From an uncultured Acidimicrobiia bacterium (GTDB lineage: Bacteria > Actinomycetota > Acidimicrobiia > Acidimicrobiales > AC-14), in assembly GCA_963768975.1 (NCBI GenBank), contig CAVYKB010000019.1, forward strand, positions 198,688 to 262,687: a stretch of 64,000 nt of DNA. Reading direction: 5' to 3'. The notes under the pieces were generated by a model, which saw nothing but the letters and a program-made list of their open reading frames with translations, was not told the DNA's origin and did no database searches. Shown piece by piece: positions 1 to 64,000 of this stretch. Within the stretch, counting starts at the first letter, position 1; the number at the start of each line of letters is the position of its first letter. The translations under genes and the position numbers were made by a program.

Positions 1-1992
1 ATCGGTGTGGGCCGGCTGCCGGTCACCCTGGTCACCAACGCCTCCTCCGACGTCCTGGTCGGCGGGACCGTCTTCGACACGGCCACCATCTCCGGCGGCT
101 TCAACCCCACGGGCAGCATTCGCTTCGACCTGTACGGCCCCAACAACGCCACCTGCACGGGCGCTCCGGTGTTCACCTCGACGGTGCCGGTGAACGGCAA
201 CGGCAATTACACCTCCGGGTCCTTCACCCCCAGCCAGCCCGGCATCTACCGCTTCGTCGCCACCTACAGCGGCGATACCAACAACGCCGGCGTCACAACC
301 GCCTGTGACGACCCGCTCGAGCAGGTCGAGGTCAGCACCGTCCCGATCATCCGGGTGGACAAGACAGCCAACCCCACCTCCGTCGTGGCCCCGGGCGCCA
401 ACGTGGTCTTCGACGTGGTGGTGACCAACACCACGAACGTGGCTCTCACCATCCGCAGCCTGGTCGACAACGTCTACGGTGACCTCACCCAGCGGGCCGG
501 CTCCACCTGCGCCAGCGCCATCGGCACGGTGCTCCAGCCCGCACCCGGGCCGGGCAACACCTACAGCTGCCGCTTCACCGCCGCGGTGCAGGGCGCGGCG
601 GGCACGAGCCACACCAACATCGTCACCGTCACCGCCACCGACAGCACCGGCCGCACCGTCACCGACGACGACGACGCGGTGGTCACCATCACCGCGGTGC
701 CGCCCACGATCACCAGCACCAAGACGGCGACGCCGGTGAGCCGGCCGGAGCCGGGCGGCACGTTCACCTTCACCTTCTCGGTGACGAACACCGGGCCCAA
801 CCCGGTCACGATCACGTCGCTGGTCGACAACATCTACGGCGACCTCAACGGCCGGGGCACCTGCGCCGTCGGCGCCGTCCTGGCCACCAACGCCACCTAC
901 ACCTGCAGCTTCACCGGGAACTTCACCGGCAACGCCGGCGCCTCCCAGACCGACGTCATCACCGTGACGGCCCGTGACAACCTCGGCCAGACGGTGACGT
1001 CGCAGTCCCAGGCCACGGTGACCATCACCGACGTGCCCCCCACCATCACGGTCACCAAAACGCCAAACCCGATCAGCCGGCCGGCGCCGGGCGGCACCTT
1101 CCGGTTCACCGTGGTCGTCACCAACACCAGCGCCGAACCCGTGACCATCACCAGGCTGGTCGACGACATCTACGGAGACTTCAACGGCCGGGGCAGCTGT
1201 GCGGTCGGCATCGTCCTCGCCCCTGGCGCCAGCTACAGCTGCGCCTTCGACGGCGAGTTCCGGGGCCAGGCCGGCGCATCGCAGACCGACACGGTGACGG
1301 TCACCGCCGTCGACAACGACAACACGCCGGTGACGGCGACCGCCAAGGCGACGGTGACCCTGACCCCGGTCGGCATTCCGCCGGTGGTCACGCCGCCGCC
1401 TCCCGTGCCCCAGCCCCCGATCGTGATCCAGACGCCGCCGCAGATCCTGGTGCGCACCGGCTCCGAGCTCAGCGACCCCGCTCGCCTCGCCGGCATCCTG
1501 CTGATCCTCGGGATCACCCTCGTGGCGGCAACCCGTAACTTCGGCGGCGGCCCCAGCCTGGCCCTCCTGCCTGTCGGCCCCGGCCGCGGTCCTCGTGGGC
1601 CCTGGTCCGGCGGTGGCGGACCTGGCGGCGGCGGTCATCGCTTCGACGGCGGCCTCGGCGTGCGGCTTCCGCGAGGCCCAGCCGGGGGCTCGAGTGGCGG
1701 CGCAGCCCGGCCGCTCCTGCCGCCGCCGGCGCCGGCGCCCGACCTCGACTGGGACGGCTGGGTGACCGGCCGCCGGCCCCTGGCCCCGCCGCCGCCGGCG
1801 CCTGAACCGGCGGCCGTCGTGGAGCCCGAGCCGGTGGCGGCCGAGGTCGCCCCCGAGGTCGTGGAGGCCACCGTCGTCACCTTCGGGGGGCGCGGCGGTC
1901 TCGACGCCGCCGCCCTCGACGCCGCCGCCGCCCTCACGCCGGCCCCCCGGCCGAGCGGGCCACCGGCGTCGCGGCGGTCCCGCCGGCACTGA
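1..1992 (+). CDS. cell-surface protein, 5'-partial, with three or more DUF11-like Ig-fold repeats, then motif LVRTG, a hydrophobic TM segment and a long Pro/Gly-rich C-terminal tail
   Basis: ORF 7..1992 is in frame from nt 1, with no upstream stop inside the window. The repeats follow the pattern VTKT.NP....PG..V.F.V.VTNTG.....I.SLVD..YGDL. The C-terminus reads QILVRTGSELSDPARLAGILLILGITLVAATRNF. Confidence 0.7.
   Translation: MGVGRLPVTLVTNASSDVLVGGTVFDTATISGGFNPTGSIRFDLYGPNNATCTGAPVFTSTVPVNGNGNYTSGSFTPSQPGIYRFVATYSGDTNNAGVTTACDDPLEQVEVSTVPIIRVDKTANPTSVVAPGANVVFDVVVTNTTNVALTIRSLVDNVYGDLTQRAGSTCASAIGTVLQPAPGPGNTYSCRFTAAVQGAAGTSHTNIVTVTATDSTGRTVTDDDDAVVTITAVPPTITSTKTATPVSRPEPGGTFTFTFSVTNTGPNPVTITSLVDNIYGDLNGRGTCAVGAVLATNATYTCSFTGNFTGNAGASQTDVITVTARDNLGQTVTSQSQATVTITDVPPTITVTKTPNPISRPAPGGTFRFTVVVTNTSAEPVTITRLVDDIYGDFNGRGSCAVGIVLAPGASYSCAFDGEFRGQAGASQTDTVTVTAVDNDNTPVTATAKATVTLTPVGIPPVVTPPPPVPQPPIVIQTPPQILVRTGSELSDPARLAGILLILGITLVAATRNFGGGPSLALLPVGPGRGPRGPWSGGGGPGGGGHRFDGGLGVRLPRGPAGGSSGGAARPLLPPPAPAPDLDWDGWVTGRRPLAPPPPAPEPAAVVEPEPVAAEVAPEVVEATVVTFGGRGGLDAAALDAAAALTPAPRPSGPPASRRSRRH
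340..1370 (+). repeat. three DNA-level tandem repeats of about 330 bp, roughly 80% identical, encoding the DUF11-like domains
   Basis: Compare 721-870 with 1050-1200. The conserved stretch is ...agccggccgg(a/c)gccgggcggcac(g/c)ttc... gtcaccaacacc... ctggtcgac(a/g)acatctacgg. Confidence 0.6.
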
Positions 1993-2120
1993 GCAGCGAC
2001 GAGTCGCCCGACGCCGGCCTCGGCCGGCGCTTCGGGATCGCGGGTGAGCGCACCGACGTCCGGCCCCTCGGACGCGGCCACATCCACCACACGTTCCTCG
2101 CCACCTACGGCGGGGTCCGG

Positions 2121-3023
2121 GTGGTCCACCAGCGGCTGAACGCCTCGGTCTTTCCCGACATCGACACCCTCATGGCCAACGTCGTCCGGGTCACCACCCA
2201 CCTGGGGGCTCGGGCGCCGGGGCCCCGCCACGCCGTGCGCCTCCGCCCGGCCACCGACGGCCGGCCCTACGTCCTCGACGCCAGCGGCGCGCGCTGGCGT
2301 ACGCTCGACTTCATCGAGGGAGCCCGGACCGTCGCCCGCTTCGACGGTCCCGCCCGGGCCACCGAGGCCGCCACCACCGCCGCCCGGCTGGTCGCCGACC
2401 TGGCCGACCTCGCCCCGCTGTTACCCGAGGTCATCCCCCGCTTCCACGACGTCGTGGGCCGTCTCGACGCCCTGGCCGGGGCGGCGGAGGCCGACGCCGC
2501 AGGCCGGGCCGGTGAGTGCCGGGCCGAGGTCGACGCCGTGCTGGCCCGGGCCGGCGTGGCCGCCGAGGTGGCGGCGGCCCGGGCCGACGGCCGCCTCCCC
2601 GAGCGCACCGTCCACAACGACGCCAAGGCCGAGAACCTGCTCTTCGACGAGGTGACCGGCGCCGGCCTGTGCCTGGTCGACCTGGACACCGTCGGCCCCG
2701 GCACCGTCCTGTTCGACGCCGGCGACCTGGTCCGCTCGGGCGCCGCCCGCCTCCCGGAGGACGGGGCTGTGGCCGGCGCCGGCCCCGTCGTCGACCACGA
2801 CGTGGTGGCGGCCATCCTCGACGGCTACGCCCGGGCCGGCGCCGGCTTCCTCACCGCCACGGAGGTCGAGTTGCTGCCCCTCGCCGGCCCCCTGATGGCC
2901 CTGGAGGCCGCGGCCCGCTTCCTCACCGACCACCTCCAGGGCGACGTCTACTTCAAGATCGACGGGCCCGGCCACAACCTGCGCCGGGCCCGCAACCAGC
3001 TGCGCCTGTACGACGCGCTGTGA
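2121..3023 (+). CDS. aminoglycoside-phosphotransferase-fold kinase (APH/choline-kinase-like, possibly a sugar 1-kinase); the true start is probably upstream, near 1989-2030
   Basis: Brenner-type motif VHNDAKAENLLFD followed by DLDT (DxD). The in-frame upstream peptide ...RPLGRGHIHHTFLATYGGVRVV looks like the kinase Gly-rich loop, but it has no ATG/GTG/TTG start. The stop TGA is at 3021-3023. Confidence 0.6.
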   Translation: MVHQRLNASVFPDIDTLMANVVRVTTHLGARAPGPRHAVRLRPATDGRPYVLDASGARWRTLDFIEGARTVARFDGPARATEAATTAARLVADLADLAPLLPEVIPRFHDVVGRLDALAGAAEADAAGRAGECRAEVDAVLARAGVAAEVAAARADGRLPERTVHNDAKAENLLFDEVTGAGLCLVDLDTVGPGTVLFDAGDLVRSGAARLPEDGAVAGAGPVVDHDVVAAILDGYARAGAGFLTATEVELLPLAGPLMALEAAARFLTDHLQGDVYFKIDGPGHNLRRARNQLRLYDAL

Positions 3024-4813
3024 GAGTCGACGCCGGCCGCTGCGCCCGCATCTACGAGCTGGTCGACGGCCGCCCCCGCACCGTGGCCGTGGAGGTCGAC
3101 GGCCGGCGCATCGCCCTCGACGGCCCCGAGCTCACCCTCACCGTCGGCCGCCGGCGCCGGCCCGACACCGAGCTCGAGCCGTCCGGCATCGAGCATGCCG
3201 GTAACCGCCTGTCGTGGGCCCTCACCGGCGCAGACCTGGCCGTGCGCGTGGTGGTGGAGGCCGACCCCGCCGTCGGCGTGGTCCGCAAGTGGGCCGAGGT
3301 GAGCGGCCGGGGCCGGCTGGAGCACGTCGAGCTCGACCGCTGGGCCGACCTCGCGGTCGACGGCCCGACGACGACCGGCGAGCCGGTGCCCTACAACGCC
3401 GGCCCCGTTGGGCTCGGTCAGCCCCTGTTCGGCGACGGGTTCTTTGCCGGCGTCGAGCACCCCATGGCCGAGAACCTCGCCGCCCCTGCGACCTGCGGCC
3501 TCCCCGTCGCCGTCGACCTCGGCCCCGAGCCGTACCGCACGCCCGCCACCGTGCTCGGCGCCGGCGGGCTCGACGACTTCTGGGACTACCTCGACACCCG
3601 CCGCCCCGCCCCGCCCCGCCTCGTCACCCTGACCAACAACTGGTACCACCTGGGCGCGCCCCTCACCATGGACGAAGCGTCCGTGCGGGCCGAGCTCGGC
3701 GGCTTCGCCGGCGTCTCGCAGCGCCACGGCCTGGAGCTCGACTTCGTCGCGCTCGACGACGGCTGGGAGGGCGACTGGGACGCCAGCACCGGCCTGTGGG
3801 GGCGGATGGCGCCGTCCCGCTTCCCGGGGGGCCTGGCTGCGCTGCAACGCAACCCCGACGACCGCATCGGGCTGTGGCTGAGCGCCTTCGGCGGCTACGG
3901 CGCTCGCCGCGACGCCCGCCTGGCCTGGGCGGCCAAGCACGGCTACGAGATCGACCGCCAGGCCAACGTGCTGTGCGCGGCCGGCGCCCGCTACCGGGCC
4001 CACCTGGTCGACGTCCTGACCCGCTTCACCGAGGCCGGCGTGCGCTACTGGAAGCTCGATGGCCTGTCGTTCACCTGCGCCGAGACCGACCACGGCCACG
4101 TCACCGGCGCCGGCGCCCGCACCGCCCTGGCCGACCTGTTCGTCGACCTGGTCCGCACCATCCGCGCTGTGCGCCCTGACGCAGTGGTGGCCTTTACCAT
4201 CGGCTCCCATCCCTCCCCGTGGTGGCTCTCGGCGGTGGACTTCATATGGCGGGGTGGCCTCGACGACACCGCCGCCGGCCAGCCGGGCTCCCGCCTCGAC
4301 CGCTTCGACACCTACATCGACACCTGCCTGCAGGCCTACCGCCCGGCCGCCTTCCCCGTCTCCGCCCTGGCCACCTTCAGCATCGTGGAGTCCGAAGCTG
4401 CGTCCTACCGGGGCGCCGACGCCGGCCCCGACGGCTGGGCCCGGCACTGCTGGCTGGCCGCCGGCCGCGGCACTCTGCACCAGGACCTGTACGTGGCGCC
4501 CGACTCCCTCAGCGAGCCCGAGTGGGCGGCACTGGCCGAAGCCCTGGCCTGGCAACGGAGTAACCAGCACGTGCTGGCCCGCAGCCGCATGGTGCTCGGC
4601 GACCCGTCGGCCGGCGAGCTCTACGGCTTCGTCGCCCGCCGGGGCGGCGAGGCCATCGCCTGCCTCCGCAACCCATCGGACCGCCCCCAGTCGATCGCCC
4701 GGGCGTGGCCCGACCTCCTGGGGTTCAGGCCGGGCAGCCTCACCCTCCGCCACGGCCGGTTGGCCGACATCCTCGACCCCTTGGCAGTGCTGGTCGTCGA
4801 AGCCCGCCGCTAG
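3020..4813 (+). CDS. glycoside hydrolase, GH36-like (alpha-galactosidase / raffinose-family clan GH-D)
   Basis: Motifs FVALDDGWEGDWDASTGLW, IGLWLSAFGG and VRYWKLDGLS, which resembles the KxD nucleophile motif. GTG at 3020 overlaps the kinase stop (GTGA). The 168-aa Arg/Pro-rich N-terminal extension of ORF 2516..4813 was rejected. Confidence 0.55.
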   Translation: MRVDAGRCARIYELVDGRPRTVAVEVDGRRIALDGPELTLTVGRRRRPDTELEPSGIEHAGNRLSWALTGADLAVRVVVEADPAVGVVRKWAEVSGRGRLEHVELDRWADLAVDGPTTTGEPVPYNAGPVGLGQPLFGDGFFAGVEHPMAENLAAPATCGLPVAVDLGPEPYRTPATVLGAGGLDDFWDYLDTRRPAPPRLVTLTNNWYHLGAPLTMDEASVRAELGGFAGVSQRHGLELDFVALDDGWEGDWDASTGLWGRMAPSRFPGGLAALQRNPDDRIGLWLSAFGGYGARRDARLAWAAKHGYEIDRQANVLCAAGARYRAHLVDVLTRFTEAGVRYWKLDGLSFTCAETDHGHVTGAGARTALADLFVDLVRTIRAVRPDAVVAFTIGSHPSPWWLSAVDFIWRGGLDDTAAGQPGSRLDRFDTYIDTCLQAYRPAAFPVSALATFSIVESEAASYRGADAGPDGWARHCWLAAGRGTLHQDLYVAPDSLSEPEWAALAEALAWQRSNQHVLARSRMVLGDPSAGELYGFVARRGGEAIACLRNPSDRPQSIARAWPDLLGFRPGSLTLRHGRLADILDPLAVLVVEARR

Positions 4814-4867
4814 CCGTTCTGGAGAGCCCAGAGCGTCAGAAACGTACCGATTCCATGCCGAGAACGC

Positions 4868-6148
4868 TCAGGCGACGGCGATGTCGGGCGTCTCGTGGGC
4901 CTCGCCCGGCGCCAGCGCCTCTGCCCGCCGGCGGATCCGCACCCGCGACACCGCGGCCAGGGCGGCGGCCAGGCTGAGGGCGCCACCGATGGCCATGCCC
5001 ACCCGCGGCCCCCAGGCCTCGGAGATCCACCCCATCACCGGGCCGCCCAGCGGCGTGCTGCCGGCGAATAGCAGCCCGTAGAGCGCCATGACCCGGCCCC
5101 GCATGGCGGCGTCGGAGTTGAGCTGCAGGGTGGTGTTCGCCGTGGCCATGAAGAGCATCATGGCCATGCCCACCCCGACCAGGAGGACGGCGGCCACCCA
5201 GGCGGTGGGGGCGACGGCGGTGAGCAGGGTGAGCCCGCCGAAGGCCACGCCGGAGCCGACCAGCATGGAGCTGGTGGGCTTGGCCCGGCTGGCTGAGACG
5301 AGGGCGCCGGCCAGCGACCCGAACGACATGAGGGCGGTGAGGGCGCTGTACAGGCCGGCGCCGCCCCCGAAGGTGAACTTGGCCAGCAGGGGGAGCACGA
5401 CGATGAAGTTGAAGCCGAACATCCCGAGCACGCCCACGAGCAGCAGCGTGGACCGCAGCGTGGGGTTGTGCCAGGCGTACAGGAAGCCGGCCCGCACCTC
5501 ACCCTTCTGGCGGCGCGCCGGCTCCCGGCGGAACAGGTCCTCGGTGCGCATCATCATCAGGGCGGCGATCACGGGGAGGAATGACAGGGCGTTGGCGAGG
5601 AACGCCGGCGCCAAGCCCAGGGTGGCGATGGTGACGCCAGCGGCGGTGGGACCGAGGATGCGCCCGGTGTTGAACATGGCGCTGTTGAGGCCGACGGCGT
5701 TCGGGACCTCGTCGGGCCCCACCATCTCGATCACGAAGGCCTGCCGGGTCGGCATGTCGACCATGAACACGATGCCCAGGGCGAACGCCAGCACGTAGAC
5801 CATCCACAGCTCCACCGTGTCGGTGGCCACCAGGCCGTAGAGGATGAGGGCGAGGAGGCCGCCGGCTATCTGCATGGCGATCAGCAGCTTGCGCTTGTCG
5901 GAGCGGTCGGCCAGCAGGCCGCCCCACATCCCGAACAGCAGCATGGGGAGGAACTGGAGGGCGACGGTGACCCCGAGGGCCACGCCGCTGTCGGTGATCT
6001 TCAGGACCAGCCAGCTCTGGGCCACGGTCTGCATCCACGTGCCGGTGACCGAGATGAGCTGGCCGATGAAGAAGAGCCGATAGTTGCGGATGTGGAGGGA
6101 GCGGAAGGTGCGGGCGCGGACGGCCCGCAGGTCAGCGGACCGGATCAC
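4868..6148 (-). CDS. MFS transporter (EntS / multidrug-efflux-like)
   Basis: About 12 TM segments, with N-terminal FRSLHIRNYRLFFIGQLISVTGTWMQ typical of the MFS_1/EntS family. It lies downstream of the MarR gene on the same strand. Confidence 0.8.
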   Translation of the reverse strand: MIRSADLRAVRARTFRSLHIRNYRLFFIGQLISVTGTWMQTVAQSWLVLKITDSGVALGVTVALQFLPMLLFGMWGGLLADRSDKRKLLIAMQIAGGLLALILYGLVATDTVELWMVYVLAFALGIVFMVDMPTRQAFVIEMVGPDEVPNAVGLNSAMFNTGRILGPTAAGVTIATLGLAPAFLANALSFLPVIAALMMMRTEDLFRREPARRQKGEVRAGFLYAWHNPTLRSTLLLVGVLGMFGFNFIVVLPLLAKFTFGGGAGLYSALTALMSFGSLAGALVSASRAKPTSSMLVGSGVAFGGLTLLTAVAPTAWVAAVLLVGVGMAMMLFMATANTTLQLNSDAAMRGRVMALYGLLFAGSTPLGGPVMGWISEAWGPRVGMAIGGALSLAAALAAVSRVRIRRRAEALAPGEAHETPDIAVA

Positions 6149-6209
6149 CGGTCCACCGCCCTTCGGCGGTGCCCCGGTGAGTGCCAGCCGGAGCGGCCTC
6201 CCGGGCCGC

Positions 6210-6653
6210 TCATCGGTCTTCCAGGATCCTCTCCAGGACCTCGGCGGCCTGCTCGAGCACGATGCGGTCCTGCTCCGACAGGGTGCGGAGGCGCTGGGCC
6301 AGGTAGGCGTCCTTCTGCTGGCGGCTGTCCTCGAGGAAGGTGAGGCCGGGGCCGGTGGCCTCCACCCGGGCCACCCGCCGGTCGCTTTGGTCGACGGTGC
6401 GGCTCACCAGTCCCTGCTCCTCGAGGCAGGCCACGATCTTGGTCATGGTCGGCGGCTTGACCCGCTCGACGCTTGACAGCTCGCCCAGGGTCAGAGGACC
6501 CAGGCGCTCGACGCTTGCCAGCGTGGCCAGCTGGGAAGGAGACAGCTCGCCGGGCAGCTGCGTCCGCAGGCGCCGGGCCAGCCGGGTGACGGCCAGGCGG
6601 AGCCGGGACGCCAGTTCGGTGTCCGATACGGAGGGCGGCGAGAGCGGGCTCAT
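6210..6653 (-). CDS. MarR-family transcriptional regulator
   Basis: Winged-helix motif LSPSQLATLASVERLGPLTLGELSSVERVKPPTMTKIVACLEEQGLVSRTVDQSDRRV. Confidence 0.85.
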   Translation of the reverse strand: MSPLSPPSVSDTELASRLRLAVTRLARRLRTQLPGELSPSQLATLASVERLGPLTLGELSSVERVKPPTMTKIVACLEEQGLVSRTVDQSDRRVARVEATGPGLTFLEDSRQQKDAYLAQRLRTLSEQDRIVLEQAAEVLERILEDR

Positions 6654-6665
6654 TGGTTTCCTAAA

Positions 6666-6673
6666 CTAATTAG
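6666..6673. promoter_or_regulatory. 8-bp perfect palindrome CTAATTAG in an AT-rich divergent intergenic region, a candidate MarR operator
   Basis: It is the only low-GC stretch (6654-6709) between the marR start (6653, minus) and the PCD gene start (6710, plus). The palindrome sits 13 bp upstream of marR. Confidence 0.3.
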
Positions 6674-6709
6674 CTCGGTGAAGTATTTCAACCCGATAAA
6701 GATCTGCCC

Positions 6710-6997
6710 GTGGCGGCGCTGTCCGACGAGGAGATCCGGGCCGAACTGGCCGGCGTGCCCGGCTGGGAGGCCGGCGCCGGCGAGATCAGCCGCGAGTACG
6801 AGCTTGACTCCTTCGCCGGCGCCATCGCCTTCGTCGTCCGCCTCTCCTACGCGGCCGAGGCCGCCGACCACCACCCGGACCTCGACATCCGCTACAGCAA
6901 GGTTCGGGTCACCCTGAGCACCCATAGCGAGGGCGGGGTGACGGGCAAGGACCTCGACCTGGCCCGGGCCATCGAGGGTTTCGCCCCGCCGCAGTAG
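6710..6997 (+). CDS. pterin-4a-carbinolamine dehydratase (PCD/DCoH)
   Basis: Conserved E-x-x-x-HHPD motif (AAEAADHHPDLDIRYSKVRVTLSTHS), 95 aa. Confidence 0.85.
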   Translation: MAALSDEEIRAELAGVPGWEAGAGEISREYELDSFAGAIAFVVRLSYAAEAADHHPDLDIRYSKVRVTLSTHSEGGVTGKDLDLARAIEGFAPPQ

Positions 6998-7008
6998 CGT
7001 CCTCGACC

Positions 7009-7545
7009 ATGCCCCTCATCACCGGAATCGTCGGCCCCGTACCCGAGGGGCGCGACCCCGAGGAATACGACAAGCTGCGCCGGCGGGTGATGTGGACGAT
7101 GCCTTCCGGACTGTTCGTCATCGGCAGCCGGGCCGGCGAGCGCCGCAACGCCATGACCGCCAACTGGGTCTCCCAGGTGAGCTCGGATCCCAAGCTGGTG
7201 GCCGTGGCGGTGGAGAAGGAGGCCTTCACCCACGAGCTCATCACCGAGGCTGGCGTCTTCAGCGTCAACATCGTGGACCGGGAGGACCGGGCGATCGTCC
7301 GCAAGTTCACCAAGCCGGTGGAGGTCGAAGGCAACATGCTCAACGGCTTCCCGTACCACGACGGCCCCACCGGCGCCCCCGTCCTCGACCAGGCGGTCGC
7401 CTGGCTCGACTGCCGGGTCCACCGCGCCGTGGACCTGGGCGCACACACCCTGTTCGTCGGCGAGGTGGTCGACGCCGGCTTCCAGAAGCCCGAGGACACC
7501 CCGGTCCTGCGGATGGAGGACACCCGGCTCAACTACGGGGGGTGA
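7009..7545 (+). CDS. flavin reductase-like domain protein (FMN-binding split barrel)
   Basis: Pattern LFVIGSRAGERRNAMTANWVSQVSSDPKLVAVAVEK...SVNIV typical of the Flavin_Reduct family. Confidence 0.8.
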   Translation: MPLITGIVGPVPEGRDPEEYDKLRRRVMWTMPSGLFVIGSRAGERRNAMTANWVSQVSSDPKLVAVAVEKEAFTHELITEAGVFSVNIVDREDRAIVRKFTKPVEVEGNMLNGFPYHDGPTGAPVLDQAVAWLDCRVHRAVDLGAHTLFVGEVVDAGFQKPEDTPVLRMEDTRLNYGG

Positions 7546-8351
7546 GGCTCGCCAGTTTCAACGTCCTGCACGGGCGGTCGCTGGCCGACGGGCAGGTGTC
7601 GACCGAGCGCCTGGTTGCGGCCTGCGCCTCGTTGGAAGCCGACGTGCTGGCCCTCCAGGAGATCGACCGCAACCAGGCCCGCTCGGGGGGCGTCGACCAG
7701 ACCCGGGCGGTGGCCGAGGGCATGGGCGCCGCGGCTTGGCGGTTCGAGCCGGCGCTGATCGGCGAGCCGGGGGCCACCTGGCGGGCCGCCGAGCCTGAGG
7801 ACGACCCCGCCTCGACGGAAACAGGCTCTGCTGGTTTGGCCGGGCAGCAGCCGGGCTATGGCGTCGGCCTGGTGTCGAAGCTGCCGGTCCGCGCCTGGCA
7901 CGTCGTGCGGCTCCGGGCGGCCAAGGTGCGGGCGCCGGTGGCGGTCCCCGGGGGGCGGGGCCGCTTCATCCTCCTGCCCGACGAGCCCCGGGTGGCGCTG
8001 GCCGCCGAGGTCGTCACCGCCGGCGGGCCTCTCGTCGTGGCCACCACCCACCTGTCGTTCGTGCCCGGCTGGAACCTGGTGCAACTGCGCAAGGTCACCG
8101 GCGCCCTCGCCGCCCTCGAGCTCCCGTGCGTCCTCCTGGGCGACCTCAACTTCCCCGGATCCCTGCCCGGTCGGATCGCCGGCTGGCGGTCCCTGGCCCA
8201 GGTCCGCACCTTCCCCGGCGCCAAGCCCTCGATGCAGATCGACCACGCCCTCGGCCACGGGTCACTGCCGGCCGTCGCCGGCGCCAGCGCCCGTGAGCTG
8301 CCCCTTTCGGACCACCGCGCCCTGGTCCTCGAACTGGTGGCGTCCGTCTAA
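7542..8351 (+). CDS. endonuclease/exonuclease/phosphatase (EEP) family protein
   Basis: N-terminus VRLASFNVLHG and C-terminal LSDHRALVLEL, both typical EEP signatures. GTG at 7542 overlaps the upstream stop (GTGA). The 150-aa N-terminal extension of ORF 7092 was rejected as Arg/Gly-rich and out of character. Confidence 0.75.
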   Translation: MRLASFNVLHGRSLADGQVSTERLVAACASLEADVLALQEIDRNQARSGGVDQTRAVAEGMGAAAWRFEPALIGEPGATWRAAEPEDDPASTETGSAGLAGQQPGYGVGLVSKLPVRAWHVVRLRAAKVRAPVAVPGGRGRFILLPDEPRVALAAEVVTAGGPLVVATTHLSFVPGWNLVQLRKVTGALAALELPCVLLGDLNFPGSLPGRIAGWRSLAQVRTFPGAKPSMQIDHALGHGSLPAVAGASARELPLSDHRALVLELVASV

Positions 8352-8360
8352 CGTGGCTCG

Positions 8361-8873
8361 ATGGCCCTGCAACCCCTCAGCAACGCCGGCTGGGGGTTCG
8401 AGACCAACTGCTTCGTGTGCGAGCCCTCGAACCCGCATGGCCTGCGGGTCCCGTACTTCCTCGACGACGAAGCCGCCATCGTGGTCGCCGAGTTCACCCT
8501 GGGCGTCGAGCACTCCGGCGCCCCCCACTACATCCATGGCGGGGTGCTGCTCGCCATCCTCGACGAGGCCATGGCGTGGGCGGCCATTGCCATCGGCGGG
8601 CGGTTCGCCGTCGTGCAGTCCACTGCCACCACCTTCGACCGCCCGGTGCGCATCGACGAACCCCACCACGTCGAGGCGTCGATCCACTCTCGCACCGACA
8701 CCGCGGTGACGGCCCGGGCCGCGGTCACCGATGCCGGCGGCCGTCGCTGCGCCCGGGCCCGGGCCCGCCTGGTGGTGCTCTCCACCGCGGTGGCCGGCGC
8801 CGCCATCGGCCCGGTGACCGGGGCCGACATCCGCTACCTCCGCTCCGTCCCTCCCGAGGAGAACCAAGAATGA
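8361..8873 (+). CDS. PaaI/hotdog-fold acyl-CoA thioesterase family protein
   Basis: Motif HYIHGGVLLAILDEAMAWAA, typical of the 4HBT/PaaI family. Confidence 0.75.
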   Translation: MALQPLSNAGWGFETNCFVCEPSNPHGLRVPYFLDDEAAIVVAEFTLGVEHSGAPHYIHGGVLLAILDEAMAWAAIAIGGRFAVVQSTATTFDRPVRIDEPHHVEASIHSRTDTAVTARAAVTDAGGRRCARARARLVVLSTAVAGAAIGPVTGADIRYLRSVPPEENQE

Positions 8874-9196
8874 GCGCCCCCATGATCAGCATCGACGAAC
8901 TGGCGGCGGCCCGTGCCGCCGGCCCGGTTGCGTTGGTGGACGTGCGCCAGCCCGAGGAGTACGAAGCGGCCCACGTCCCGGGGGCCAAGCTGATCCCGCT
9001 GGCCGACGTGGTGGCCCGCACCGGCGAGATCCCCAAGCAGGGCCCGGTCTACGTCATCTGCCACACCGGGCCCCGCAGCCAGCGGGCGGCGGACTACTAC
9101 CGCAACCTCGGCATCGAGGCCTACAACGTCGACGGCGGCACCCAGGCGTGGGCCGAGGCCGGCCTGGAGGTTACTCAGGGGCCCCTGCCCGGCTGA
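8870..9196 (+). CDS. rhodanese-domain sulfurtransferase
   Basis: Active-site region VYVICHTGPRSQRAADYY (Cys loop). ATG at 8870 overlaps the thioesterase stop (ATGA). Confidence 0.8.
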   Translation: MSAPMISIDELAAARAAGPVALVDVRQPEEYEAAHVPGAKLIPLADVVARTGEIPKQGPVYVICHTGPRSQRAADYYRNLGIEAYNVDGGTQAWAEAGLEVTQGPLPG

Positions 9197-9257
9197 GAAG
9201 TCCGTTTCGCCGCCGCGGGCACCTACGAGCGGTCCGTCGCCTGATCCTCGCCCTCGG

Positions 9258-10889
<1,632 letters not shown>

Positions 10890-10943
10890 CCCGCTCCTTC
10901 CCGCTCGGCTTCAAGGGTAGCCCGCAAGGAGGGCGCCGGCCTG

Positions 10944-12191
10944 TTACACCAGGAAGCGGAAAGCCGGGGAGCCGGCCGACAGGCGCTCGATGTGGATGCC
11001 GCTGGCGTCCATCCGGGCCAGCAGGGGGCCCAGGTCTTCCTTGGCCGCCAACTCGATTCCCACCAGCGCCGGCCCGATCTCCCGGTTGTTCTTCTTGACG
11101 TACTCGAACAGGGTGATGTCGTCACCGGGGCCGAGGACGTTGTCGAGGAACCCGCGCAGGGCGCCGGGCTCCTGGGGGAACTCGACGAGGAAGTAGTGCT
11201 TCAGGCCCTCGTGGACCAAGGAGCGCTCGACGACCTCGCCGTAGCGGCTGACGTCGTTGTTGCCGCCGGAGAGGACGCAGACGACCGTCGCCCCGCTGGG
11301 TACCTCCAGCCCCCCGGCCAGGGCGGCGACGGCCAGGGCGCCGGCGGGCTCGGCGATGATCCCGTCACGCTGGTAGAGCTGGAGCATGGTGGTGCACACG
11401 CCGCCCTCGGGCACCGTCATCACCTCGTCGACCAGCTTCTGGATGAGCTCGAAGGTGTAGGCGCCGGCCCGGCGGACGGCGGCGCCGTCCACGAAGCTGT
11501 CGATGGAGTCCAGGGTGACCGGCCCGCCGGCGTCGAGCGCGGCGCGCATGCTGGCCGCTCCCGCCGGCTCCGCGCCCACCACCCGGGGCCGGGGCACGAG
11601 GCCGGCGACGGCGGCGGCCATGCCGGCCAACAGCCCACCGCCACCCACGGGGATGACGAGGAGGTCGGGTGGCCGGCCGAGCTGGTCGACGATCTCCAGG
11701 GCCACCGTGCCCTGGCCGGCGATCACCCGGGGCTCGTCGAACGGGGGGACCAGGACGGCGCCTTCCTTGGCCGCCAGCAGGCTGGCGAACTCATGGGCGT
11801 CGTCGTAGGTGTGGCCCTCGACGACGATGGTCGTCAGCGGCCCGCCCAGGGCGGCGATCTGCTCCCGCTTCTGGCGCGGCGTCGTGCGGGGGAGCACCAC
11901 CCGGCAGGGGACTCCCATGCGCCGGCAGGTGTAGGCCACGCCCTGCCCGTGGTTGCCGGCGCTGGCACAGACCACCCCTCCGGCCCGCTCCTCCTCGCTG
12001 AGCGAGGCGATGAAGTTGTAGGCGCCCCGGAGCTTGTAGGACCGCACCGGCTGGAGGTCCTCCCGCTTCAGCCAGACCTCGGCCCCGTACTGCTCCGACA
12101 GCCGCTCGTTGCGCTCCAGCGGGGTCCGGGCCACGACGTCACGCAGCCGCTCGGCCGCAGCCCTGACGTCGTCCTCGGTCATGGGCACCAT
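10944..12191 (-). CDS. ilvA: threonine ammonia-lyase (threonine dehydratase), short form with a single C-terminal regulatory domain
   Basis: PLP motif SYKLRGAYN, Gly-rich GGGGL loop, 415 aa. Confidence 0.9.
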   Translation of the reverse strand: MVPMTEDDVRAAAERLRDVVARTPLERNERLSEQYGAEVWLKREDLQPVRSYKLRGAYNFIASLSEEERAGGVVCASAGNHGQGVAYTCRRMGVPCRVVLPRTTPRQKREQIAALGGPLTTIVVEGHTYDDAHEFASLLAAKEGAVLVPPFDEPRVIAGQGTVALEIVDQLGRPPDLLVIPVGGGGLLAGMAAAVAGLVPRPRVVGAEPAGAASMRAALDAGGPVTLDSIDSFVDGAAVRRAGAYTFELIQKLVDEVMTVPEGGVCTTMLQLYQRDGIIAEPAGALAVAALAGGLEVPSGATVVCVLSGGNNDVSRYGEVVERSLVHEGLKHYFLVEFPQEPGALRGFLDNVLGPGDDITLFEYVKKNNREIGPALVGIELAAKEDLGPLLARMDASGIHIERLSAGSPAFRFLV

Positions 12192-12193
12192 TC

Positions 12194-13723
12194 CTACTCG
12201 ACGGGCGTCAGGACCACCGCCGCATTGCCGGGCAGCCGGCTGCGGAACACCTCACCCTCAACCAGACCATCGCTGTCGACCTCGACCCGCCACCTCTCCT
12301 CGAGGTGCACGTCGGCCGGCTCGGCCGTGAAGTTCACCACCACCGCCCGCCGGTCGTCGCCCTGCCGGCGCTCGTAGGCCAGCACGCCGGCCGGCGCCCC
12401 CAGCGCGGTCCACGACCCGGTGGCCAGGGCTGGGCTGGCCCGGCGGGCGGCGAGCAGCCGCCGGTAGAGATGCAGGATCGACGACTCCTGGTCCGCAAGG
12501 GCGGCGACGTTGCGCGTCTGCGGCTCGGGCGACCACGGCAGCCACGGCTCGTCGCCGGCCCAGCCGTGGCCCGGCGAGCGGTCCCAGGGCATGGGGGACC
12601 GGCACCCGTCCCGCCCGCCGGGGTCGACCACCCGCTCGGGCGGCACGGCGGCGTCCTCCAGGCCCAGCTCCTCGCCGTAGTAGGCGAACGGCGCGCCGCG
12701 GAGGGTGAGAAGGAGGACCGCAGCGGCCCGGGCCCGGCGCTCGGAGCCGCCGTAGCGGGTGCGGTGGCGGGGGTTGTCGTGGTTCGACAGGGTCCACGTG
12801 GGCCAGGCGCCCCGGGCGCCGAACTCCGCCTCGACCTCCTCGATGCACGCCCGCCAGGCGCCGGCGTCCCAGGGCGCGTAGAGGGAGGTGAAGTCGAAGG
12901 CCAGGTGCAGCTCGTCGCCGGCGCCGACGTAGCCGGCCACCGTGCGGGTCGACAGGAGGTACACCTCGCCCACCAGGACCCGGTCGGGCTGGTAGGCGTC
13001 GGCCAGCCGGCGCAGGCCCCGCAACACCTCGTGGGTGTCGGCGCAGTCGTTGACCGCGGCGTGGGGGAGGACCTGTCCCGGCGGGTCGTCGGGCCACGAA
13101 GTGTCCTTGGTCAGGCCCTGGACCACGTCGATGCGGAAGCCGTCGACCCCCCGGTCCAGCCAGAAGCGCAGCGTCTCGTGCATGGCCTCGGCCAGCTCAG
13201 GGTTCCGCCAGTTGACGTCGGGTTGGGTGGGAAGGAACAGGTGGAGGTACCACTGGCCGGTGGCGTCGTCCCAGGTCCAGGTGTCGCCGCCGAACGCCGC
13301 CTTCCAGTTGTTCGGCTTCACCCCGGGGTCCCCGTCGACCCACAGGTACCAGTCGCGCTTCGCGCTGTCCCGGCTCGACCTTGCCTCTCTGAACCACGGG
13401 TGCTGGTCCGAGGTGTGGTTGGGGACCCAGTCGACGATCACCCGGATCCCCCGCCCGTGGGCCTCGGCGACCACCCGGTCGAAGTCCTCGAGCGTGCCGA
13501 ACAGGGGATCGACGTCGCAGTAGTCGCTGACGTCGTAGCCGAAGTCGGTCATGGGCGACCGGTAGAACGGGCAGATCCAGATGGCGTCGACCCCGAGCCA
13601 CTGCAGGTGGTCGAGGCGGCCCCGCAGGCCCTCGAGGTCGCCGACCCCGTCACCGTCGGAGTCCGCGAAGGACCGGGGGTACACCTGGTAGAAGACGGCG
13701 GACTTCCACCACGGGTCGGCCAT
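12194..13723 (-). CDS. GH13 alpha-glucosidase / oligo-1,6-glucosidase-family glycosidase
   Basis: Motifs AVFYQVYPRSFADSDGDGVGDL, GIRVIVDWVPNHTS and GVDGFRIDV, all GH13 catalytic regions. It sits 2 bp from ilvA. Confidence 0.85.
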   Translation of the reverse strand: MADPWWKSAVFYQVYPRSFADSDGDGVGDLEGLRGRLDHLQWLGVDAIWICPFYRSPMTDFGYDVSDYCDVDPLFGTLEDFDRVVAEAHGRGIRVIVDWVPNHTSDQHPWFREARSSRDSAKRDWYLWVDGDPGVKPNNWKAAFGGDTWTWDDATGQWYLHLFLPTQPDVNWRNPELAEAMHETLRFWLDRGVDGFRIDVVQGLTKDTSWPDDPPGQVLPHAAVNDCADTHEVLRGLRRLADAYQPDRVLVGEVYLLSTRTVAGYVGAGDELHLAFDFTSLYAPWDAGAWRACIEEVEAEFGARGAWPTWTLSNHDNPRHRTRYGGSERRARAAAVLLLTLRGAPFAYYGEELGLEDAAVPPERVVDPGGRDGCRSPMPWDRSPGHGWAGDEPWLPWSPEPQTRNVAALADQESSILHLYRRLLAARRASPALATGSWTALGAPAGVLAYERRQGDDRRAVVVNFTAEPADVHLEERWRVEVDSDGLVEGEVFRSRLPGNAAVVLTPVE

Positions 13724-13757
13724 GGCCGGCGATGGTAGGCGCGGCCGGCGCCGGCCC

Positions 13758-14138
13758 TCAGGAGATGACGAAGACCTCGTGCAGCCCGGTGATCTCCAGC
13801 ACCTTGCGGGTGCTGGGCGACGGCGAGCGCAGGGCCATCTCTCCGCCTTGCTGGCGGACCCGCTTCAGGCAGGTGATGAGGACCGAGAGCCCGGTGGAGT
13901 CGATGAAGCCCAGTTGGCTGAGGTCGACGACGATCTCCGAGCCCCCGCCGTCGGTCAGGCGCAGCAGCTCCTCCCGGAGCTGGGGCGCGGTCGACATGTC
14001 GAGCTCGCCGAGCAGGTGGATCTCGTACTTCCGGTCTGCTCCGGAGACTGAGACCTGGAGCTCGCCGGGATTGACCGCCACCGGCCGATCACCGCGCTCG
14101 GCTGCGCCCGAGCTGAACATTGGCACCCCGCTCCCCAC
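13758..14138 (-). CDS. STAS-domain anti-sigma factor antagonist
   Basis: Motif VVDLSQLGFIDSTGLSVLI, with the conserved phosphorylatable Ser/Thr in the DSTG context. Confidence 0.8.
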   Translation of the reverse strand: MGSGVPMFSSGAAERGDRPVAVNPGELQVSVSGADRKYEIHLLGELDMSTAPQLREELLRLTDGGGSEIVVDLSQLGFIDSTGLSVLITCLKRVRQQGGEMALRSPSPSTRKVLEITGLHEVFVIS

Positions 14139-14215
14139 ATTGACGAATCAAGCGGGCTGGCTGCTCAACCTATGGTCAAATACTCCCACAAACTCTGAAA
14201 TCCGACAACGAATCT

Positions 14216-14455
14216 TCAGGAGCCGGCGGGCTCGGACGGGGGACGGAGGTCCACCCGCAGGACGAGGACACCGTCCTCCAGGGTGCCGCTGGCGTCGCCC
14301 AGCATGGCGAAGTCCTGGTAGTCGAGCTGCATCCGCTCGACGAACCGCCGGCGGTCGGCACCCTCCAACGGGGGAACCCCCCGGCTGCGCACCGCCTTGG
14401 CCCGCTCCTTGAAACGGGTGACCATGGCGTCGACGTCGAACTCTGCTTCAGCCAT
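14216..14455 (-). CDS. hypothetical small protein (79 aa)
   Basis: Coding-like composition (MAEAEFDVDAMVTRFKERAKAVRSRGVPPLEGADRRRFVERMQLDYQDFAMLGD...). The upstream 44 aa of ORF 14216..14587 were judged spurious. Confidence 0.4.
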   Translation of the reverse strand: MAEAEFDVDAMVTRFKERAKAVRSRGVPPLEGADRRRFVERMQLDYQDFAMLGDASGTLEDGVLVLRVDLRPPSEPAGS

Positions 14456-14531
14456 CCCCGCAACGCTAGTCAGTGCGGCACCTGTAGAGTGGCGTCGCAC
14501 GGTCGGCAGGACGAGTTCGGGAGCACCCAGC

Positions 14532-14714
14532 GTGAAGAAGGGACGGCACCGGCGCTTCGAGGAGGCACGCGCCCTCAAGCGCAGCACAGAGCCCAGGGTC
14601 GAGCCCTGCCCGGAGTGCGGCGCCGTCCCCGGCGATGAGCACGCATCCTGGTGCCTCTACGAGGAGGCCGAGGACGACGGCGACGACGGCGAGGAGGAAG
14701 CGCCGCTCCCCTAG
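14532..14714 (+). CDS. hypothetical small protein with a CPECG-x8-H-x3-C zinc-ribbon-like motif and an acidic tail
   Basis: GTG start preceded by GGGAG, 8 nt upstream. Basic N-terminus, C-x2-C...H...C, then EEAEDDGDDGEEE. Confidence 0.3.
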   Translation: MKKGRHRRFEEARALKRSTEPRVEPCPECGAVPGDEHASWCLYEEAEDDGDDGEEEAPLP

Positions 14715-14757
14715 GTGCCTCGAACACCTATTGGCCGGCGCCGCGGCGTAACCCAGA

Positions 14758-15672
14758 ATGGCCCCCGACAAGGGAGATGCCGTGGCCGACCGCCTACGAC
14801 TGAGTCTGTACTGCCCGAGCTGACTTCCGGGCTACCACCTGCCGTTCCTGGCGGCAGCGGCGAACGGTCTGTTCGCCTCCTTCGATCTGGACGTCGACAT
14901 CCTCGAGCCCGCGGGCGGCCCTGAGAACATCAGGCGGGTGGCCGCCGGCGGGGCCGACTTCACCCTGACCAGCGTGACCCACTACCTCACGGCGCGGGCC
15001 CAATCCGGGGATCTCTCCGCCCGCTTCGTCTCCGTCGTCGTCCGGCGCAGCCCGATGTCGGGCTTCGTCACCGCCGGTTCCCCCCTCACCACGCCGGCGG
15101 ACCTTGCCGGGCGCCGGCTGGGCGCCCCGGAGCAGAGCCGGCTGGTGAAGGAGTTCCGAGCGGGGATGGACATGCTCGGCCTGGCCCCGCCCGTGCTCGT
15201 GCCCCACGACTACAGCCTGGCGCCGGCGGCCATGGCCCGGGGCGAGGTCGACATGGTCTGCGACTTCGTCGACCTCCTGCCCCGCATCCGCCGTCAGGCC
15301 GGCGTGGCGGTGCGGGCCATCCCCCTCGGCCTCGACGTCTACTCCAGCGGGCTGGTGGCCGCCGACCGCATCCCCGACGACGTCGTCGCCCGTCTCCAGA
15401 CGGCCGTCGCCGCCGCCCTCGAGGCCCAGCGGGCCAATCCGAAGTCCGGCCTCGACGAGCTTGACCGCCGCTACCCCGACGCCGACCCCTTGGAGGCCCT
15501 CGAAGGCTGGGAGCTGGCGGCTCCCAACATCTTCACGGGCCCGACTCCGGGATCCTCCGATCCCGAGACGTGGGTCCGCACCATCGCCCACATCGCCGGC
15601 GCCCACGGGCTGTCGGCGCCTGACCCCGACACAGTGTTCCGGCGGCAACTGGTCGACGTTTCCAACCCGTAA
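14758..15672 (+). pseudogene. THI5/NMT1-like protein (SsuA/THI5 periplasmic-binding fold, no signal peptide) interrupted by an in-frame TGA at 14821-14823
   Basis: MAPDKGDAVADRLRLSLYCPS*LPGYHLPFLAAAANGLFASFDLDVDILEP aligns across the stop with the THI5 N-terminus ([37 protein letters not shown]). The frame stays open on both sides of the TGA. Confidence 0.55.
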
Positions 15673-15692
15673 CTCGCCAAAAGGAGCCGGCA

Positions 15693-17300
15693 TTGCGCAC
15701 GATCCGAAAGCTGACCGTCGTCCTGGTGATGGCGCTGGTGGCCGCGGCCTGCGGAGGTGACGACGACGACGGCGGCTCGGCCCAGACCGGCCAGACCACG
15801 CCGGCCGCCATCAACGAGAACGCAGAACTGAAGGTCGGCTTTGTCGACGACCAGTACGTGCTGGAGGGGCCCGACGCCAGCCTGGGTGCCTACCCCCTCA
15901 ACACCAACGTCCTGGAGACCCTTACCTACCTCGATGCCAACTACAAGGTGCAGCCCCGCCTGGCCGAGCGCTGGGAGTTCCGGCCGCCGAACACGTGGCG
16001 GTTCTTCCTGCGCCGGGGGGTGACCTTCCACGACGGCCAGGCATGGAACGCCCAGGCGGCCAAGGCCGGCATCTTCGACCGGGTGGCCCAGCGGCGGGGC
16101 GGCGGCACCATCAGGGCCGGCGCCAACTCCGTGGCCATCATCGACGACTTCACCCTGGACTTCACGCCTCTCACCCCAAATGTCCGGGTGCCCGAGCAGA
16201 TCGTCCATCCCAACAACGCCGCCATCGCCCCGGGGAGTGACCCGGGCAAGAAGCCGGTCGGCACCGGGCCGTTCAAGTTCGTCGAGTACCTGCCCAAGGA
16301 GCGCATCGTCGTCGAGCGCAACGCCACCTATTGGGGCGAGAAGGCCAAGGTGGCCCGCATCAACTTCCGCTTCTACCCGGACTCCAACGCCCGCCTGCTC
16401 GCCCTGCAGGCCGGCGACATCGACCTCGCCTACCAGATCCCCCGCGACGACGTGAAGGGCCTGAAGGACCGAGGGTTCACCATCCAGAACAGCCCGGTCG
16501 GCGCCTACCGCGGCATGTTCGTCAACCAGTTCGGCGATGCTCCGTTCGACATCCTGAAGGACGTCAACGTCCGCAAGGCGGTCAGCATGGCCATCGACCG
16601 CAAGGCTCTGGTCGACGGGGTGCTCTCGGGGCTGGCCACTGGCGACCAGACGTTCATCCCGCCGAGCGTGCTGGGATCGGCGGCCTCGGAGATCAAGGGC
16701 CACCCCTACGACCTGGCCGGGGCCCGAACGACCCTCGACAACGCCGGCTGGCGCGTCGGCTCCGACGGTATCCGGGAGAAGGCCGGTCGCAAGCTGAAGC
16801 TGGTGCTCGTCTCCGGCTTCCCGTCGGCCGAGGCCTTGCGGCCCACGCCGACCTTCGTGCAGTCGGAGCTGAAGAAGGTGGGTATCGACGTCGAGATCCA
16901 GGAGCGCCCCGACGCAGCGTCGTTCCAGGCCCTCATGACCGAGAAGAAGGGCGATCTGTTCATCGAGGAGGGCAACCAGAACGACGCCAACGTCGGCTTC
17001 CTCCCCGTCCTGCTGCTCTACACCGGGCCGGGATCGGCGCCGGGGCCCTACGCCGGCATCTCGGCGCCGGGAACCACGTTCAACCAGCTGATCGAGCCGA
17101 GCATCTCCGAGCCCGACCTGGCCAAGGCCCAGCTCAGCGTGGCCCGGGCCCTCAACGAGCTCATCACCAACCAGGTCACCCTCATCCCCCTGGCCGGCAT
17201 CTATCGGATCTACGGGATGAAAGCCTCCGTCCAGGGCTTCACTGCTCACCCGTCGTTCCTCAACGTCAGCTGGCTGGGCGTGGGCGTGACCGGCAGGTAG
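15693..17300 (+). CDS. ABC transporter substrate-binding lipoprotein, family 5 (peptide/nickel/opine, DppA/OppA-like)
   Basis: Lipoprotein signal MRTIRKLTVVLVMALVAAACGG, 535 aa, SBP_bac_5-like signatures. Confidence 0.85.
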   Translation: MRTIRKLTVVLVMALVAAACGGDDDDGGSAQTGQTTPAAINENAELKVGFVDDQYVLEGPDASLGAYPLNTNVLETLTYLDANYKVQPRLAERWEFRPPNTWRFFLRRGVTFHDGQAWNAQAAKAGIFDRVAQRRGGGTIRAGANSVAIIDDFTLDFTPLTPNVRVPEQIVHPNNAAIAPGSDPGKKPVGTGPFKFVEYLPKERIVVERNATYWGEKAKVARINFRFYPDSNARLLALQAGDIDLAYQIPRDDVKGLKDRGFTIQNSPVGAYRGMFVNQFGDAPFDILKDVNVRKAVSMAIDRKALVDGVLSGLATGDQTFIPPSVLGSAASEIKGHPYDLAGARTTLDNAGWRVGSDGIREKAGRKLKLVLVSGFPSAEALRPTPTFVQSELKKVGIDVEIQERPDAASFQALMTEKKGDLFIEEGNQNDANVGFLPVLLLYTGPGSAPGPYAGISAPGTTFNQLIEPSISEPDLAKAQLSVARALNELITNQVTLIPLAGIYRIYGMKASVQGFTAHPSFLNVSWLGVGVTGR

Positions 17301-17310
17301 TCGGCGGCAG

Positions 17311-18264
17311 GTGTCGTACGTCCTCCGCCGATGCCTGCTGGTCATCCCCACCCTGCTCGGCATCTCCTTCCTGGCCTTCGCCATGGCCAACCTCGCGCCC
17401 GGGGATCCGGCGGTGGAGTTCCTCCGCCGGATTTCCGACCGCCAGCCGACTCCCGAGGAGGTCCGCCAGGTCCGTGAGGAGCTCCGCCTCGACCGGTCCA
17501 TCGCCGAGCAGTACGTGGCCTGGACGGGCAGAGCAGTGCAGGGCGATCTCGGCATCTCCTACTCGACCCGCCGGCCCGTCACTACCGAGCTTGGCCACCG
17601 CATCCCGTTCACCCTCCAGCTCACTGTCCTGGCCGCCGGCCTCGCCCTGCTGATCGCCCTCCCGCTCGGAATCATCAGCGCCCTCTACCGGAACCGGCTG
17701 CTCGACCAGCTGGCGCGGGTCACCTCGCTCGCCGGCGCGTCCATGCCCAGCTTCTGGCTGGGCCTCAGCCTGATCGTGCTGTTCGCCGTCCGGTGGTCGA
17801 TGGTGCCAGTGGCGGGCCGCGGTGGTTTCGACAGCTACATCCTGCCGGTCGTCACCCTGGCTGTCGCACCCGCTGCAGTCCTGTCGCGCTTCACCCGCTC
17901 GACCATGCTCGAGATCCTCGACGACGACTACATGCGCACGGCCCACGCGAAGGGCCTGACCGCGTGGCGGGCCGTCATTACCCACGGGCTGCGCAACGCC
18001 CTGGTCCCGCTCCTCACCGCCTTCAGCATCAGCCTGGGCCACCTGCTTTCCGGCGCGGTGATCGTGGAGACGATCTTCGTGTGGCCCGGCGTGGGCAAGC
18101 TCGGCCTCGACGCCATCCAGCAGCGCGACTACCCGATGCTGCAGGGCTTCGTCCTCTACGCCGGCGCCGCCTTCGCCGCCATCAACCTGCTCGTCGACCT
18201 GGCCTACGGCGCCATCGACCCCCGCATCGCCGCCGCCGGCCGGGGCACAGGAGGGGCGGCGTGA
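17311..18264 (+). CDS. ABC transporter permease (DppB/OppB-like)
   Basis: N-terminus MSYVLRRCLLVIPTLLGISFLAFAMANLAPGDP, the canonical BPD_transp_1 start. Confidence 0.85.
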   Translation: MSYVLRRCLLVIPTLLGISFLAFAMANLAPGDPAVEFLRRISDRQPTPEEVRQVREELRLDRSIAEQYVAWTGRAVQGDLGISYSTRRPVTTELGHRIPFTLQLTVLAAGLALLIALPLGIISALYRNRLLDQLARVTSLAGASMPSFWLGLSLIVLFAVRWSMVPVAGRGGFDSYILPVVTLAVAPAAVLSRFTRSTMLEILDDDYMRTAHAKGLTAWRAVITHGLRNALVPLLTAFSISLGHLLSGAVIVETIFVWPGVGKLGLDAIQQRDYPMLQGFVLYAGAAFAAINLLVDLAYGAIDPRIAAAGRGTGGAA

Positions 18265-19172
18265 CCGCGGCCGACATTGTCTCCGCCGAGACCGCGATCG
18301 TCATCCCGACGGCGGGCGACCCCACCCATCCCCGAGGCCGGATCGTTCGCGGCCTCCTGCACGACCGCACGGCGGTCATCGGGTTCCTCCTGGTGAGCAT
18401 CCTGACCCTCGCCGCCGTGCTCGCTCCGCTGCTCAGCCCCCACGACCCCGATGCGGTCGACGTGGCCCGGAAGTTCCTCTCCCCCTCGCGCCAGTTCCCG
18501 CTCGGCACCGACCACCTGGGGCGCGACGTCTTGTCCCGCCTGCTCTTCGGCGCCCGGCTCTCCATCGGCTCCACGTGCGTGGCCGTCGTCTTCATCAGCA
18601 TCGTGGGCATCAGCGTCGGGATGCTGATCGGCTGGTTCGGCGGTGTCCTCGACACCGTCTTCGGGCGCTTCCTCGACATGTTCCTCGCCCTGCCGACGTT
18701 CCTGCTGGCGCTGGCCGTCACCGCCCTGCTCGGTCCCGGGCTGCGGAACGTGATGGTCGCCATCGTGCTGGCTTGGTGGCCCATCTACGCTCGGATCGTC
18801 CGCAGCGCGGTGTTGTCGGAGCGGTCCAAGCCGTACGTGGAGTCGGCTCGCTCCGTCGGCAGCTCGTCCTTCCGCATCATCCGCCGCCACCTCTTGCCCA
18901 ACATCCTGGGGCCGGTCATCGTGTTGACCACGCTCGACCTCGGCATCGTGATGCTGGCCATTTCCGGCCTCTCCTTCCTCGGCCTGGGCGTGTCGCCGCC
19001 GGCCTCGGAGTGGGGCGCCATGCTCTCCGAGGGTCGCACCTACCTCAGCGTGGCGCCCAACATGATGTTCTTCCCGGGCGCGGCCATCTTCTTGATGGTG
19101 CTCGGTTTCAACCTCCTGGGCGACGGCCTACGCGACGTCCTCGACCCCCGCACCCGCCAGCGCCGCAGTTGA
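18261..19172 (+). CDS. ABC transporter permease (DppC/OppC-like)
   Basis: Motifs PLGTDHLGRDVLSRLLFGARLS and EAA-type motif ESARSVGSS. GTG at 18261 overlaps the upstream stop (GTGA). Confidence 0.85.
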   Translation: MTAADIVSAETAIVIPTAGDPTHPRGRIVRGLLHDRTAVIGFLLVSILTLAAVLAPLLSPHDPDAVDVARKFLSPSRQFPLGTDHLGRDVLSRLLFGARLSIGSTCVAVVFISIVGISVGMLIGWFGGVLDTVFGRFLDMFLALPTFLLALAVTALLGPGLRNVMVAIVLAWWPIYARIVRSAVLSERSKPYVESARSVGSSSFRIIRRHLLPNILGPVIVLTTLDLGIVMLAISGLSFLGLGVSPPASEWGAMLSEGRTYLSVAPNMMFFPGAAIFLMVLGFNLLGDGLRDVLDPRTRQRRS

Positions 19173-19184
19173 ACCGCCGGCCGC

Positions 19185-20177
19185 TCAGGGACGCAGCACC
19201 CGCACCGCCCACCGCTCGATCACGTCGAGGGCCTCGGGCGCCATGGGCCAGCGCAGGCCCTCAAGGCTGACCCGGTTCCACACCCGCAGGGCCGGGTCGG
19301 CGGGCACCGGGTTGAAGTAGTGGTCCAGGCCGGGCAGGATCGCAAGTTCGACCTCGTCGTTGCCGGCGCTGTGGAGCACCCGGTAGGCGTTGAGGGCGTC
19401 GGCCACCGGCACGTTGAGGTCTTCGCCGCCGTGGAGGACCAGCGCCGGGCAGTGCACGTGGCGGAACTCCGACGCGTAGTCCGTCTCCAGGTCCTGGCGG
19501 GTCCGGGCCGTGCGCATGGTGACCGTCAGGTCCCGGCCCACCAGCGTCACCGACTGCTCGCCGCCCTGTGCCGCTTCGATGTAGCGCTCCATCTGCTCGC
19601 CTCGCACCAGCTGGGTGGGCAGGTTGGCCTCCAGCCATGACCGTTGCTCCGCGGTGAAATGGTCCCAGTGACGGGCGGGCCGCCCGAGGTTCCACCGCAG
19701 CATCTGCTCGATCGGCGACGCCAGGGCGCCGAGCAGGATGGCGCCGGCCACGTCGTGGTCGTCGCGGCACACGTGGCAGGCGGTCAGGGCGCCGGCGCTG
19801 TGGCCGGCCACCGCCACGCGGGCCGGGTTGACCTCCGGCCGGGCGCGCATCCAGGCCACGGCGGCGAGGGCGTCCTCCAGGTCGGAGTCGTAGTCGGTCT
19901 CCTCGGCCCGTCCGCCGGAACCCCCGAAGCCCCGCCGGTCCCAGCGCAGGGAGGCCACGCCGGCGCCGGCCAGCCGGTGGGCGATCCGCCGCAGGGTGCC
20001 CGGCGCCGGCAGGCCGGGGCTGCCCGGGGGCCAGCCCGGCTCGAGGTCCCCGTCGCGGGTGTCGGCCCCCGACCCTCCGAGCAGGGCCACAGCCGGCACG
20101 CCTGACGCGTCCTCGGGAAGGGCGAGCACGCCGGCCAGGTCGAACGCAGAGGGGACGGTGACCTGGTGCTCGCGCAT
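19185..20177 (-). CDS. alpha/beta-hydrolase fold serine hydrolase
   Basis: Nucleophile elbow VAVAGHSAGALTA (G-H-S-A-G). Confidence 0.75.
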   Translation of the reverse strand: MREHQVTVPSAFDLAGVLALPEDASGVPAVALLGGSGADTRDGDLEPGWPPGSPGLPAPGTLRRIAHRLAGAGVASLRWDRRGFGGSGGRAEETDYDSDLEDALAAVAWMRARPEVNPARVAVAGHSAGALTACHVCRDDHDVAGAILLGALASPIEQMLRWNLGRPARHWDHFTAEQRSWLEANLPTQLVRGEQMERYIEAAQGGEQSVTLVGRDLTVTMRTARTRQDLETDYASEFRHVHCPALVLHGGEDLNVPVADALNAYRVLHSAGNDEVELAILPGLDHYFNPVPADPALRVWNRVSLEGLRWPMAPEALDVIERWAVRVLRP

Positions 20178-20187
20178 GGGCCGCAGG

Positions 20188-20949
20188 TTAGGGGCCGGCC
20201 GCCATCCGCACCGTGGGGTGGGGGAGTGGCACGCTCCCGCCCGACCGCTCGTCGAGGTAGGCGGCCAGGCGGTCGTACACCTCGTCGCCCACCAGCCCGA
20301 TCAGCTCGTCGGCCATGGCCCGGTAGACCGGCGCGGCGCCGGCGAAGGCCTCCAGCGCCTCGGTGCACCACCAGTGGAACTCATCGCCGCCCTCGCCCCA
20401 GTCCGAGCGCTTCCACTCGACAATGGTCGAGGTGATGTGCCCGCCCCCGTCGTCGCGCTCCTCCCGGCGCAGCGGCAGCTGCCAGCACACGTCGGGCTTG
20501 AGGTCCATGGGCCGCTCGCCCCGGTCGAGCGCCGCCCGGTGCAGGGCGCAGCCCGGCCCGCCGGCGAAGCCCGGCCGGTTCAGGAAGACGCAGGCGTCCT
20601 CCACCATTGGCGTCACCCGCTCGCCCTCGGCATTGGTCGTGACCACGCCCTTCGCCCGGCCCTCCTTGCGGAACTGCCACTGCTTGGCGGTCAGCGTCCT
20701 GGCCGCGGCCTCGACCCGGGCCTCGTCGCCGGCGTCGGTGAAGTGGGCCCCGTACGAGCAACATCCCTGCACGAGGTCCGACGCCGGCCCGGTGAGCACA
20801 CCCTGGCAGCCCTGACCGAAGATGCACGTCCACCGGCTCAGCAGGAACGTCACGTCGAACACCCACGTCCGCTCCTCGGTGGGGTCCTCGAAGGAGATCC
20901 ACTCCCTGGCGGTTTCCCCGGCATCGGGCACCCGGGTCCCTTGGACCAC
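20188..20949 (-). CDS. conserved hypothetical Cys-rich protein (about 10 Cys), possibly metal or Fe-S binding
   Basis: Motifs WTCIFGQGCQGV, GCCSYGAHF, CVFLNRPGFAGGPGCALH and HWWCTEA. The start was moved to the GTG at 20949 to avoid a 44-bp overlap with the peptidase. Confidence 0.5.
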   Translation of the reverse strand: MVQGTRVPDAGETAREWISFEDPTEERTWVFDVTFLLSRWTCIFGQGCQGVLTGPASDLVQGCCSYGAHFTDAGDEARVEAAARTLTAKQWQFRKEGRAKGVVTTNAEGERVTPMVEDACVFLNRPGFAGGPGCALHRAALDRGERPMDLKPDVCWQLPLRREERDDGGGHITSTIVEWKRSDWGEGGDEFHWWCTEALEAFAGAAPVYRAMADELIGLVGDEVYDRLAAYLDERSGGSVPLPHPTVRMAAGP

Positions 20950-21004
20950 GCCCGTTGCTGCCGGCGGGGGCCCCTGCCCCGCCGGCGGGCGACCATCCCG
21001 CGCC

Positions 21005-22375
21005 CTAGCCAAGCCGGCCCAACTCCCCGAACAGCTCGCCGGCGGCAAGGATCCCCTTCCAGAACTGGTCCATCACCATGCGCTCGTTGGGAGCGTGGAA
21101 CCGGTCGTCGGGGAGGGCGACGCCCAGGTAGAGCACCGGCGCGCCCAGGATCCGCCCCAGCGCCTCCTCCGGCCCGCTACCCCCGATGCGCGTGAACAGC
21201 GGTGCCTTGCCCCACACCCGCTCGACCGCGGTGCACAGGGCGGCCATGGCCGGGTGGTCGACGGGCGTCAGCGCCGGCGCCACCCCGCCGGCCCGGGTCA
21301 CCTCCACCTCGACACCCTCGCCGGCCTGCTCCCGCACCCACGCCTCGAACGCCGCCGCCACGGCATCGGGGTGCTGGTCCGGCACGAGGCGGAAGGTGGC
21401 GATGAAGCGGCCTGATGCCGGCACGATCGTCTTCACGCCGGCGCCTGCGTAACCGACCGAAATGCCGGTCACGTCGCACGTCGGTCGGGTCCAGATGCGC
21501 TCCAGGAGCGACCGTCCCGCCTCGCCCTCCAGCCGCCCGACGCCGGCCATGGTCTGCCACGCCGCCTCGTCGACGGGGATTTCCCGCATCGACGCCTCCT
21601 CGGCCTCGGTCAACGGCCGGACGTCGTCGTAGAAGCCGGGCAGCGTCACCCGGCGCCGGTCGTCGTGGAGGGCGGCGACCATCCGGGCGATCAGGTGGGC
21701 CGGGTTGGGTACCGCACCACCGAACAGCCCGGAGTGCAGGTCCGCCGGCGCCGTCCGCACCGTGACCCCGAACGCCACCAGCCCACGCATGCCCACGCAC
21801 ACCGAGGGCACGTCGGGCGCCCACATGTCGGTGTCGGAGACCACCACAACGTCGCAGGCCAGCCGTTCGCGCTCGGCCTCCAGCAGCGGTTCGAAGTTCG
21901 GGCTGCCGACCTCCTCCTCGCCCTCGACCAGGAACTTCACGTTGACTGACAGGCCGGCGCCGGCCAGCAACCCGCGCACGGCCTCGACCTGGAACATGGT
22001 CTGGCCCTTGTCGTCGATCGCGCCCCGGCCCCGGAGCTCGCCGGCGGCCAGTTCGGGCTCGAACGGCGGTGTGGCCCACTCCTCCAGCGGGTCGACGGGC
22101 TGCACGTCGTGGTGGCCGTAGACCAGGACGGTCGGGGCGTCGGGGCCGGCGTGGAGGTGGTCGGCGTAGACCGACGGGAGGCCGGCGGTCTCCAGCACGG
22201 TGGCGTTCTCCAGGCCGGCGCCCGTCAGCAGGGCAGCGGTGAACTCGGCCGAGCGGCGGACGTCGCCGGCCCGGTCCGGATGGGCGGAGATCGACGGGAT
22301 GCGCAGCCAGTCGCACAGCGTGGCGACGATCCGGTCGCGCTCGCCCTCGACCCAGTCGCCCAGCAGCAGGTTCAC
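21005..22375 (-). CDS. M20-family metallopeptidase (dipeptidase / ArgE-DapE-like)
   Basis: Motifs LVYGHHDVQPVD, RGAIDDKGQ and VEGEEEVGSPNF, the M20 metal-binding and catalytic signatures. The start was set at the GTG at 22375. The 258-aa Arg/Gly-rich extension of ORF 21005..23149 was rejected. Confidence 0.8.
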   Translation of the reverse strand: MNLLLGDWVEGERDRIVATLCDWLRIPSISAHPDRAGDVRRSAEFTAALLTGAGLENATVLETAGLPSVYADHLHAGPDAPTVLVYGHHDVQPVDPLEEWATPPFEPELAAGELRGRGAIDDKGQTMFQVEAVRGLLAGAGLSVNVKFLVEGEEEVGSPNFEPLLEAERERLACDVVVVSDTDMWAPDVPSVCVGMRGLVAFGVTVRTAPADLHSGLFGGAVPNPAHLIARMVAALHDDRRRVTLPGFYDDVRPLTEAEEASMREIPVDEAAWQTMAGVGRLEGEAGRSLLERIWTRPTCDVTGISVGYAGAGVKTIVPASGRFIATFRLVPDQHPDAVAAAFEAWVREQAGEGVEVEVTRAGGVAPALTPVDHPAMAALCTAVERVWGKAPLFTRIGGSGPEEALGRILGAPVLYLGVALPDDRFHAPNERMVMDQFWKGILAAGELFGELGRLG

Positions 22376-22393
22376 CGGGCGTAGGGTACCGGC

Positions 22394-22582
22394 GTGGCAG
22401 GCGACGTCGACCACGTGCGCGAGCGCCTGGAGGTGATCGCCGAGGAGCTGGCCGACCTGGCCCTCGACCGCCTCCGGGCCGCGGTCGACGGAGACGCCGG
22501 CGCCGCCGGCGAGGAACGGCGCATCACCCGGGCCCGCCGGGCGGTGGAGAAGGCGGCGAACCTGCTCGCCGCCGACGGCTAA
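22394..22582 (+). CDS. hypothetical small helical protein (62 aa), weak call
   Basis: Coding-like periodicity (VRERLEVIAEELADLALDRLRAAV...ERRITRARRAVEKAANLL). It lies divergent from the peptidase, only 18 bp away. Confidence 0.25.
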   Translation: MAGDVDHVRERLEVIAEELADLALDRLRAAVDGDAGAAGEERRITRARRAVEKAANLLAADG

Positions 22583-22971
22583 ACGCTCAAAGCGCCGATC
22601 TTCTTCTGCGCCACCGACGCCTCGCGGCCCACGCCGGCGACGATGCCCCGGCGCCAGTCCGGCGTGAGCGGGCCGCGCTGGCCGCTTTAGGCCGCCTCCA
22701 CTCGGCCCGCCTCCGAGCTCGCGGCCCGCGCCGGCGACTCGGCGTGGTCCGGTGCTGCGACCAGGATCAGCTGGCCTGCCGGCCACCTCGGGCACGCGAT
22801 GGCAGGCGCGCCGTGCCCGCCTCGCCACTCCGCCCGCGCCGCGGCTGAGCGCCGCACCAGCCCTGGACGGACGTGGGTGCGCCCCGCCCCTCGCACGACC
22901 AGCCGGTCCGATACCTCTGCATGCATGCGCATCTACCTCCGATGTCGACCCTAAGTCGGTCCCTCGGCTTG

Positions 22972-23669
22972 TCAACCGGGAAAGTTGAGCGCCGTGTGCG
23001 TTTCTGGTCGTGAGTCCGGGCCACGCTGGTCGTGAGCGCCGTGTGCGTTTCTGGTCGTGATCCGGGCCGCGCTGGCCGTTTTCACGACCAGAAACGCACA
23101 CGGCGGGCTGGATCGAGAAGGAGGAGCCTGGAACTTGCCAGGGCTCCACGACCGTCCAACCGACAGGTCGAGGGCCTTGGCGGCCCTGCCAAGCGGTACG
23201 ACTCCCAGGCCAGCCAGCTCGGCTCGGCGCATCCCCGTGTCGAGGAGGAGGCGGATGACGGCGGTGTCCCGTCGGTCCTCGAAGGACGGCGAGGCACAGG
23301 TAGCCAGAAGCTTCTGCAGCTCCTGGTCGCCAATGACGGCGACGGGACGGGACTGGACCTTCGGAAGGGGCCTGCCCAGCAGTGGGTTGTCCTCCCTCTC
23401 GCCCTCCTGGACCAGCCAGGTGAAGAACTGGCGCAGGACGACGTGGTGAATCTGGGTGGTCGCTGCGGCATGGCCCAGCCTCAGCTCCCGCATGTAGGCG
23501 GCCGTCTCCGCAGCAGTGACGGTGCAGGGATCATGGACCGCACACAGGCGGGCCAGGATCGGCAGGTACGTGGAGACGGTGCGGGCAGCCCGCCCGCTGT
23601 CCTCCAGGTGAAGGCGGTACCCGTGAATAATCCAGGTCGGTTCCGTGCGCCTTCGTGTCAGTGGTCATG
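22972..23669 (-). pseudogene. tyrosine recombinase (phage-integrase family) remnant, with a frameshifted N-terminus and the catalytic domain truncated after Arg box I
   Basis: On the minus strand: SAM-like N-domain YRLHLEDSGRAARTVSTYLPILARLCAVHDPCTVTAAETAAYMRELRLGHAAATTQIHHVVLRQFFTWLVQEGEREDNPL, then ...RDTAVIRLLLDTGMRRAELAGL. After that the frame runs into the repeat element, so there is no HxxR or Tyr. An ATG (MTTDTKAHGT) is present only in a -1 frame. Confidence 0.6.
22987..23105. repeat. tandem direct repeat of about 47 bp (two copies) followed by an inverted copy that forms a 22-bp stem with a 25-nt loop hairpin
   Basis: gcgccgtgtgcgtttctggtcgtga(g)tccgggcc(a/g)cgctgg appears twice (22989-23035 and 23036-23082). 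The stretch 23084-23105, acgaccagaaacgcacacggcg, is the reverse complement of 23037-23058. Confidence 0.7.
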
Positions 23670-23743
23670 CAGTGGCTCCTAGGGGTAAAAGCCCTGGTCA
23701 GAGGCCCTATCCGCTTCGTTGGTCTTCCTCGGCGGTAGGCTGA

Positions 23744-25390
<1,647 letters not shown>

Positions 25391-25511
25391 GTTCCGCAAG
25401 CTCGACGAACGCATCGTCTGGCAGGGCACGCTCGTCTCCGCCGGCACCGGGACGTTCGTCGACCCCGACGGGAAAACCTTCGAGCGCGACGTCGTCCACC
25501 ATCCCGGTGCG

Positions 25512-25922
25512 GTGGTCGTCGTGCCGGTGATCGACGGCGACGTGATCCTCGTCCGCCAGTACCGCGCCGCCATCGACGCCGAGCTGCTCGAGGTCCCCGC
25601 CGGCAAGCGCGACGTCCTCGACGAGCCGGTGGAGCTGACCGCCCACCGGGAGCTGGAGGAGGAGGTTGGTATGCGCGCCGGCTCCATGGTGAAGCTGGCC
25701 GAGTTCTATAACTCGCCCGGCTTCTGCGACGAGCACTCGTTCCTCTTCCTGGCCACCGACCTCACCCCGTGCGCCACCGACTTCCAGGGCCATGAGGAGC
25801 AGCACATGACGATCGAGCGCGTCCCCCTCGACTCCTTCCCCGGCCTCGTCGCATCTGGCGACCTGACCGACGGCAAGTCGATCATCGCCCTAGCCCTCGC
25901 CCGGGAGCACCTGGCCCGGTAG
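25512..25922 (+). CDS. Nudix hydrolase (ADP-ribose pyrophosphatase-like). The true start is probably upstream (about 25383-25392), with no canonical start codon
   Basis: Nudix box GKRDVLDEPVELTAHRELEEEVGM. The in-frame upstream peptide ERIVWQGTLVSAGTGTFVDPDGKTFERDVVHHPGAVVVVP matches the conserved NudF N-domain. Confidence 0.7.
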   Translation: MVVVPVIDGDVILVRQYRAAIDAELLEVPAGKRDVLDEPVELTAHRELEEEVGMRAGSMVKLAEFYNSPGFCDEHSFLFLATDLTPCATDFQGHEEQHMTIERVPLDSFPGLVASGDLTDGKSIIALALAREHLAR

Positions 25923-26041
25923 TCCCGGTTCTGTGTACTGGAACGGTGCGTTTTTGACGCTCTGCGGTACACGGAACGGTTGATGCGGAACTGTTACGTC
26001 GCCGAGAAGGCGCCGTGACCTGCGATGGGGATCATGATCGC

Positions 26042-26659
26042 ATGACCCCACGAATCCGCGCCCGACTCGCCCTCGCCGCCGCCATCACCGCCGCGGTCGT
26101 CACCGCCGGCGTGGTGCCGGCGGGAGCCGGCCCGGAAGGCCGGCTCCGACGGGTGGCCGGCGCCGCCTCCAGCCCCACCTGCGGGATCACCTGGGGCAGC
26201 CTGGCCAAGACCGCGCCCCAGGGCACCCAGGCCACCGTCAGCGGCGCCCGCACCGGCCGCCACAGCTGCTACGACCGGCTGGTCATCGATCTCGCCGGCG
26301 GCGCCGCCGGCGGCTACGACGTCCGCTACGTCGACCCGCCCCTTCGGGCCGACGGCTCCGGCGACCCGCTGTTCGTCGCCGGCGGCGCCCTCCTCCAGGT
26401 CGTGGTCCGGGCGCCGGCGTACACCGCCGCCGGCGTCTCGACCGTGCCGTGGCCCAGCGTCGGCCACCCGATCACCCGCCCCGACCAGTTCGACGCCGGC
26501 GGCTACCGGACCCTCGAGGACCTGGTGTGGGCGGGCAGCTTCGAGGGCCAGTCGACCTTCGGGCTCGGCGTGCGGGCCCGGCTTCCCTTCCGGGTCTTCA
26601 CCCTCGAGGGCCCCGGCGCCGGCTCCCGCGTCGTTGTCGACGTCGCCCACCGCTGGTAG
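26042..26659 (+). CDS. secreted protein of unknown function (signal peptide plus a roughly 170-aa beta-rich domain with one Cys pair)
   Basis: Signal MTPRIRARLALAAAITAAVVTAGVVPAGAG, then CGITWGS...HSCYDRLVIDLAG...VRYVD. Confidence 0.6.
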   Translation: MTPRIRARLALAAAITAAVVTAGVVPAGAGPEGRLRRVAGAASSPTCGITWGSLAKTAPQGTQATVSGARTGRHSCYDRLVIDLAGGAAGGYDVRYVDPPLRADGSGDPLFVAGGALLQVVVRAPAYTAAGVSTVPWPSVGHPITRPDQFDAGGYRTLEDLVWAGSFEGQSTFGLGVRARLPFRVFTLEGPGAGSRVVVDVAHRW

Positions 26660-26685
26660 GCCCACGCTCGGCCGTTCGCCGGCGG

Positions 26686-27159
26686 CTATTCAGCCGGCAG
26701 CCACCCGAAGGCCACGGCGGTGTTGCGCAGGATGTCCATGAGCTGCGGCTCGATGCCGAACCGCTCCTCTCCGATCCGCAGCGACCGGTCCAGGCTGCCG
26801 TCCGCATGGCGCTCGGTAGCCGCCCGCCAGTCGGCCAGCATCTCGATCACATCGACCAGCGTCATGCCGGCGATGCCGTCGTCGAAGTGCTCCGGGTGGT
26901 GGCGGTTGGCGCCGTAGTGGTGGACGAGCACGTCGCCGATATCGGCCAGCGACGACTTGTACTCCTCCGAGCCGTAGGTGCTGGACTGCAGCCTGGGCGT
27001 CACCCGGTCGAAGACCGCCTTCTCCGGCGGCTCCATCTTCGACAGGTCGTGGCGGGTCACCCGGCTCTGGAGGGCGACAATCACCTGGAGCAGCAGCTCG
27101 TCGACCCGCCGGGAGTGCCGCATCGTGTCCAGTGTCGAGTCGTACTCTCCCTGGTCCAT
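26686..27159 (-). CDS. hypothetical protein with a His-rich motif (HHYGANRHHPEHFDD), possibly a metal-dependent enzyme
   Basis: The 157-aa C-terminal part of ORF 26686..27765 has protein-like composition. The remainder is antisense to the sigma-factor gene and was rejected. Confidence 0.5.
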   Translation of the reverse strand: MDQGEYDSTLDTMRHSRRVDELLLQVIVALQSRVTRHDLSKMEPPEKAVFDRVTPRLQSSTYGSEEYKSSLADIGDVLVHHYGANRHHPEHFDDGIAGMTLVDVIEMLADWRAATERHADGSLDRSLRIGEERFGIEPQLMDILRNTAVAFGWLPAE

Positions 27160-27205
27160 GAAGGAGGGAGCGTAGCGGTCGCTCCCCGGCGTACGCTCCC
27201 GATCA

Positions 27206-27793
27206 GTGGACGACGCCGACCTCGTCCTGAAGCTGCGGGCCGGCGACGAGGAGGCCTTCCGGCTACTCGTCGGGCGCCACCACGCGTCACTGCTGCGCCT
27301 GGCCCAGACGATGGTACCTAGCCGGGCGGTGGCCGAGGAGGTCGTGCAGGATACCTGGCTGGGCCTGGTCAGGGGCATCCACCGGTTCGAGGGACGGTCG
27401 TCGCTGAGGACCTGGCTGTTCCACATCCTGGTGAACCGGGCCCGCAGCACCGGCGCGCACGAGCGCCGGCCGGCGATGGGCCAAACGGCCGGCCCGGTGG
27501 TGGATCCGGACCGCTTCGGGCCCGACGGCGGCTGGGCCGACCCGCCCGTGCCCTGGCCGGACGACGTGGACGACCGCCTGGTGGCTGCCCAGCTGGCCGA
27601 GCGCATCCGTCCGCGGATCGACGAGCTGCCCGAGATGCAACGCCAGGTCGTAATGCTCCGCGATATCGAGGGACTGACCGCGGAGGAGGTGTGCAGCTTG
27701 CTCGGGCTCACCGAAGGGAACCAGCGAGTGCTGCTGCACCGAGGTAGGTCCCGCCTCCGGGGCATGCTGGAACTCGAGATGGGGAAGGGCTGA
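27206..27793 (+). CDS. ECF (group 4) RNA polymerase sigma factor
   Basis: Region 2 EAFRLLVGRHHASLLRLAQTMV...AEEVVQDTWLGLVRGIHRFEGRSSLRTWLFHILVNRA. Region 4 PEMQRQVVMLRDIEGLTAEEVCSLLGLTEGNQRVLLHRGRSRLR. Confidence 0.9.
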   Translation: MDDADLVLKLRAGDEEAFRLLVGRHHASLLRLAQTMVPSRAVAEEVVQDTWLGLVRGIHRFEGRSSLRTWLFHILVNRARSTGAHERRPAMGQTAGPVVDPDRFGPDGGWADPPVPWPDDVDDRLVAAQLAERIRPRIDELPEMQRQVVMLRDIEGLTAEEVCSLLGLTEGNQRVLLHRGRSRLRGMLELEMGKG

Positions 27794-27797
27794 CGCC

Positions 27798-28052
27798 GTG
27801 AGACTGCGCCGCCGTCCCCCCGCGCTGGCCTGCCGCCAAGCGGTCGAGCTGGTCACCGACTATCTCGAAGGCGCGCTGACAAGGCGCGACCGGGACCGTC
27901 TGGAGACCCACCTCGCCGCCTGCCCCCATTGCACCGAGTACCTGGCCCAGATGCGCCGCACGCTCGACCTCCTGGGCCGCATCGAGCCCGAGGAGCTGGC
28001 CCCGGAGGTGCAGGACGAGCTGGTGGCCCTCTACCGCCGCTGGCAGTCGTAA
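27798..28052 (+). CDS. zinc-binding (zf-HC2 / ZAS-type) anti-sigma factor
   Basis: Motif H-x3-C-x2-C in THLAACPHCTEY, 84 aa. GTG lies 4 nt after the sigma stop. Confidence 0.8.
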   Translation: MRLRRRPPALACRQAVELVTDYLEGALTRRDRDRLETHLAACPHCTEYLAQMRRTLDLLGRIEPEELAPEVQDELVALYRRWQS

Positions 28053-28096
28053 AGATTTCCTTGTAACGAGCCTCGCGCCGGCCGGACAGTAGGGGC

Positions 28097-28972
28097 GTGG
28101 AAGCGCCCCTCGCCCCGAACCGGGCTCGAGACGACCGGGTGCTGCGCTCGACGCGCGCCGTGTCGATCGTCATTGTGCCCATCCTGACGGCCGCCTTCGT
28201 GATCCTGTTCCTGTTCCCCGGCCAGACCCGCACTCTCTGGGGCTGGACGATCCGCTCCCGCATGAGCTGCATGTTCATGGGCGGCGGCTACCTGGCCGGC
28301 GCTCTGTTCTTCTACCGGGCGTCGCGAGCCAAGGAGTGGCACCGGCTCGGGCCCGGGATCATCGCCACCACGGTCTTCGCCGGCGCCCTGGGCGTGGCCA
28401 CCTTCCTCCACTGGGACGAGTTCAACCACGACCACGTCTCCTTCTGGGCGTGGCTGGTCCTGTACATCACCACCCCGCTGCTCCTGCCCCTCCTGTACGT
28501 GAAGAACCGCCAGTTCGACCCCGGGACGGCCTCGCCGGACGATGCCCCTATCCCGCGGTGGATCCGCACGACGCTGACCGTCATGGGCGCGGCCCAGTTG
28601 CTGTTCGCGATCACGCTGTTCTTCCGGCCGTCGCTGTTCCAGGCCGACTGGCCGTGGACGCTCTCCACCGTCAGCGCCCGGTCGCTCGCCGGCTTCGCGT
28701 CCTTCCCGGCCATCACCTACCTGGCCTTCGCCTTCGAGCGCCGGTGGAGCGCACTGCGCTGGCCGTTCGAGACCGCCATCGCCGGCGTCGCCCTCATCGC
28801 CGTGGGCGCGGCCCGCTCGTCGGGCGACTTCACCGACGGCACCCTGGCCTGGCTGTGGCGGGCCGGCCTGCTCGGCGCCCTCGCCTTCCTGGTCTTCATC
28901 TGGCTCACGATGCGCCGGGAGGTACGGTCACACCATGATCGTGGGGGTGCCGGCGGAGACGAAGGAGGGTGA
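28097..28972 (+). CDS. integral membrane protein of unknown function (about 8 TM segments)
   Basis: Multiple hydrophobic helices (IVIVPILTAAFVILFLF, LAGALFFY, IIATTVFAGALGVATFL, WAWLVLYITTPLLLPLLYV ...). It sits directly downstream of the sigma/anti-sigma pair and overlaps the ald start by 38 nt. Confidence 0.6.
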   Translation: MEAPLAPNRARDDRVLRSTRAVSIVIVPILTAAFVILFLFPGQTRTLWGWTIRSRMSCMFMGGGYLAGALFFYRASRAKEWHRLGPGIIATTVFAGALGVATFLHWDEFNHDHVSFWAWLVLYITTPLLLPLLYVKNRQFDPGTASPDDAPIPRWIRTTLTVMGAAQLLFAITLFFRPSLFQADWPWTLSTVSARSLAGFASFPAITYLAFAFERRWSALRWPFETAIAGVALIAVGAARSSGDFTDGTLAWLWRAGLLGALAFLVFIWLTMRREVRSHHDRGGAGGDEGG

Positions 28973-30047
28973 GCACCGGGTCGCGCTGACGCCCGACGGC
29001 GTGCGCGAGCTGGCCGCCCACGGCCACCAGGTCCTGGTCGAGGCCGGCGCCGGCGACGACTCCTCCCTTCCCGACGCCGAGTACGCCGCCGCCGGCGCCA
29101 CCGTCGTCACCGCAGACGACGCCTGGGCCGCCGAGCTGGTGGTCAAGGTCAAGGAGCCCCAGCCCGCTGAGCTCGGCTACCTGCGCCCCGACCTCGTGCT
29201 CCTCACCTACCTGCACCTGGCCGCCGAGCCCGAGGTCGCCCAGGCCCTGCTCGACCGCAAGACCACGTCGCTGGCCTACGAGACGGTCCAGGTGGAGGGA
29301 GGAGGGCTGCCGCTGCTGGCGCCCATGAGCGAGGTCGCCGGCCGCATGGCCACCCAGATCGGCGCCCATTTCCTGGAGCGCGACGGCGGGGGGCGGGGCG
29401 TGCTGCTCGGCGGGGCGCCCGGTGTGCGCCCGGCCCGGGTGGTCGTGATCGGCGCCGGCAACGTGGGATGGAACTCGGCGTGGATCGCCCAGGGCATGGA
29501 GGCCGAGGTCCTGCTGCTGGACCGCAGCATCGACCGCCTGCGCTTCGTCGACCAGATCCACAAGGGCCGGATCATGACGCTGGCGTCCAACCGCGGCGCC
29601 GTGGAGCGGGCCGTGGCCGACGCGGATCTGGTCATCGGTGCCGTGCTCGTCGCCGGCGGCCGGGCTCCGGTGGTCGTCACCGACGACATGGTGCGCGGCA
29701 TGAAGCAGGGGGCGGTGATCGTCGACATCGCCATCGACCAGGGCGGCTGCGTGGAAACCATTCGCGAGACCACCCACGCCGACCCCGTCTACGAGCTGCA
29801 CGGCGTCTTGCACTACGGGGTCGGAAACGTGCCGGCGGCGGTGCCCCACACGTCGACCTACGCCCTGACCAACGCCACCCTGCCCTACATCGCCGCGGTC
29901 GCCGAACACGGGCCCCTGGCCGCCGCCGGCCGCGATCCTGCGCTCGCCGCCGGCGTGAACACCGCCGGCGGTCACCTCACCAATCAGGCGGTGGCCGAAG
30001 CTCTCAGCCTCCCGGCCATGGAGCCCCTCACCGCCCTCTCGGGGTGA
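28935..30047 (+). CDS. ald: alanine dehydrogenase
   Basis: [40 protein letters not shown]... Rossmann motif VVIGAGNVG. 370 aa, close match to the mycobacterial Ald architecture. Confidence 0.93.
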
Positions 30048-30067
30048 CCGCGTCCCTCCCGCTGGAG

Positions 30068-30976
30068 ATGGAGGAGATGTTGTCGTGGCTGGGGGTGGAA
30101 CGCGGCCGCTCGGCCAACACCCTTGCCGCGTATCGCCGGGACCTGGCCGCCTACAACGAGTTCCTCACCGGCCGGAACCTCACGCCGGCTTCCGTCACCG
30201 AGCCCGTCATTGAGGACTACCTCGCGTACCTCCGGGCCGCGGGCCGGGCGCCGGCGTCGGTAGCTCGGGCGCTGGTCTCGGTGCGGTCGCTCCATCGCTT
30301 CCTTGAGGACGAAGGCCGAGCGGCCACCAACCCGGCCGGCGACGTCCAGCGTCCCAAGGTTCCGTCGGGGCTGCCCAAGGCGCTGTCGGAGGAGGAGGTG
30401 CTGTCGCTGCTCGGCGCAGTCACCGGCGACGACCCCGTCGCTCGTCGCGACCGGGCCATCCTCGAGATCCTCTACGGCTGCGGCCTCCGGGTGTCCGAGT
30501 TGGTCGGGCTCAGCCTGGTCGACCTGGACCTGGGGTCCCACCTGCTGCGAGCGTTCGGGAAGGGGTCGAAGGAGCGGGTGGTTCCCGTCGGCCGCCTGGC
30601 CACCGACGCCCTGACCGCCTGGCTCAGCCCCAGGGGCCGTGACCAGCTCGTTCCCGAGCGCTGGGCCCGCCGGGGCGACGCCGAGGCCGTGTTCCTCAAC
30701 ACCCGTGGCGGCCGCCTGTCCCGCCAGGGGGCGTGGGGCATCGTACGCGGCCACGGCGACGCCGCCGGGCTCGGCGACCGGTTGTCGCCGCATGTCCTCC
30801 GCCACTCCTGCGCCACCCACATGCTCGACCACGGCGCCGACATCCGGGTGGTCCAGGAACTGCTCGGCCACGCGTCGATCTCGACCACCCAGGTGTACAC
30901 CAAGGTGTCGGCCACCAGGCTCCGGCAGATCTACGAGTCGGCGCATCCTCGCGCCAAGCGGAGGCTGCCCGAGTAG
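30068..30976 (+). CDS. xerD: site-specific tyrosine recombinase XerD
   Basis: Motifs GVERGRSANTLAAYRRDLAAY, GLRVSEL, HVLRHSCATHMLDHGADIRVVQELLGHASISTTQVYT and catalytic Tyr. An alternative GTG at 30044 overlaps the ald stop. Confidence 0.88.
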   Translation: MEEMLSWLGVERGRSANTLAAYRRDLAAYNEFLTGRNLTPASVTEPVIEDYLAYLRAAGRAPASVARALVSVRSLHRFLEDEGRAATNPAGDVQRPKVPSGLPKALSEEEVLSLLGAVTGDDPVARRDRAILEILYGCGLRVSELVGLSLVDLDLGSHLLRAFGKGSKERVVPVGRLATDALTAWLSPRGRDQLVPERWARRGDAEAVFLNTRGGRLSRQGAWGIVRGHGDAAGLGDRLSPHVLRHSCATHMLDHGADIRVVQELLGHASISTTQVYTKVSATRLRQIYESAHPRAKRRLPE

Positions 30977-30985
30977 TCTGGCTGT

Positions 30986-31324
30986 GTGTTGAGCGAATCG
31001 ACCCTTTCGGACCTGCGCGCGTCCCTGGAGCAGGAGCGCTCCGATCTACGCGCCCGGCTCGCCGAGATGGGCCTGCTCAGCGGGGGTGAGCTGTCGTTCG
31101 ATCAGAACTTCGCCGACTCCAGCCAGGTCACCGCCGAGCGCGGTGAGGTGGAGGCCCTGGCCGGCAACCTGCGCGAGTCACTGACCGACGTCGATGCCGC
31201 CCTCGTGAAGCTGGACAACGGCACTTTCGGCGTCTGCGAGAGCTGCGGCGAGCCCATCTCGCCCGACCGCCTGGAGGCCAAGCCCGCAGCCCGCCTCTGC
31301 ATGACCTGCGCCTCCAAGCGCTGA
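30986..31324 (+). CDS. DksA/TraR-family C4 zinc-finger protein
   Basis: C-terminal CESCGEPISPDRLEAKPAARLCMTCA (C-x2-C-x17-C-x2-C) and an N-terminal coiled coil. Confidence 0.75.
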   Translation: MLSESTLSDLRASLEQERSDLRARLAEMGLLSGGELSFDQNFADSSQVTAERGEVEALAGNLRESLTDVDAALVKLDNGTFGVCESCGEPISPDRLEAKPAARLCMTCASKR

Positions 31325-31364
31325 TCTGGCCCCAACACGTGCACCCGAATGGGCGTGCGCGAAA

Positions 31365-32636
31365 CTAGGAGCGGGCTACAGGCGGCGCCCCGTCAGCCGG
31401 GCGCAGCGCCTTGAGCAGGTCCACGCCGGTGGCGTTCTCGATCTGCTCCGTCAGCCCGATGACGGCGGCGGGCAGCTGACCCATGAAGCCCGGGATCCCG
31501 GTTCCCTGGCCCCCGCTGTCGATGATCGACACTTTCTCGATGTCGACCGCGGCGACCACGGAGACGATCTTGTCGATCAGGTCGGGAAGCATGCGCAGGA
31601 CGAAGACCCGCTGGGCGTCGGGGCCGGCGGCCTGGTACTGCTCGACCAGCCGGCGGAACACCTCGATCTGGGCGTTGCCCTCCTCGATGATCTTGGCTGC
31701 GTCGGCCTTGGCCGACAGCTCCTTTGCCTCCAGGTCGGCCCGGGCCGGGGCGATGACGTAGGCCTCGAGCCGGCGGGTCTCAAGCTCCACCCGCTCGGCC
31801 TCCAGGGCCTGCTCGGCCACGACCTTGGCCTTCTCGCCGGCGACCTTGGCCTCGGCCTCGGCGGCGCCGGCGATGGCCTCCAGCTCGGCCTGGCGGACCC
31901 GGAGGGCGTTCTGCTGCTCGACGATCTGGAGGTCGGCATGGGCGGTGGCGATCTCGGCTCGCTGGCGGGCATGGGCCTCGGACTCCTCAGCCTCGGCCTT
32001 GCGCATGGCCTCGGCCACCCGGGCTTCCTTTAGCACCTCGGCGGTCTGCCGGCGCCCGACGGAGTTGAGGTAGCCGACCTCGTCGGTGACGTTCTGGATC
32101 TTGAGCACGTCGAGCTCCAGGCCGAGGGTCTTGATGTCGTCGTCGGCCTCCTCGATCAGGGTCTGGGCGAACTTGAGCCGGTCCTCGTTGACCTCCTCGG
32201 GCGTGAGCGTCGCCAACACCCCTCGAAGGTTGGCCTCCAGCGTCTCCTTGGCGATGGCGGCGATGGCGCTCTGGTCCACGTCGAGGAAGCGCTCGACGGA
32301 GTTCTGCAGCAGGCCCTCTACGCTCGAGACCTTCACGTTGGCAATGCCCTGAACGTGCAGGGGGATGGCGCCCTTGGAGTAGGCGTTGGCCACCGAGACC
32401 TCGATGGGGATGGTGTTCAGCTCCATCCACGACACCCGCTCCAGAAGCGGGACCCGCAGCGTGCGGCCACCCCGGATGGCGCGGTAACCCACCGTCCGGC
32501 CGTCGCTGAGCTGGCGGGACCGGCCCGAAATCACCGCCACCCGGTTCGGGGGGCAGATGATGATCAGGCTCTTGATCGTGGCGATGATCACCAGGACGAC
32601 CACCGCCAGGACTGCGCCGAGGACGAGGCCGGTCAT
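31365..32636 (-). CDS. SPFH/band-7 flotillin-like protein
   Basis: N-terminal TM then SPFH domain (VSGRSR...GYRAIRGGRT... IANVKVSS), followed by a long Ala/Glu-rich coiled coil (EAEAKVAGEKAKVVAEQALEAERVELETRRLEA). 423 aa. Confidence 0.85.
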   Translation of the reverse strand: MTGLVLGAVLAVVVLVIIATIKSLIIICPPNRVAVISGRSRQLSDGRTVGYRAIRGGRTLRVPLLERVSWMELNTIPIEVSVANAYSKGAIPLHVQGIANVKVSSVEGLLQNSVERFLDVDQSAIAAIAKETLEANLRGVLATLTPEEVNEDRLKFAQTLIEEADDDIKTLGLELDVLKIQNVTDEVGYLNSVGRRQTAEVLKEARVAEAMRKAEAEESEAHARQRAEIATAHADLQIVEQQNALRVRQAELEAIAGAAEAEAKVAGEKAKVVAEQALEAERVELETRRLEAYVIAPARADLEAKELSAKADAAKIIEEGNAQIEVFRRLVEQYQAAGPDAQRVFVLRMLPDLIDKIVSVVAAVDIEKVSIIDSGGQGTGIPGFMGQLPAAVIGLTEQIENATGVDLLKALRPADGAPPVARS

Positions 32637-33175
32637 AGGTCGACTCCTTGGTTGAGCTCCGGGTCCAGGGGGGTGACGCTGGCGATGCCTCGGCGCACCT
32701 CCACCACGAGCACGCTGTCGCCCACGCCCAGCTCGGCGAGCGAGTCCGGGACGGCCAGCGCCGACAGGTGGATCTGCTGGCCGCCGACGGTGACGGCGAT
32801 ACGGCCCCGCCGGTCGCCGGCGAGGGGGACGATGACGCGGCCGATCTTGCCCGCCAGCTGGTCGTCGTCGACCTCGGTGGTCGACTCGGAGCGCCGCAGG
32901 TAGGCGAACAGGGTGCTGTTGAGGACGCCGGCCACCACGCCGGCGAGGGCGGCGCCGGCGAACGCGCCCCCGCCGCTGGCGCCGGCCGCGCCCAGGGCCA
33001 GCCCGGCGACTCCGAAGGCGGCCAGCACGAAGGCGATCGTGCTCAGAGGCAGGAGGCGGAAGGTGATGCCGGCGATGCCGGCGTCGCCATCGGACCCGCT
33101 GTTGTCGCCCGAGAGGAGGAACCAGGCCACCAGGGGCACCCCAGCCGCCGCCGCGAACAGATACAACCCGGTCAC
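32633..33175 (-). CDS. NfeD-family membrane protein (partner of flotillin)
   Basis: N-terminal TM helices plus C-terminal OB-fold GKIGRVIVPLAGDRRGRIAVTVGGQQIHLSA...GDSVLVVEVRRGIASV. ATGA overlap with the flotillin gene. Confidence 0.8.
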   Translation of the reverse strand: MTGLYLFAAAAGVPLVAWFLLSGDNSGSDGDAGIAGITFRLLPLSTIAFVLAAFGVAGLALGAAGASGGGAFAGAALAGVVAGVLNSTLFAYLRRSESTTEVDDDQLAGKIGRVIVPLAGDRRGRIAVTVGGQQIHLSALAVPDSLAELGVGDSVLVVEVRRGIASVTPLDPELNQGVDL

Positions 33176-33274
33176 TGCCGCGAACCTAACCGAGAGCCGC
33201 CGTCTACGGGGGGGCGGCCGGCACTCCCGGACGCTCGGTCTGCTGCACCTCGCTCGCGCGGCTTTCTCGGTCGT

Positions 33275-34369
33275 TCACCGTGACAGTCGCTCCAGTACCC
33301 CTCGCGCCAGGCGGGTCAAGGTCTCACAGCCGCCCGAACTGTGCGGCACGCTGGCGGCCACGAGGAAGCGCCGGCCCGTGCGCGACTGGATGAAGGCGAC
33401 GTCGAGGCAGTCCAACTCGGCGGCGTCGCCGGGCTTGGACCAGATCTTGGCGCCCGTCCCGAGGGCGCGGGTCACGGCCGGCGGGAGGAAGCCCTCGGCC
33501 TTTTGGAGGGCGGCGGAGAGCGCCTTCACGTCGGTGATGTCAAGGTCGAAGCGCTGCTCGGCGGGGATCTCCTCGTGCAGGACGATGCGGCGCACGGATT
33601 CGGCCATCTCGAAGAGGTTGGAGCAGTTTCCTTCGCACTCCGGAGTCCCCACGGCTTTGCGCACGGGCACGTAGGCCCGCCGCTCACCCTCTTCGAACAC
33701 CATCGCCGGCGACTCGTCGAAAGGGAGCCCGCCGTAGGAGCGGGAGATCGACGTGACTGGGAAGCCGTTCTTGGCGGTCAGGAACTCGTCGTTGAGGCGG
33801 TCGAGGCCGGCGATGCGGACCAGGAGGTCGTAGTCGTAGTTGGAGCTGTCCCGGATAGCCGGCTCATAGATGGACCGCAGCGTTTGCGAGGGCAGGCCGT
33901 CGTCGAAGGCGACCGTGGCCGCGCCGGTGAACCCCAGGGAGCGGGCCAGGTCGAGGGCTCCCAGGGCGGCGAGGACCTTGATCGACGACGCCGGCCAGAA
34001 GTCGCCGGCCAGCGCCCCGCCGCCGGCCTCGAACTGCTCGTAGATTCGGCCCTCGGGGCCCTCGATGACCCGTACGGCGTAGACGTTGGCGTCCTGCGGG
34101 ATCGGGTAGCCCTTGGCCTTGAGGTCGGCATCGAGGTTCACCGGTCGCGACGGCGGCCCCGACAGCGGCCCGAGGGAGGCCTCGCTGGTGGCCTGCTCGA
34201 TGTCGCTGGCCAGGTTCACGGTGCCCTTGGCGTTTCCGTCCACCGTGCGGATGGCCAGTGCCGCCGACGCCGCCGCCAGCAGGATCAGGATCAGCACGAC
34301 GTGCATGAAGAAGAGGCCGGGCGAGCGGCGGGGGTCCCGGCGACGCTTTCGGGCTACCGTGCCGGCCAT
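33275..34369 (-). CDS. membrane-anchored serine hydrolase related to class A beta-lactamases
   Basis: N-terminal signal-anchor RKRRRDPRRSPGLFFMHVVLILILLAAASAALAI, S-x-x-K motif ASSIKVL, SSN element and K-[PT]-G (WSKPGD). Confidence 0.6.
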   Translation of the reverse strand: MAGTVARKRRRDPRRSPGLFFMHVVLILILLAAASAALAIRTVDGNAKGTVNLASDIEQATSEASLGPLSGPPSRPVNLDADLKAKGYPIPQDANVYAVRVIEGPEGRIYEQFEAGGGALAGDFWPASSIKVLAALGALDLARSLGFTGAATVAFDDGLPSQTLRSIYEPAIRDSSNYDYDLLVRIAGLDRLNDEFLTAKNGFPVTSISRSYGGLPFDESPAMVFEEGERRAYVPVRKAVGTPECEGNCSNLFEMAESVRRIVLHEEIPAEQRFDLDITDVKALSAALQKAEGFLPPAVTRALGTGAKIWSKPGDAAELDCLDVAFIQSRTGRRFLVAASVPHSSGGCETLTRLARGVLERLSR

Positions 34370-34382
34370 CGAGTCGTCGTTC

Positions 34383-34769
34383 ATGTCGCTGGACTTCATC
34401 TACGTCCCCACCAGAGACGTCGACAGTACCGCCCGGCACTACACCGAGGTGCTCGGCGCGGACCTGCGGTGGAAGGTGCGGGGCATGGGCACGGTCGTGG
34501 CGTGCCTCACCTTGGCCGGCGAGGGGCCGGCGGTCCTCCTGTCTGGCCACCTCGAGGGCGAGATCCCGATCCTGGTCTACCGGGTGGCCGACTACACCGA
34601 AACGGTCGCAGGCTTGCGGGCGCGGGGCCTCACCGCCCTCCACGAGATCGAGATCCCCCATGGGCCACTGGCCAGCTTCGAGGCCGCCGGCGGCCAGCGC
34701 TTCGCCGTCTACGAGCTGACCCGCCCCGAGGCGGCCGGCAAGTTCGACGGCATCGTCGACGAGGCCTGA
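34383..34769 (+). CDS. VOC-family (glyoxalase/bleomycin-resistance fold) protein
   Basis: MSLDFIYVPTRDVDSTARHYTEVLGADL...FAVYE. 128 aa. Confidence 0.7.
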   Translation: MSLDFIYVPTRDVDSTARHYTEVLGADLRWKVRGMGTVVACLTLAGEGPAVLLSGHLEGEIPILVYRVADYTETVAGLRARGLTALHEIEIPHGPLASFEAAGGQRFAVYELTRPEAAGKFDGIVDEA

Positions 34770-34788
34770 CACCTTCGACCAAGTCGCT

Positions 34789-34850
34789 GTTCACGCGAGT
34801 TCACACTGCGGCAACCGCCGGCACACACCTGGTTGCTTCACTTGGTTCAC
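34789..34850 (+). promoter_or_regulatory. four GTTCAC / CTTCAC hexamer repeats immediately upstream of nirB, a candidate nitrogen-regulator (GlnR-box-like gTnAc) binding region
   Basis: GTTCAC at 34789-34794 and 34799-34804 (4-nt spacer). CTTCACttgGTTCAC at 34836-34850 abuts the ATG at 34851. Confidence 0.3.
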
Positions 34851-37418
34851 ATGGCAGCACAGGAGGGCCGGCGCACGCTCGTCGTCGCCGGCAACGGCAT
34901 GGTCGGGCAGAAACTGCTCGAAATCCTCGTCGAGCGCGCCGCCACGGCCGAGTGGGACATCGTCACCTTCTGCGAGGAGGGCCGGCTCGCCTACGACCGG
35001 GTCGGCCTCAGCTCGTTCTTCAACGGGACGAGCGCGGAGGACCTGGGCCTGGTCCAGCCGGGGTTCTTCGACCAGAGCGGCCTGACCGTGCACGTGGGCG
35101 ACGCGGTGGCGTCGATCGACCGGACTGCGTCCACGGTGACCTCCACCGCCGGCCGGGTCATCCCCTATGACGCCCTGGTCCTGGCGACAGGATCGTTTCC
35201 ATTTGTTCCTCCCGTGCCGGGGAAGGACCTGGCCGGCTGCTTCGTCTACCGCACGCTGGACGATCTCGAGGCCATCCAGGCCTACGCCGCCGGCTGCCGG
35301 AGCGGGGCGGTCGTCGGCGGGGGGCTGCTGGGCCTGGAAGCGGCCAACGCCCTGCGCAGCCTGGGCCTCGAGACCCACGTCGTCGAGTTCGCCGAACGCC
35401 TCATGCCCGTCCAGGTCGACGAGGGCGGCGGCTCGGTCCTGCGCCGGCGCATCGAGGACCTGGGCGTGGGGGTCCACACCGGCATGGCCACCACCGAGAT
35501 CGCCGGCGACGAGCAAGTGACGGGCATGCGGTTCAAGGAGGGCGACGAGCTCCCCGTCGACCTCGTCGTCTTCTCCGCCGGCATCCGGCCCCGGGACCAA
35601 CTGGCTCGCGACGCGGGCCTGGCCGTGGGGGAGCGGGGCGGCGTGGTGGTCGACGACGCCTGCCGGACCTCGGACCCGAAGATCTTCGCCATCGGCGAGT
35701 GCGCCGTGTACGGGGGAAGGACCTTCGGCCTGGTGTCGCCCGGCTACCAGATGGCCGGGGTGGCGGCCGACCGCCTGCTGGGTGGCGACGCCGCCTTCAC
35801 CGGCGCCGACATGTCCACCAAGCTCAAGCTGATGGGCATCGACGTGGCCAGCTTCGGCGACGCCTTCGCCGCCGAGCCGGGCAACGAGGCCATCACCTAC
35901 TGCGACCCCGTAGCCAACCTCTACAAGAAGCTCGTCCTTGGTCCGCCCGACCGCCGGGGCTACCGCAAGGTGGCCGGCGGCATTCTCGTGGGCGACGCCA
36001 CCGTCTACCAGACCCTGCTCCAGATGTGCCGGGGCGGCATGCCCACCCCCCAGCACCCCGAGGAGCTGATCTTTCCGGCCCACTCCGGCACGCCGGCCAC
36101 CGCGGTGGGCGTGGCCGCCCTGCCCGAGACCGCGATGGTCTGCTCGTGCAACAACGTCGACAAGGGGACGATCTGCGCCGCGGTCTGCGGGGGCTGCGAC
36201 AGCGTCGCCGCCATCAAGACGATCACCAAGGCGGGTACCGGCTGCGGCGGCTGCGTGCCCCTGGTCACCGAGATCCTGCGCGACCAGCAGCGCAAGGCCG
36301 GCGTCGTCGTCATCAACACCCTGTGCGAGCACTTCGCCTACTCCCGCCAGGAGCTGTTCGACATCGTGCGGGTCCACCGGATCACGTCGTTCTCCGAGGT
36401 CCTCGCCACTCACGGCACCGGCGAGGGCTGTGAGATCTGCAAGCCGGCGGTGGCCTCGATGCTGGCGTCGCTGACCAACCGCTTCATCCTCGACGGCGAG
36501 CAGGCCGCTCTCCAGGACACCAACGACCACTTCCTGGCCAACCTCCAGCGCGACGGCACGTACTCGGTGGTGCCGCGGGTCCCGGGCGGGGAGATCACCC
36601 CCGATCAGCTCATCGCCATGGGCGAGGTGGCCAAGGAGTTCAACCTCTACACCAAGATCACCGGCGGCCAGCGCATCGACCTCTTCGGCGCCCGCGTGGA
36701 CCAGCTGCCCCACATCTGGCGCCGGCTGATCGACGCCGGCATGGAGTCCGGTCACGCCTACGGCAAGGCGCTGCGCACGGTGAAGTCCTGCGTGGGCCAG
36801 ACGTGGTGCCGTTACGGGGTCCAGGATTCGACCACTCTGGCCATCGACCTGGAGCTGCGCTACCGGGGTCTGCGGGCGCCCCACAAGATCAAGGGCGCGG
36901 TGTCGGGCTGCACCCGGGAATGCGCCGAGGCCCAGGGCAAGGACTTCGGCGTCATCGCCACCGAGCGGGGCTGGAACGTCTACGTCGGCGGCAACGGCGG
37001 TATGCGCCCCAAGCACGCCCAGCTCCTTGCCGCCGACCTCGACCGGGAGACCGTGTTCCGCTACCTCGACCGGTTCCTCATGTTCTATGTCCGCACCGCC
37101 GACCGCCTCGAGCGGACATCCGTGTGGCTGGACAAGCTGGAGGGGGGCATCGACTACCTCCGCAGCGTGGTCGTCGACGACGCCCTCGGCATCTGCGCCG
37201 ACCTGGAGGCCGACATGGCCCGCCACGTCGAGACCTACGAATGCGAGTGGAAGGCCGTCGTCGACGATCCCGAGCGCATGGAACGCTTCCGTACGTTCGT
37301 GAACTCCGACGACGCCGACCCCAACGTGGTCTTCGTCACCGAGCGGGGCCAGCCCCGGCCGGCGTACCGGCACGAGAAGCCCGATCCCGCCCTGCTGGCG
37401 ATCGGAGCGAAACCGTGA
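34851..37418 (+). CDS. nirB: assimilatory nitrite reductase [NAD(P)H] large subunit
   Basis: FAD/NAD Rossmann fold TLVVAGNGMVGQKLLE, BFD-like [2Fe-2S] Cys motifs, C-terminal sirohaem/4Fe-4S domain. 856 aa. Confidence 0.92.
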   Translation: MAAQEGRRTLVVAGNGMVGQKLLEILVERAATAEWDIVTFCEEGRLAYDRVGLSSFFNGTSAEDLGLVQPGFFDQSGLTVHVGDAVASIDRTASTVTSTAGRVIPYDALVLATGSFPFVPPVPGKDLAGCFVYRTLDDLEAIQAYAAGCRSGAVVGGGLLGLEAANALRSLGLETHVVEFAERLMPVQVDEGGGSVLRRRIEDLGVGVHTGMATTEIAGDEQVTGMRFKEGDELPVDLVVFSAGIRPRDQLARDAGLAVGERGGVVVDDACRTSDPKIFAIGECAVYGGRTFGLVSPGYQMAGVAADRLLGGDAAFTGADMSTKLKLMGIDVASFGDAFAAEPGNEAITYCDPVANLYKKLVLGPPDRRGYRKVAGGILVGDATVYQTLLQMCRGGMPTPQHPEELIFPAHSGTPATAVGVAALPETAMVCSCNNVDKGTICAAVCGGCDSVAAIKTITKAGTGCGGCVPLVTEILRDQQRKAGVVVINTLCEHFAYSRQELFDIVRVHRITSFSEVLATHGTGEGCEICKPAVASMLASLTNRFILDGEQAALQDTNDHFLANLQRDGTYSVVPRVPGGEITPDQLIAMGEVAKEFNLYTKITGGQRIDLFGARVDQLPHIWRRLIDAGMESGHAYGKALRTVKSCVGQTWCRYGVQDSTTLAIDLELRYRGLRAPHKIKGAVSGCTRECAEAQGKDFGVIATERGWNVYVGGNGGMRPKHAQLLAADLDRETVFRYLDRFLMFYVRTADRLERTSVWLDKLEGGIDYLRSVVVDDALGICADLEADMARHVETYECEWKAVVDDPERMERFRTFVNSDDADPNVVFVTERGQPRPAYRHEKPDPALLAIGAKP

Positions 37419-37420
37419 CG

Positions 37421-37756
37421 ATGCTCGTCTCCCGCACCTGGGTCGACGTCTGCCCGCTGGAGAAGCTCATCCCCGGGCGGGGTGTGTGCGCGCTGGTCGG
37501 CGGCCTGCAGGTCGCGGTGTTCCGTATCGCCGGCGAGGAGATCTACGCCATCTCCAACTTCGACCCCTTCAGCGGAGCCTTCGTCCTGTCGCGGGGGATC
37601 GTCGGGTCCAGGGCCGAACGGCTCAAGGTGGCGTCGCCCATCTACAAGCAGAGCTTCGACCTCGACACCGGCGTGTGCCTCGACGACGCCACTGTCTCGG
37701 TCCGCACGTTCGAGGTGAGCGTGGTCGAGGGCATGGTGCAGGTCGCGTCCCCTTGA
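37421..37756 (+). CDS. nirD: nitrite reductase small subunit (Rieske-like, NirD)
   Basis: About 112 aa, with VCALVGGLQVAVFRIAGEEIYAISNFDPFSGAFVLSRGIVGS typical of NirD. It starts 3 nt after the nirB stop. Confidence 0.85.
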   Translation: MLVSRTWVDVCPLEKLIPGRGVCALVGGLQVAVFRIAGEEIYAISNFDPFSGAFVLSRGIVGSRAERLKVASPIYKQSFDLDTGVCLDDATVSVRTFEVSVVEGMVQVASP

Positions 37757-39153
37757 GCACGACGCCGCTCGAGCGCTACCTGGCCGAGCAGGCGGATCTG
37801 GCGCCGGTTGAACGGTTCTCGCTGTGCGAAGTCCGCAGCACCGGGACTTGGGAGGATCGCATCCCCCTCACGGCTCCTTTGACCGGCCAGCAGTACGCCT
37901 TCGACGTCAACCTCGACACCTGCACCGGCTGCAAGGCCTGCGTCACCGCCTGCCACAACGTGAACGGCCTCGACGACGGCGAGTCCTACCGCACGGTGGG
38001 GCTGCTGACGGGGCCGACCTTCCAGCAGACCGTCACCACCGCCTGCCACCACTGCGTCGACCCCGCCTGCCTGAACGGCTGCCCGACGAACGCCTACGAG
38101 AAGGACGAGTTCAACGGGATCGTCGCCCACCTCGAGGGCCGGTGCCTGGGCTGCGGCTACTGCACCTGGACGTGCCCCTACGAGGTGCCCCGCTTCAACT
38201 CGGCACGCGGTGTCGTCCGCAAGTGCGACATGTGCCGCGACCGGCTGGGCGCCGGCGAGGAGCCGGCGTGCGTCTCGGCCTGTCCCAACGGCGCCATCAC
38301 CATCACCGTGGTCGACACCGCCGCCCTCGTCCACACCGCCCCGCTGGTGCCGACCGCCCCTCCGTCGGACATCACCCGGCCCACCACCAGCTACCACAGC
38401 GACTGGGGCCTGCCCGAGGGACTGGCGGCGGCCGGCGCCACCCTCGGCGGCGGAGGGCGCTCCCACGACCCTCTGGTGGCCATGCTGGTGCTCACCCAGG
38501 CGTCGGCCGGCGCCCTGGCCGTCGACCTGGCCACCGGCCACCGCCTGGCCACGACGACCGTCGCCGTGGTGCTGGCCCTCCTCGGGCTGGGCATCAGCAT
38601 CTTCCACCTCGGTCGCCCGGAGCGGGCCTGGCGCGCCCTCGCCGGCTGGCGGCACTCCTGGCTCAGCCGGGAGGTTGGCGCTCTTGGGCTCTTCGCCGGC
38701 CTGGCCATCCTCGCCGTGGCCACCGACTCGCCGCTCGTCCAGGCGGTCGCCGCGGCGGCGGGGGCGACCGGCGTGGCCTGCTCGGGCATGCTCTACGTCG
38801 TGACCCGCCGGCCCTCGTGGCGGGCCGGCGTGACCCTTCCCCGGTTCGCCCTCGGGTGGCTCGTCGGCGGAGCGGCCGTCGCGTTCGCCGCCGGCGGCGG
38901 ACGGGGCGCCGGCCTGGTCCTCGCCGGCGCGCTGGCCGCCAAGCTGGCCTGGGAGGCCCGCCTGGTGTGGCGGCCCGGCCCCGTCGTCGATGCCCCCGCC
39001 CGCTACGCCCTCGGGATAGCCGCCCTGTGCCTGGCCCTCACCGGCGCCGGCGCCGGCCTGGCCCTGGTGGCGGTCCTCGCCGGCGAGCTCATGGAGCGCA
39101 CCCGCTTCTTCACCACCGCCTCCTGGACGGGGATGCCGGGGCCGAAGACGTAG
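37753..39153 (+). CDS. fusion protein: a four-cluster 4Fe-4S ferredoxin-type subunit (DmsB/NrfC/NarH-like) joined to a polytopic membrane-anchor domain (DmsC/NrfD-like)
   Basis: Cluster motifs [38 protein letters not shown] and CDMCRDR...CVSACP. The C-terminal roughly 230 aa are hydrophobic with 6-8 predicted helices. No twin-arginine signal. TTG at 37753 overlaps the nirD stop (TTGA). Confidence 0.7.
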
Positions 39154-39161
39154 TGGCGAGC

Positions 39162-41304
39162 ATGGTCTGCGGGTTCTGCTCGGTGGGGTGCTCGCTCGAC
39201 GTCAACGTGAAGGACGGCGTCGCCGTCTCGCTGACACCCACCAAGGACTACCCGGTGAACCTGGGCATGGCCTGCCCCAAGGGGTGGGAGGCCCTGACGC
39301 CCCTGCGGGCACCGGACCGGGCCACCACCCCGCTCCTGCGGCGGGCGAAGGACCAGCCGCAGGAGCCGGTCGACTGGCCGACCGCCCTCGACGCCATGGT
39401 CAGCCGGTTCAAGGCCGTCCAGGCCGAGCACGGCCCCGAGTCGGTGGCGTTCCTCTCCACCGGCCAGATCGCCTCGGAGGAGATGGCCCTGCTCGGCGCG
39501 CTGGCCAAGTTCGGCATGGGCATGGTCCACGGCGACGGCAACACCCGCCAGTGCATGGCCACCGCCGTCGTCGCCTACAAGGAGGCGTTCGGCTTCGACG
39601 CCCCGCCGTACACCTACGCCGACCTCGAGGAGTCCGACGTCATCGTGCTGTGGGGGGCCAACCCCTGCATCGCCCACCCGATCCTGTGGGAGCGCATCTG
39701 CCGCAACCGCCACCACCCCGAGATCGTCGTCGTCGACCCCCGGGTGACCGAGACCGCGGCTGCCGCCACCCAGCACTACCCCCTCCTGCCCAAGTCCGAC
39801 CTCACCCTGGCCTACGGCCTGGCCCACCTGCTCATCGCCTGGGGTGCGGTCGACAAGGACTTCGTCGCCAGGTCGACCTCGGGGTTCGAGGGCTTCGCCG
39901 CCCACGTGGAGGCCTTCACCCCGGAGCGGGTCAGCGCCGCCACCCGCCTACCGGTGGACGCCCTGGAGCTCATGGCCGACACCATCGCCTCGGGGAAGCG
40001 GGTGTCGTTCTGGTGGACCATGGGCGTCAACCAGAGCCACGAAGGCACCCGCCTGGCTCAGGCCATCATCGCCATCGGCCCTGCTCACCGGGAACATCGG
40101 CCGGCCCGGGACCGGCGCCAACTCGATCACCGGGCAGTGCAACGCCATGGGCTCCCGCCTGTGGGCCAACTGCACCAACCTGCTCGGCGGTCGGGACTTC
40201 GCCGACCCTGCAGCGCGGGCGGAGGTCGCCGGGATACTCGGGATCGAGGAGTCCTGCATCCCCGACCGTGGCAGCTGGGCTTACGACCAGATCGTCGAGG
40301 CCATCCGTCACGGCACGATCAAAGCCCTCTGGGTGGTCGCCACCAACACCGCTCATTCGTGGATCGACCAGGATGACGTCCGCAACCTGCTGGGGCGCCT
40401 GGATGTGCTCGTCGTGCAGGATCTCTACCCGACCACGGAGACGGCTCAGCTGGCCGACATCGTCCTGCCCGCCGCCGGCTGGGGCGAGAAGGAGGGCACG
40501 TTCGTCAACTCCGAGCGCCGGTACGGGCGCATCCGCCGGGTGGTGCGGGCGCCGGGCCAGGCCCTCGCCGACTTCTCCATCTTCAAACTCGTGGCCGACG
40601 CCTGGGGGTGCGGCGAGATGTTCGAGGAGTGGTCCTCGCCGGAGGCGGTCTTCGGCATCCTCCAGCGCCTGAGCGCCGGCCGCCCCTGCGACATCACGGG
40701 GATCGGTGGCTACGAGGAGATCGAAGCGTCGGGCGGGATCCAATGGCCCGCGCCGGCACGCGCCGCCGGCGGGGCTGGGGCCCCCGCCGCCAGTGGCGGG
40801 CGTGGTCCGAAGGACCCGGGTGCCCGCCACCAGGAAACACGGCTGTTCGAGGACGGGCGCTTCTTCCACCCTGACGGGAGGGCGCGGTTCATCTGGGAGG
40901 AGCCCAGGCCCGTCGCCGAGCCCACGACCGAGGAGTTCCCGTTCATCCTGCTCACCGGGCGGGGCAGCTCCAGCCAGTGGCACACCCAGACCCGCACGTC
41001 GAAGTCGGCGATCCTCCGCACCCTCTACCCGGAGAAGCCGTACGTCGAGATCTCGCCGGCGGATGCCGCCGCCCTCGGCGTAGCCCCCGACGATTGGGTC
41101 CTCGTCGCCTCGGCCCGGGGCGAGATGGAGGCCCGGGCCTACGTGACGCCGACCGTCGCCCCCGGCCAGGTCTTCGTTCCCATGCACTACGCCGGCACCA
41201 ACCGCCTGACCCGGCCCAGCTTCGACCCGTACTCCCGCCAACCGTCGTACAAGTCGGCCGCCGTGGGTGTCCGACCAATAGCGGAGCGTCCTCGGTACAG
41301 TTAG
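39162..41304 (+). pseudogene. molybdopterin (bis-MGD) oxidoreductase catalytic subunit, NasA-like assimilatory nitrate reductase, split by a +1 frameshift at about 40079-40081
   Basis: N-terminal Fe-S motif [14 protein letters not shown]...GMACPKGW (C-x2-C-x3-C...C) and no Tat motif. Frame 0 reads ...[20 protein letters not shown]. It then continues in the +1 frame as [26 protein letters not shown]... through to the molybdopterin-binding C-terminus. An extra C in ggcCCTg breaks the frame. Confidence 0.65.
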
Positions 41305-41308
41305 CCGT

Positions 41309-41629
41309 GTGGCCCCCCGAGTCGCCGAGCACATCGTTCGGGGACGGCTGTTTGGTCCCGACCGCTTGCTGCGCGTCGACCTCCACGGAATCTCGGAGTT
41401 CGGTGCCGGCGACGAGCGCGCCCTCATCCGGTGGGAGTGGGTCGAGGCGGTCGCGGTGGAGCGGGGATCGGTCGTCGTCCGCGGTGCCGACGAGGCCATC
41501 GTGATGCCCTCGGGTGCCTTCGGCCTGACCACCGACGACCTGGCCGAGGAGCTCGAACGGGCCCGAGCCATCCACCACCGCTCCGACGTGATCGCCCGGC
41601 TGACCACCGACGCCGGCGACGACGAATGA
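41309..41629 (+). CDS. hypothetical protein (106 aa)
   Basis: Coding-like codon usage. Translationally coupled (ATGA) to the downstream membrane protein gene. Confidence 0.4.
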   Translation: MAPRVAEHIVRGRLFGPDRLLRVDLHGISEFGAGDERALIRWEWVEAVAVERGSVVVRGADEAIVMPSGAFGLTTDDLAEELERARAIHHRSDVIARLTTDAGDDE

Positions 41630-42000
41630 AGCTCCCTCGCCCGCCCCGGCCCTCGCCCCGCCAGCTCAGTGCCGCGCTGGCGATCCTCGGTCTGCTGGCC
41701 GGGCTGGCGTTCGTGCTCTTGCCTGTGGAAGCTTCCCTCGACGATGACCCCCTCCTCGGCCTGGTGCCCTTCTCGCCGGCTCTGGGCCAGGCCGTGGCCC
41801 GGGTCGACTGCGGGGCGCCGGTGACAAACTTCGGCCGGCGGTCGGACGACCTCAGCTTGGCCTCGCTGGCTCGCGACGGCGTCTGTCGCAACGCGGCGGC
41901 CAAGCGGGCGGCGACTGCGGTGGCGGCGGTGGCACTGGCCGGCGTCCTCGGCCTCATCACCTTCGCCGGGGCCCGCAATCGCGAACTGGCGGTGGCGTGA
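41626..42000 (+). CDS. hypothetical membrane protein (two TM helices flanking a Cys-containing loop)
   Basis: [34 protein letters not shown]... [21 protein letters not shown]. Overlaps on both sides (ATGA / GTGA). Confidence 0.45.
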
Positions 42001-42743
42001 TGGCCGGCGAGCCGCTCGTGGTCATGGAGAAGGTCAACAAGCACTTCGGCGACCTCCACGTCCTCCAAGACATCGACCTCACCGTCGACAAGGGCGAAGT
42101 CGTCGTCGTCATCGGCCCGTCCGGCTCCGGCAAGTCCACGCTGTGCCGCTGCATCAACCGCCTCGAGCCCATCGGCTCGGGGACCATCACGATCGACGGC
42201 GTGGCCCTGCCCGAGGAGGGCAAGGGCCTGGCCCGGCTGCGGGCCGACGTGGGAATGGTCTTCCAGTCCTTCAACCTGTTCGCCCACAAGACGATCCTCC
42301 AGAACGTCACCCTCGGTCCCATGCGGGTGCGCAAGCTCTCGAAGAACGCAGCCCGCGAGCGGGGCATGAAGCTCCTCACCCGGGTCGGAATTGCCGAGAA
42401 GGCCGACAGCTACCCCGCCGAGCTGTCGGGTGGCCAGCAGCAGCGGGCGGCCATCGCCCGGGCGCTGGCCATGGAGCCCAAGCTCATGCTCTTCGACGAG
42501 CCGACGTCCGCCCTCGACCCCGAGATGATCAAAGAGGTGCTCGACGTCATGGTGGAGCTCGCCCGCGAGGGGACCACCATGGTGGTGGTCTCCCACGAGA
42601 TGGGCTTCGCCCGTTCCGCGGCCCAGCGGGTGGCCTTCATGGACGGCGGGCGGATCATGGAGATCGCCACTCCCGAGCAGTTCTTCAGCCACCCCGAAAC
42701 CGACCGGGCCAAGGACTTCCTGTCGAAGATCCTGGCCCACTGA
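41997..42743 (+). CDS. polar amino-acid ABC transporter ATP-binding protein (GlnQ/ArtP-like)
   Basis: Walker [10 protein letters not shown], signature [15 protein letters not shown], Walker [13 protein letters not shown]-loop. Confidence 0.92.
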
Positions 42744-42781
42744 GTGTTCAGTACCGAGCAACACAACCTGAGGAGAGAGCG

Positions 42782-43732
42782 ATGGGAAATATCCGTTTGA
42801 TGGCAGCCTCGCTGGCTGCCCTTGCGCTTGTAGCAACCGCCTGTGGTGACGACGAGGACCCAGCCGTCAGCGGTGGGCAGTCCACCGCCACGACAACGGC
42901 CTCCAAGCCGACCTTCGCCGCCGGGACGACCATGGCCTCGCTCCAGAGCAAGGGCAAGATCGTCGTCGGCGTGAAGTTCGACCAGCCCGGCCTGGGCCAG
43001 AAGAACCCCGTCACCAACAAGGTGGAGGGCTTCGACGTCGAGATCGCCAAGCAGATCGCGCTGGGCATCTTCGGCGGCAGCATCAACGACATCGAGAGCA
43101 AGATCGAGTTCCGGGAGTCCATCACGGCCAACCGTGAGGTCTTCCTCGAGAACGGCACGGTCGACATGGTCGTCGCCACCTACACCATCAACGACGCCCG
43201 CAAGCAGCGGATCGACTTCGCCGGCCCGTACTACATCGCCGGCCAGGACATCATGGTCAAGGCCAACGACACCAGCATCAAGGGTGTCAACGACCTGGCC
43301 GGGAAGAAGACCTGCAGCGTCCGCAACTCGACGCCGGCTGCCAACATCAAGCGCCTGGTCCCGACCGCAGACCTGACCGAGTTCGACCAGTACTCCGACT
43401 GTGTCCAGGCCCTCAGGGACAACCGGGTCACGTCGGTGACCACCGACAACTCGATCCTCCTCGGCTTCGTGGCCGCTAGCCCCACCGAGTTCAAGATCGT
43501 GGGCAACAAGTTCACCGACGAGCCCTATGGCATCGGTGTCAAGCGCGGTGACGACGCCTTCCGCACCTACATCAACGACCGGCTGGAGGCCATCTACGCC
43601 AACGGCGAGTGGGCCAAACTGTTTGTCGCCACCCTGGGTAAACTGGGCATCCCCACGCCCACCCCGCCGCCGGTGAACCGCTACGCCTCCGCCGGCGCGG
43701 CGCCGGCTACTACCACCACCGCCCGGCCGTAG
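42782..43732 (+). CDS. polar amino-acid ABC transporter substrate-binding lipoprotein (family 3)
   Basis: Lipobox LAALALVATACGD. SBP_bac_3-like core KIVVGVKFDQPGLG...TYTINDARKQRIDFAGPYY. Confidence 0.85.
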   Translation: MGNIRLMAASLAALALVATACGDDEDPAVSGGQSTATTTASKPTFAAGTTMASLQSKGKIVVGVKFDQPGLGQKNPVTNKVEGFDVEIAKQIALGIFGGSINDIESKIEFRESITANREVFLENGTVDMVVATYTINDARKQRIDFAGPYYIAGQDIMVKANDTSIKGVNDLAGKKTCSVRNSTPAANIKRLVPTADLTEFDQYSDCVQALRDNRVTSVTTDNSILLGFVAASPTEFKIVGNKFTDEPYGIGVKRGDDAFRTYINDRLEAIYANGEWAKLFVATLGKLGIPTPTPPPVNRYASAGAAPATTTTARP

Positions 43733-43783
43733 CGCCGGTTCTCGGACGGGTCCACGGGGTCAACGAAATGACGCACTGACCCC

Positions 43784-44428
43784 GTGGACGTCGTCTTCGA
43801 CAACCTCGACGTCTTCCTGGAAGGCATGCGCCGGACCGCGGAGCTGAGCGTGCTGTCCTTCGTCTTCGCCTTCCTGGTGGGCATCCTCCTGGCCGCATTC
43901 CGGGTCAGCCCCGTGCCGCCGCTGCGCTGGGCCGCGGCCACCTTCGTCGAGCTGGTCCGTAACACCCCGCTGCTGGTGCTCATGTTCATCGTGGTGTTCG
44001 CCTTCCCCAGCATCGGCTTCACTTGGTCGTACTTCCTGTCAGCCGTCGTCGTGCTCTCGGCCTACACGGCCACCTTCGTGGGCGAGACGGTCCGATCGGG
44101 CATCAACTCGGTTTCCAAGGGCCAGGTCGAGGCGGCCCGGGCCCTCGGCCTGACGTTTCCCCAGGTGCTGCGCATGGTGGTCATGCCGCAGGCGCTGCGC
44201 ACCGTCGTGGGCCCCCTGGGTGGCATCTTCATCGCTCTCCTGAAGAACTCCGGCGTGGCCGTCGCCATCAACGTGCCCGAGTTGACCAGCGCGGCCAACC
44301 AGGTGGGCACGGACACGGCCCAGTTCATCCCCGCCTTCCTCGGCGCGGCCACCGCCTACCTCGTGCTGACCATCCCGTCGGGCTTCGCCACGACGTGGCT
44401 CGAGCGCCGGCTGGCGATTAAGCGATGA
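43784..44428 (+). CDS. amino-acid ABC transporter permease (HisM/GlnP-like)
   Basis: EAA-type loop AARALGLTFPQVLRMVVMPQALR, 5 TM segments. Confidence 0.85.
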   Translation: MDVVFDNLDVFLEGMRRTAELSVLSFVFAFLVGILLAAFRVSPVPPLRWAAATFVELVRNTPLLVLMFIVVFAFPSIGFTWSYFLSAVVVLSAYTATFVGETVRSGINSVSKGQVEAARALGLTFPQVLRMVVMPQALRTVVGPLGGIFIALLKNSGVAVAINVPELTSAANQVGTDTAQFIPAFLGAATAYLVLTIPSGFATTWLERRLAIKR

Positions 44429-45324
44429 CCGCGCCGTTCCTCGGAGACGCGCTCGGGCCGAAGGGCCGGCGCCAGACCCGCATCCTCACCGTTATCAGCG
44501 CGGCCGTGATCCTGGGTTTCCTCTTTGTGGCCTTCTCCCGGCTGGCCGAGAAGGGCCAGCTCGACGAGGCCAAGTGGGAGCCGTTCACCCAGTGGCCCGT
44601 CCAGAAGTTCTTGCTCGAGGGGTTGCGGACCACGGTGGAGGTGTCGCTGGTCTCCATGGTCGGGGCCATGGTGCTGGGCACGTTCCTGGCCCTGGCCCGC
44701 CTGGCCCGCACCGGGGCCATCCGCTGGACCACGACGCTGTTCGTGGAGTTCTTCCGGGGCCTGCCGCTCGTGCTGCTGATCTTCTTCTGCGCCCTGGGGC
44801 TGCCCGCCTACGGCGTCGACCTGTCGGTCTTCTGGTATGTCGCCATCGGCTTGATCGTCTACAACGGCTGTGTCCTCGGTGAGATCTTCCGGGCCGGGAT
44901 CCTGTCGCTCGACCGGGGCCAGACCGAGGCGGCCTACGCCCTGGGCATGGGCTACTGGCAGGCCATGTTCCTGGTGATCATCCCCCAGGCGGCGCGGCGC
45001 ATGATCCCCGCCATCGTCAGCCAGCTGGTCACCCTGCTCAAGGACTCCTCGCTGGGTGCCGCGGTGGCGTTCGAGGAGGCGCTGCGCCGGGCCCGGATCA
45101 ACGGCGAGTTCTTCCAGAACCCCCTGCAGTCGCTCTTCGTGGTCGCCGTGCTCTACATCGTCGTGAATTTCGCCCTGAGCATGCTGGCCCGCCGCCTCGA
45201 GGTCCGCCAGCGCCGGCGGTACAACTCCGGCGCCATCGTCGTCGCCGGCGCCGGGATGGAGGTGGCCCTCATCGGCGCCGTCGGGGAGGCGGCCGAGGGG
45301 AGGGACTCGACTACCGGAGCTTGA
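44425..45324 (+). CDS. amino-acid ABC transporter permease (second subunit)
   Basis: EAA loop AAYALGMGYWQAMFLVIIPQAARRMIPA. ATGA overlap with the upstream permease. Confidence 0.85.
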   Translation: MTAPFLGDALGPKGRRQTRILTVISAAVILGFLFVAFSRLAEKGQLDEAKWEPFTQWPVQKFLLEGLRTTVEVSLVSMVGAMVLGTFLALARLARTGAIRWTTTLFVEFFRGLPLVLLIFFCALGLPAYGVDLSVFWYVAIGLIVYNGCVLGEIFRAGILSLDRGQTEAAYALGMGYWQAMFLVIIPQAARRMIPAIVSQLVTLLKDSSLGAAVAFEEALRRARINGEFFQNPLQSLFVVAVLYIVVNFALSMLARRLEVRQRRRYNSGAIVVAGAGMEVALIGAVGEAAEGRDSTTGA

Positions 45325-45949
45325 GGCTGCCGGCGATGGTGGAGGCCACCTCGGCCGGCGCCGCGGCCACCGTGAGGATGTAGGCCTTGCCATTCTCCAG
45401 CAGGTAGTACTGGATCGAGTCGGTGGGGACGGTGCCGTCGTCGGTTTGGACGGGAATGCGGAAAGCCAGCCTGATCGCCGGCTTGCCGGCCATCGTCGCC
45501 GGCTCCTGGTTGAAGTTGGAGGCCTGCACGCCCCGGAGGGCCTCGATGGAGGCGGTGACAACCTCCGCGACCGTCTTCTGGTCGGGCTTGTCGGCGGTGA
45601 GGTTGGCGTTGGCCACGCCGTCGGTGGCGACGGCCATGAACAGCCCGCCCGACTGGCCCAGGACCCGGGCCTGGTTGAGGATCGACGCCAGCTTGGGATT
45701 GGCCAGGCGCAGGGAGTTGGCGCTCTTGTCGAAGTCGGCAGGGTTGATGCTCAGCGGGATCTGGGTCCAGCTCGCCGGCACGGCGAGGGCGAAACCCTCC
45801 TTGTCGTCGCTGGCCACGGTGTAGCCGTCGGGCGCGGTGATGGCTGGCGCCTTGGGGTCACCGCCGCAGCCGGCCATGGCCAGGAAGAGGAGACACAGGG
45901 CCGCGGCCGCCGCACGAGTAGAGGCTGGCAACCTAGAGGGCTGAGTCAC
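45311..45949 (-). CDS. hypothetical lipoprotein
   Basis: Lipobox LCLLFLAMAGCGG after a basic N-terminus. Start set at the GTG at 45949. Confidence 0.55.
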   Translation of the reverse strand: MTQPSRLPASTRAAAAALCLLFLAMAGCGGDPKAPAITAPDGYTVASDDKEGFALAVPASWTQIPLSINPADFDKSANSLRLANPKLASILNQARVLGQSGGLFMAVATDGVANANLTADKPDQKTVAEVVTASIEALRGVQASNFNQEPATMAGKPAIRLAFRIPVQTDDGTVPTDSIQYYLLENGKAYILTVAAAPAEVASTIAGSLKLR

Positions 45950-45971
45950 CGGCACAGGATACGTGTGCCGG

Positions 45972-46958
45972 TCAGCTGCGGGACAGCAATCCCACCGCAT
46001 CCCTCGCCCGGGTGAGGGTGGCGCCGGCGACCGCCTCCGCCTTCTCGGCCCCGCGCCGGAGTGTGACCCGCACGGCCTCGGGATCGGCGGCGAGGGCCTG
46101 GTAGCGCTCCCGTACGGGCCGGACCAGCTCGATCACCGCGTCGGCGGCATCGGCCTTGAGCGGGCCGTACTGGGAGTACCCGCCGGCCAGGTCCTCGGGC
46201 CGGCGGCCGGTGGCCGCGGCGAGGATGGCCAGGAGGTTGGAGACGCCCGGCTTCTTCTCGGGGTCGAACTCCACGTCGGTGCCGGTGTCGGTGACGGCCC
46301 GCTTGAACTTGCGGGCGATGGTGTCGGGCTCGTCGAGGAGCAGGACAGTGCCCTGCGGCGACTCGGCCGACTTGGACATCTTGGCGGTCGGCTTCTGAAG
46401 ATCCATGATCCGCGCCCCGACCTTGGGGAGCACGGCTTCGGGCACGACGAACGTGTCGCCGTAGCGGTGATTGAACCGCAGGGCGATGTCGCGGCAGAGC
46501 TCCAGGTGCTGGCGCTGGTCCTCGCCGACGGGCACCCGGTCGGCGTCGTAGAGCAGGATGTCGGCCGCCTGGAGGACGGGATAGGTGAAGAGGCCGACCC
46601 GGGCCGACTCCTCGCCGTCCTTGGATTTCTCCTTGAACTGCACCATGCGCCGTAGCTCTCCCATGCTGGCCACGCACTCGAGGATCCACGACAGCTCGGG
46701 GTGCTGGTGGACGTGGCTCTGCACGAAGAGGGTGCACACCTCGGGGTCGAGGCCGGCGGCGACGAGCAGGAGGGTGAGCTCCAGCGTCTTGGCCCGGAGC
46801 TCGGCCGGGTCGCGGGGCACCGTGATGGCGTGGAGGTCGACCACGCAGAAGTAGGAATCCTGCACGTGCTGGTCCTCGACCCAGTTCCGGATGGCGCCCA
46901 GGTAGTTGCCGAGGTGGATGTCGCCGGTGGGCTGGATGCCGGACAGGACTCTGGCCAT
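45972..46958 (-). CDS. trpS: tryptophan--tRNA ligase
   Basis: HIGH-type motif GIQPTGDIHLGNYLGA and KMSKS motif present, 328 aa. Confidence 0.95.
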   Translation of the reverse strand: MARVLSGIQPTGDIHLGNYLGAIRNWVEDQHVQDSYFCVVDLHAITVPRDPAELRAKTLELTLLLVAAGLDPEVCTLFVQSHVHQHPELSWILECVASMGELRRMVQFKEKSKDGEESARVGLFTYPVLQAADILLYDADRVPVGEDQRQHLELCRDIALRFNHRYGDTFVVPEAVLPKVGARIMDLQKPTAKMSKSAESPQGTVLLLDEPDTIARKFKRAVTDTGTDVEFDPEKKPGVSNLLAILAAATGRRPEDLAGGYSQYGPLKADAADAVIELVRPVRERYQALAADPEAVRVTLRRGAEKAEAVAGATLTRARDAVGLLSRS

Positions 46959-47011
46959 GGGTGGCGATGGTATGCGGGGGCCGGCGGACCCCGCCCGGTA
47001 TTCTCCGGGGC

Positions 47012-47788
47012 GTGTCGTACGCGGTCCACACCGATGTCTACGAGGGGCCCTTCGACCTCCTGCTCCACCTCATCCTGCGCGACGAGGTGGATCTCTACGA
47101 GATCTCTCTCAGCCGCATCGTCGACGGCTTCCTGGCCCACCTGGACAGCGTGGTCGCCGCCCTCGACCTGGACGTGACCACCGAGTTCCTCGTAATCGCC
47201 GCCACCCTGGTCGACCTGAAGGCCCGCCGGCTGCTGCCCGGGCCGGTCGACGTGGAGGTCGACGAGGAGCTAGCCCTGTTCGAGCACCGCGATCTGCTGC
47301 TGGCCAGGCTCATCGAGGCCAAGACGTTCCGCGACGCCGGCAGCGCCCTGGAGGGCCTGGCCCAGGCCGCCAGCCGGTCCTGGCCCCGCACCGCCGGCTT
47401 GGAGGAGCGGTTCCTCGACATGGCCCCCGACCTGCTGGCCGGCGTCACCCCGGCTGACGTCCACGCCGCGTGGCTGCGGGTTTCCGCGCCGGCGGCGCCG
47501 CCACCCCGGGTCGTGCTCGACCACGTGGCGCCGATCAGGGTGAGCATGGAGGAGGCGGTCGACGACCTCCTCTCCCGCCTCCCCGGCGCCGGCCACCTCA
47601 CGTTCCGGGCGCTGACCGAGGGCCTGACCGACCGCATCGAGGTCATCGTGCGGTTCCTGGCCGTCCTCGAGCTCTACAAGCAGGGCCTGATCGAGATCGG
47701 CCAGGCGATCACCTTCGGCGACCTGGAGCTGACCTGGGTGGGGGAGGAGGGCTCCGTCCTCGCCGGCATGGATTCCTACGATGGCTAG
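47012..47788 (+). CDS. scpA: segregation and condensation protein A
   Basis: N-terminus VYEGPFDLLLHLILRDEVDLYEISL. Start set at the GTG at 47012, with the upstream ORF extension rejected. Confidence 0.85.
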   Translation: MSYAVHTDVYEGPFDLLLHLILRDEVDLYEISLSRIVDGFLAHLDSVVAALDLDVTTEFLVIAATLVDLKARRLLPGPVDVEVDEELALFEHRDLLLARLIEAKTFRDAGSALEGLAQAASRSWPRTAGLEERFLDMAPDLLAGVTPADVHAAWLRVSAPAAPPPRVVLDHVAPIRVSMEEAVDDLLSRLPGAGHLTFRALTEGLTDRIEVIVRFLAVLELYKQGLIEIGQAITFGDLELTWVGEEGSVLAGMDSYDG

Positions 47789-48347
47789 CGAAACGCGCCG
47801 AGCGGTAGAGGCCGTCTTGATGGTGGCCGACGAGCCGGTCGAGCCCCATCTGCTGGCCCAGCTCCTGGAGATCAGCCCGGCCCGGGTTGACGAGCTGTGC
47901 GAGGAGCTGGCCGCCGCTTACGAGGCCGAGGACCGGGGTTTCGTCCTGGCCCGGGTGGCCGGCGGATGGCGGTTCCAGAGCCACCCGGACCTCGCCCCCT
48001 ACATCGAGCGCTTCGTGCTCGATGGCCAGCCGTCCCGCCTCTCGCCGGCGGCGCTGGAGACGCTCGCCATCGTGGCCTACAAGCAGCCGGTCTCCCGGGC
48101 CCAGGTGGCGGTGATCCGGGGCGTGAACGCCGATGCGGTGATGCGCACGCTCTCCCAGCGGGGGTACGTCGAGGAGGTCGGCCGCGACCCCGGCCCCGGC
48201 CAGGCCGTGCTCTACGGGACCAGCCGGCTGTTCCTCGAGCGCCTCGGCGTCGACTCCCTGGCCGATCTGCCGGCCCTGGGCGACTTCGTCCCGAGCGCGG
48301 AAGTCGTCGAGGCACTCGAGCGGGGTCTGGGCGCCGACGACCCGTGA
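47781..48347 (+). CDS. scpB: segregation and condensation protein B
   Basis: AVLMVADEPVEPHLLAQLL... SPAALETLAIVAYKQPVSRAQVAVIRGVN, typical ScpB winged helices. Confidence 0.88.
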   Translation: MASETRRAVEAVLMVADEPVEPHLLAQLLEISPARVDELCEELAAAYEAEDRGFVLARVAGGWRFQSHPDLAPYIERFVLDGQPSRLSPAALETLAIVAYKQPVSRAQVAVIRGVNADAVMRTLSQRGYVEEVGRDPGPGQAVLYGTSRLFLERLGVDSLADLPALGDFVPSAEVVEALERGLGADDP

Positions 48348-49078
48348 GTCTCTCCGAAGGCGAGCGCCTCCAGAAGGTGCTGGCCGCCGCCGGCCTCGGG
48401 AGCCGGCGGGTATGTGAGATCCTCATCGACGAGGAGCGGGTCACCGTCAACGGTGAGGTCGCGATCCTGGGCCGGCGGGTCGACCCGGAGACCGACCGCA
48501 TCGAGGTCGACGGCCTGCGCGTGCCGGTGCGGCCGGGCCTGGTGACCTACGTGCTCAACAAGCCGCGAGGCGTGGTGAGCACGGCGAGCGATCCCCAGGG
48601 CCGGCCGACGGTCGTCGAGATGGTCCCCGCCGAGCCTCGCGTCTTCCCGGTCGGCCGCCTCGACACCGACACCGAGGGCCTGCTGCTGCTCACCAACGAC
48701 GGCGATCTCGCCCATCGCCTGACCCACCCGTCCTTCGGTGTCGACAAGGAATACCTGGCTGAGGTGGAGGGCAGCCCCACGCCGGCCGAACTGCGCCGGC
48801 TCCGCCACGGCATCGAGCTGGAGGACGGGATGACGGCGCCGGCCAGGGCGTCGCTGACCGCGCCCGGCGCCGTGCGGCTGGTCATCCACGAGGGTCGCAA
48901 CCGCCAGGTCCGGCGCATGCTGGAAGCGGTTGGCCACCCCGTGAAGCGGCTGGTCCGCACCCGCATCGGCCCGCTGGCCGACCGCCGGCTCCGGCCGGGG
49001 GAGTGGCGGGTGCTGGAGCTGGAGGAGGTGCGCGCCCTCGAAGCGGCGGCCCTGCCCCGCAGTAGATTCGAGGCGTGA
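48344..49078 (+). CDS. rluB: 23S rRNA pseudouridine synthase (RluB/RsuA family) with an N-terminal S4 domain
   Basis: S4 LQKVLAAAGLGSRRVCEILIDEERVTVNG and catalytic PVGRLDTDTEGLLLLTNDG. GTG at 48344 overlaps the scpB stop (GTGA). Confidence 0.85.
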   Translation: MSLSEGERLQKVLAAAGLGSRRVCEILIDEERVTVNGEVAILGRRVDPETDRIEVDGLRVPVRPGLVTYVLNKPRGVVSTASDPQGRPTVVEMVPAEPRVFPVGRLDTDTEGLLLLTNDGDLAHRLTHPSFGVDKEYLAEVEGSPTPAELRRLRHGIELEDGMTAPARASLTAPGAVRLVIHEGRNRQVRRMLEAVGHPVKRLVRTRIGPLADRRLRPGEWRVLELEEVRALEAAALPRSRFEA

Positions 49079-49443
49079 CCCCCGCCGTCCGGGCCCTGCG
49101 AGGGGCGACCACCGTCGACGCCGACACCCCGGAGCAGATCAACGAGCGGGTCGGGGCGCTGGTAAACGAGATGCTGGCCCGCAACGGGGTCGGCAAAGAT
49201 GACCTGATCAGCGTCATCTTCACCGCCACCGACGACGTCACGTCCATGTTCCCGGCTGCCGCCGCCCGCGCCGTCGGGCTGGGCGACGTGCCCCTCCTGT
49301 GCGCCCGCGAACTGGCCATCGTCGGCGGCACCCCCCGCTGCATCCGGGTGCTGATGCACCTGACCACCGAGCGCTCCCGGGCCGAGCTGCGCCATGTGTA
49401 CCTGGCCGGCGCCGAGGGGCTCCGCGATGACCTCCCCATCTAG
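49075..49443 (+). CDS. aroH: monofunctional chorismate mutase, AroH class
   Basis: LRGATTVDADTPEQI... and CIRVLMHLTT...RHVYLAGAEGLRDDL align with the B. subtilis AroH signature. 122 aa. Confidence 0.85.
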   Translation: MTPAVRALRGATTVDADTPEQINERVGALVNEMLARNGVGKDDLISVIFTATDDVTSMFPAAAARAVGLGDVPLLCARELAIVGGTPRCIRVLMHLTTERSRAELRHVYLAGAEGLRDDLPI

Positions 49444-50521
49444 CCGACAGGCAGGCCAGGCTGAGGCGCGCCGGCGGGCGGTCATCGTCGGTACCGGCCT
49501 GATCGGCGGCTCCATCGGGCTCGCCCTCCGCAAGCAGGGCTGGCACGTCACCGGCCGTGACCTCGACGGCCGGCGGGCCGCCCAGGCGCTGGAGCAGGGC
49601 GCGCTCGACGCGGTCGGCGCCGACCCACAGGCCGAGGTCACCTTCGTGTGCGTGCCCGTGTCGTCCATCGCCGAGGAGGCCCGCGCTGCGCTGGCCGCCG
49701 GCGGCGTGGTGACCGACGTCGGCGGCGTCAAGGGACCGGTCGTCGCCGCCGTCGACCATCCCCGCTTCGTCGGCGGCCACCCCATGGCCGGCTCGGAGCA
49801 GGAGGGCATGGACGGCGCCGACCCGTCGCTCTTCGAGGGAGCCACGTGGGTGCTCACGCCCGTCGTGTCGACCGATGCCGAGGCCTACACCCTCGTCCGT
49901 TCGATCGTGACGTCGCTGGGCGCCGACGTGGTGGCGCTGGCGCCCGAGCGCCACGACGAGCTGGTGGCCACCGTCTCGCACGTGCCCCACCTCGCCGCGG
50001 CGACCCTGATGGCCCTGGCCGCCGACGGCGCCACGGAGCAGGGCCCGATGCTGCGGCTGGCCGCCGGCGGCTTCCGGGACATGACCCGCATCGCCGCCGG
50101 CCACCCCGGTATCTGGCCGGACATCTGCGCTGAGAACCGGGACGCCATCGTCGAAGGCCTCGACCGGCTCGTGGCAGCTTTGTCGGCCATGCGTGACCTG
50201 GTGGTGTTGGGGGACCGTCCCGGTTTGCTGGAAAACCTCGAGCGGGCGCGGGCGGCGCGTGTCAACCTTCCGAGCCGCGTGGCCCGTGACACCGCTCTCG
50301 TCGAGATGCGCGTCCCCGTTCCCGACCGTCCGGGCGTACTGGCCGAGATCACCACCCTGCTGGGCGAGCTCGACGTGAACATCGAGGACCTCGAGATCGC
50401 CCACTCCGTCGAGGGCGAGCGGGGCGTGCTGGTGCTGGTGGTGCAGGAGGCGGCGGCCGACGCCACCCGGAGCGCCCTGCTGTCCCGGGGGTTCCACCCG
50501 ACGCTGCGGAAGCTCTCATGA
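49427..50521 (+). CDS. tyrA: prephenate dehydrogenase with a C-terminal ACT domain
   Basis: Rossmann motif AVIVGTGLIGGSIGLAL, PDH domain, C-terminal ACT-like VPDRPGVLAEITTLLGE. Start set at the ATG at 49427 (MTSPSS). Confidence 0.88.
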   Translation: MTSPSSRQAGQAEARRRAVIVGTGLIGGSIGLALRKQGWHVTGRDLDGRRAAQALEQGALDAVGADPQAEVTFVCVPVSSIAEEARAALAAGGVVTDVGGVKGPVVAAVDHPRFVGGHPMAGSEQEGMDGADPSLFEGATWVLTPVVSTDAEAYTLVRSIVTSLGADVVALAPERHDELVATVSHVPHLAAATLMALAADGATEQGPMLRLAAGGFRDMTRIAAGHPGIWPDICAENRDAIVEGLDRLVAALSAMRDLVVLGDRPGLLENLERARAARVNLPSRVARDTALVEMRVPVPDRPGVLAEITTLLGELDVNIEDLEIAHSVEGERGVLVLVVQEAAADATRSALLSRGFHPTLRKLS

Positions 50522-51771
50522 CCTCCTTCACCGTGGAAGGGGGCCGGCCCGTTCGGGGCCACATCGCCGTTCCCGGCGACAAGTCGATCTCCCACCGGGC
50601 CCTGATCGTCGCCGCCCTGGCCGAGGGCACCTCGGTGGTGCGGGGGTTGTCCGACGGTGACGACGTGGCCCGCACCCGGGCGGCGGTCGAGGCCATGGGC
50701 GCCGGCGTCGAGGGGGAGAAGGTCGCCGGCGGGCGCAGCCGCCTCCACGAGCCCGGTGACGTGCTGGACATGGGCAACTCCGGCACCGGCATCCGCCTGC
50801 TCGCCGGCCTGTGCGCCGGCCTGCCGTGGATGACGGTGCTCACCGGCGACGCGTCAATCCGCCGGCGGCCCATGCTGCGTATCCGCAGTCCCTTGCACGA
50901 GATGGGCGCCCGCATCTACACCCGGCGAGGACACTTGGCGCCCCTCGTGATCATGCAGTCCGATCTGCACGGCATCGACGTCCTGACTCAGGTGGCCAGC
51001 GCCCAGGTCAAGTCCGCCATCCTCCTCGCCGGCCTGTCCGCCGAGGGCGAGACCCGGGTGCGGCAGCACGTCGCCACCCGGCCCCACACCGAGGAGCTGC
51101 TGGCCCTGGCCGGCGCCGACATCACCGTGGCCCAAGGCGGCCGCGACGTGCGGCTGCACCCGACCGCGTTGGCCCCGTTCGAGCTCGACGTTCCCGGAGA
51201 CCCGTCGCAGGCCGCGTTCTGGCTGGTGGCCGCCTGCCTGGTGCCCGGCAGCGACGTGGTGGTCGACAACGTCTACCTCCACCCCACCCGTTCGGCCTTC
51301 GTCGACGTCCTGGTCAGAATGGGGGCCGATGTCGAGCGGACGGGGCCGGCGCAGGTGCGGGCCCGTTACTCGCCTGACCTGCACGGCACCGACGTGGGGG
51401 GCGAGGAGATCTCGGGCCTCATCGACGAGATCCCGGTCCTGGCCGTCGCCGCCGCCCTCGCCGAGGGCGATACAACCTTCGGCGACGCCGGCGAGCTCCG
51501 CGTGAAGGAGAGTGACCGTATCGCCACGACCACGGCCGCCCTGGCTGCGCTGGGAGCCCGGTACCAGCTGACGAACGACGGCTTCGTCGTGACCGGGCCG
51601 AACACCCTGCGCGGCGCGCTCACCTCCAGCCATGGCGACCACCGCATCGCCATGGCGCTTGCCGTCGCCGGCCTCGCCGCCGAGGGGACGACCACAATCG
51701 GCGGCTGGGAGGCCGTCGCCACCAGCTACCCCGGCTTCGAGGGCGACCTGGAGCGGCTGTGCGGGTCGTAG
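50518..51771 (+). CDS. aroA: 3-phosphoshikimate 1-carboxyvinyltransferase (EPSP synthase)
   Basis: Motifs PGDKSISHRALI, LDMGNSGTGIRLLAG and DHRIAMA. 417 aa. Confidence 0.95.
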   Translation: MTSFTVEGGRPVRGHIAVPGDKSISHRALIVAALAEGTSVVRGLSDGDDVARTRAAVEAMGAGVEGEKVAGGRSRLHEPGDVLDMGNSGTGIRLLAGLCAGLPWMTVLTGDASIRRRPMLRIRSPLHEMGARIYTRRGHLAPLVIMQSDLHGIDVLTQVASAQVKSAILLAGLSAEGETRVRQHVATRPHTEELLALAGADITVAQGGRDVRLHPTALAPFELDVPGDPSQAAFWLVAACLVPGSDVVVDNVYLHPTRSAFVDVLVRMGADVERTGPAQVRARYSPDLHGTDVGGEEISGLIDEIPVLAVAAALAEGDTTFGDAGELRVKESDRIATTTAALAALGARYQLTNDGFVVTGPNTLRGALTSSHGDHRIAMALAVAGLAAEGTTTIGGWEAVATSYPGFEGDLERLCGS

Positions 51772-52367
51772 CCATCGACGGCCCGGTCGGCTCGGGCAAG
51801 TCGACCGTGGCCAAGGCGGTGGCCGCCCGTCTCGACCTGCCCTACCTGGAGTCGGGGGCGATGTACCGGGTCGTGGCGTGGGCCGCGGTGCAACGGGGCA
51901 TCGACCCCTCGGCCGAGGACGACACCACGAAGCTGGCGGCCGAGCTGGACATGGAGGTGGGCGAGCGGGTCACCGTCGCCGGCGAAGACGTGACCGGGGA
52001 CCTGCGCAGCCCAGCGGTCGGTCGGGCGGTCAGCGCAGTGGCCGCCACCGCCGGCGTTCGCACGGAGCTCGTCCGCCGGCAGCGGGAGTGGGTCGAGGCC
52101 CACGGCGGGGCGGTTGTCGAGGGCCGTGACATCGGCAGCGTGGTCTTCCCCGACGCCGAGGTGAAGATCTTCCTCACCGCCAGCACGGAGGAGCGGGCCC
52201 GCCGGCGGTCGATGGACGAGACCCCCGACGACCTGGCCCGGCGCGACCTCATCGACTCCACCCGGGCCGTCTCGCCGCTGATCGTGCCCCAGGGCGCGGT
52301 GGTCGTCGACACGACGGGCCGCGAGGTCGACGACATCGTCGAGGAGATCGTGGGCCTCCTGCCGTGA
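51759..52367 (+). CDS. cmk: cytidylate kinase
   Basis: P-loop IDGPVGSGKSTVAK, 202 aa. Confidence 0.92.
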   Translation: MRVVAIDGPVGSGKSTVAKAVAARLDLPYLESGAMYRVVAWAAVQRGIDPSAEDDTTKLAAELDMEVGERVTVAGEDVTGDLRSPAVGRAVSAVAATAGVRTELVRRQREWVEAHGGAVVEGRDIGSVVFPDAEVKIFLTASTEERARRRSMDETPDDLARRDLIDSTRAVSPLIVPQGAVVVDTTGREVDDIVEEIVGLLP

Positions 52368-53038
52368 TCGCCTATGCCATCGTCCGCTTCCTGATCTGGC
52401 TGGTGGCCAAGGTCCTGTGGCGCATCAGCTTCGAGGGGTTGGAGAACATCCCGCGCACGGGCGCGTTCGTCATGGCGCCCGTCCACCGGTCCTTCATCGA
52501 CTTCGGCCTGGCGTCGGGCACCACTCGCCGGCCCATGGGCTACATGGGCAAGGAATCTCTCTGGCGGAACAGGTATATGGGGGCCTTCATCACCCACCTG
52601 GGCGCCTATCCCGTCAACCGCGGCGCCCCGGACCGGGAGTCGCTGCGGCGCACGCTGGCCATCCTCGACAGCGGCAAGCCGTTGGTCCTGTTCCCCGAGG
52701 GGACCCGCCGCAGCGGGCCGGTGATCGAGCACCTGCACGAAGGGGCGGCCTATGTGGCGTCGCGGGCCGGCGTGCCCATCATCCCCGTCGGCATCGGGGG
52801 GTCCGAGCGGGCCCTGCCCAAGGGCAAGGCGTTGCCCCGCCTGGTCAGAATCCACATCCTGGTCGGGGAGCCGTTGGTGCCGGCGCCCATCGCCGAGGGG
52901 GCGCGCCACCCGTCGCGCCGGGCGATCAGGGAGCTGACCATCCAACTCCAACACGTCCTCCAGGCTCTTTTCGACCGGGCTCAGCGGACGGCCGGCGTCG
53001 AGGTGCCTGTCAACCAAACCGCGCCGCCAGACGTGTAA
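52364..53038 (+). CDS. plsC: 1-acyl-sn-glycerol-3-phosphate acyltransferase
   Basis: HxxxxD motif in PVHRSFIDF, plus the FPEGTR block. GTGA overlap with cmk. Confidence 0.88.
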   Translation: MIAYAIVRFLIWLVAKVLWRISFEGLENIPRTGAFVMAPVHRSFIDFGLASGTTRRPMGYMGKESLWRNRYMGAFITHLGAYPVNRGAPDRESLRRTLAILDSGKPLVLFPEGTRRSGPVIEHLHEGAAYVASRAGVPIIPVGIGGSERALPKGKALPRLVRIHILVGEPLVPAPIAEGARHPSRRAIRELTIQLQHVLQALFDRAQRTAGVEVPVNQTAPPDV

Positions 53039-53044
53039 CCAGTC

Positions 53045-53554
53045 GTGCGGGAGGACGGAAGTTTCGAGGCGGCGTTTGACGACCTCTTCCCCCGGGCGGT
53101 TCGCCTGGCGAACCGGATGCTCGGCGACCGGGCCGCGGCCGAGGACGTGGCCGCGGAGGCGTTGGCGCGCGCCTACGCCCGGTGGCCCAAGGTCGGCGCT
53201 CTGTCCCACCGGGACGGCTGGGTCCTCAAGGTGGCGACCAACCTGTCGATCGACCGTCTGCGCCGGCGGGTTCCCGAAGTGTGGCCCCAGGTGGAGGCCG
53301 ACTTCGAGGACGGCGTCGAACTGCGCATGGCCCTCAACGCCGCCCTGGTCACGCTGGCCCCGCGCCAGCGGGAGGCGGTGGCCCTGCGGTACCTCGGCGG
53401 GCTGTCAGACCAGGAGGTCGCCCTCGCCCTGGGTATCTCCCTCGGCAGCGTCAAGACGCACATCCATCGCGGCCTGAAAGGCCTGCGCCGCCGGCTCGGT
53501 GCCGGTTTGGAGGAGGTGACTCCCCTTGCCGTGGACGGAATCCCGCTCGCGTGA
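53045..53554 (+). CDS. ECF (group 4) RNA polymerase sigma factor
   Basis: Region 2 FDDLFPRAVRLANRMLGDRAAAEDVAAEALARAYARW. Region 4 LAPRQREAVALRYLGGLSDQEVALALGISLGSVKTHIHRGL. Confidence 0.88.
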   Translation: MREDGSFEAAFDDLFPRAVRLANRMLGDRAAAEDVAAEALARAYARWPKVGALSHRDGWVLKVATNLSIDRLRRRVPEVWPQVEADFEDGVELRMALNAALVTLAPRQREAVALRYLGGLSDQEVALALGISLGSVKTHIHRGLKGLRRRLGAGLEEVTPLAVDGIPLA

Positions 53555-54479
53555 GGAATGGCTGGCCGAGGTGCGGCGGCGCGGGGAGCGCATGCGTCGC
53601 CGGCGCCAGTTCACCATCGCTATCGCCGGCGCGTTCGCGCTGGTCCTGCCGATGAGCGCAGTCGCCGGCTACCTGGCCGGCCGACCCGACCGCGCCATGG
53701 AGCTCTCGGTCGCAGGGCAAGCGACGGCCGGCGGCGCGACGACCGCTCCCGATGACATGGCCATCGGCCGACTGGCGCCGGCCGTCGCACTGCCGACCAC
53801 GACGACCACCATCGCCGAGGTGCACAACCGGCTGACCACGGTCGGTGGCGGCTCCGTGGCGCCGACCGTCCCGCCGATCGACGACCCGGTGGTGCGGCTC
53901 ACGCCGACCTCCGTTCCTCCGGCGGCCGGGAGCGCCGGGATCGGTGGGGCGGCCGCCTCCCCGCTGCTGTCGGCGAACACCCCCCAGGCGTCGTCCGAGC
54001 CGGCGCTGCCGTGCGTGGCGTCGGAGTTCAGGCTGACGGTCACCATGGAGAAGGACGCCTTCGCCGCCGGCGAGAAGGTGAGGGGCTCCTCGGTGTTGGA
54101 GAAGCGATCGCCCGGCACCTGCGCGATGCCGAACTGGTGGATCGAGATCGCGTTCCTGAACAGCGCCGGCACGGAGGTCTCCGAGCTCGTACGCGAGTCC
54201 GGTTCCAGCCAGTCCTTCAACCAGGACCGGAAGACGACCGACTCCTGCCGGGAGGGCGGTGACTGCCGGCGAGTGGTCGAGACCGGGCCCGTCTACACCC
54301 ACACCTTCTACTGGGAGACGCTCGACTGCTCGGCCCCCTACGCCGGACCGGTGGTCCCGGTGGCCCCCGACGGCTCCAACTGCGTGCCTTTCCCTGCCGG
54401 CGGCTACTCGGTGGTCGCCACCTGGACCGGGCCGGGGGCGGGCCCTCCGACGCGCTCGACGTTCAAGATCGGGCTCTGA
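53526..54479 (+). CDS. membrane-anchored protein with a short cytoplasmic N-terminus and a C-terminal extracytoplasmic four-Cys domain (paralog 1 of 3). Its position suggests an atypical anti-sigma factor
   Basis: TTG start with a GGAGGAGG SD; an alternative ATG lies at 53592. The stretch MRRRRQFTIAIAGAFALVLPMSAVAGYLA forms a signal-anchor. Domain pattern ...C...GTCAMP...WETLDCS...NCVPFP...Y..VATWTG. Confidence 0.65.
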   Translation: MPWTESRSREEWLAEVRRRGERMRRRRQFTIAIAGAFALVLPMSAVAGYLAGRPDRAMELSVAGQATAGGATTAPDDMAIGRLAPAVALPTTTTTIAEVHNRLTTVGGGSVAPTVPPIDDPVVRLTPTSVPPAAGSAGIGGAAASPLLSANTPQASSEPALPCVASEFRLTVTMEKDAFAAGEKVRGSSVLEKRSPGTCAMPNWWIEIAFLNSAGTEVSELVRESGSSQSFNQDRKTTDSCREGGDCRRVVETGPVYTHTFYWETLDCSAPYAGPVVPVAPDGSNCVPFPAGGYSVVATWTGPGAGPPTRSTFKIGL

Positions 54480-54489
54480 GAGGCCCACG

Positions 54490-55068
54490 GTGAGGGGGCG
54501 GCGGGTCGAATGGGTGGTCGGCCTGCTGGCGGCCGGCGCCTGGATCGTGGCGATGACGGCCCCTTGGCCTGCCGGCGAGGCGCCGCCCATGCCTCCCGTG
54601 GTGCCGGCGCCGGCGTGGCCGGCGCCCGTGGCCATCGCCGGCCCGAGCATGGCCCCGGAGCGACCACCGACCACGCCGGCGACGCCGGACCTGGCGCCTT
54701 GTCCCCCCGAGGGGCTCCAGATCGACGTCGTCCCGACGAAGGCCACGTTCCTCGCCGGCGACACGGTAGGGGGCATGTTCTTCGTCCAGACCGGCCGCGC
54801 CGTCGGCTGCGCGGTCGCCATGCCGACGTCCTTCCGGATCGAGGAGGTTGCCACCGGCAAGGTGGTCGGCAACGTCGCCGCCACCTCCGAGTACCCGAGC
54901 GCCATCAAGTCGGACGGCTGGACTTACACGAGCACATTCGAGTGGGACCGCCAGGACTGCTCGGGCGCAACCTGCGTCCCGGTCCCGCCTTCCCTGTACC
55001 AGGCGGTGGCCGAGTGGACGGGGGGAAGCCCCTACCGCGGATGGGGAGAGTTCCGCATCGGCGGATGA
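54490..55068 (+). CDS. membrane-anchored four-Cys-domain protein (paralog 2 of 3)
   Basis: VRGRRVEWVVGLLAAGAWIVAMTA anchor and Pro-rich linker. Domain APCPPEG...VGCAVAMP...WDRQDCSGATCVPVPP...Y..VAEWTG. Confidence 0.6.
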   Translation: MRGRRVEWVVGLLAAGAWIVAMTAPWPAGEAPPMPPVVPAPAWPAPVAIAGPSMAPERPPTTPATPDLAPCPPEGLQIDVVPTKATFLAGDTVGGMFFVQTGRAVGCAVAMPTSFRIEEVATGKVVGNVAATSEYPSAIKSDGWTYTSTFEWDRQDCSGATCVPVPPSLYQAVAEWTGGSPYRGWGEFRIGG

Positions 55069-55098
55069 CAGCCACACTGTGAGGTCGTAGGATCACCT

Positions 55099-55761
55099 TT
55101 GGTGATCCCCAGGCGGGTGGCGTTCCTCGGCATCGCGGCGTTGGTCCTGGCCGGCGCCGGCATCGCCGCGGCCGCCACCCACTCCGACGACGACGACACC
55201 CCGGCGGCTCTCGAGCAGCCGGCGACCACGACCACCTCGATGGTGCCCGAGACGACCACGACCGCGCTGGCGACCTCGACGACAGCGCCGGCGCCCTCCA
55301 CCACCGCGGCCACGGGCAGGACGACGACCACGCGGGCCGGCGCCACGACCACCACCAGGGCGAGTACGACAACGACGACGGGGCCGGTCGCCGCCTGCGC
55401 CACCGCTCAGGTCCAGCCTGCGGTGACGACGGACAAGCCGTCCTACGGCATCGGCGAGCCCGTGCGCATCCACAGCACGCTGCACAACCGGTCGGGCAGC
55501 ACCTGCACCTACCCCAGCTTCGTCTTCACCGCCACCATCCTCAGCCCCACCGGAGCGACGGTGACCAGCTTCACCCGCCAGGGCGAGCAGGGTGGTTCGC
55601 TGGGATCGGGCCAGGCCCACGAGGCTTTCGTGACCTGGGAGCGGGTCAGCTGCACATCGGACATCTGCCCGCCCAACGTCGCCGGCGACTACACCGTCTC
55701 GGCCACCTGGAACTTCCCCGGAGGCCCCCACACGGCCACCCGGACGTTCCGCCTCACCTAG
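55099..55761 (+). CDS. secreted/anchored four-Cys-domain protein with a Thr-rich linker (paralog 3 of 3)
   Basis: Signal MVIPRRVAFLGIAALVLAGAGIAAAA and Thr/Ala-rich linker. Domain CATAQ...GSTCTYP...WERVSCTSDICPP...Y..SATWNF. Confidence 0.65.
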   Translation: MVIPRRVAFLGIAALVLAGAGIAAAATHSDDDDTPAALEQPATTTTSMVPETTTTALATSTTAPAPSTTAATGRTTTTRAGATTTTRASTTTTTGPVAACATAQVQPAVTTDKPSYGIGEPVRIHSTLHNRSGSTCTYPSFVFTATILSPTGATVTSFTRQGEQGGSLGSGQAHEAFVTWERVSCTSDICPPNVAGDYTVSATWNFPGGPHTATRTFRLT

Positions 55762-56801
55762 CCGTTGGCGAGGGCGTCGAGCACGTCGCTGGCCGCTCGT
55801 TGGCGGTCCTGGGCGAAGGCCGACCGGGCCGGCGGCGCCGCCCCCAGCGTCACCGACGCCACCGCGTCGAGGGCCATCAGCAGCTCGCGCAGCTCCCGGG
55901 GCGGCGGGAAGTACTCGTCCTCGTTGGTGACGACGACCTCCTCGATGCCCTGGGCCGGGTGCAGCCGGGCGATCACCGACCGGACCAGCTCCTCGGGCGC
56001 CGAGGCGCCGGCGGTCACACCCACGACGCCGGCCAGGTCGTCGGGGAGCTCGTCGGCCCCGTTGACCCGGTAGACCCGGGCGCAGCCGGCGCCCCGCGCC
56101 ACCTTCTCCAGGGCCACGGTGTTCGACGAGTTGGCCGAGCCGATGACCACGATGGCGTCGGCCCGGGCCGCGATCTCGATGAGGGCCGACTGGCGGTTCG
56201 TGGTCGCGAAGCACAGGTCGCTGTTCCCTGGCATCCAGAGGTCGGGGAACCGCTGGCGGGCAGCGTCGAGCACGCCGGCCCAGTCCTGGTGGCTGAGCGT
56301 CGTCTGGGCCAGGAGGGCCACCGGCCCACCCGGATCGGGCAGCGCCGCCAACTGCTCCTCGGACTCCACCAGGTGGATCGAGTCGGGGGCGACGGCCATG
56401 GTTCCGACCGCCTCGTCGTGGCCCTCGTGGCCGACGTAGAGGATCGAGAAGCCCTTGCCCGCTCGCACCTTGACCTCGTGGTGCACCTTGGTGACGAGCG
56501 GGCAGACGGCGTCGACGACGAACCCGCCGCTGGCCCGGGCCGCCTCGACCACCTCAGGGGCCGATCCGTGGGCGCTCAGCATGAGCGGCGCCCCGGGTGG
56601 CACCTCGGACACGTCGTTCACGAACACCACGCCCAGCTCGCGGAACCGGTCGACCACCAGGCGGTTGTGAACGATCTCGTGGTAGCAGTACACCGGCGGC
56701 TCGAACACCCGGACCATCCACCCCAGCGCCTTGATCGCCATCTCCACGCCGGCGCAGAAGCCGCGCGGCGCGGCCAGCAGCACCTTCTCGACGTCCACCA
56801 A
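55758..56801 (-). CDS. ispH: 4-hydroxy-3-methylbut-2-enyl diphosphate reductase
   Basis: LLAAPRGFCAGVEMAI, conserved Cys ligands (C...AVCPLV...CFATTNRQ), SANSSNT motif. 347 aa. Confidence 0.93.
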   Translation of the reverse strand: MVDVEKVLLAAPRGFCAGVEMAIKALGWMVRVFEPPVYCYHEIVHNRLVVDRFRELGVVFVNDVSEVPPGAPLMLSAHGSAPEVVEAARASGGFVVDAVCPLVTKVHHEVKVRAGKGFSILYVGHEGHDEAVGTMAVAPDSIHLVESEEQLAALPDPGGPVALLAQTTLSHQDWAGVLDAARQRFPDLWMPGNSDLCFATTNRQSALIEIAARADAIVVIGSANSSNTVALEKVARGAGCARVYRVNGADELPDDLAGVVGVTAGASAPEELVRSVIARLHPAQGIEEVVVTNEDEYFPPPRELRELLMALDAVASVTLGAAPPARSAFAQDRQRAASDVLDALANG

Positions 56802-56837
56802 TCCAGCCTACCGGCCGGGTACCCGTATCCTGGAGGC

Positions 56838-58190
56838 GTGTCCCTGCCCCGGGTTGTTGCCGTCGCGCCCGGATCGCCCGCGTCGCGGGCCGGGCTGCAG
56901 CCCGGTGACGAGGTGGTGTCGCTGGCCGGCCGCCGGCCCCGCGACGTCATCGAGTGGCGCCTGCTGACCGACGAGGCCGATGTCGACATGGAGCTGCGGC
57001 GGGGCGGCCTCGACTTCGACGTCGTCGTCGCCAAGCACGAGGGCGAGCCGCTGGGCGCCGAGGTCTCCTCGGCCCTGTTCGACAAGGTCCGCACCTGCGA
57101 CAACCACTGCGACTTCTGCTTCATCTACCAACTGCCGCCGGCGCTGCGCCAGAGCCTGTACCTGAAGGACGACGACTACCGCCTGTCCTTCCTCTACGGG
57201 AACTTCACCACCCTGACCCGGTTCACCGAGATTGACCTCGAGCGGGTCGTCACCGAGCGCCTGAGCCCGCTGAACGTCAGCATCCACGCCACGGACCCTG
57301 CGCTGCGGGCCCGCATGCTCCGCAACAAGCGGGGTGCCACCAGCCTGCGCTGGCTGCGGGCCCTGCTCGACCACGGGATCGAGATCCACGGCCAGGTCGT
57401 GGTGTGCCCTGGGGTGAACGACGGCGCCGTCCTCGACGACACGCTCTGCGGCATCCTCGACGAGTACCCCGAGCTGGCGACCGCCTGCATCGTGCCCCTG
57501 GGCGTCAGCCGCTACAACACCGAGCCGGCCATGCGGCCCCACACCGTCGCCGAGGCCCGGGCGGTCGTCGACACGGTCGAGGACTGGCAGGACGTCTTCC
57601 GCTCCGTGCTCGGCCGGCGCCTGGTCTTCGCCGCCGACGAGTACTACCTCCTCGCCGGCCTCCCCTTTCCCGAGGCAGACGCCTACGAGGGTTTCCCCCA
57701 GCACGAGAACGGCATCGGCATGGCCCGGGCCTTCGAGATGGAGCTCCACGGCAAGGTCGAGGCCGAGTCGGGCATCGGCGTACAGCCCGGCTTCTTCGCC
57801 TGGGTCGACGGGGCGCCGGCGGAGGGCTACCGGGCGCCCCGCACGGACGGGTTGATCTCGCTCACCCCTCGCCGGGACGCGCCGGTCGCCGTTCTCACCG
57901 GCGAGTATGGCGCCGCGGTCCTCGAGCCGCTGGTTGCCGACCTCAACGTGCGTGTGCTCCCGGTCCGCAACAACTTCTTCGGTGGGAACATCGGAGTCAC
58001 CGGCCTGCTGGTGGGCCAGGACATCGCCCCCGTCCTGGCCGCCCAGCCCGAGGGCCACCGCTACCTGCTGCCCGACGTCTGCCTTTCCGGGGGCCTGTTC
58101 CTCGACGGCTCCAAGCCCGAGGACCTGCCCCGCCCCGTCGAGATCATCCGGTCCGACGGCATCTCCCTACGTCAGGCCTTGTCACTGTGA
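56838..58190 (+). CDS. PDZ-domain radical SAM protein (DUF512-type)
   Basis: N-terminal PDZ GSPASRAGLQPGDEVVSL, then CDNHCDFCFI (C-x3-C-x2-C). GTG at 56838 is preceded by GGAGG. Confidence 0.8.
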   Translation: MSLPRVVAVAPGSPASRAGLQPGDEVVSLAGRRPRDVIEWRLLTDEADVDMELRRGGLDFDVVVAKHEGEPLGAEVSSALFDKVRTCDNHCDFCFIYQLPPALRQSLYLKDDDYRLSFLYGNFTTLTRFTEIDLERVVTERLSPLNVSIHATDPALRARMLRNKRGATSLRWLRALLDHGIEIHGQVVVCPGVNDGAVLDDTLCGILDEYPELATACIVPLGVSRYNTEPAMRPHTVAEARAVVDTVEDWQDVFRSVLGRRLVFAADEYYLLAGLPFPEADAYEGFPQHENGIGMARAFEMELHGKVEAESGIGVQPGFFAWVDGAPAEGYRAPRTDGLISLTPRRDAPVAVLTGEYGAAVLEPLVADLNVRVLPVRNNFFGGNIGVTGLLVGQDIAPVLAAQPEGHRYLLPDVCLSGGLFLDGSKPEDLPRPVEIIRSDGISLRQALSL

Positions 58191-59482
58191 GTCTCCCCGT
58201 TGTTGCCATCGTCGGCCGCCCCAACGTCGGCAAGTCGACCCTCGTCAACCGCATCGTCGGCCGGCGGGAGACCATCGTCGAGGAGCGCCCCGGGGTCACC
58301 CGCGACCGCAAGGAGCTGGAGACCGACTGGCGAGGCCGGCGCTTCACGATCGTCGACACCGGCGGCTGGCTCGCCGGCGGCGACGGCCTCGATGCCAAGG
58401 TGAGCGAGCAGGCCGAGCGGGCCATCAAGGGGGCCGACGTCGTGCTGTTCGTGGCCGACGCCACCGTGGGGATCACCGAGGAGGACGACCAGGTGGCCGG
58501 TGTGCTGCGCCGGGCCAAGCGGCCGGTGATCGTCGTCGTCAACAAGGTCGACAGCGAGCACCGCGAGATCGATGCCTGGGACTTCGCCCGGCTCGGACTG
58601 GGCGAGCCGGTGGCGGTGAGCGCTCTCCACGGCCGCCAGGTCGGCGATCTCCTCGACGAGGTCTTCACCCGGCTGCCGCCGCCTGGGCCCGAAGAGCTCC
58701 CACCCGACACCTCCAAGGTCCCGTCGATCGCGGTCGTGGGCCGGCCGAACGTGGGCAAGTCGACCCTGTTCAACCGTCTCATCGGCGACGACCGCTCGGT
58801 CGTCCACGACCAGCCCGGCACCACCCGCGACTCCATCGACACGGTGGTCGAGACCGCCGACGGGCCGCTGCGCTTCATCGACACGGCCGGCATGCGCCGG
58901 AAGAGCAAGATCGTCGAGGGGGCCGAGTACTACTCGCTGGTCCGGGCCCTCCAAAGCGTCGACCGGGCCGACGCCGCCATGCTCGTCATCGACGCCACCG
59001 AGGGCGTCACCCACCAGGACCAGCGCCTGGCCGAGCGCATCGACGCCGCCGGCAGCCCCGTGCTGATCGTGATGAACAAGATGGACATCCTGGACGCAGC
59101 CGCCCGGGCCGAGGTCGCCGAGCAGGTGGCCGATCGCCTGGCATTCCTCGGCTACGCCCCGGTGCTGAACATCAGCGCCCTCACCGGCAAGGGCGTCCAC
59201 CGGCTGCTTCCGGCGATCAAGGAGGCCATCGAGGCCTACCACCGGCGGGTACCGACCCGGGAGCTCAACGAGGTCGTCCAGGCAGCCCAGGCCCAACAGC
59301 CGGCTCCCGGTGCCCGGGTGCTTTACGCCACCCAGGGCGCCACCGACCCCCCCACCTTCACCCTCTTCACCAACCGGGCGCTGCCGGCGCCGTACCTGCG
59401 CTACCTGGAGCGCCGCATCCGCGAACACTTCGGGTTCGGGCCCACCCCGCTCAAGCTGCGGGTCCGGAGCCGGACGAGCTGA
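58187..59482 (+). CDS. der: ribosome-biogenesis GTPase Der (EngA), tandem GTPase domains
   Basis: Two G-domains (PVVAIVGRPNVGKSTL... and PSIAVVGRPNVGKSTLFN) plus a KH-like C-terminus. GTG at 58187 overlaps the upstream stop (GTGA). Confidence 0.95.
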   Translation: MSLPVVAIVGRPNVGKSTLVNRIVGRRETIVEERPGVTRDRKELETDWRGRRFTIVDTGGWLAGGDGLDAKVSEQAERAIKGADVVLFVADATVGITEEDDQVAGVLRRAKRPVIVVVNKVDSEHREIDAWDFARLGLGEPVAVSALHGRQVGDLLDEVFTRLPPPGPEELPPDTSKVPSIAVVGRPNVGKSTLFNRLIGDDRSVVHDQPGTTRDSIDTVVETADGPLRFIDTAGMRRKSKIVEGAEYYSLVRALQSVDRADAAMLVIDATEGVTHQDQRLAERIDAAGSPVLIVMNKMDILDAAARAEVAEQVADRLAFLGYAPVLNISALTGKGVHRLLPAIKEAIEAYHRRVPTRELNEVVQAAQAQQPAPGARVLYATQGATDPPTFTLFTNRALPAPYLRYLERRIREHFGFGPTPLKLRVRSRTS

Positions 59483-59546
59483 ACTCGCCTGCCGGCCGGC
59501 AAGGTGTTCCCACCGCCGCCGGATCGTTCTAGGATCCTCGGTGAGC

Positions 59547-60629
59547 ATGGCTCCATACCCCATTTTGCTGGCCGTCTCGTTCGCCTGCGTGGTGGCGGCT
59601 GTCATCTGGGCCCGCTCCGCCCTGCGGCTAGAGCGATCATGGCGCCGGCTGCTGGAGGGCAGCGGCCCGTCGGGGTCGATGGCGGTGAGCCTGGCCCGGT
59701 CGGCGTACCGCAAGGAGGTCCACACCACCGTCCTCTACGTGGTGGTCGCGGTGATCTCGGCGGCGGCGGCGTACGCCGGCGGCTGGCCCCGGCTCATGCA
59801 GGCCCTTCTTGTCATCCCCATTGCCATGACCCTCGTCTGGGGCCAGCGGTTCCTGTCCGAGGCCGATATCATCGAGGAGCGGGCCAGCCTGGAGCGGCGG
59901 GCCGAGGAGGTGCTCTCCCAGGAGAACCTCGCTCCTCGCCTGTGGGCCGCCCGGCTGGCGCCCCAGGACCTGCCCGCGTTCGAGGGCTTCGAGGTGGGCC
60001 GGGCCTACGAGCCGGGCACCGGGCTCATGGCCGGCGACTTCTACGACGTGACCCCCACCGGCCCCAAGCGGGTGGCCGCCGTCATCGGTGACGTCTCCGG
60101 CCATGGCATCGAGCCGTCGATCACCGCCTTCCAGGTCAAGTACCTCCTGCGGGTCTTCCTGCGCCAGTACCGCGACCCGGCCCAGGCCCTGGAGGAGCTC
60201 AACGCCATCATCTCGGCCCAGACCCGCAACGAGGAGTTCGTCTCCCTGTGCCTCGTCGTGTTCGACCAGGCCGCCGGCACCCTGCGGTACGCGTCCGCCG
60301 GCCACCCGCCGGCGTGGCTGTGGCACGACGGCGAGGTCCGCCCGCTGCGGTCGACCGGCCCCCTCCTGACGCTGAACCCGAAGGCCTCCTACAGCAGCCG
60401 CGAGGTCGCACTGGACCCCGGCGACCTCCTCGTGCTCTACACCGACGGCCTGGCCGAGGCCCGGGCCGGCGGCCAGCTGTTCGGTGAGGAGCGCATCGCG
60501 GCTCATATCCGCCGTGACCCGGGGGTCGCCGCCGACGTGCTTTGCAAGTCGCTGCTCGCTGCGGCGCGGGACTTCGCCACGGGGCCGATCCGTGACGACG
60601 TCGCCATCCTCGCCGTCCGCCGCACCTGA
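59547..60629 (+). CDS. membrane-bound PP2C-family (SpoIIE/RsbU-like) serine phosphatase
   Basis: Three N-terminal TM helices, then the PPM domain with AGDFYDV, IGDVSGHGIEPS, YASAGHPP and LVLYTDGL. Confidence 0.85.
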   Translation: MAPYPILLAVSFACVVAAVIWARSALRLERSWRRLLEGSGPSGSMAVSLARSAYRKEVHTTVLYVVVAVISAAAAYAGGWPRLMQALLVIPIAMTLVWGQRFLSEADIIEERASLERRAEEVLSQENLAPRLWAARLAPQDLPAFEGFEVGRAYEPGTGLMAGDFYDVTPTGPKRVAAVIGDVSGHGIEPSITAFQVKYLLRVFLRQYRDPAQALEELNAIISAQTRNEEFVSLCLVVFDQAAGTLRYASAGHPPAWLWHDGEVRPLRSTGPLLTLNPKASYSSREVALDPGDLLVLYTDGLAEARAGGQLFGEERIAAHIRRDPGVAADVLCKSLLAAARDFATGPIRDDVAILAVRRT

Positions 60630-60637
60630 GCGCCTCC

Positions 60638-60838
60638 GTGCCGACCTGCGCGCAGTGTGACCACTATTGGAGGCCGACCGAGCTCGGGGAGGGAGGAACC
60701 TGCCCGACCTGCGGGCAGGCCCTCGACACCACGCCTCCGAAGACCCCCTGGCACTTCAAGCTGCTGATCGTCTCGGCTGTGCTCTACCTGGGCTGGCGGG
60801 GCGTCCAGGGCGTGGCCTGGCTCATCCACCGGATGTGA
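60638..60838 (+). CDS. hypothetical small protein: zinc ribbon (C-x2-C ... C-x2-C) plus a C-terminal TM helix
   Basis: MPTCAQCDHYW...GGTCPTCGQAL...WHFKLLIVSAVLYLGW. Confidence 0.4.
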   Translation: MPTCAQCDHYWRPTELGEGGTCPTCGQALDTTPPKTPWHFKLLIVSAVLYLGWRGVQGVAWLIHRM

Positions 60839-60842
60839 GGGG

Positions 60843-61550
60843 TCAGCTCTCGGAGATGACGACCTGCGTGCCGTGGGGGACCCGCTCGGGGAACCACTCG
60901 GCTGAGTTCATCGGGAGGCGCACGCACCCGTGCGATGCCGGCTCGGCCGGCACCGATGTCGACCCGTGGATGGCGTAGCCGCCGATGAAGTACTGCGGGT
61001 TGTACAGCCGACCCAGGGCGCTGGTACGCCAGCCTGGCTGGGACCGGTACGTCCGGAAGGTGCCGACCGGGGTGGGTGTCGCCGATGTGCCCGTGGAGAC
61101 GCTCAAGATCTTCAACAGGCTGCCGTTCTCGTAGAGAAGAAGCACCTGGCGGGCCAGGCTGATCTCGACCCGGGTCGGATCTCCGTTCGAAAGGATGACA
61201 GCGGGCTGGCCGCTCGCCGCCATGATCCTGGCGGTGACGTCAGGGCTGAGCTGGCCGGTTCGGGGGAGCCCGTTGACCTTCTGGAAGGCCATGACGGCGT
61301 GGTTGGTCATCTCGTCGACCTTCCCATCGATGGGTCCGACGTCGTAGCGGAGCGCCTCCAGCTTCTGCTCGATCTGCAGCGGGCCACTCGCCGCAGCCGC
61401 AGCTGCAGGCGCCGCCGGCGCCGGCGGGGGTGCGAACAACCCGGTGCCGAGCAGCCCACCCTGGGCGCCGGCCGCGGAGGCGAGGCCCACCTGGCCGGCG
61501 GCGAGGGCGAGGAGGAGGGTCGGCAGCTTCCGGGTCAGCGTCGTGTTCAT
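60843..61550 (-). CDS. L,D-transpeptidase (YkuD domain) with an N-terminal peptidoglycan-binding domain and a signal peptide
   Basis: Catalytic SHGCVRLP motif. PG_binding-like LRYDVGPIDGKVDEMTNHAVMAFQKVNGLPRTGQL. Signal KLPTLLLALAAGQVGLASA. Confidence 0.85.
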   Translation of the reverse strand: MNTTLTRKLPTLLLALAAGQVGLASAAGAQGGLLGTGLFAPPPAPAAPAAAAAASGPLQIEQKLEALRYDVGPIDGKVDEMTNHAVMAFQKVNGLPRTGQLSPDVTARIMAASGQPAVILSNGDPTRVEISLARQVLLLYENGSLLKILSVSTGTSATPTPVGTFRTYRSQPGWRTSALGRLYNPQYFIGGYAIHGSTSVPAEPASHGCVRLPMNSAEWFPERVPHGTQVVISES

Positions 61551-61619
61551 ACATCGAGCATGCCCATGCCGGCGCCGTCGGATGCCTCTTCTGCTGCTCG
61601 GCTACAGTCGCAAGTGGTA

Positions 61620-61697
61620 CGGGCTGTGGCGCAGCTTGGTTAGCGCGCTTGACTGGGGGTCAAGAGGTCGGGAGTTCAAATCTCCCCAGCCCGACCA
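61620..61697 (+). tRNA. tRNA-Pro (anticodon GGG)
   Basis: Manual fold: acceptor CGGGCTG/CAGCCCG, D-arm GCGC-AGCTTGGTTA-GCGC, anticodon stem CTTGA/TCAAG with loop CTGGGGG, T-arm GGGAG-TTCAAAT-CTCCC, discriminator A, encoded CCA. Confidence 0.85.
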
Positions 61698-61712
61698 CAA
61701 AAGGGCAGGTCA

Positions 61713-61737
61713 GGGGGGGTGCGCCAAGCACCCCCTC
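61713..61737 (+). terminator. GC-rich stem-loop 16 nt downstream of tRNA-Pro (a terminator-like or att-proximal structure)
   Basis: gggggggtgc-gccaa-gcaccccc, an 8-9 bp stem, with no U-tract. Confidence 0.3.
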
Positions 61738-61794
61738 TCCTTGTCTCAGGGCAATGTATGCAGAATGTATGGAGGCGGACGCTAGAATCGAGCC

Positions 61795-62949
61795 GTGGAG
61801 TGGATCACGGCGGGTGCACCGGAGGTGCAGAAGCAGCGGGGCAAGTGGGTCGTCCGTCAGGGTGGATACGACCCGACGACGGGTCTCCGCCGGGTTCGAC
61901 AGCTCGGAACGTTCCGGACGAAGCGGGACGCGACGGCGTACCGGGCCGAGGTACTCGCCGGTCGGGCCGGCACGGCGACAGAGACGGTGGAGCAGTTCCT
62001 CCAGGAGGTGTGGCTGCCGTCCAAGCGGGGTCGGATCGAGACCAGCTCGTACGACCAGTACACGTGGGCAGTCCGGCGCCACATCGTCCCCCTCATCGGC
62101 GCCGTCCGGTTGAGCGACCTCACCCCCGAGGTGGCCGACGAGTGGGTCAGCGCCCTCACCAGCCTCAACAAGGCCGGCAAGCCGCGCCTGGGTGCGACGT
62201 CGGCCCGGCTGGTCCGCAAGGTCCTGTCCATGGCGTTGGAGGAGGCGGTCCAGCGCGGCCGGCTGGGCCGTAACCCCGTTGTGTTGACCCAGCCGCCCAA
62301 GCTCGACCGGGCCACCAAGAAGCTGGGCTGGACGCTGGAGGAGGCGAAGCGGTTCCTCGACGTCGCGTCCGAGCATCGGCTGTACGCCGCGTTTCACCTG
62401 TGCCTGGTGACTGGAATGCGCCGCGGAGAGATCCTGGGCCTTCGGTGGGTCGACGTGGACCTGGAGCGACGCCAGCTCGAAGTCGTCCAGCAGCTGCCGA
62501 TCGAGAGGGGCAGGCCCGTTCTGAAGCAGCTCAAGACCGCGAGCAGCGCCCGGGTCGTGACCTTCGGGCGCAGCACCGCGAAGGTCCTGCTCGCCCATCG
62601 CAAGGGGCAGGAAGAAGAGGCCGCCTTCGCCGGGCCGGCCTGGCAGGACACCGGTCTGGTCATCACCACCGCGCTGGGGGGCTGGGTTGACCCGAACAAC
62701 TTCGGTCGCCTCATGGACTCCCTGATCGAGGCCGCCGGCGTCCCACGGATCACTCCGAAGGGGCTTCGCCACACCGCGCAGTCGGTTGGCCGGGTGGTGG
62801 TCGGTGACGACAAAGTGATGCAGGAGCGCCTGGGCCACGCGGACATCGGCATCACCCTGGGCACCTACACCCACACCGTCACCGAACAGCACCGGGAAGC
62901 AGGAGACCGCCTCGACAAGGTGTTCGGACCGACGAAGCGATCGCGTTGA
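61795..62949 (+). CDS. tyrosine-type site-specific integrase (phage-integrase family)
   Basis: SAM-like N-domain, then catalytic FHLCLVTGMRRGEILGLRWVDVDLERRQL (Arg box I), HGLRHTAQS (HxxR) and LGHADIGITLGTYTH (Tyr). Confidence 0.88.
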   Translation: MEWITAGAPEVQKQRGKWVVRQGGYDPTTGLRRVRQLGTFRTKRDATAYRAEVLAGRAGTATETVEQFLQEVWLPSKRGRIETSSYDQYTWAVRRHIVPLIGAVRLSDLTPEVADEWVSALTSLNKAGKPRLGATSARLVRKVLSMALEEAVQRGRLGRNPVVLTQPPKLDRATKKLGWTLEEAKRFLDVASEHRLYAAFHLCLVTGMRRGEILGLRWVDVDLERRQLEVVQQLPIERGRPVLKQLKTASSARVVTFGRSTAKVLLAHRKGQEEEAAFAGPAWQDTGLVITTALGGWVDPNNFGRLMDSLIEAAGVPRITPKGLRHTAQSVGRVVVGDDKVMQERLGHADIGITLGTYTHTVTEQHREAGDRLDKVFGPTKRSR

Positions 62950-63332
62950 GCCCGCTGCGGGTCCGGCGGGAGCCAGCGCCCGACGACGGCCTCTTGCTGG
63001 TGCGAGGCGACGAACTGGCGGCGGAGACGCTGCGGCGTGATGCGATCCGCACCTATCGGCGCTTCGGCGAGTACGGCGTCTCGCTCCTGGGTGCGTCGAT
63101 CGAAGCGGACCTGGACGAGTTGGCCGCCGGCCTCCTCCGACGATTCGAGGTCCTGACCGTGATGACAGCCGGCGCACTGCGGCGGTCTGGCATCGAGCTG
63201 CGCCCCACGTTCCGCCGGCCGCACTACACGGTGATGCTGCCAGACCTCGACGAGGCGATCTTCCGCCTGCTCCGGTGCGACAATGAACGTCGAGTCAACG
63301 ACTACTACAAGCCCGAGGAGGTGCAGCCGTGA
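62946..63332 (+). CDS. hypothetical protein (island cargo)
   Basis: Translationally coupled to the integrase (TTGA overlap), 128 aa, no recognisable motif. Confidence 0.4.
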   Translation: MSPLRVRREPAPDDGLLLVRGDELAAETLRRDAIRTYRRFGEYGVSLLGASIEADLDELAAGLLRRFEVLTVMTAGALRRSGIELRPTFRRPHYTVMLPDLDEAIFRLLRCDNERRVNDYYKPEEVQP

Positions 63333-63577
63333 CCGTGGCCATCGACATCGATGTCGACTGGAACACCCAGGACGACACCGGCATGTCCTGGACCTTCCGC
63401 GACGAGGCGACCGACCCGTCGAGGATTGTTGCCGGGGCCTACGTCGTGGCCGGTCGCGGCACGGCGGTGGCGGTCGCCGAGGTCGTCGACGTTGGCGAGG
63501 ACGACGTCGTCCACCTGCGCCCCCTGCCTGGGCCCGTGTCGGCGAACGCCCACCTGCTGTCCACAGCAGCGCGGTAG
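63329..63577 (+). CDS. hypothetical protein (island cargo)
   Basis: GTGA overlap with the upstream gene. Acidic, 82 aa. Confidence 0.35.
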   Translation: MTVAIDIDVDWNTQDDTGMSWTFRDEATDPSRIVAGAYVVAGRGTAVAVAEVVDVGEDDVVHLRPLPGPVSANAHLLSTAAR

Positions 63578-63587
63578 CGCAAGGTCG

Positions 63588-63908
63588 TCACTCGACGACC
63601 TCGTCGGTCACGAGCGCGGCCACATCCTGCGCATTGACGTCGGGGAAGGAGTTGGACAGGTTCTCGGCGGTCTCCGCCGCCAGTACGGCGAGGTCGTCCG
63701 CCATAGCCCGCAACGTGTGCTGCCAGGTCCCGAGGTTCCCGATCGCCTTCTCGACCATGGCGAGGAGGCGCCGCTTCGCAAGGTCATGGATCTGCCGTTG
63801 GGCTCGCGTCATCAGCGCCGGGTCCAGGTACTCCATTACCTCGTGGAGGCGGTTCTTCAGCCTCGTCGCGCCGTCGTTGGCGTCGCCGAAGATGATGTCG
63901 AGCATCAC
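63588..63908 (-). CDS. hypothetical protein (island cargo), lower GC than the host average
   Basis: 106 aa helical protein (MMLDIIFGDANDGATRLKNRLHEVMEYLDPALMTRAQRQIHDLAKRRLL...). The local GC is visibly lower. Confidence 0.4.
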   Translation of the reverse strand: MMLDIIFGDANDGATRLKNRLHEVMEYLDPALMTRAQRQIHDLAKRRLLAMVEKAIGNLGTWQHTLRAMADDLAVLAAETAENLSNSFPDVNAQDVAALVTDEVVE

Positions 63909-64000
63909 GGCCCCAGTCCGGCTGAGTTGAGCGGTGGTGGCCTTGGGGTCGACTTTGGTCCAGGTTGCAGCGGGTCGCGTCGGAAGGAAGAAATAGGTCA

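Follow-up and report, generated by a model that had tools for sequence, protein, structure and literature searches.

Two secreted surface proteins at the locus

The window, the whole 64 kb stretch of DNA analyzed here, encodes two secreted surface proteins on opposite strands. The first (ORF1) is the 3′ part of a giant gene that enters the window at its left edge and overlaps the frame of a downstream kinase gene, and the second is a complete protein of 543 residues. The features referred to below are as follows.

1 to 1992, plus strand: ORF1, the 3′ portion of a gene encoding a giant secreted surface protein, open at the left edge of the window, with the stop codon TGA at 1990 to 1992
343 to 1356, plus strand: three DUF7507/DUF11 (CLIPPER-type) repeat domains, boundaries approximate
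1366 to 1446, plus strand: proline-rich stalk, PVGIPPVVTPPPPVPQPPIVIQTPPQI
1447 to 1461, plus strand: LVRTG pentapeptide
1462 to 1485, plus strand: spacer of 8 residues, SELSDPAR
1486 to 1533, plus strand: predicted transmembrane helix of 16 residues, LAGILLILGITLVAAT, followed by R-N-F
1534 to 1989, plus strand: Gly/Pro/Ala/Arg-rich tail of 152 residues, predicted to be cytoplasmic and disordered
1989 to 1992, plus strand: CTGA, in which the TGA stop of ORF1 overlaps a CTG codon in the frame of an APH-family kinase
9258 to 10889, minus strand: second secreted surface protein, 543 residues, with a signal peptide
9261 to 9401, minus strand: putative sorting signal of classical tripartite layout in the second protein (motif, spacer, helix and basic tail)
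9387 to 9401, minus strand: LSRTG pentapeptide
9363 to 9386, minus strand: spacer RNLATPAG
9312 to 9362, minus strand: helix LAFVLMVAGFVLVGLGW
9261 to 9311, minus strand: short basic tail, NRPPVRRSPWPNRRRWL, at the end of the protein

ORF1 consists, in order, of Ig-like repeats, three DUF7507/DUF11 repeats, the stalk, the putative sorting signal and the tail. Profile searches returned PF24346 (2.3e-14, 53.7 bits against a cut-off of 27) and PF01345 (1.3e-7, 32.4 bits against a cut-off of 24.6), together with TIGR01451 at 23.2 bits, just under its cut-off of 24, and a weak match to Big_3_5 (0.00029) that lies under the Pfam cut-off. The three repeats, matched above or near these cut-offs, place ORF1 among the DUF11/DUF7507 (CLIPPER-type) repeat proteins; the best-matching stretches are residues 113 to 220 and 238 to 338, with the ORF counted from base 7. 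The stalk is found in all orthologs and presumably spans the cell wall. Syntenic orthologs range from approximately 1300 to more than 2000 residues, and N-terminal signal peptides were found on those at the related locus L002 (ORF 4454...) and on P0088 and P0092, the N terminus of ORF1 itself lying outside the window. The second protein carries its own signal peptide (RRWALAVAALLGLGALGVVSAGAQA, with AP following the cut), and its relatives are orthologs at L001 and either orthologs or paralogs at L002 and L005.

The overlap between the ORF1 stop codon and the kinase frame is conserved, lying 13 codons ahead of an (R/L)FGI motif in the window and in L001, L002 and L005. The kinase frame contains no ATG, GTG or TTG upstream of the Gly-loop in either the window or L005. 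We considered whether the region encoding the tail could instead be an N-terminal extension of the kinase gene read in the other frame; this was rejected because the pattern of mismatches against L001 favors the ORF1 frame.

Predicted C-terminal sorting signals

Both proteins present a pentapeptide with a hydrophobic residue at P4, Thr at P1 and Gly at P1′, where P3 is Val (ORF1) or Ser (second protein) rather than the textbook Ala or Pro. In each, a spacer of 8 residues separates the pentapeptide from a run of 16 to 17 uncharged hydrophobic residues, and the residues flanking the helices agree, from the sequence, with the positive-inside rule. A secretion signal is present directly in the second protein and, for ORF1, through the signal peptides of its orthologs. 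The second protein ends in a short basic tail; ORF1 does not, as its helix is followed by a basic residue (ATRNF..GRGPRGP) and the chain then runs on for 152 residues.

LVRTG is invariant in all eight module sequences that extend over it, with a presumed sortase cleavage point between its Thr and Gly. The family consensus of the spacer is x-D-x-x-G-P-A-R. AlphaFold2 predicts a helix over residues 14 to 36 of the ORF1 module, with a mean pLDDT of up to 93. Mismatches against L001 across LVRTG and the helix amount to 0.15/0.09/0.53 by codon position, making this the most constrained segment and indicating strong purifying selection on it. The LSRTG of the second protein is kept at L001 and L005; L002 has LTRTG instead. 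The first-pass annotation had placed the ORF1 signal at the correct coordinates and in the correct reading frame, with a tail of about 150 residues rich in Pro, Gly and Ala (152 residues after the helix, 149 after RNF); its 10-residue spacer and 19-residue helix are corrected here to 8 and 16 residues, RNF having been counted into the helix.

Conservation of the motif among relatives

A motif followed by a helix was found at the equivalent position in 56 of 107 relatives. LVRTG itself accounts for 27 of these 56 and Arg occupies P2 in 41, while P3 is Val in 28, Ala in 12, Pro in 12, Thr in three and Ser in one; a spacer of 8 residues is the commonest length (27/56). Homologs carry LPETG, LAATG, LARTG or LPRTG at the same position, followed by classical short basic tails, and at least four complete LVRTG proteins (P0031, P0045, P0046 and P0048) likewise end in a classical helix and an RRRR-type tail. 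In 281 kb of related DNA nine C-terminal signals proved genuine, every one of them LxRTG, and these derive from two protein families. Composition predicts approximately 0.6 occurrences of L.RTG per 12,000 coding residues. Since both secreted proteins of the window carry the motif 8 residues ahead of a C-terminal helix, and since it is conserved in their orthologs, chance is excluded; the first-pass annotation had called it unlikely in view of LSRTG in the second protein. Its proposal of a sortase-type tripartite signal has good comparative support for the motif, spacer and helix, with LPETG and LAATG as equivalents in homologs; the sortase model does not account for the ORF1 tail.

The curated signal models TIGR01167, PF00746, NF041528 (strep_LAETG) and NF058582 (Microco_LAVTG) did not match either window signal at E ≤ 10, nor did they match the whole proteins, and NF033846 (Rumino_NPXTG) and NF058670 (LPxTATN) did not match the window signals. 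The only relative to match Microco_LAVTG was P0021, which carries LVKTG and scored 21.8 bits, under the cut-off. We saw no model for LxRTG among the curated NCBIfam signals, and a search of the literature for these pentapeptides (LVRTG, LARTG and LSRTG, and LxRTG in general) turned up no pertinent paper.

The conserved tail of ORF1

The tail (G 20%, P 19%, A 15%, R 10%) contains a series of conserved motifs (alignment A1), namely FDGG..PRGP (1636 to 1689), DLDWDGWV (1741 to 1764), VVTF..GGLDAAALDAA (1858 to 1935) and a terminal SRRSRRH (1969 to 1989). The orthologs at L001, L002 and L005 keep these motifs and the TGA stop, as do P0008, P0009, P0020, P0068, P0089 and others. Mismatches against L001 by codon position are 0.21/0.16/0.36, and the tail reads as real coding sequence under purifying selection. 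In the family the conserved tail is 150 to 240 residues long; more distant relatives have tails that are unlike it in sequence and length. The module was matched by only 27 cluster representatives among 1.84 billion, and all of those long enough to display domains belong to the same giant-adhesin family. A tail-profile search of genome contigs, in which the taxonomic spread of reference genomes was under-sampled, returned at least one locus (L005). The 609-residue repeat protein P0101 was discarded as a spurious relative, having matched the profile through 'SLVAATRR'-like repeats only. No relatives of the tail were found in Pfam or among PDB sequences, and AlphaFold2 predicts disorder with two short helices and no fold. 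The tail is probably functional because it is conserved, and conservation over such a length would be unexpected were the C-terminal fragment merely thrown away.

These properties bear on an alternative that we consider possible but unlikely, namely that ORF1 stays uncleaved, as a type I membrane protein. The helix would then be a permanent anchor, LVRTG a juxtamembrane relic of a sorted ancestor or a sequence with some other role, and the tail a working domain that docks or signals inside the cell. A conserved tail under purifying selection, with short linear motifs and two predicted helices and invariably joined to the same adhesin family, would suit such a protein, as would the lack of a nearby sortase (see below) and the failure of curated LPXTG models to match. 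However, the same pentapeptide and spacing occur in relatives and in the second family with purely classical short basic tails, where a role as a cytoplasmic domain is impossible. Furthermore, LVRTG is more constrained than its flanks, and a tail that works before cleavage would fit sortase processing too.

Class E sortases of the Acidimicrobiales

No sortase is encoded within the 64 kb window, nor was one found in eight related loci, seven of which carry an LxRTG protein (approximately 10 kb on each side, less at contig ends); these loci include L001 to L005, L086 and L087, the last two judged from precomputed Pfam lists only. Class E sortases are nonetheless encoded in the Acidimicrobiales, many of the 120 sortases listed coming from that order, and class E sortases are present in the same metagenome sample as the LVRTG locus L086. 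All 120 carry PF04203, and every entry with a source name is labeled as a class E sortase, a sortase or a sortase A. The conserved sites AGHR (119/120), TC.P (119/120) and GHY (114/120) are nearly universal in this set, and each of the class E features that we tested was found: PF04203, the catalytic His (AGHR), the Cys (LTLTTCxP), the Arg and the tyrosine of VGHY. This tyrosine is the equivalent of SrtE1 Y229 in the β3/β4 loop at the S3 subsite, the position of Y229 being taken from the mutagenic primers in PMC5148588. That paper proposes a hydrogen bond from Y229 to the main-chain amide of P3 when P3 is not proline. A search with a Streptomyces/Thermobifida-type profile recovered Streptomyces enzymes only and is uninformative for the Acidimicrobiales. 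A literature search for sortases in the Acidimicrobiia found no papers.

An LxRTG substrate did not adjoin any of seven Acidimicrobiales-type sortase genes (four loci scanned, plus three with short flanks) or any of 78 other metagenomic sortase loci; across 80 metagenomic loci (667 kb) the neighbors carry LAxTG or LPxTG only. This lack of genetic linkage between sortase and substrate could be taken to favor processing of LxRTG by an enzyme outside class E, such as a class F sortase or an undescribed peptidase or transpeptidase of the lineage, a reading to which we give little weight. It would gain from the dominance of Val at P3 and the nearly constant Arg at P2, preferences shared by no characterized sortase class, and from an unusual C-terminal two-helix extension of the Acidimicrobiales class E sortases, which may behave differently. 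Linkage to substrate genes is, however, not expected of housekeeping class E sortases, so its absence is uninformative either way. We found no candidate enzyme near seven LxRTG-protein loci, the class E tyrosine at S3 is kept, and a T-G core behind a hydrophobic P4 is the hallmark of a sortase signal.

Discussion

We propose that LVRTG and LSRTG are probably this Acidimicrobiales lineage's form of the actinobacterial cell-wall sorting signal of the class E sortase type. In the consensus of the lineage, L-[V/A/S/T/P]-R-T-G precedes a spacer of 8 residues and a membrane helix, with basic residues after it. On the class E reading, LxRTG is a 'non-proline P3' signal in which Val, Ser or Thr replaces Ala, with a lineage preference for Arg at P2, and comparison with known signals makes a lineage-specific variant of an established type the most likely verdict. 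The opposite proposition, that the motif is coincidental and the tail a non-coding run-on of the ORF in a genome of 71% GC with few stop codons, could appeal to a GC3 of 0.79 over 1546 to 1750 versus 0.94 to 0.96 elsewhere, to the low complexity of the tail and to its divergence among distant relatives, but is scarcely credible, being already contradicted by the excess of third-position mismatches against L001 in the ORF1 frame, by the alignment of tail motifs and TGA stop across L001, L002, L005 and further orthologs, and by conservation of the motif in dozens of homologs.

If the class E assignment is right, then after Sec export the C-terminal helix would hold the protein in the membrane with its N terminus outside and its C terminus inside the cell. 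The cut between Thr and Gly would be made by a housekeeping class E sortase whose gene lies elsewhere in the genome, and this enzyme would pass the cut protein to lipid II and thence to peptidoglycan. Cleavage of ORF1 would leave a remnant of approximately 177 residues in the membrane, from the Gly through the spacer and helix to the end of the tail. The tail itself is conserved, is predicted to be disordered and cytoplasmic, and closes with a basic cluster. It may aid retention or positioning while the protein is still intact, or have a role as the remnant once cleavage has occurred. A more ambitious and rather doubtful reading is that the tail is a functional module carrying FG/WFGG, PPRGP, WDxWV and GxLDAAALDAA motifs and a terminal RRxRR cluster. 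Cleavage between Thr and Gly would then release the adhesin to the wall, and the membrane-tethered cytoplasmic remnant, or the uncleaved tail, would recruit or signal to an intracellular partner, which would make ORF1 a sortase substrate with a built-in effector domain. Possible tasks of such a module are to signal that the adhesin has been exported, to position the site of anchoring, or to work with the APH-family kinase, whose gene adjoins the stop codon of the tail through the conserved CTGA overlap.

We know of no cleavage data for class E enzymes acting on Val, Ser or Thr at P3. For LSxTG, PMC7350218 states outright that there are none. Among the closest known systems is the class E LAXTG signal of Streptomyces coelicolor, where SrtE1 and SrtE2 act with the chaplins ChpA-C (PMC5148588). 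The signals of the window resemble it in being actinobacterial and in their layout: Leu fills P4, P3 is not proline, the presumed scissile pair is T-G, and a membrane helix with basic residues comes after a short spacer. The Acidimicrobiales have a class E enzyme that keeps the S3 tyrosine. They differ in that P3 is mostly Val (also Ser, Thr, Ala and Pro) rather than Ala, P2 is mostly Arg, and ORF1, whose cleavage is only predicted, adds a conserved tail of 150 to 240 residues.

The first-pass annotation described the motif as non-canonical. LVRTG and LSRTG are less exotic than it implied, since LVxTG and LSxTG had been reported before in other Actinobacteria. Cna of Gardnerella vaginalis carries the non-canonical, LVxTG-type LVNTG (PMC12095359), and Trueperella pyogenes has LSXTG surface proteins, with sortase E detected in the same study (PMC7350218). 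These are likewise actinobacterial surface proteins with Val or Ser at P3 and the order motif, helix and cytoplasmic end, although they come from another class of Actinobacteria, show no preference for Arg at P2 and lack a long conserved tail, and their sortase processing is assumed rather than demonstrated (PMC12095359, PMC7350218). The LPXTG signal of Staphylococcus aureus SrtA substrates (TIGR01167, PF00746) shares the tripartite architecture and presumed mechanism, and the second protein fits it fully except at P3; in contrast to classical LPXTG signals, P3 in the window is not proline, the curated HMMs are blind to both signals, and the ORF1 tail exceeds the customary 5 to 10 basic residues approximately 15- to 30-fold in length. 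Like the variants modeled by NCBIfam (NF058582, NF041528, NF033846 and NF058670), LxRTG resembles a clade-specific dialect of the sortase signal, yet none of those models matches the window signals. Function in a post-cleavage fragment has a precedent in Streptococcus gordonii, where, as PMC11326707 summarizes, membrane-retained C-terminal remnants of sortase substrates are sensed by a two-component system. The predicted ORF1 remnant is comparable in being retained in the membrane; the S. gordonii remnants are short (a helix and a few basic residues), whereas that of ORF1 would bear approximately 150 conserved disordered cytoplasmic residues.

Our finding extends the existing sortase framework and overturns none of it. 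The Acidimicrobiales are abundant, largely uncultured Actinobacteria of soil and water. If LxRTG is their working signal, LPXTG and LAXTG models overlook their wall-anchored surface proteome, and a dedicated model would recover these proteins. If class E sortases do accept Val, Ser and Thr at P3 and strongly favor Arg at P2, their known specificity would be broadened, which would matter for the workings of the S3 and S2 subsites and for orthogonal sortase-ligation tools. The conserved long tail would likewise raise the possibility of a cytoplasmic function in the fragment that the sortase leaves behind.

Two surface proteins end in LxRTG signals

The window, with a GC content of 71%, is entered at its left edge by ORF1, a surface protein that has the DUF7507/DUF11 repeat three times and matches Big_3_5 weakly, below the cut-off. 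ORF1 makes up the C-terminal third of a giant adhesin-like protein that is secreted, since its orthologs span ~1300 to >2000 residues and start with Sec-type signal peptides. The C-terminal features of ORF1 and of protein 2, a second secreted surface protein of 543 aa, are as follows.

Left edge to TGA 1990-1992 (+): ORF1
1366-1446 (+): proline-rich stalk of ORF1, C-terminal to the repeats
1447-1461 (+): LVRTG of ORF1
Between LVRTG and the helix (+): spacer SELSDPAR, 8 residues
1486-1533 (+): uncharged helix LAGILLILGITLVAAT, 16 residues
After the helix (+): R-N-F, then 149 further residues to the end of ORF1
9258-10889 (-): protein 2, with a signal peptide, Ig-like region, Ser/Thr-rich linker of ~200 residues and sorting-type C-terminus
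9387-9401 (-): LSRTG of protein 2
After LSRTG (-): 8-residue spacer, 17-residue helix and basic end NRPPVRRSPWPNRRRWL

The first-pass annotation had located the ORF1 signal correctly; the 10-residue spacer it described counts to 8, and its 19-residue helix is obtained only if RNF is included, the uncharged helix being 16 residues long. It had also reported LSRTG in the same context in protein 2, where the motif is indeed followed by spacer, helix and basic end, and had judged a chance match unlikely. Composition predicts ~0.6 L.RTG per 12,000 coding residues, and the only two surface proteins each carry one at equal helix distance, so the two motifs are not a chance occurrence. An internal LARTG at residue 94 of a 300-residue ORF (44422-45324, +), away from the C-terminus and with no helix after it, is consistent with the background expectation.

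The low-complexity Ser/Thr linker of protein 2 (STTSTTSTS..., ~9700-10240, minus strand) also occurs in the L002 paralog, and could serve as a mucin-like stalk, possibly with glycosylation; because of it, the opposite strand shows long, spurious ORFs rich in D/E/V.

LxRTG is a lineage consensus

Syntenic loci were drawn from ENA samples ERZ25039504 (L001, L002) and ERZ25039530 (L086) and from a reference MAG titled Acidimicrobiales bacterium (L005). They share the order cytochrome oxidase genes, giant surface protein, APH-family kinase (present in the window, L001, L002 and L005, not in L086), then MFS, MarR, Pterin_4a, Flavin_Reduct, Exo_endo_phos and others. In the L001, L002, L086 and L087 assemblies, frameshifts break up the giant adhesin gene so that it is called as several genes, and the resulting records include out-of-frame "proteins", such as P0014, whose C-terminus is the LVRTG region translated in the wrong frame; tail lengths from such records (P0010, P0006) are unreliable.

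A motif plus uncharged helix was found at the ORF1-equivalent position in 56 of 107 relatives examined, most commonly with an 8-residue spacer. The pentapeptides were LVRTG (27), LPRTG (5), LARTG (5), LPETG (3) and LAATG (2), with LSRTG, LVKTG, LPKTG, LPTTG and others once each, and the ORF1-type motif occupies the same position as LPxTG and LAxTG in homologs. Arg filled the third position (P2) in 41 of the 56, and the counts at the second (P3) were V 28, A 12, P 12, T 3 and S 1. A classical C-terminus of helix plus RRRR-type tail is found on four complete LVRTG proteins (P0031, P0045, P0046, P0048). In the protein 2 family, the independent counterpart is LSRTG (window, L001, L005) or LTRTG (L002). 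When 281 kb of Acidimicrobiales-type DNA was scanned uniformly, 9/9 genuine C-terminal signals were L-x-R-T-G; a tenth hit, inside an MFS transporter, was a false positive. The segment most constrained relative to L001 is LVRTG plus helix (mismatches per codon position 0.15/0.09/0.53). This conservation contradicts a fortuitous motif or an ORF running past its true end, which we regard as extremely improbable.

Neither window signal matched TIGR01167, PF00746, strep_LAETG or Microco_LAVTG, and LxRTG lies outside current curated signal models. Class E sortases recognize LAXTG (PMC5148588), a "non-canonical LVNTG" is described for Gardnerella Cna (PMC12095359), and Trueperella pyogenes has ten LSXTG surface proteins and a sortase E, the authors of that study calling LSXTG cleavage unproven (PMC7350218). 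Since these signals are already described and no mention of LVRTG or LxRTG as a signal was found in the literature searched, LxRTG appears to be this lineage's own dialect of a known signal, one in which P3 is relaxed and non-proline and Arg is strongly preferred at P2.

The long tail of ORF1 is conserved

The 152 residues after the helix of ORF1 (G 20%, P 19%, A 15%, R 10%) are, by sequence comparison, real and conserved coding sequence. The same TGA stop and tail motifs are present in the orthologs of L001, L002 and L005, as well as in P0008, P0009, P0018, P0020, P0043, P0068, P0083, P0088, P0089 and others. An alignment of the module (LVRTG, spacer, helix and tail) shows A(T/S)x(K/R)FG after the helix, GPGL, (W)FG..(W)FGG, PPRGP.GG and WDxWV, with GxLDAAALDAA near-invariant close to a terminal RRxRR cluster. 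The ratio of tail mismatches relative to L001 (0.21/0.16/0.36 per codon position) resembles that in the DUF11 domains (0.08/0.06/0.15), a sign that the ORF1 frame, and not the kinase frame, is under purifying selection. Out of 1.84 billion, the module profile matched no more than 27 cluster representatives (17 at E<=1e-10); matches long enough for domains belong to the same adhesin family, and many others are short module-only fragments. More distant relatives have tails that are likewise long and low-complexity, with different sequences.

AlphaFold2 predicts the membrane helix with confidence and the tail as disordered, apart from two short helical stretches (DWDGWV and LDAAALDAA); the tail has no relative in Pfam or PDB, and a long tail conserved in this way has no described counterpart. 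The nearest precedent is Streptococcus gordonii, in which, as cited in PMC11326707, a short membrane remnant is detected by a two-component system. ORF1 could also be a type I membrane protein that is never cleaved and uses its tail as a functional domain in the cytoplasm, a reading that we consider unlikely.

Downstream of ORF1, an APH-family kinase gene (PF01636) has no ATG, GTG or TTG between the in-frame stop upstream of it (1803) and its Gly-loop GRGHIHHTF. A CTG lies exactly 13 codons before an (R/L)FGI motif and overlaps the surface-protein TGA (CTGA) at four loci, an arrangement that suggests termination-reinitiation coupling with a CTG start for the kinase gene.

Window 1989-2130: CTGA overlap region
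L001 11916: CTGA overlap
L002 11461: CTGA overlap
L005 3146: CTGA overlap

A conserved ~597-aa protein follows the kinase (window 3020-4813, +; L002 12510-14303). It has no Pfam match; its "DDGW" and "YWKLDG" stretches are reminiscent of GH27/GH36-type glycosidases.

Acidimicrobiales encode extended class E sortases

Neither a TLxTC scan nor a tblastn search that used four sortase domains as queries found a sortase in the window; L001-L005 encode none, and none appears in the precomputed Pfam lists of L086 and L087. The lineage's sortase was sought via 80 metagenomic sortase loci, of which L055 and L076 match the window in tetranucleotide composition (r=0.99, equal to known orthologous loci).

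L055 9644-10645: extended class E sortase gene
L076 9434-10639: extended class E sortase gene
L088-L092: further loci with extended class E sortase genes

A search with the L055 and L076 sortases returned 120 proteins, the named ones being class E sortase or sortase, many from Acidimicrobiales. The Acidimicrobiales-type enzymes retain AGHR and LTLTTC[N/H]P, and 114/120 have the GHY tyrosine equivalent to SrtE1 Y229, placed in the VGHY motif from mutagenic primers in PMC5148588. This tyrosine is proposed to form a hydrogen bond with a P3 residue other than proline, through that residue's backbone amide (PMC5148588), a proposal that V, S, T and A at P3 would satisfy equally well. Acidimicrobiales class E sortases, and 119/120 homologs, carry a C-terminal hydrophobic extension of ~60 residues with two predicted helices, ending ...F(F/V)FF(Q/E)N..RLLP.N, which is reminiscent of the SafA-like domain that Bifidobacterium class E sortases carry as a fusion (PMC9282373). 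In 7/7 loci the sortase gene and the cytochrome c maturation operon ccmABCDEFH lie side by side and are transcribed divergently. This is a housekeeping setting, and no substrate genes adjoin these ccm-adjacent sortases. The metagenome sample that yielded the LVRTG locus L086 also contains two of the Acidimicrobiales-type sortases, a co-occurrence in a sample and not proof of one genome.

Proposed sorting route

The sortase-type signal proposed in the first-pass annotation is partly supported: conservation, positional equivalence to LPxTG/LAxTG, secretion signals and the class E sortases of the order speak for it; the long tail without counterpart counts against it. We think it probable that the surface proteins would be exported via Sec and retained by the C-terminal helix, that a class E sortase presumably encoded elsewhere in this genome would cleave between T and G, and that the cleaved protein would be handed to lipid II, leaving an ORF1 remnant of ~177 residues in the membrane. 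Processing of the signal by a different enzyme is improbable. For further work, the conserved tail and the CTGA overlap that ties it to the kinase gene downstream deserve the most attention. The LxRTG finding would aid in annotating Acidimicrobiales surface proteomes and in the study of class E specificity.

Follow-up and report, generated by a model that had tools for sequence, protein, structure and literature searches.

In E. coli DmsABC, a DmsB-type subunit with four iron-sulfur clusters and a haem-less DmsC anchor of eight transmembrane (TM) helices (PF04976) are encoded in the collinear order B then C, behind the catalytic gene, and residues S62, H65, S82 and E87 of DmsC belong to the quinone site, where His65 or Glu87 mutants are impaired in quinol binding or oxidation (PMC8076601). 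SoeABC, the sulfite:quinone oxidoreductase of Allochromatium vinosum and Aquifex aeolicus, oxidises sulfite and passes the electrons to quinone; among described NrfD/DmsC-type complexes it alone has been proposed to face the cytoplasm, through an inverted anchor whose quinone site lies on the N side, and its SoeC is listed with quinone-site His65 and Glu87 (PMC8076601). NarGHI is likewise membrane-bound, with a cytoplasmic active site, a quinol donor, a four-cluster subunit and an electrogenic redox loop, although its NarI is a dihaem cytochrome b; a passage of PMC11162112 that cites Malm et al. (2009) presents M. tuberculosis NarGHI (NarGHJI plus NirBD) as able to supply NirBD for assimilation, which is a precedent for quinol-linked nitrate assimilation. 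The soluble assimilatory enzymes NasA, NasC, NarB and NasN are cytoplasmic Mo-bisPGD proteins with an N-terminal [4Fe-4S] cluster and a Cys ligand in a Cys-Met motif, are clustered with nirBD and nitrate transporters, and are partnered by an NAD(P)H reductase, ferredoxin or flavodoxin. Finally, the monomeric NapA of Desulfovibrio desulfuricans (PDB 2NAP/2JIM) is a Tat-exported, periplasmic, respiratory enzyme without a DmsBC-type partner.

The window, meaning the whole 64,000-nucleotide stretch analysed, derives from an uncultured Acidimicrobiia bacterium and carries four genes in one direction: nirB, nirD, a gene for a fused DmsB- and DmsC-type protein (the BC fusion) and a gene for a molybdopterin enzyme (the Mo gene). 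A GC3 frame plot, translations and Pfam/NCBIfam scans agree with this order as given in the original prediction, whose limits for the last two genes, 37753 and 41304, are exact at both ends. The nirB gene (34833..37418, + strand; 861 aa from a TTG start) encodes the NAD(P)H nitrite reductase large subunit, scoring 1207 bits on NF011565 and 1091 bits on TIGR02374, both over cutoff, with the Pfam domains Pyr_redox_2, Fer2_BFD and NIR_SIR; nirD (37415..37756, + strand) encodes the Rieske-like small subunit (PF13806, 137 bits; TIGR02378, 116 bits, over cutoff) from a GTG start that overlaps the nirB stop, with an ATG at 37421 as an alternative. The BC fusion gene (37753..39153, + strand; 466 aa from a TTG start) was assigned by Pfam/NCBIfam scans, homologue alignment, AlphaFold and Foldseek, and an identical 466-aa protein was found in a public collection (P0121). 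The Mo gene, whose GTG at 39153 overlaps the BC fusion stop by 1 nt (alternative ATG at 39162), falls into a 5' part (39153..40077, + strand) and a 3' part in the +1 frame (40079..41304, + strand). As the gene junctions read GTGA, TTGA and TAGTG, neighbouring genes overlap by 1-4 nt, as had been predicted. Two candidate members follow: orfA (41309..41629, + strand; 106 aa), a possible accessory gene for which a Pfam scan gave zero family matches and whose place right behind the Mo gene is conserved in just five loci (L001, L085, L007, L013 and L097), and orfB (41626..42000, + strand; 124 aa), which has two hydrophobic segments and a start overlapping the orfA stop (ATGA).

The BC fusion starts with an N-terminal extension, continues with a four-cluster ferredoxin domain of the DmsB type and, after a linker, ends in an anchor of the DmsC type, so that B and C, which are separate proteins in DmsABC and SoeABC, are here one polypeptide. 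The conserved extension of about 45 residues (37753..37887, + strand), which ends where E. coli DmsB would start (residue ~46), has invariant P38 and P42 and at least 90% conserved R21/F22 in an alignment of 65 sequences; the local copy has neither a Tat motif nor a hydrophobic h-region, and an RRxF-like motif occurs at the N-terminus of 0/73 family sequences. The ferredoxin domain (residues ~46-190; 37888..38322, + strand) holds 16 cysteines (57, 60, 63, 67, 98, 101, 106, 110, 131, 134, 137, 141, 158, 161, 173 and 177), all invariant among 65 homologues, which confirms the four [4Fe-4S] motifs that had been noted. It matches Fer4_11 of the DmsB type, with TIGR02951 as its best NCBIfam match (124 bits, under cutoff), is 36-41% identical to annotated DmsB, and in Foldseek resembles PsrB (2vpw_B, TMt 0.70) and FdnH (1kqf_B), the AF2 model of this domain being of moderate confidence (pLDDT 60-80).

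The membrane domain (residues 238-466; 38464..39150, + strand) is of the haem-less DmsC/NrfD type, with 38 bits on PF04976 against a cutoff of 22, Foldseek matches to PsrC (2vpw_C, TMt 0.63) and ActC, and eight AF2-predicted TM helices, from 239-261 to 434-454 (pLDDT >90), in an N-in topology. Its predicted quinol-site loop (38605..38673, + strand) runs from H285 (38605-38607) to E307 (38671-38673), with S282 and S302 close by; S282, H285, S302 and E307 align with S62, H65, S82 and E87 of E. coli DmsC, and of the 73 family sequences all keep H285, S302 and E307, while 72 keep S282. Further conserved polar residues in the 73-sequence set are E445, R449, Y348 and W356. With its PF04976 match, PsrC/ActC fold and conserved quinone-site residues, the anchor looks functional; it has only two invariant His, both on one face, and is not homologous to NarI. 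The loops on the Fe-S side carry a mean of 12.4 K+R versus 1.0 on the opposite side, a bias that holds in 73/73 sequences and is the reverse of that in E. coli DmsC (2 vs 5), whose partners are periplasmic. An inverted orientation is therefore predicted, in which the Fe-S domain, like the quinol site, faces the cytoplasm, an arrangement also put forward for SoeABC.

The Mo subunit has the domains Molybdop_Fe4S4, Molybdopterin and Molydop_binding, the 5' part of its gene carrying the Fe4S4 motif CxxCxxxC...C and the 3' part the C-terminal portion of Molybdopterin together with Molydop_binding. The codon of the Mo-ligand Cys (39552-39554) lies within 'TRQCMATAV', and the motif R-Q-C-M-A-T is of the Nap/Nas type (C-M) rather than the FdhF/FdnG type (C/U-H), aligning with Cys140-Met141 of D. 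desulfuricans NapA, which is also the best match among relatives of solved structure (346 bits, aligned over the full length). Identity is 35-37% to annotated NasA, NasC and NasN by tblastn (~38% on trimmed alignment columns), 27-34% to FdhF and 22% to DmsA, and the protein is not NarG-type. In neighbour-joining bootstraps, the Mo subunit falls inside the Nap/Nas super-clade, shared with NasA, NasC, NarB and NasN, in 299/300 replicates, and the Mo subunits paired with a BC fusion are monophyletic in 295/300, separate from soluble Nas; SoeA belongs instead to a Psr/Phs-like branch. Scores lie under the equivalog cutoffs (NasA_Halo, 462 vs 1000; NasC, 390 vs 1100), and the C-terminal 2Fe-2S or diflavin extensions of soluble Nas are absent. 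Because these proteins form their own deep clade, the substrate has to be assigned from motif, tree and context, which give the Mo subunit the look of a nitrate reductase and make nitrate its putative substrate. Neither the Mo subunit nor the BC fusion (0/73) bears a Tat or Sec export signal, unlike the partners in DmsABC and unlike NapA; the Mo protein starts at most 5 residues before the Fe4S4 Cys motif, too short a stretch for a Tat signal, and the cytoplasmic placement originally proposed from the missing Tat motif is thus supported.

Searches of related genomes place the same architecture well beyond the source organism. In all of the 73 testable loci, defined as those with at least 1 kb of sequence downstream of the BC fusion, a Mo gene of the same clade stands directly downstream on the same strand, after BC and not before it as in DmsABC; the pairing is obligate and conserved over at least six phyla (Actinomycetota, Acidobacteriota, Myxococcota, Planctomycetota, Verrucomicrobiota and Poribacteria), so that the pair is a widespread family and not a peculiarity of the source genome. 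Sorangium cellulosum So0157-2 and Adhaeretor mobilis HG15A2 are examples of carriers whose genes are intact. The genomic context is that of nitrate assimilation: the genes usually found around the pair encode a nitrite reductase (NirBD, or one of the NirA/CysJ-like kind), a NarK or Nrt transporter, an NnaR-like regulator or Amt. Of 42 fully flanked loci, 27 have NirB no more than 9 kb away; NarK-family MFS transporters (307-318 bits, cutoff 311.7) adjoin the pair in Planctomycetota, Poribacteria and Microthrixaceae; Verrucomicrobiota have a NirA-family haemoprotein (716 bits, over cutoff) and a CysJ-like flavoprotein in place of NirBD, with NrtA/B-like genes nearby; L082 combines NarK with a HemD+OmpR-type NnaR-like regulator (for the role of NnaR, see PMC11162112); and Amt adjoins the pair in L045. 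In the other 15 fully flanked loci, tblastn picked up no NirB and none of the probed MFS transporters; three of these loci were inspected, two from Verrucomicrobiota and one from the unclassified MAG L009, and they carry nitrite reductases of a different kind (NirA- or CysJ-like). Public databases often call the Mo subunit an assimilatory nitrate reductase (JGI/NCBI) or, in JGI, an 'anaerobic selenocysteine-containing dehydrogenase', and the BC anchor is labelled "formate dehydrogenase Fe-S subunit" (JGI) or "DmsC/YnfH"; the annotation of the BC partner is wrong. No paper describing the system was found in the literature.

These features make it fairly probable that the BC fusion and the Mo subunit constitute a widespread, uncharacterised, cytoplasm-facing menaquinol:nitrate oxidoreductase serving assimilation. 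The two polypeptides would assemble three modules, in which the DmsC-type domain would oxidise (mena)quinol on the cytoplasmic face via His285, Glu307, Ser282 and Ser302, electrons would travel via the four [4Fe-4S] clusters in the DmsB-type part of the fusion to FS0 and on to Mo-bisPGD, the NasA-like subunit would reduce nitrate to nitrite, and NirBD, encoded just upstream, would carry nitrite to ammonium. The flow would thus run from quinol to substrate, opposite to that in SoeABC, the precedent for a cytoplasm-facing NrfD-type complex (PMC8076601), and the partner would be a membrane quinol-type module rather than the soluble donors of Nas. As quinol proton release and the proton uptake of nitrate reduction would both occur on the cytoplasmic side, the nitrate step should be non-electrogenic, unlike that of NarGHI. 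Tree, topology, synteny and the missing Tat signals accordingly lend support to the quinol-driven, membrane-tethered assimilatory nitrate reductase of the original prediction, at the level of sequence; of the "minimal Nar-like three-module architecture" also proposed there, the three modules stand, but Nar-like ancestry does not, since a haem-less DmsC anchor with a Nap/Nas-type catalytic subunit gives an architecture of the DmsABC/SoeABC type, with NarGHI as a functional analogue.

Other readings of the pair can be set against this evidence. A cytoplasm-facing oxidoreductase between quinone and formate (or another substrate), merely incidental to nirBD, would fit the JGI names and the Fdh-alpha score of 460 bits, which about equals that for NasA_Halo, but is highly improbable given a Cys-Met rather than Sec/Cys-His active site, grouping with FdhF in 0/300 bootstraps, scores that all stay under the Fdh cutoff of 666, and nitrate/nitrite gene synteny kept across phyla. 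Classical Nas enzymes take electrons from soluble donors, and in Paracoccus NasB/NasG, homologous to NirB/NirD, feed NasC. With NirBD, an NADH-oxidising flavoprotein and a Rieske protein, adjacent here, an NADH route is conceivable. On a related reading, the BC fusion would be a mere membrane tether and electron wire near a nitrate transporter, its DmsC-like domain devoid of quinol activity and its donor cytoplasmic (NirB/NirD, ferredoxin or a CysJ-like flavoprotein). Many loci do encode NirBD or CysJ-like reductases beside the pair, and in Ralstonia a gene for a Pyr_redox_2 reductase lies ahead of nasA; this arrangement is nevertheless unlikely, as the type of adjoining reductase varies but the BC partner does not, and a passive anchor hardly explains why the four quinone-site residues and E445, R449, Y348 and W356 are kept in six phyla. 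The same quinol-to-nitrate complex might also be mainly dissimilatory, a Nar substitute for nitrate respiration, redox balancing or low-oxygen NirBD ammonification: DmsBC-type modules otherwise belong to respiratory enzymes (PMC8076601), NirBD has dissimilatory and detoxifying roles too (PMC12830290), and net energy would be conserved if a coupling NADH dehydrogenase reduced the quinol. Such a role seems improbable beside assimilation-type neighbours (NnaR-like regulator, NarK/Nrt uptake, NirA/CysJ-type nitrite reductase and Amt), in neighbourhoods where none of a NarK2-type exporter, narJ or a nitrite-extrusion context was seen, and with the quinol site and active site on one side, for which a redox loop is not expected.

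A separate question concerns the local copy, in which one additional base near 40078, in ATCGGCCCTG (40075..40079, + strand), splits the Mo gene into two frames, as seen in the GC3 plot and by comparison with relatives. The base is absent from six relatives (5/5 compared and L097, at 91% DNA identity), the indel is the sole out-of-frame one relative to L097, and removing one G restores a 16-residue protein stretch. The local Mo copy may therefore be inactive, and the locus a decaying pseudogene cluster whose architecture is functionless today in the sampled organism, a reading of appreciable but less than even probability: among ~21 syntenic genes compared with L085, the Mo gene alone is split, which indicates that the assembly is not broadly indel-ridden. 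Against decay, the lesion is single and sits in a G/C run (GGCCC), a place for assembly errors; nirB, nirD and the BC gene are unbroken; GC3 periodicity (0.87-0.95, continuing in the shifted frame) and 80-91% protein identity hold on either side (for the 3' part, 80% with the orthologue in L085); and intact orthologues exist at 91% DNA identity. The local system is either freshly inactivated or mis-assembled at one base, and the frameshift allows no claim of activity for the source organism.

For the family as a whole, the preferred reading of a cytoplasm-facing quinol:nitrate oxidoreductase implies that the pair probably enables growth on nitrate that is reduced with electrons from the membrane quinol pool. 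If this is true, nitrate assimilation in these bacteria would be tied to the respiratory quinone pool and not to NAD(P)H, ferredoxin or flavodoxin.

Because the window has a G+C content of about 72%, raw ORF lists are full of spurious frames, and the true reading frames were picked by third-position GC plot. Four co-directional genes emerge on the forward strand: nirB (34833-37418) and nirD (37415-37756), both above curated NCBIfam/Pfam cutoffs; a gene for a 466-aa DmsB-DmsC-like protein, hereafter the BC fusion (37753-39153; Fer4_11 and PF04976 DmsC); and the gene of a NasA-like molybdoenzyme, the Mo subunit (39153-41304; Molybdop_Fe4S4, Molybdopterin, and Molydop_binding), which changes frame near 40075. 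The successive junctions read GTGA, TTGA, and TAGTG, with overlaps of 1-4 nt. Two small ORFs without an assigned family complete the cluster, one of 106 aa with no family match directly 3' of the Mo gene (41309-41629, +) and one of 124 aa with two hydrophobic segments after it (41626-42000, +). No nitrate transporter or siroheme genes were found in the window flanks, which hold unrelated genes and an amino-acid ABC transporter instead, and a dedicated NasB-like reductase is likewise absent within the window.

Several features at the edges of the cluster merit description. Among the homologous loci listed, both small ORFs are kept only in the Acidimicrobiales loci L001, L085, L007, L013, and L097. 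In most other phyla, the N-terminus of the Mo subunit bears, just ahead of the Fe4S4 motif, a conserved extension of about 40 residues (GPLTRELLxxPGxFGLGxVPxxxKPDxTT; e.g., L018, ~10650-10805, and L078, L045, and L070), which is not a Tat signal and is absent from the window's subclade; it is missing in L001, L007, L013, and L097, the small-ORF carriers whose Mo N-terminus was inspected. The 106-aa and 124-aa ORFs may encode accessory or maturation factors, or a split-off counterpart of this extension. Close upstream of nirB lie two conserved genes with no Pfam match (33281-34324, -, ~350 aa; 34359-34763, +, ~135 aa). Both also precede nirB in the syntenic contig L085, although there a VapBC toxin-antitoxin pair separates them from it.

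The BC protein combines an N-terminal DmsB-type four-cluster ferredoxin domain (Fer4_11; best NCBIfam model TIGR02951 DMSO_dmsB, below cutoff) with a C-terminal part that matches PF04976 DmsC above cutoff, and the 16 Cys of its four ferredoxin-type motifs are invariant among 65 homologues. The AlphaFold model (pLDDT 78.5, pTM 0.79, membrane domain >90) contains eight TM helices, and Foldseek relates the N-terminal half to PsrB (2vpw_B, TMt 0.70) and FdnH and the C-terminal half to PsrC (2vpw_C, TMt 0.63) and ActC of alternative complex III, the PsrB and PsrC matches coming from one crystal structure (2vpw). The nearest annotated relatives are DmsB proteins (36-41% identity), and in Salmonella the match is collinear, with dmsB running on into dmsC. 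Given these DmsB and DmsC matches, the folds of the two halves, and the collinearity with dmsB-dmsC, the protein is a true B-C fusion of the DmsBC type; the original prediction, which had described a four-cluster protein fused to a polytopic membrane domain within an overlapping nirB-nirD-BC-Mo gene order, is thus upheld on both counts. The two modules share one polypeptide in all relatives listed (430-580 aa). No fused BC gene occurs in 72,556 plasmids, where dmsB and dmsC are found only as separate genes, and the fused form is not mentioned in a review of the NrfD family (PMC8076601). Pipelines name the protein 'formate dehydrogenase iron-sulfur subunit' or 'DmsC/YnfH family anchor'. An N-terminal extension of about 45 residues (37753-37887), absent in E. 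coli DmsB and modeled with low AF2 confidence, contains invariant P38 and P42 and at least 90% conserved R21 and F22 in the 65-sequence alignment, and may help dock the Mo subunit.

A search for the fusion beside nasA/nirBD in related genomes, suggested along with the original prediction, was carried out on one genome per GTDB species and returned at least 584 candidate loci, of which the best 80 were kept, nearly all covering the full query length. Within these 80, the carriers are Acidimicrobiales and other Actinomycetota, Acidobacteriota, Myxococcota (including nine complete Sorangium chromosomes), Planctomycetota, Verrucomicrobiota, and Poribacteria. For 73 of the loci, 1 kb or more of sequence is available downstream, and in every one of them (73/73) the gene after BC is a co-oriented Mo gene whose product is 58-90% identical to the window's enzyme; NirB lies within 9 kb in 27 of the 42 fully flanked loci, often with NirD and sometimes fused to it. 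NarK-family transporters adjoin the pair in Planctomycetota, Poribacteria, and Microthrixaceae; in Verrucomicrobiota, a NirA-family hemoprotein and a CysJ-like flavoprotein stand in place of NirBD, with NarK- or NrtA/B-like genes near; on an actinobacterial contig (L082), narK is accompanied by an NnaR-like regulator of the HemD+OmpR type, the role of NnaR having been described (PMC11162112); and a Poribacteria locus (L045) holds an ammonium transporter (Amt). The neighboring genes vary by phylum, and the predicted function is constant across phyla.

Some of these neighborhoods hold further unusual genes. In L056 (5497-8980), L009 (12757-16280), L069 (7193-8950), and L077 (6711-8903), loci of the Verrucomicrobiota type, the neighbors of the pair are a CysJ-like diflavin reductase and a siroheme protein of the NirA family, an arrangement that points to a CysJI-like nitrite reductase with two subunits and NADPH as donor. 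Two Verrucomicrobiota loci encode a fused PP2C phosphatase and Ser/Thr kinase, a possible regulator, beside nitrate-assimilation genes (L056, 3866-5500; L070, 3765-5396). In a Planctomycetota locus (L078, 12954-16007), NirB and NirD form a single polypeptide of ~1020-1040 aa (Pfam Pyr_redox_2 ... NIR_SIR ... Rieske_2), and an ORF of similar length in the Poribacteria locus L045 (3586-6711) is a candidate for the same fusion.

The Mo subunit carries an FS0 [4Fe-4S] motif (Cys 7, 10, 14, and 42 of a 717-aa reconstruction numbered from 39150), and its NCBIfam matches are ambiguous, all lying below cutoff: NasA_Halo at 462 bits (NF041323; equivalog cutoff 1000), Fdh-alpha at 460, NasC at 390 (NF047855; equivalog cutoff 1100), and NapA at 310. 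PhsA reaches 158 bits (NCBIfam) and PsrA (2vpw_A) 108 bits, the best families being Nas, Fdh, and Nap and not the SoeA-type Psr/Phs branch. Individual residues give a clearer picture. The Mo-ligand region TRQCMATAV is present in 10/10 aligned family members, and its Cys-Met is the Nap/Nas pattern, whereas FdhF and FdnG carry Sec/Cys-His in the alignment. The best solved relative is the monomeric D. desulfuricans NapA (346 bits, full length), with which the Cys140 motif aligns. Among annotated plasmid genes, identity amounts to 35-37% for NasA (Ralstonia), NasC (Paracoccus), a NarB-like protein (Sinorhizobium), and NasN (Mycobacterium), 27-32% for FdhF, and 28-32% for NapA, and public pipelines often apply the names 'assimilatory nitrate reductase catalytic subunit' or 'nitrate reductase'.

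The placement of the Mo subunit among Nas, Nap, or Fdh clades, which the original prediction had referred to a phylogeny, was addressed with a neighbor-joining tree of 22 sequences (686 trimmed columns, rooted on DmsA, 300 rooted bootstrap replicates). The BC-paired enzymes form one clade (295/300) with an unpaired Cetobacterium enzyme as its sister (300/300), and together they fall inside Nap+Nas in 299/300 replicates and with FdhF in 0/300. Within that group, support for its position is low (74/300 relative to NapA and 77/300 relative to classical Nas), and it appears as a distinct clade outside the classical Nas group. The sister enzyme, from a Cetobacterium somerae plasmid (NZ_CP092520.1; L088, 6001-9013), is with 40% identity the nearest Mo enzyme that does not belong to the BC-paired clade; next after its gene comes one for a SLAC1/TehA-like anion channel, with mobB/moeA near and no BC partner, and the arrangement may represent another uncharacterized nitrate or oxyanion reductase.

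In the window, the Mo gene contains a single extra base at ~40075-40079; deleting one G restores a conserved 16-residue stretch, and five relatives have one base fewer at exactly the same site. The closest relative among the matches listed, L097 (BC protein 96% identical; DNA 91% identical over 4.2 kb), has an intact Mo gene of 693 aa whose sole out-of-frame difference from the window lies at 40078, the remaining indels totaling 60 nt within a Gly/Ala-rich loop. Codon periodicity and identity are high on either side of the frameshift, and the Mo gene alone is split among the ~21 genes syntenic with L085. The high periodicity and identity, the single out-of-frame base, and the intact relatives therefore point to one of two causes, inactivation by a very recent mutation or an error in the local assembly; that the window's copy is truly inactivated is possible but doubtful, a judgment independent of the mechanism readings. 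At 40753-40839, about 60 extra in-frame bases relative to L097 code for a Gly/Ala/Pro-rich 28-residue stretch that is probably a variable surface loop. A split Mo gene is also apparent in the MAG locus L009 (10557-12760), where two tblastn pieces share query residues 563-571; within the family, this may be another, independent frameshift or an error of assembly.

The membrane domain of the BC fusion retains the residues of a predicted quinol site. In the loop after TM2, a 26-residue stretch aligns with E. coli DmsC (MLHLGSPMRAFNSLNRVGASALSNEI) such that S282, H285, S302, and E307 correspond to S62, H65, S82, and E87, the residues of the DmsC quinone site, where, according to the NrfD-family review, quinol is no longer oxidized once His65 is replaced and mutational studies assign Glu87 an important part in coordinating quinol (PMC8076601). 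Across family sequences from all phyla sampled (best 80 of at least 584 loci), H285, S302, and E307 are invariant (73/73) and S282 is conserved in 72/73. Only two His of the membrane domain are invariant, both on one (cytoplasmic) face, and a NarI-like dihem site is excluded for this reason.

As for the orientation of the predicted complex, the window's Mo protein starts no more than five residues ahead of the Fe4S4 motif. In-frame upstream sequence of ~70 loci reveals no Tat signal, RR motif, or hydrophobic core at the Mo N-terminus, and a regular-expression scan of BC N-termini found an RRxF-like motif in 0/73, with no h-region either; a missed Tat signal is accordingly rejected. With AF2 helix boundaries, the BC loops average 12.4 K+R on the side of the Fe-S domain versus 1.0 on the other, in the same direction in 73/73 sequences, whereas the homologous loops of E. 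coli DmsC, whose partners are periplasmic, have the opposite charge bias (2 vs 5). By the positive-inside rule, these charges place the Fe-S domain and the predicted quinol-site loop on the cytoplasmic side, with the anchor inverted relative to DmsC. The topology analysis suggested with the original prediction gives eight helices with a predicted cytoplasm-facing Fe-S side, and the cytoplasmic placement that had been deduced from the lack of Tat motifs is supported.

Tat export of the A and B subunits to the periplasmic face is typical of DmsABC/PsrABC-type enzymes, SoeABC excepted. The BC fusion and its Mo partner resemble these enzymes in having a Mo-bisPGD subunit with FS0, a four-cluster ferredoxin, and a heme-less 8-TM NrfD/DmsC-type anchor, but differ from canonical DmsABC/PsrABC in being without Tat export and in having B and C fused rather than separate. 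With NasA/NasC/NarB, the Mo subunit shares the Nap/Nas placement, the Cys-Met pattern, the absence of a Tat signal, and nitrite-reductase or nitrate-uptake neighbors, although it misses the equivalog cutoffs; in contrast to classical Nas donors, its constant partner is a membrane-bound fusion. NarGHI has an Asp-ligated NarG of ~1200 aa and a dihem cytochrome b anchor, NarI, whereas the catalytic subunit here measures ~715 aa, has Cys as Mo ligand, and gives no NarG match, the anchor is of the DmsC type, and the similarity to NarH is weak and generic for four-cluster Fe-S proteins (49 bits, NCBIfam). Nar-like ancestry is rejected on these grounds, and the "minimal Nar-like" architecture of the original prediction does not hold in that sense; the pair would act like a non-electrogenic Nar. 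The closest architecture is that of SoeABC, for which a cytoplasm-facing, inverted SoeC has been proposed, not shown (PMC8076601). This likeness (no A/B export signals, inverted anchor) is drawn from the description in that review rather than from a SoeC alignment, and the two systems differ in catalytic branch (SoeA is a sulfite-oxidizing member of the Psr/Phs branch), direction of electron flow, and subunit fusion.

In the mechanism that we favor, the DmsC-type domain would oxidize quinol at the cytoplasmic face, electrons would travel by way of the fused B domain, with its four clusters, to the NasA-like subunit and its FS0 and Mo-bisPGD, and the nitrite formed there from nitrate would be converted to ammonium by NirBD (or NirA/CysJ). 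As quinol oxidation and nitrate reduction would take place on the same side, no membrane potential is expected from the step itself. The carrier phyla are, as far as is known, menaquinone users, and the menaquinol couple lies at about -74 mV; with the nitrate/nitrite couple cited at +433 mV in PMC10100899, nitrate is readily reducible by menaquinol. Such a quinol-fed, cytoplasm-facing nitrate reductase serving assimilation is considered reasonably probable from the sequence evidence. Alternatively, the same quinol-to-nitrate mechanism could fill a dissimilatory role, which is judged unlikely. It is similarly improbable that the BC fusion is a passive tether for an enzyme fed by a soluble electron donor: NirBD adjoins the pair and could in principle donate electrons, but the predicted quinone-site residues are conserved, and the fusion is the constant partner while the neighboring reductases vary. 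A formate or other oxidoreductase is scarcely credible, the formate dehydrogenase identity raised by JGI names and the Fdh-alpha score having been rejected by the Cys-Met motif, the tree, and the synteny. For the quinol-fed assimilatory enzyme, the evidence tilts modestly toward a broad, unrecognized class in which a NasA-like nitrate reductase is wired to the menaquinol pool via a fused, inverted DmsB-DmsC module.

Accounts of nitrate assimilation in bacteria usually feature soluble enzymes whose electrons come from NADH, NADPH, ferredoxin, or flavodoxin. Open-access full text yielded no account of a Nas that is anchored in the membrane or linked to DmsC/NrfD, and neither the NrfD review (PMC8076601) nor two DMSOR-superfamily phylogenies list one. 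The modules are all familiar; their predicted combination is widespread, unrecognized, and experimentally approachable. Carriers with sequenced genomes and intact genes are available in culture (Sorangium cellulosum So0157-2, L021; Adhaeretor mobilis HG15A2, L078; and Verrucomicrobium sp. BvORR034, L070), which makes the hypothesis directly testable. If it is correct, the NrfD-type anchors would gain their first nitrogen-assimilation enzyme and just their second member that faces the cytoplasm, together with a natural B-C fusion and a second inverted example for the study of NrfD/DmsC quinol binding and orientation. The hypothesis would also correct a systematic misannotation, the anchor now being labeled a formate dehydrogenase or DMSO reductase subunit, and give nasA-based marker-gene surveys a further class of partner. 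NrfD-like proton conduction has been proposed for ACIII and Qrc; were the domain to conduct protons in the same manner, the step might couple to membrane potential. The carrier phyla are abundant in soil, freshwater, marine, and sponge-associated settings. On the quinol-fed reading, the carriers within these six phyla would take the electrons for nitrate assimilation from the respiratory chain and not from NAD(P)H or ferredoxin, and the energy and redox bookkeeping of the process in them would change.

What the first reader, a model, noticed from the sequence alone, without database searches (positions are those of the whole stretch)
53045..55761. ECF sigma factor followed by a tandem triplication of a membrane-anchored four-Cys extracytoplasmic domain
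Seen directly. Right after the ECF sigma gene (53045-53554), overlapping its stop codon, come three consecutive plus-strand genes (53526-54479, 54490-55068, 55099-55761). Each encodes an N-terminal signal-anchor or signal peptide, a Pro/Thr/Ala-rich linker and a roughly 130-aa C-terminal domain with the same skeleton: C1 ... C2-x-x-P ... W-[ED]-x-x-x-C3-[ST]-x(3-10)-C4-x-P ... G-x-Y-x-[VS]-[AV]-x-W-[TN]. The specific matches are CVASEF/GTCAMP/WETLDCS/NCVPFP, CPPEG/VGCAVAMP/WDRQDCSGATCVPVPP, and CATAQ/GSTCTYP/WERVSCTSDICPP. The first gene sits where an anti-sigma factor would be. Its cytoplasmic N-terminus is only about 25 residues, shorter than a classical anti-sigma domain. I cannot match the domain to a characterised family from sequence alone, though it may correspond to an actinobacterial DUF. 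The arrangement suggests a sigma-linked family of envelope proteins, possibly sensors or anti-sigma factors, that expanded by local duplication.
Basis: partly seen in the sequence, partly recalled or inferred. Interest (0 to 1): 0.72.

Follow-up and report, generated by a model that had tools for sequence, protein, structure and literature searches.

The report
ECF sigma with short-tailed membrane partner
This is a stress-type (ECF) sigma factor gene with its own promoter, followed by a membrane protein that probably holds the sigma in check through an unusually short 28-residue tail, and by two tail-less copies of that protein's outer domain; it fits a kind of system already catalogued by computer surveys, though nobody has tested it.

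Summary
An ECF sigma gene (53045-53554) is followed by three plus-strand genes: A 53526-54479, B 54490-55068 and C 55099-55761. Each encodes one N-terminal hydrophobic helix, a Pro/Thr/Ala-rich linker and a Cys-paired beta-sandwich. The three domains are homologous (hhalign 99.7%) and are remote relatives of Pfam DUF4232, whose function is unknown. The locus keeps the same chromosomal position (tyrA-aroA-cmk-plsC-sigma-A-...-ispH-der) in Acidimicrobiales, with one to three domain genes.

Three points are new. First, the 28-residue cytoplasmic tail of A is 84% identical across homologues, whereas its outer domain is 40% identical. The tail recurs fused to META, PD40, PknH_C-like and SecDF-head outer domains, and 5 of 6 such genes examined overlap the end of a related ECF sigma gene. 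Second, an ECF-type promoter, GTCAACC-N16-CGT, lies directly upstream of the sigma gene in the window and in 13 related loci. Third, B is a tail-less copy of the ancestral anti-sigma outer domain, and C has its own conserved sigma70-like promoter.

Best reading: a self-activating sigma/anti-sigma pair of the actinobacterial ECF38/39 type, with a minimal single-helix anti-sigma tail. No binding or inhibition has been shown.

The parts
53009..53034 (+). ECF-type promoter GTCAACC-N16-CGT. The -35 element is CAACC and the -10 element is CGTGT. It lies inside the last codons of plsC and ends 10 nt before the sigma GTG.
   Evidence: The exact pattern occurs once in the 64-kb window. It occurs once in each of 13 related loci, always directly upstream of the sigma gene on the same strand. 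This includes the non-syntenic loci L012 and L016, where it is not in plsC. L019 carries a one-mismatch version. The motif resembles the CAACC-Xn-CGTC reported for ECF39 (bioRxiv 10.1101/2019.12.11.873521 supplement).
53045..53554 (+). ECF sigma factor, 169 aa, containing sigma2 and sigma4 only.
   Evidence: Pfam r2 and r4_2. The closest NCBIfam model is TIGR02983 SigE-family at 130.7 bits, below its 141.55 cutoff. PDB sequence matches are SigW 3.5e-18 and SigE 6e-16. Identity is 79-98% in the syntenic loci.
53526..53609 (+). Gene A residues 1-28, the cytoplasmic tail MPWTESRSREEWLAEVRRRGERMRRRRQ. This is the proposed sigma-binding element. It overlaps the sigma 3' end by 29 nt.
   Evidence: Mean pairwise identity is 84% across 38 homologues, against 35-44% for the rest of the protein. 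AlphaFold predicts a helix from residue 9 that runs on into the membrane helix, with pLDDT 84-87. A profile search finds only 65 cluster representatives among 1.84 billion proteins.
53610..53681 (+). Gene A residues 29-52, a single transmembrane helix with an invariant Pro42.
   Evidence: KD19 is 2.09 at residues 29-47. P42 is invariant in alignments A2 and A4.
53682..53999 (+). Gene A residues 53-158, a disordered Pro/Thr/Ala/Gly-rich linker with two conserved islands (TTTT-EVH-R and DDPVV-R).
   Evidence: pLDDT is below 50. The islands are visible in alignment A2.
54000..54479 (+). Gene A residues 159-317 plus the stop codon: an extracytoplasmic Ig-like beta-sandwich, a remote DUF4232 relative, with six Cys and two inserted loops.
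54490..55068 (+). Gene B, 192 aa: signal-anchor, Pro-rich linker and a four-Cys domain (54688-55065). It has no cytoplasmic tail.
   Evidence: GAGG lies 7 nt before the GTG start. A 192-aa gene is called independently in L008. The domain is 62-65% identical to the outer domain of the tail-bearing A proteins of L003 and L007.
55065..55093 (+). Sigma70-like promoter ATGACA-17-TAGGAT directly before gene C. It probably gives a leaderless or near-leaderless transcript.
   Evidence: It is the only promoter-like site in 49000-57000. The block TGACAaCCAC...GAGGTCgTAGGnT is conserved upstream of the C-type gene in 9 loci, although the upstream gene differs.
55099..55761 (+). Gene C, 220 aa (219 if it starts at GTG 55102): a conserved signal-anchor, an Asp run, a Thr-rich linker and a four-Cys domain (55384-55758).

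Best explanation
The locus encodes a self-activating ECF sigma factor and its cognate single-pass membrane regulator, gene A, which most likely acts as an anti-sigma factor.

Proposed mechanism, with the status of each step:
1. Shown: the sigma gene is preceded by a conserved ECF-type promoter (GTCAACC-N16-CGT). Gene A overlaps the sigma gene's 3' end, so the two are made together.
2. Inferred: the 28-residue cytoplasmic tail of A is one amphipathic helix (W12, L13, V16 face) that continues into the membrane helix. It holds the sigma at the membrane and keeps it off RNA polymerase.
3. Shown as anatomy, function inferred: outside the membrane, a long disordered Pro/Thr/Ala linker carries a disulfide-stabilised Ig-like DUF4232-type domain that serves as the input module.
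4. Inferred by analogy with RseA/RsiW-type regulated proteolysis: an envelope cue leads to removal of the outer part. Intramembrane cleavage follows, which the invariant helix-breaking Pro42 would favour. The tail is then degraded and the sigma is released to amplify its own operon.
5. B and C are membrane-anchored or secreted copies of the outer domain without the tail, so they cannot hold the sigma. The proposal is that they modulate the input, by competing for or presenting the same ligand or protease, or by pairing with the outer domain of A. C is made from its own housekeeping-type promoter.
For: Pairing of tail and sigma:
- The tail is 84% identical across homologues whose outer domains are 40% identical.
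- A profile of the tail plus membrane helix finds 65 cluster representatives in 1.84 billion proteins.
- Distant hits keep RSRDELL-x-V-RRG-x-LRRRRR plus a membrane helix, but carry META, PD40 propeller, PknH_C-like, SecDF_P1_head or PKD/DUF11-like outer domains.
- Five of six such genes looked up directly follow, and overlap, a gene whose product matches the window sigma: 51-66% identity in four (called as Sigma70_r2/r4 genes) and 33% in the fifth, a contig-end fragment (L014) known only from tblastn, E 5e-10. The contexts are otherwise unrelated.

Autoregulation:
- The promoter motif is unique in the window and sits upstream of the sigma in 13 loci, including intergenic positions in non-syntenic loci.

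No competing regulator:
- The neighbouring genes are tyrA, aroA, cmk, plsC, ispH, a DUF512 radical-SAM gene and der. None has an anti-sigma, kinase or two-component domain.

Outer domain and disulfides:
- Two high-confidence beta-sandwich models share their best structural matches.
- Cys counts per domain are always even: 2, 4 or 6. C3 and C4 are lost together, the extra pair in A-type domains is gained together, and almost no Cys lies outside the domain.

Literature:
- Actinobacterial ECF38/39/51/222 groups have a putative one-helix anti-sigma in the +1 position with no Pfam domain and with variable sensing domains, including WD40 propellers (PMC7826278; its bioRxiv supplement).
Against: - No binding or inhibition has been tested. 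The inference rests on co-occurrence and conservation.
- Twenty-eight residues is shorter than any structurally defined anti-sigma domain. Class I is a three-helix bundle plus a fourth helix, class II a two-helix clamp and class III three helices (PMC6101532).
- The tail matches no solved structure by sequence and no Pfam or NCBIfam family.
- One tail-bearing protein (P0173, META type) is not next to a sigma gene.
- In locus L003 the sigma gene is reduced to a 75-aa in-frame remnant while A is intact. This could be a MAG assembly artefact, or it could mean that A has a role without the sigma.
- No site-1 or site-2 protease was identified here, and no signal is known.
- The roles assigned to B and C are speculative.
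- The promoter was recognised by conservation only. No transcription start was mapped.
Confidence: 0.65

Rival explanations
1. Gene A is a sigma-associated membrane protein but not an inhibitor. It could be a co-activator or membrane tether required for sigma activity. Alternatively it is simply the first gene of the sigma's regulon, and its conserved tail binds some other cytoplasmic partner such as a protease adaptor, kinase or divisome protein.
For: The tail is too short for any known anti-sigma fold. A stays intact in L003, where the sigma is a remnant. One tail-bearing gene lacks an adjacent sigma. [quoted passage not shown]
Against: The tail and the sigma travel together through changes of outer domain and of genomic context. 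Four of six distant cases examined are paired with sigma paralogues of 51-66% identity, and a fifth with a 33%-identical fragment. The sigma (79-98% identity) and the tail (84%) are both far more conserved than the rest of A. Overlapping, co-directional +1 genes are the standard arrangement for anti-sigma factors.
Confidence: 0.17
2. A, B and C are ordinary envelope proteins, such as structural or adhesive Ig-like proteins or protease inhibitors of the BsuPI/alpha-2-macroglobulin MG type. They merely lie next to, or are transcribed by, the sigma factor. The domain family rather than signalling is the point of the locus.
Confidence: 0.13
3. The three-gene pattern is an artefact of ORF calling in 72% GC DNA. 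Low-complexity Pro/Thr/Ala stretches would be mistaken for linkers, with chance Cys motifs.
For: Many long spurious ORFs occur on both strands of this region.
Against: GC3 is 0.88-0.94 in the stated frames. There are dozens of full-length homologues. Independent gene calls agree. The fold predictions are confident. Profile-profile E is 4e-26.
Confidence: 0.01

Closest known systems
Actinobacterial ECF38/ECF39/ECF51/ECF222 sigma factors with a +1 single-helix putative anti-sigma (Staron 2009; Casas-Pastor 2021, PMC7826278)
   Same: It is an actinobacterial ECF sigma. The +1 gene is co-directional, has one transmembrane helix, has no Pfam anti-sigma domain and carries interchangeable outer sensing domains (WD40/PD40 propellers are named there and found here). 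The predicted promoter has CAACC at -35 and CGT(C) at -10. Several ECF38 subgroups also sit in housekeeping contexts.
   Different: Group membership could not be computed here because ECF Hub models were not available. The cmk/plsC/ispH context is not among those listed for any group in the supplement. DUF4232 is not mentioned there. The specific 28-residue tail family appears confined to Acidimicrobiales-like genomes. None of these anti-sigma candidates has been tested experimentally.
Streptomyces coelicolor sigE-cseA-cseB-cseC (sigmaE, founding ECF; PMC6767563)
   Same: TIGR02983 (SigE family), whose name points to Streptomyces sigmaE-type factors (from memory), is the closest NCBIfam model to the window sigma. 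In that operon the sigma gene is followed directly by a gene for an extracytoplasmic, membrane-attached protein of unknown function (CseA) that dampens sigma expression. The -35 AAC is shared.
   Different: There is no two-component system here. The sigE promoter there is not sigmaE-dependent, whereas here an ECF-type promoter precedes the sigma. CseA is a lipoprotein, whereas A, B and C have no lipobox Cys and A has a conserved cytoplasmic tail. Sequence relatedness to CseA was not tested.
Class I, II and III anti-sigma domains (RseA/RsrA/RsiW/RskA; CnrY/NepR; RsbN)
   Same: The proposed job is the same: bind sigma2/sigma4 of an ECF sigma and block core binding. The membrane-anchored architecture with an outer sensor resembles RseA, RsiW and RskA.
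   Different: The cytoplasmic part is 28 residues and is predicted to be a single helix. The known classes are a four-helix domain, a two-helix clamp and a three-helix domain. There is no HxxxCxxC zinc motif, and no Pfam, NCBIfam or PDB sequence match.
Pfam DUF4232 (PF14016), uncharacterised actinobacterial domain
   Same: Eight of 38 A homologues match, and two exceed the gathering score. One C-family member scores 21.8 bits. The size and the N-terminal Cys start of the domain agree.
   Different: The three window proteins give no hit at E of 1 or less, so the link is by transitive homology. The full-text library holds only two passing mentions of DUF4232 and no functional study.
BsuPI / alpha-2-macroglobulin MG2 / arrestin-N Ig-like sandwiches
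   Different: Identity is 17% or less. No thioester, bait region or inhibitor motif was identified. This is a fold resemblance only.

Membership tests
ECF (group 4) sigma-70 factors | Sigma2 and sigma4 domains only, about 170-200 aa, no sigma1.1 or sigma3 | tested here: met
   169 aa. Pfam Sigma70_r2 (residues 14-75) and Sigma70_r4_2 (residues 95-145). TIGR02937 scores 73.7 bits against a cutoff of 42.9.
NCBIfam TIGR02983, SigE-family sigma (Streptomyces type) | Score above the curated cutoff of 141.55 bits | tested here: not met
   130.7 bits. It is the best-scoring model but falls below the cutoff, so it is the nearest family, not a member by NCBI's rule.
ECF38/ECF39-type group (ECF Hub classification) | Score above the group HMM threshold | not testable with these tools
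   The group HMMs are not available. Only thresholds are listed in the supplement.
ECF38/ECF39-type group (ECF Hub classification) | +1 co-directional gene with one transmembrane helix and no anti-sigma Pfam domain; promoter CAACC-Xn-CGTC | tested here: met
   A overlaps the sigma by 29 nt and has one transmembrane helix. It has no Pfam hit. The motif GTCAACC-N16-CGTGT is conserved. The -10 reads CGTG/CGTT rather than CGTC.
Anti-sigma factor (functional class) | Binds its cognate sigma and inhibits transcription | not testable with these tools
   This needs a binding or reporter assay, or a multimer prediction. Only co-occurrence and conservation are available.
Class I anti-sigma domain (ASDI; zf-HC2, RskA, RseA_N types) | Cytoplasmic three-helix bundle plus a fourth helix, about 80-90 residues | tested here: not met
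   The cytoplasmic segment is 28 residues with a single predicted helix. There is no Pfam, NCBIfam or PDB match.
Class II anti-sigma domain (CnrY/NepR) | Two-helix clamp around the sigma | tested here: not met
   Only one helix of about 20 cytoplasmic residues is predicted before the membrane.
Pfam DUF4232 (PF14016) | HMM score above the gathering cutoff (27 bits) | tested here: inconclusive
   Window A, B and C give no hit at E of 1 or less. Homologues P0019 (29.2 bits) and P0029 (28.8 bits) pass. Eight of 38 hit at E of 0.1 or less. The A and C families are linked at 99.7% by hhalign.
Lipoprotein (CseA-like) | Lipobox with Cys at the end of the signal peptide | tested here: not met
   No Cys lies before the domain in window A, B or C, or in 35/38 A and 35/37 C homologues.
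BsuPI / MG2 protease-inhibitor domains | Significant sequence match to PF12690 or PF01835 | tested here: not met
   Only sub-threshold matches were found (E 0.011-0.19, bits below the cutoffs). The similarity is at fold level only.

The most novel reading that the evidence does not exclude
[quoted passage not shown] This class would be modular, since the same tail serves DUF4232, META, PD40, PknH_C-like and SecDF-head sensors. In this lineage, duplication would also have produced a tail-less copy of the sensor (B). B would act as a decoy or co-receptor, adding a layer of ECF control that has not been described.
Probability: 0.3. Interest if true: 0.65.

Novelty: new variant of a known kind. 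Interest (0 to 1): 0.48.

Why it matters
ECF sigma factors are the largest family of bacterial alternative sigma factors. For most actinobacterial groups the presumed anti-sigma partner has no recognisable anti-sigma domain and has never been tested. This locus offers a clean, compact test case with four usable parts:
- a 169-aa sigma;
- a defined candidate promoter;
- a 28-residue candidate inhibitory peptide with obvious residues to mutate (W12, L13, V16, R19, G20);
- natural variants in which the sensor domain has been swapped or detached.

If the tail binds the sigma, it would define the smallest known anti-sigma module, which is of interest for synthetic orthogonal switches. It would also give the first functional context for DUF4232. 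If the tail does not bind, the locus remains an ordinary conserved hypothetical cluster in uncultured Acidimicrobiales.

Tried and rejected
- Direct Pfam and NCBIfam scans of A, B and C gave nothing usable. The only matches were Arrestin_C at 0.053 and GltJ at 0.019, both dismissed as noise.
- An exact-sequence look-up of window protein A in the contig index found nothing, so the source record could not be named. The cluster look-up gave no names either.
- The AFDB Foldseek library was unavailable, so I could not check whether the models match AFDB entries annotated as DUF4232.
- A third homologue search, using a profile of the domain only (A6), returned just the same Acidimicrobiales family. 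It did not reach canonical DUF4232 proteins, so I could not test whether DUF4232 is fused to classical anti-sigma domains elsewhere.
- The strict ECF39 pattern CAACC-N14-19-CGTC had no site near the sigma. Its 12 matches were not above chance (5.9 expected). The real motif has CGTG/CGTT and was found by aligning upstream regions.
- No intrinsic terminator-like site was found in 49000-57000.
- A phmmer search of the tail plus membrane helix against PDB sequences gave only a chance CbiM match, E 3.4.
- The supplements of the ECF reclassification paper contain no DUF4232 or PF14016 entry, and no group with a cmk/plsC/ispH context.
- The top Foldseek hit, AvmM (7fe5), has TM 0.36 and rmsd 12 A and was not pursued.
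- The idea that the element upstream of C is a second ECF-type promoter was rejected. The CAACC-to-CGT spacing there is 12 nt rather than 16, and the window copy reads CAGCC.
- Some C homologues carry a precomputed PF25929 label, but that family did not appear among the matches in the Pfam copy searched, so it could not be resolved.
Full report
**What is in the sequence.**
- The window is about 72% GC, so spurious ORFs abound on both strands. The four stated frames, however, have third-position GC of 0.88-0.94, as the flanking plsC gene does.
- Independent gene calls on metagenomic contigs carrying an 88%-identical gene A give the same four genes (169, 318, 192 and 224 aa) with the same 29-nt sigma/A overlap. 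A contig with a 51%-identical A gives 169, 313, 195 and 225 aa.
- The first product is a bona fide ECF sigma. Pfam finds Sigma70_r2 and Sigma70_r4_2. The superfamily model TIGR02937 is passed. The nearest specific model is TIGR02983 (SigE family), at 130.7 bits against a cutoff of 141.55. The closest solved relatives are SigW and SigE.

**The three downstream products are paralogues.**
- Each has one N-terminal hydrophobic segment, a Pro/Thr/Ala-rich linker and a C-terminal Cys-containing domain.
- Pairwise BLASTP E-values are 4e-12 (A-C), 5e-8 (A-B) and 1e-3 (B-C).
- A profile of 38 A homologues aligns to a profile of 37 C homologues with 99.7% probability and E 4.4e-26.
- AlphaFold models built from these alignments give beta-sandwiches with pLDDT above 90 and the same nine-strand order: A residues 160-317 and C residues 98-220.
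- B was not modelled. It is 50-65% identical to outer domains that are part of the A alignment.
- The window holds only these three copies and one copy of the sigma.

**Domain identity.**
- None of the three window proteins hits Pfam or NCBIfam.
- Among the A homologues, 7 of 50 carry a precomputed PF14016 (DUF4232) label.
- A direct scan finds PF14016 in 8 of 38. P0019 (29.2 bits) and P0029 (28.8 bits) are above the 27-bit gathering score.
- DUF4232 has no functional literature in the library searched, only two incidental mentions.

**Disulfides.** Coordinates are not returned by the structure tool, so Cys-Cys distances could not be measured. The Cys bookkeeping is nevertheless telling.
- Every domain has an even number of Cys: 27 with four and 11 with six in the A family, and 35 with four and 2 with two in the C family.
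- The two C-family proteins with two Cys have lost C3 and C4 together.
- The A-type insert gains two Cys together.
- There is almost no Cys outside the domain.
- This supports C1-C2, C3-C4 and insert-pair disulfides in an extracytoplasmic domain.
- The window's A domain therefore has six Cys, not four, and is 159 aa because of two inserted loops.

**Conserved context.**
- A genome scan with the A alignment found seven loci, all in Acidimicrobiales or Acidimicrobiia MAGs.
- All have the order tyrA-aroA-cmk-plsC-sigma-A-(paralogues)-ispH(convergent)-DUF512 radical SAM-der.
- The sigma is 79-98% identical across these loci, as conserved as the housekeeping neighbours. A is only 32-38% identical in the seven MAG loci.
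- No neighbour has an anti-sigma, kinase or two-component domain.

**The paralogy is old and the copy number varies.**
- After the sigma there is one domain gene in L005. There are two in L002, L003, L004, L006 and L007. There are three in the window, L008-L011 and L001.
- All-against-all comparison of the domains shows that window B's nearest relatives outside its own clade are the outer domains of the tail-bearing A proteins of L007 (65%), L003 (62%) and L005 (50%). Window A is only 28% identical to B.
- The simplest history is that the ancestral A gene duplicated. The downstream copy (B) kept the ancestral outer domain and a membrane anchor but lost the cytoplasmic tail. The upstream copy kept the tail while its outer domain diverged and acquired two loops and an extra Cys pair.
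- The C-type genes fall into two groups. True C orthologues are 60-94% identical and occur in the window, L008, L011, L001 and L007. A second 'x' type occurs in L001, L002, L003, L004 and L006.

**The tail of A is the key feature.**
- In the alignment of 38 A homologues the first 28 residues (MPWTESRSRdEWLAEVRRRGERiRRRRr) are nearly invariant.
- Mean pairwise identity is 84% for the tail, 44% for the membrane helix, 35% for the linker and 40% for the outer domain.
- AlphaFold predicts one helix from residue 9 to 50, so the tail helix continues into the membrane helix, with pLDDT 84-87.
- An HMM of the first 62 positions, searched against 1.84 billion cluster representatives, found only 65 proteins at E of 1e-3 or less and 36 at 1e-10 or less. 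The match is always at the N-terminus.
- The more distant hits retain RSRDELL-x-V-RRG-x-LRRRRR plus a membrane helix but carry different outer domains. These are META (P0173, P0185), a PD40 beta-propeller (P0184), a PknH_C-like domain (P0181, sub-threshold), SecDF_P1_head (P0187), PKD/DUF11-like domains (P0163, P0171, P0175, weak hits) and further DUF4232-like domains.
- Six of these were looked up in their contigs. Five directly follow, and overlap by 4-17 nt, a gene whose product matches the window sigma. In four the product is 51-66% identical and the gene is called with Sigma70_r2/r4. In the fifth (L014) it is a 33%-identical contig-end fragment recognised only by tblastn. The neighbourhoods are otherwise unrelated. 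The exception is the META protein P0173.
- A small conserved cytoplasmic module that stays paired with one sigma lineage while its outer domain is exchanged is what is expected of the sigma-binding part of a membrane anti-sigma factor.

**Promoters.**
- Aligning the DNA upstream of the sigma genes revealed GTCAACC-N16-CGT(G/T)T at 53009-53034, ending 10 nt before the sigma GTG.
- The exact pattern occurs once in the 64-kb window.
- It occurs once in each of 13 loci, always just upstream of the sigma on the same strand.
- In the syntenic loci it lies in the last codons of plsC. In L016 it is intergenic, after a CoA-transferase gene, and in L012 it precedes the sigma on an unrelated contig. It is therefore not a by-product of plsC coding. 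L019 has a one-mismatch version.
- The motif agrees with the CAACC-Xn-CGTC and AACC-Xn-TC promoters predicted for ECF39 and ECF38, and with the AAC / TC elements of S. coelicolor sigmaE promoters (PMC6767563).
- This supports autoregulation. No transcription start was mapped.
- Separately, the only sigma70-like site in 49000-57000 is ATGACA-17-TAGGAT at 55065-55093, directly before gene C. The block TGACAaCCAC...GAGGTCgTAGGnT is conserved before the C-type gene in nine loci, even though the upstream gene differs.
- C therefore probably has its own housekeeping-type promoter and a leaderless start at GTG 55102. This fits the 219-aa database entry.
- B follows A after 10 nt, with a GAGG ribosome-binding site, and is probably co-transcribed with sigma-A.

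**Mechanism proposed.**
- Shown: a conserved sigma/A pair with overlapping genes, an ECF-type promoter, a near-invariant short tail, modular outer domains, and tail-less paralogues.
- Inferred: the tail binds and sequesters the sigma. An envelope signal acting on the DUF4232-type domain or on the linker leads to proteolytic removal of A, and the freed sigma amplifies its own operon.
- The invariant Pro42 in the membrane helix is the kind of helix-destabilising residue that site-2 proteases need in substrates such as RseA and SREBP. That requirement is established knowledge and was not tested here.
- The two conserved islands in the linker (TTTT-EVH-R and DDPVV-R) are candidate recognition or cleavage sites.
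- B and C cannot hold the sigma. I propose they modulate the input as decoys or partners. This is the weakest step.

**Comparison with what is known.**
- The arrangement belongs to the kind catalogued in silico for actinobacterial ECF38, ECF39, ECF51 and ECF222. There, a +1 gene encodes a putative anti-sigma with one transmembrane helix, no Pfam domain and sometimes PASTA or WD40 sensing domains. The authors note that function is not guaranteed.
- Formal group membership could not be computed.
- The tail does not meet the definitions of class I, II or III anti-sigma domains.
- It differs from sigE-cseABC of Streptomyces in three ways. There is no two-component system, it has an ECF-type promoter before the sigma, and it has no lipoprotein.

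**Verdict.**
- The finding is a new variant of a known, computationally predicted kind of system.
- The tandem domain copies are a secondary feature.
- The more valuable lead is the 28-residue tail as a possible minimal anti-sigma module, together with a defined promoter and natural domain-swap variants. These make the hypothesis directly testable.
- Interest is moderate at 0.48, because nothing here contradicts expectation for ECF systems and no function has been demonstrated.

Noticed in passing
window 55065-55102; also L001-L004, L006-L008 and L011 upstream of the C-type gene: A strongly conserved sigma70-like promoter block (TGACAaCCAC-N-GAGGTCgTAGGnT) lies directly before gene C. Its TGA is the stop codon of the preceding gene. 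Spacing to the GTG suggests a leaderless mRNA.
   Followed up: partly
window 53009-53038 (end of plsC): The last codons of plsC (V-N-Q ... D-V-stop) double as the -35 and -10 elements of the sigma promoter. The variable 14-16 nt between the two conserved blocks code for a variable plsC C-terminal tail.
   Followed up: partly
L003 5802-6029 (JAHFUP010000022.1): The sigma gene here is a 75-aa in-frame remnant lacking most of sigma2 and the start of sigma4. The downstream A gene, with its conserved tail, is intact. This is either a real loss or a MAG assembly collapse.
   Followed up: partly
window 53682-53999 (A linker); alignment A2 columns about 140-215: Two short conserved islands (TTTT-EVH-R-hydrophobic-x-x-NG and PP-x-DDPVV-R) sit in an otherwise disordered and variable linker. 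They are candidate cleavage, glycosylation or partner-binding motifs.
   Followed up: no
window 55117-55200 (C residues 7-34): The signal-anchor of C (AFLGIAALvLAGAGIAAAAT) and the following DDDD-TPAALEQP are conserved far better than a cleavable signal peptide usually is. The helix has small-residue (G/A) packing motifs. This suggests a retained membrane helix that may pair with another helix.
   Followed up: no
window 55758-56801 (minus strand) and 55099-55761: ispH converges on gene C, and the two stop codons overlap by 4 nt. No terminator-like structure was found between them.
   Followed up: no
window 49394-53038: tyrA, aroA, cmk and plsC overlap one another by 4-13 nt, and plsC ends 6 nt before the sigma. 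The sigma operon is thus also positioned for read-through from a housekeeping operon. In L008 a chorismate mutase and a pseudouridine synthase lie further upstream.
   Followed up: no
proteins P0080, P0091, P0103 and P0112 (C homologues): These carry a precomputed Pfam label, PF25929. That family did not appear among the matches (E<=1) when these proteins were scanned against the Pfam copy, so it could not be identified.
   Followed up: partly
L001 2112-2564: An extra 'x-type' domain gene lies between A and C. It has only two Cys (C3 and C4 absent), and the ORF as listed has no hydrophobic N-terminus. It may be truncated or may start upstream in another frame.
   Followed up: no
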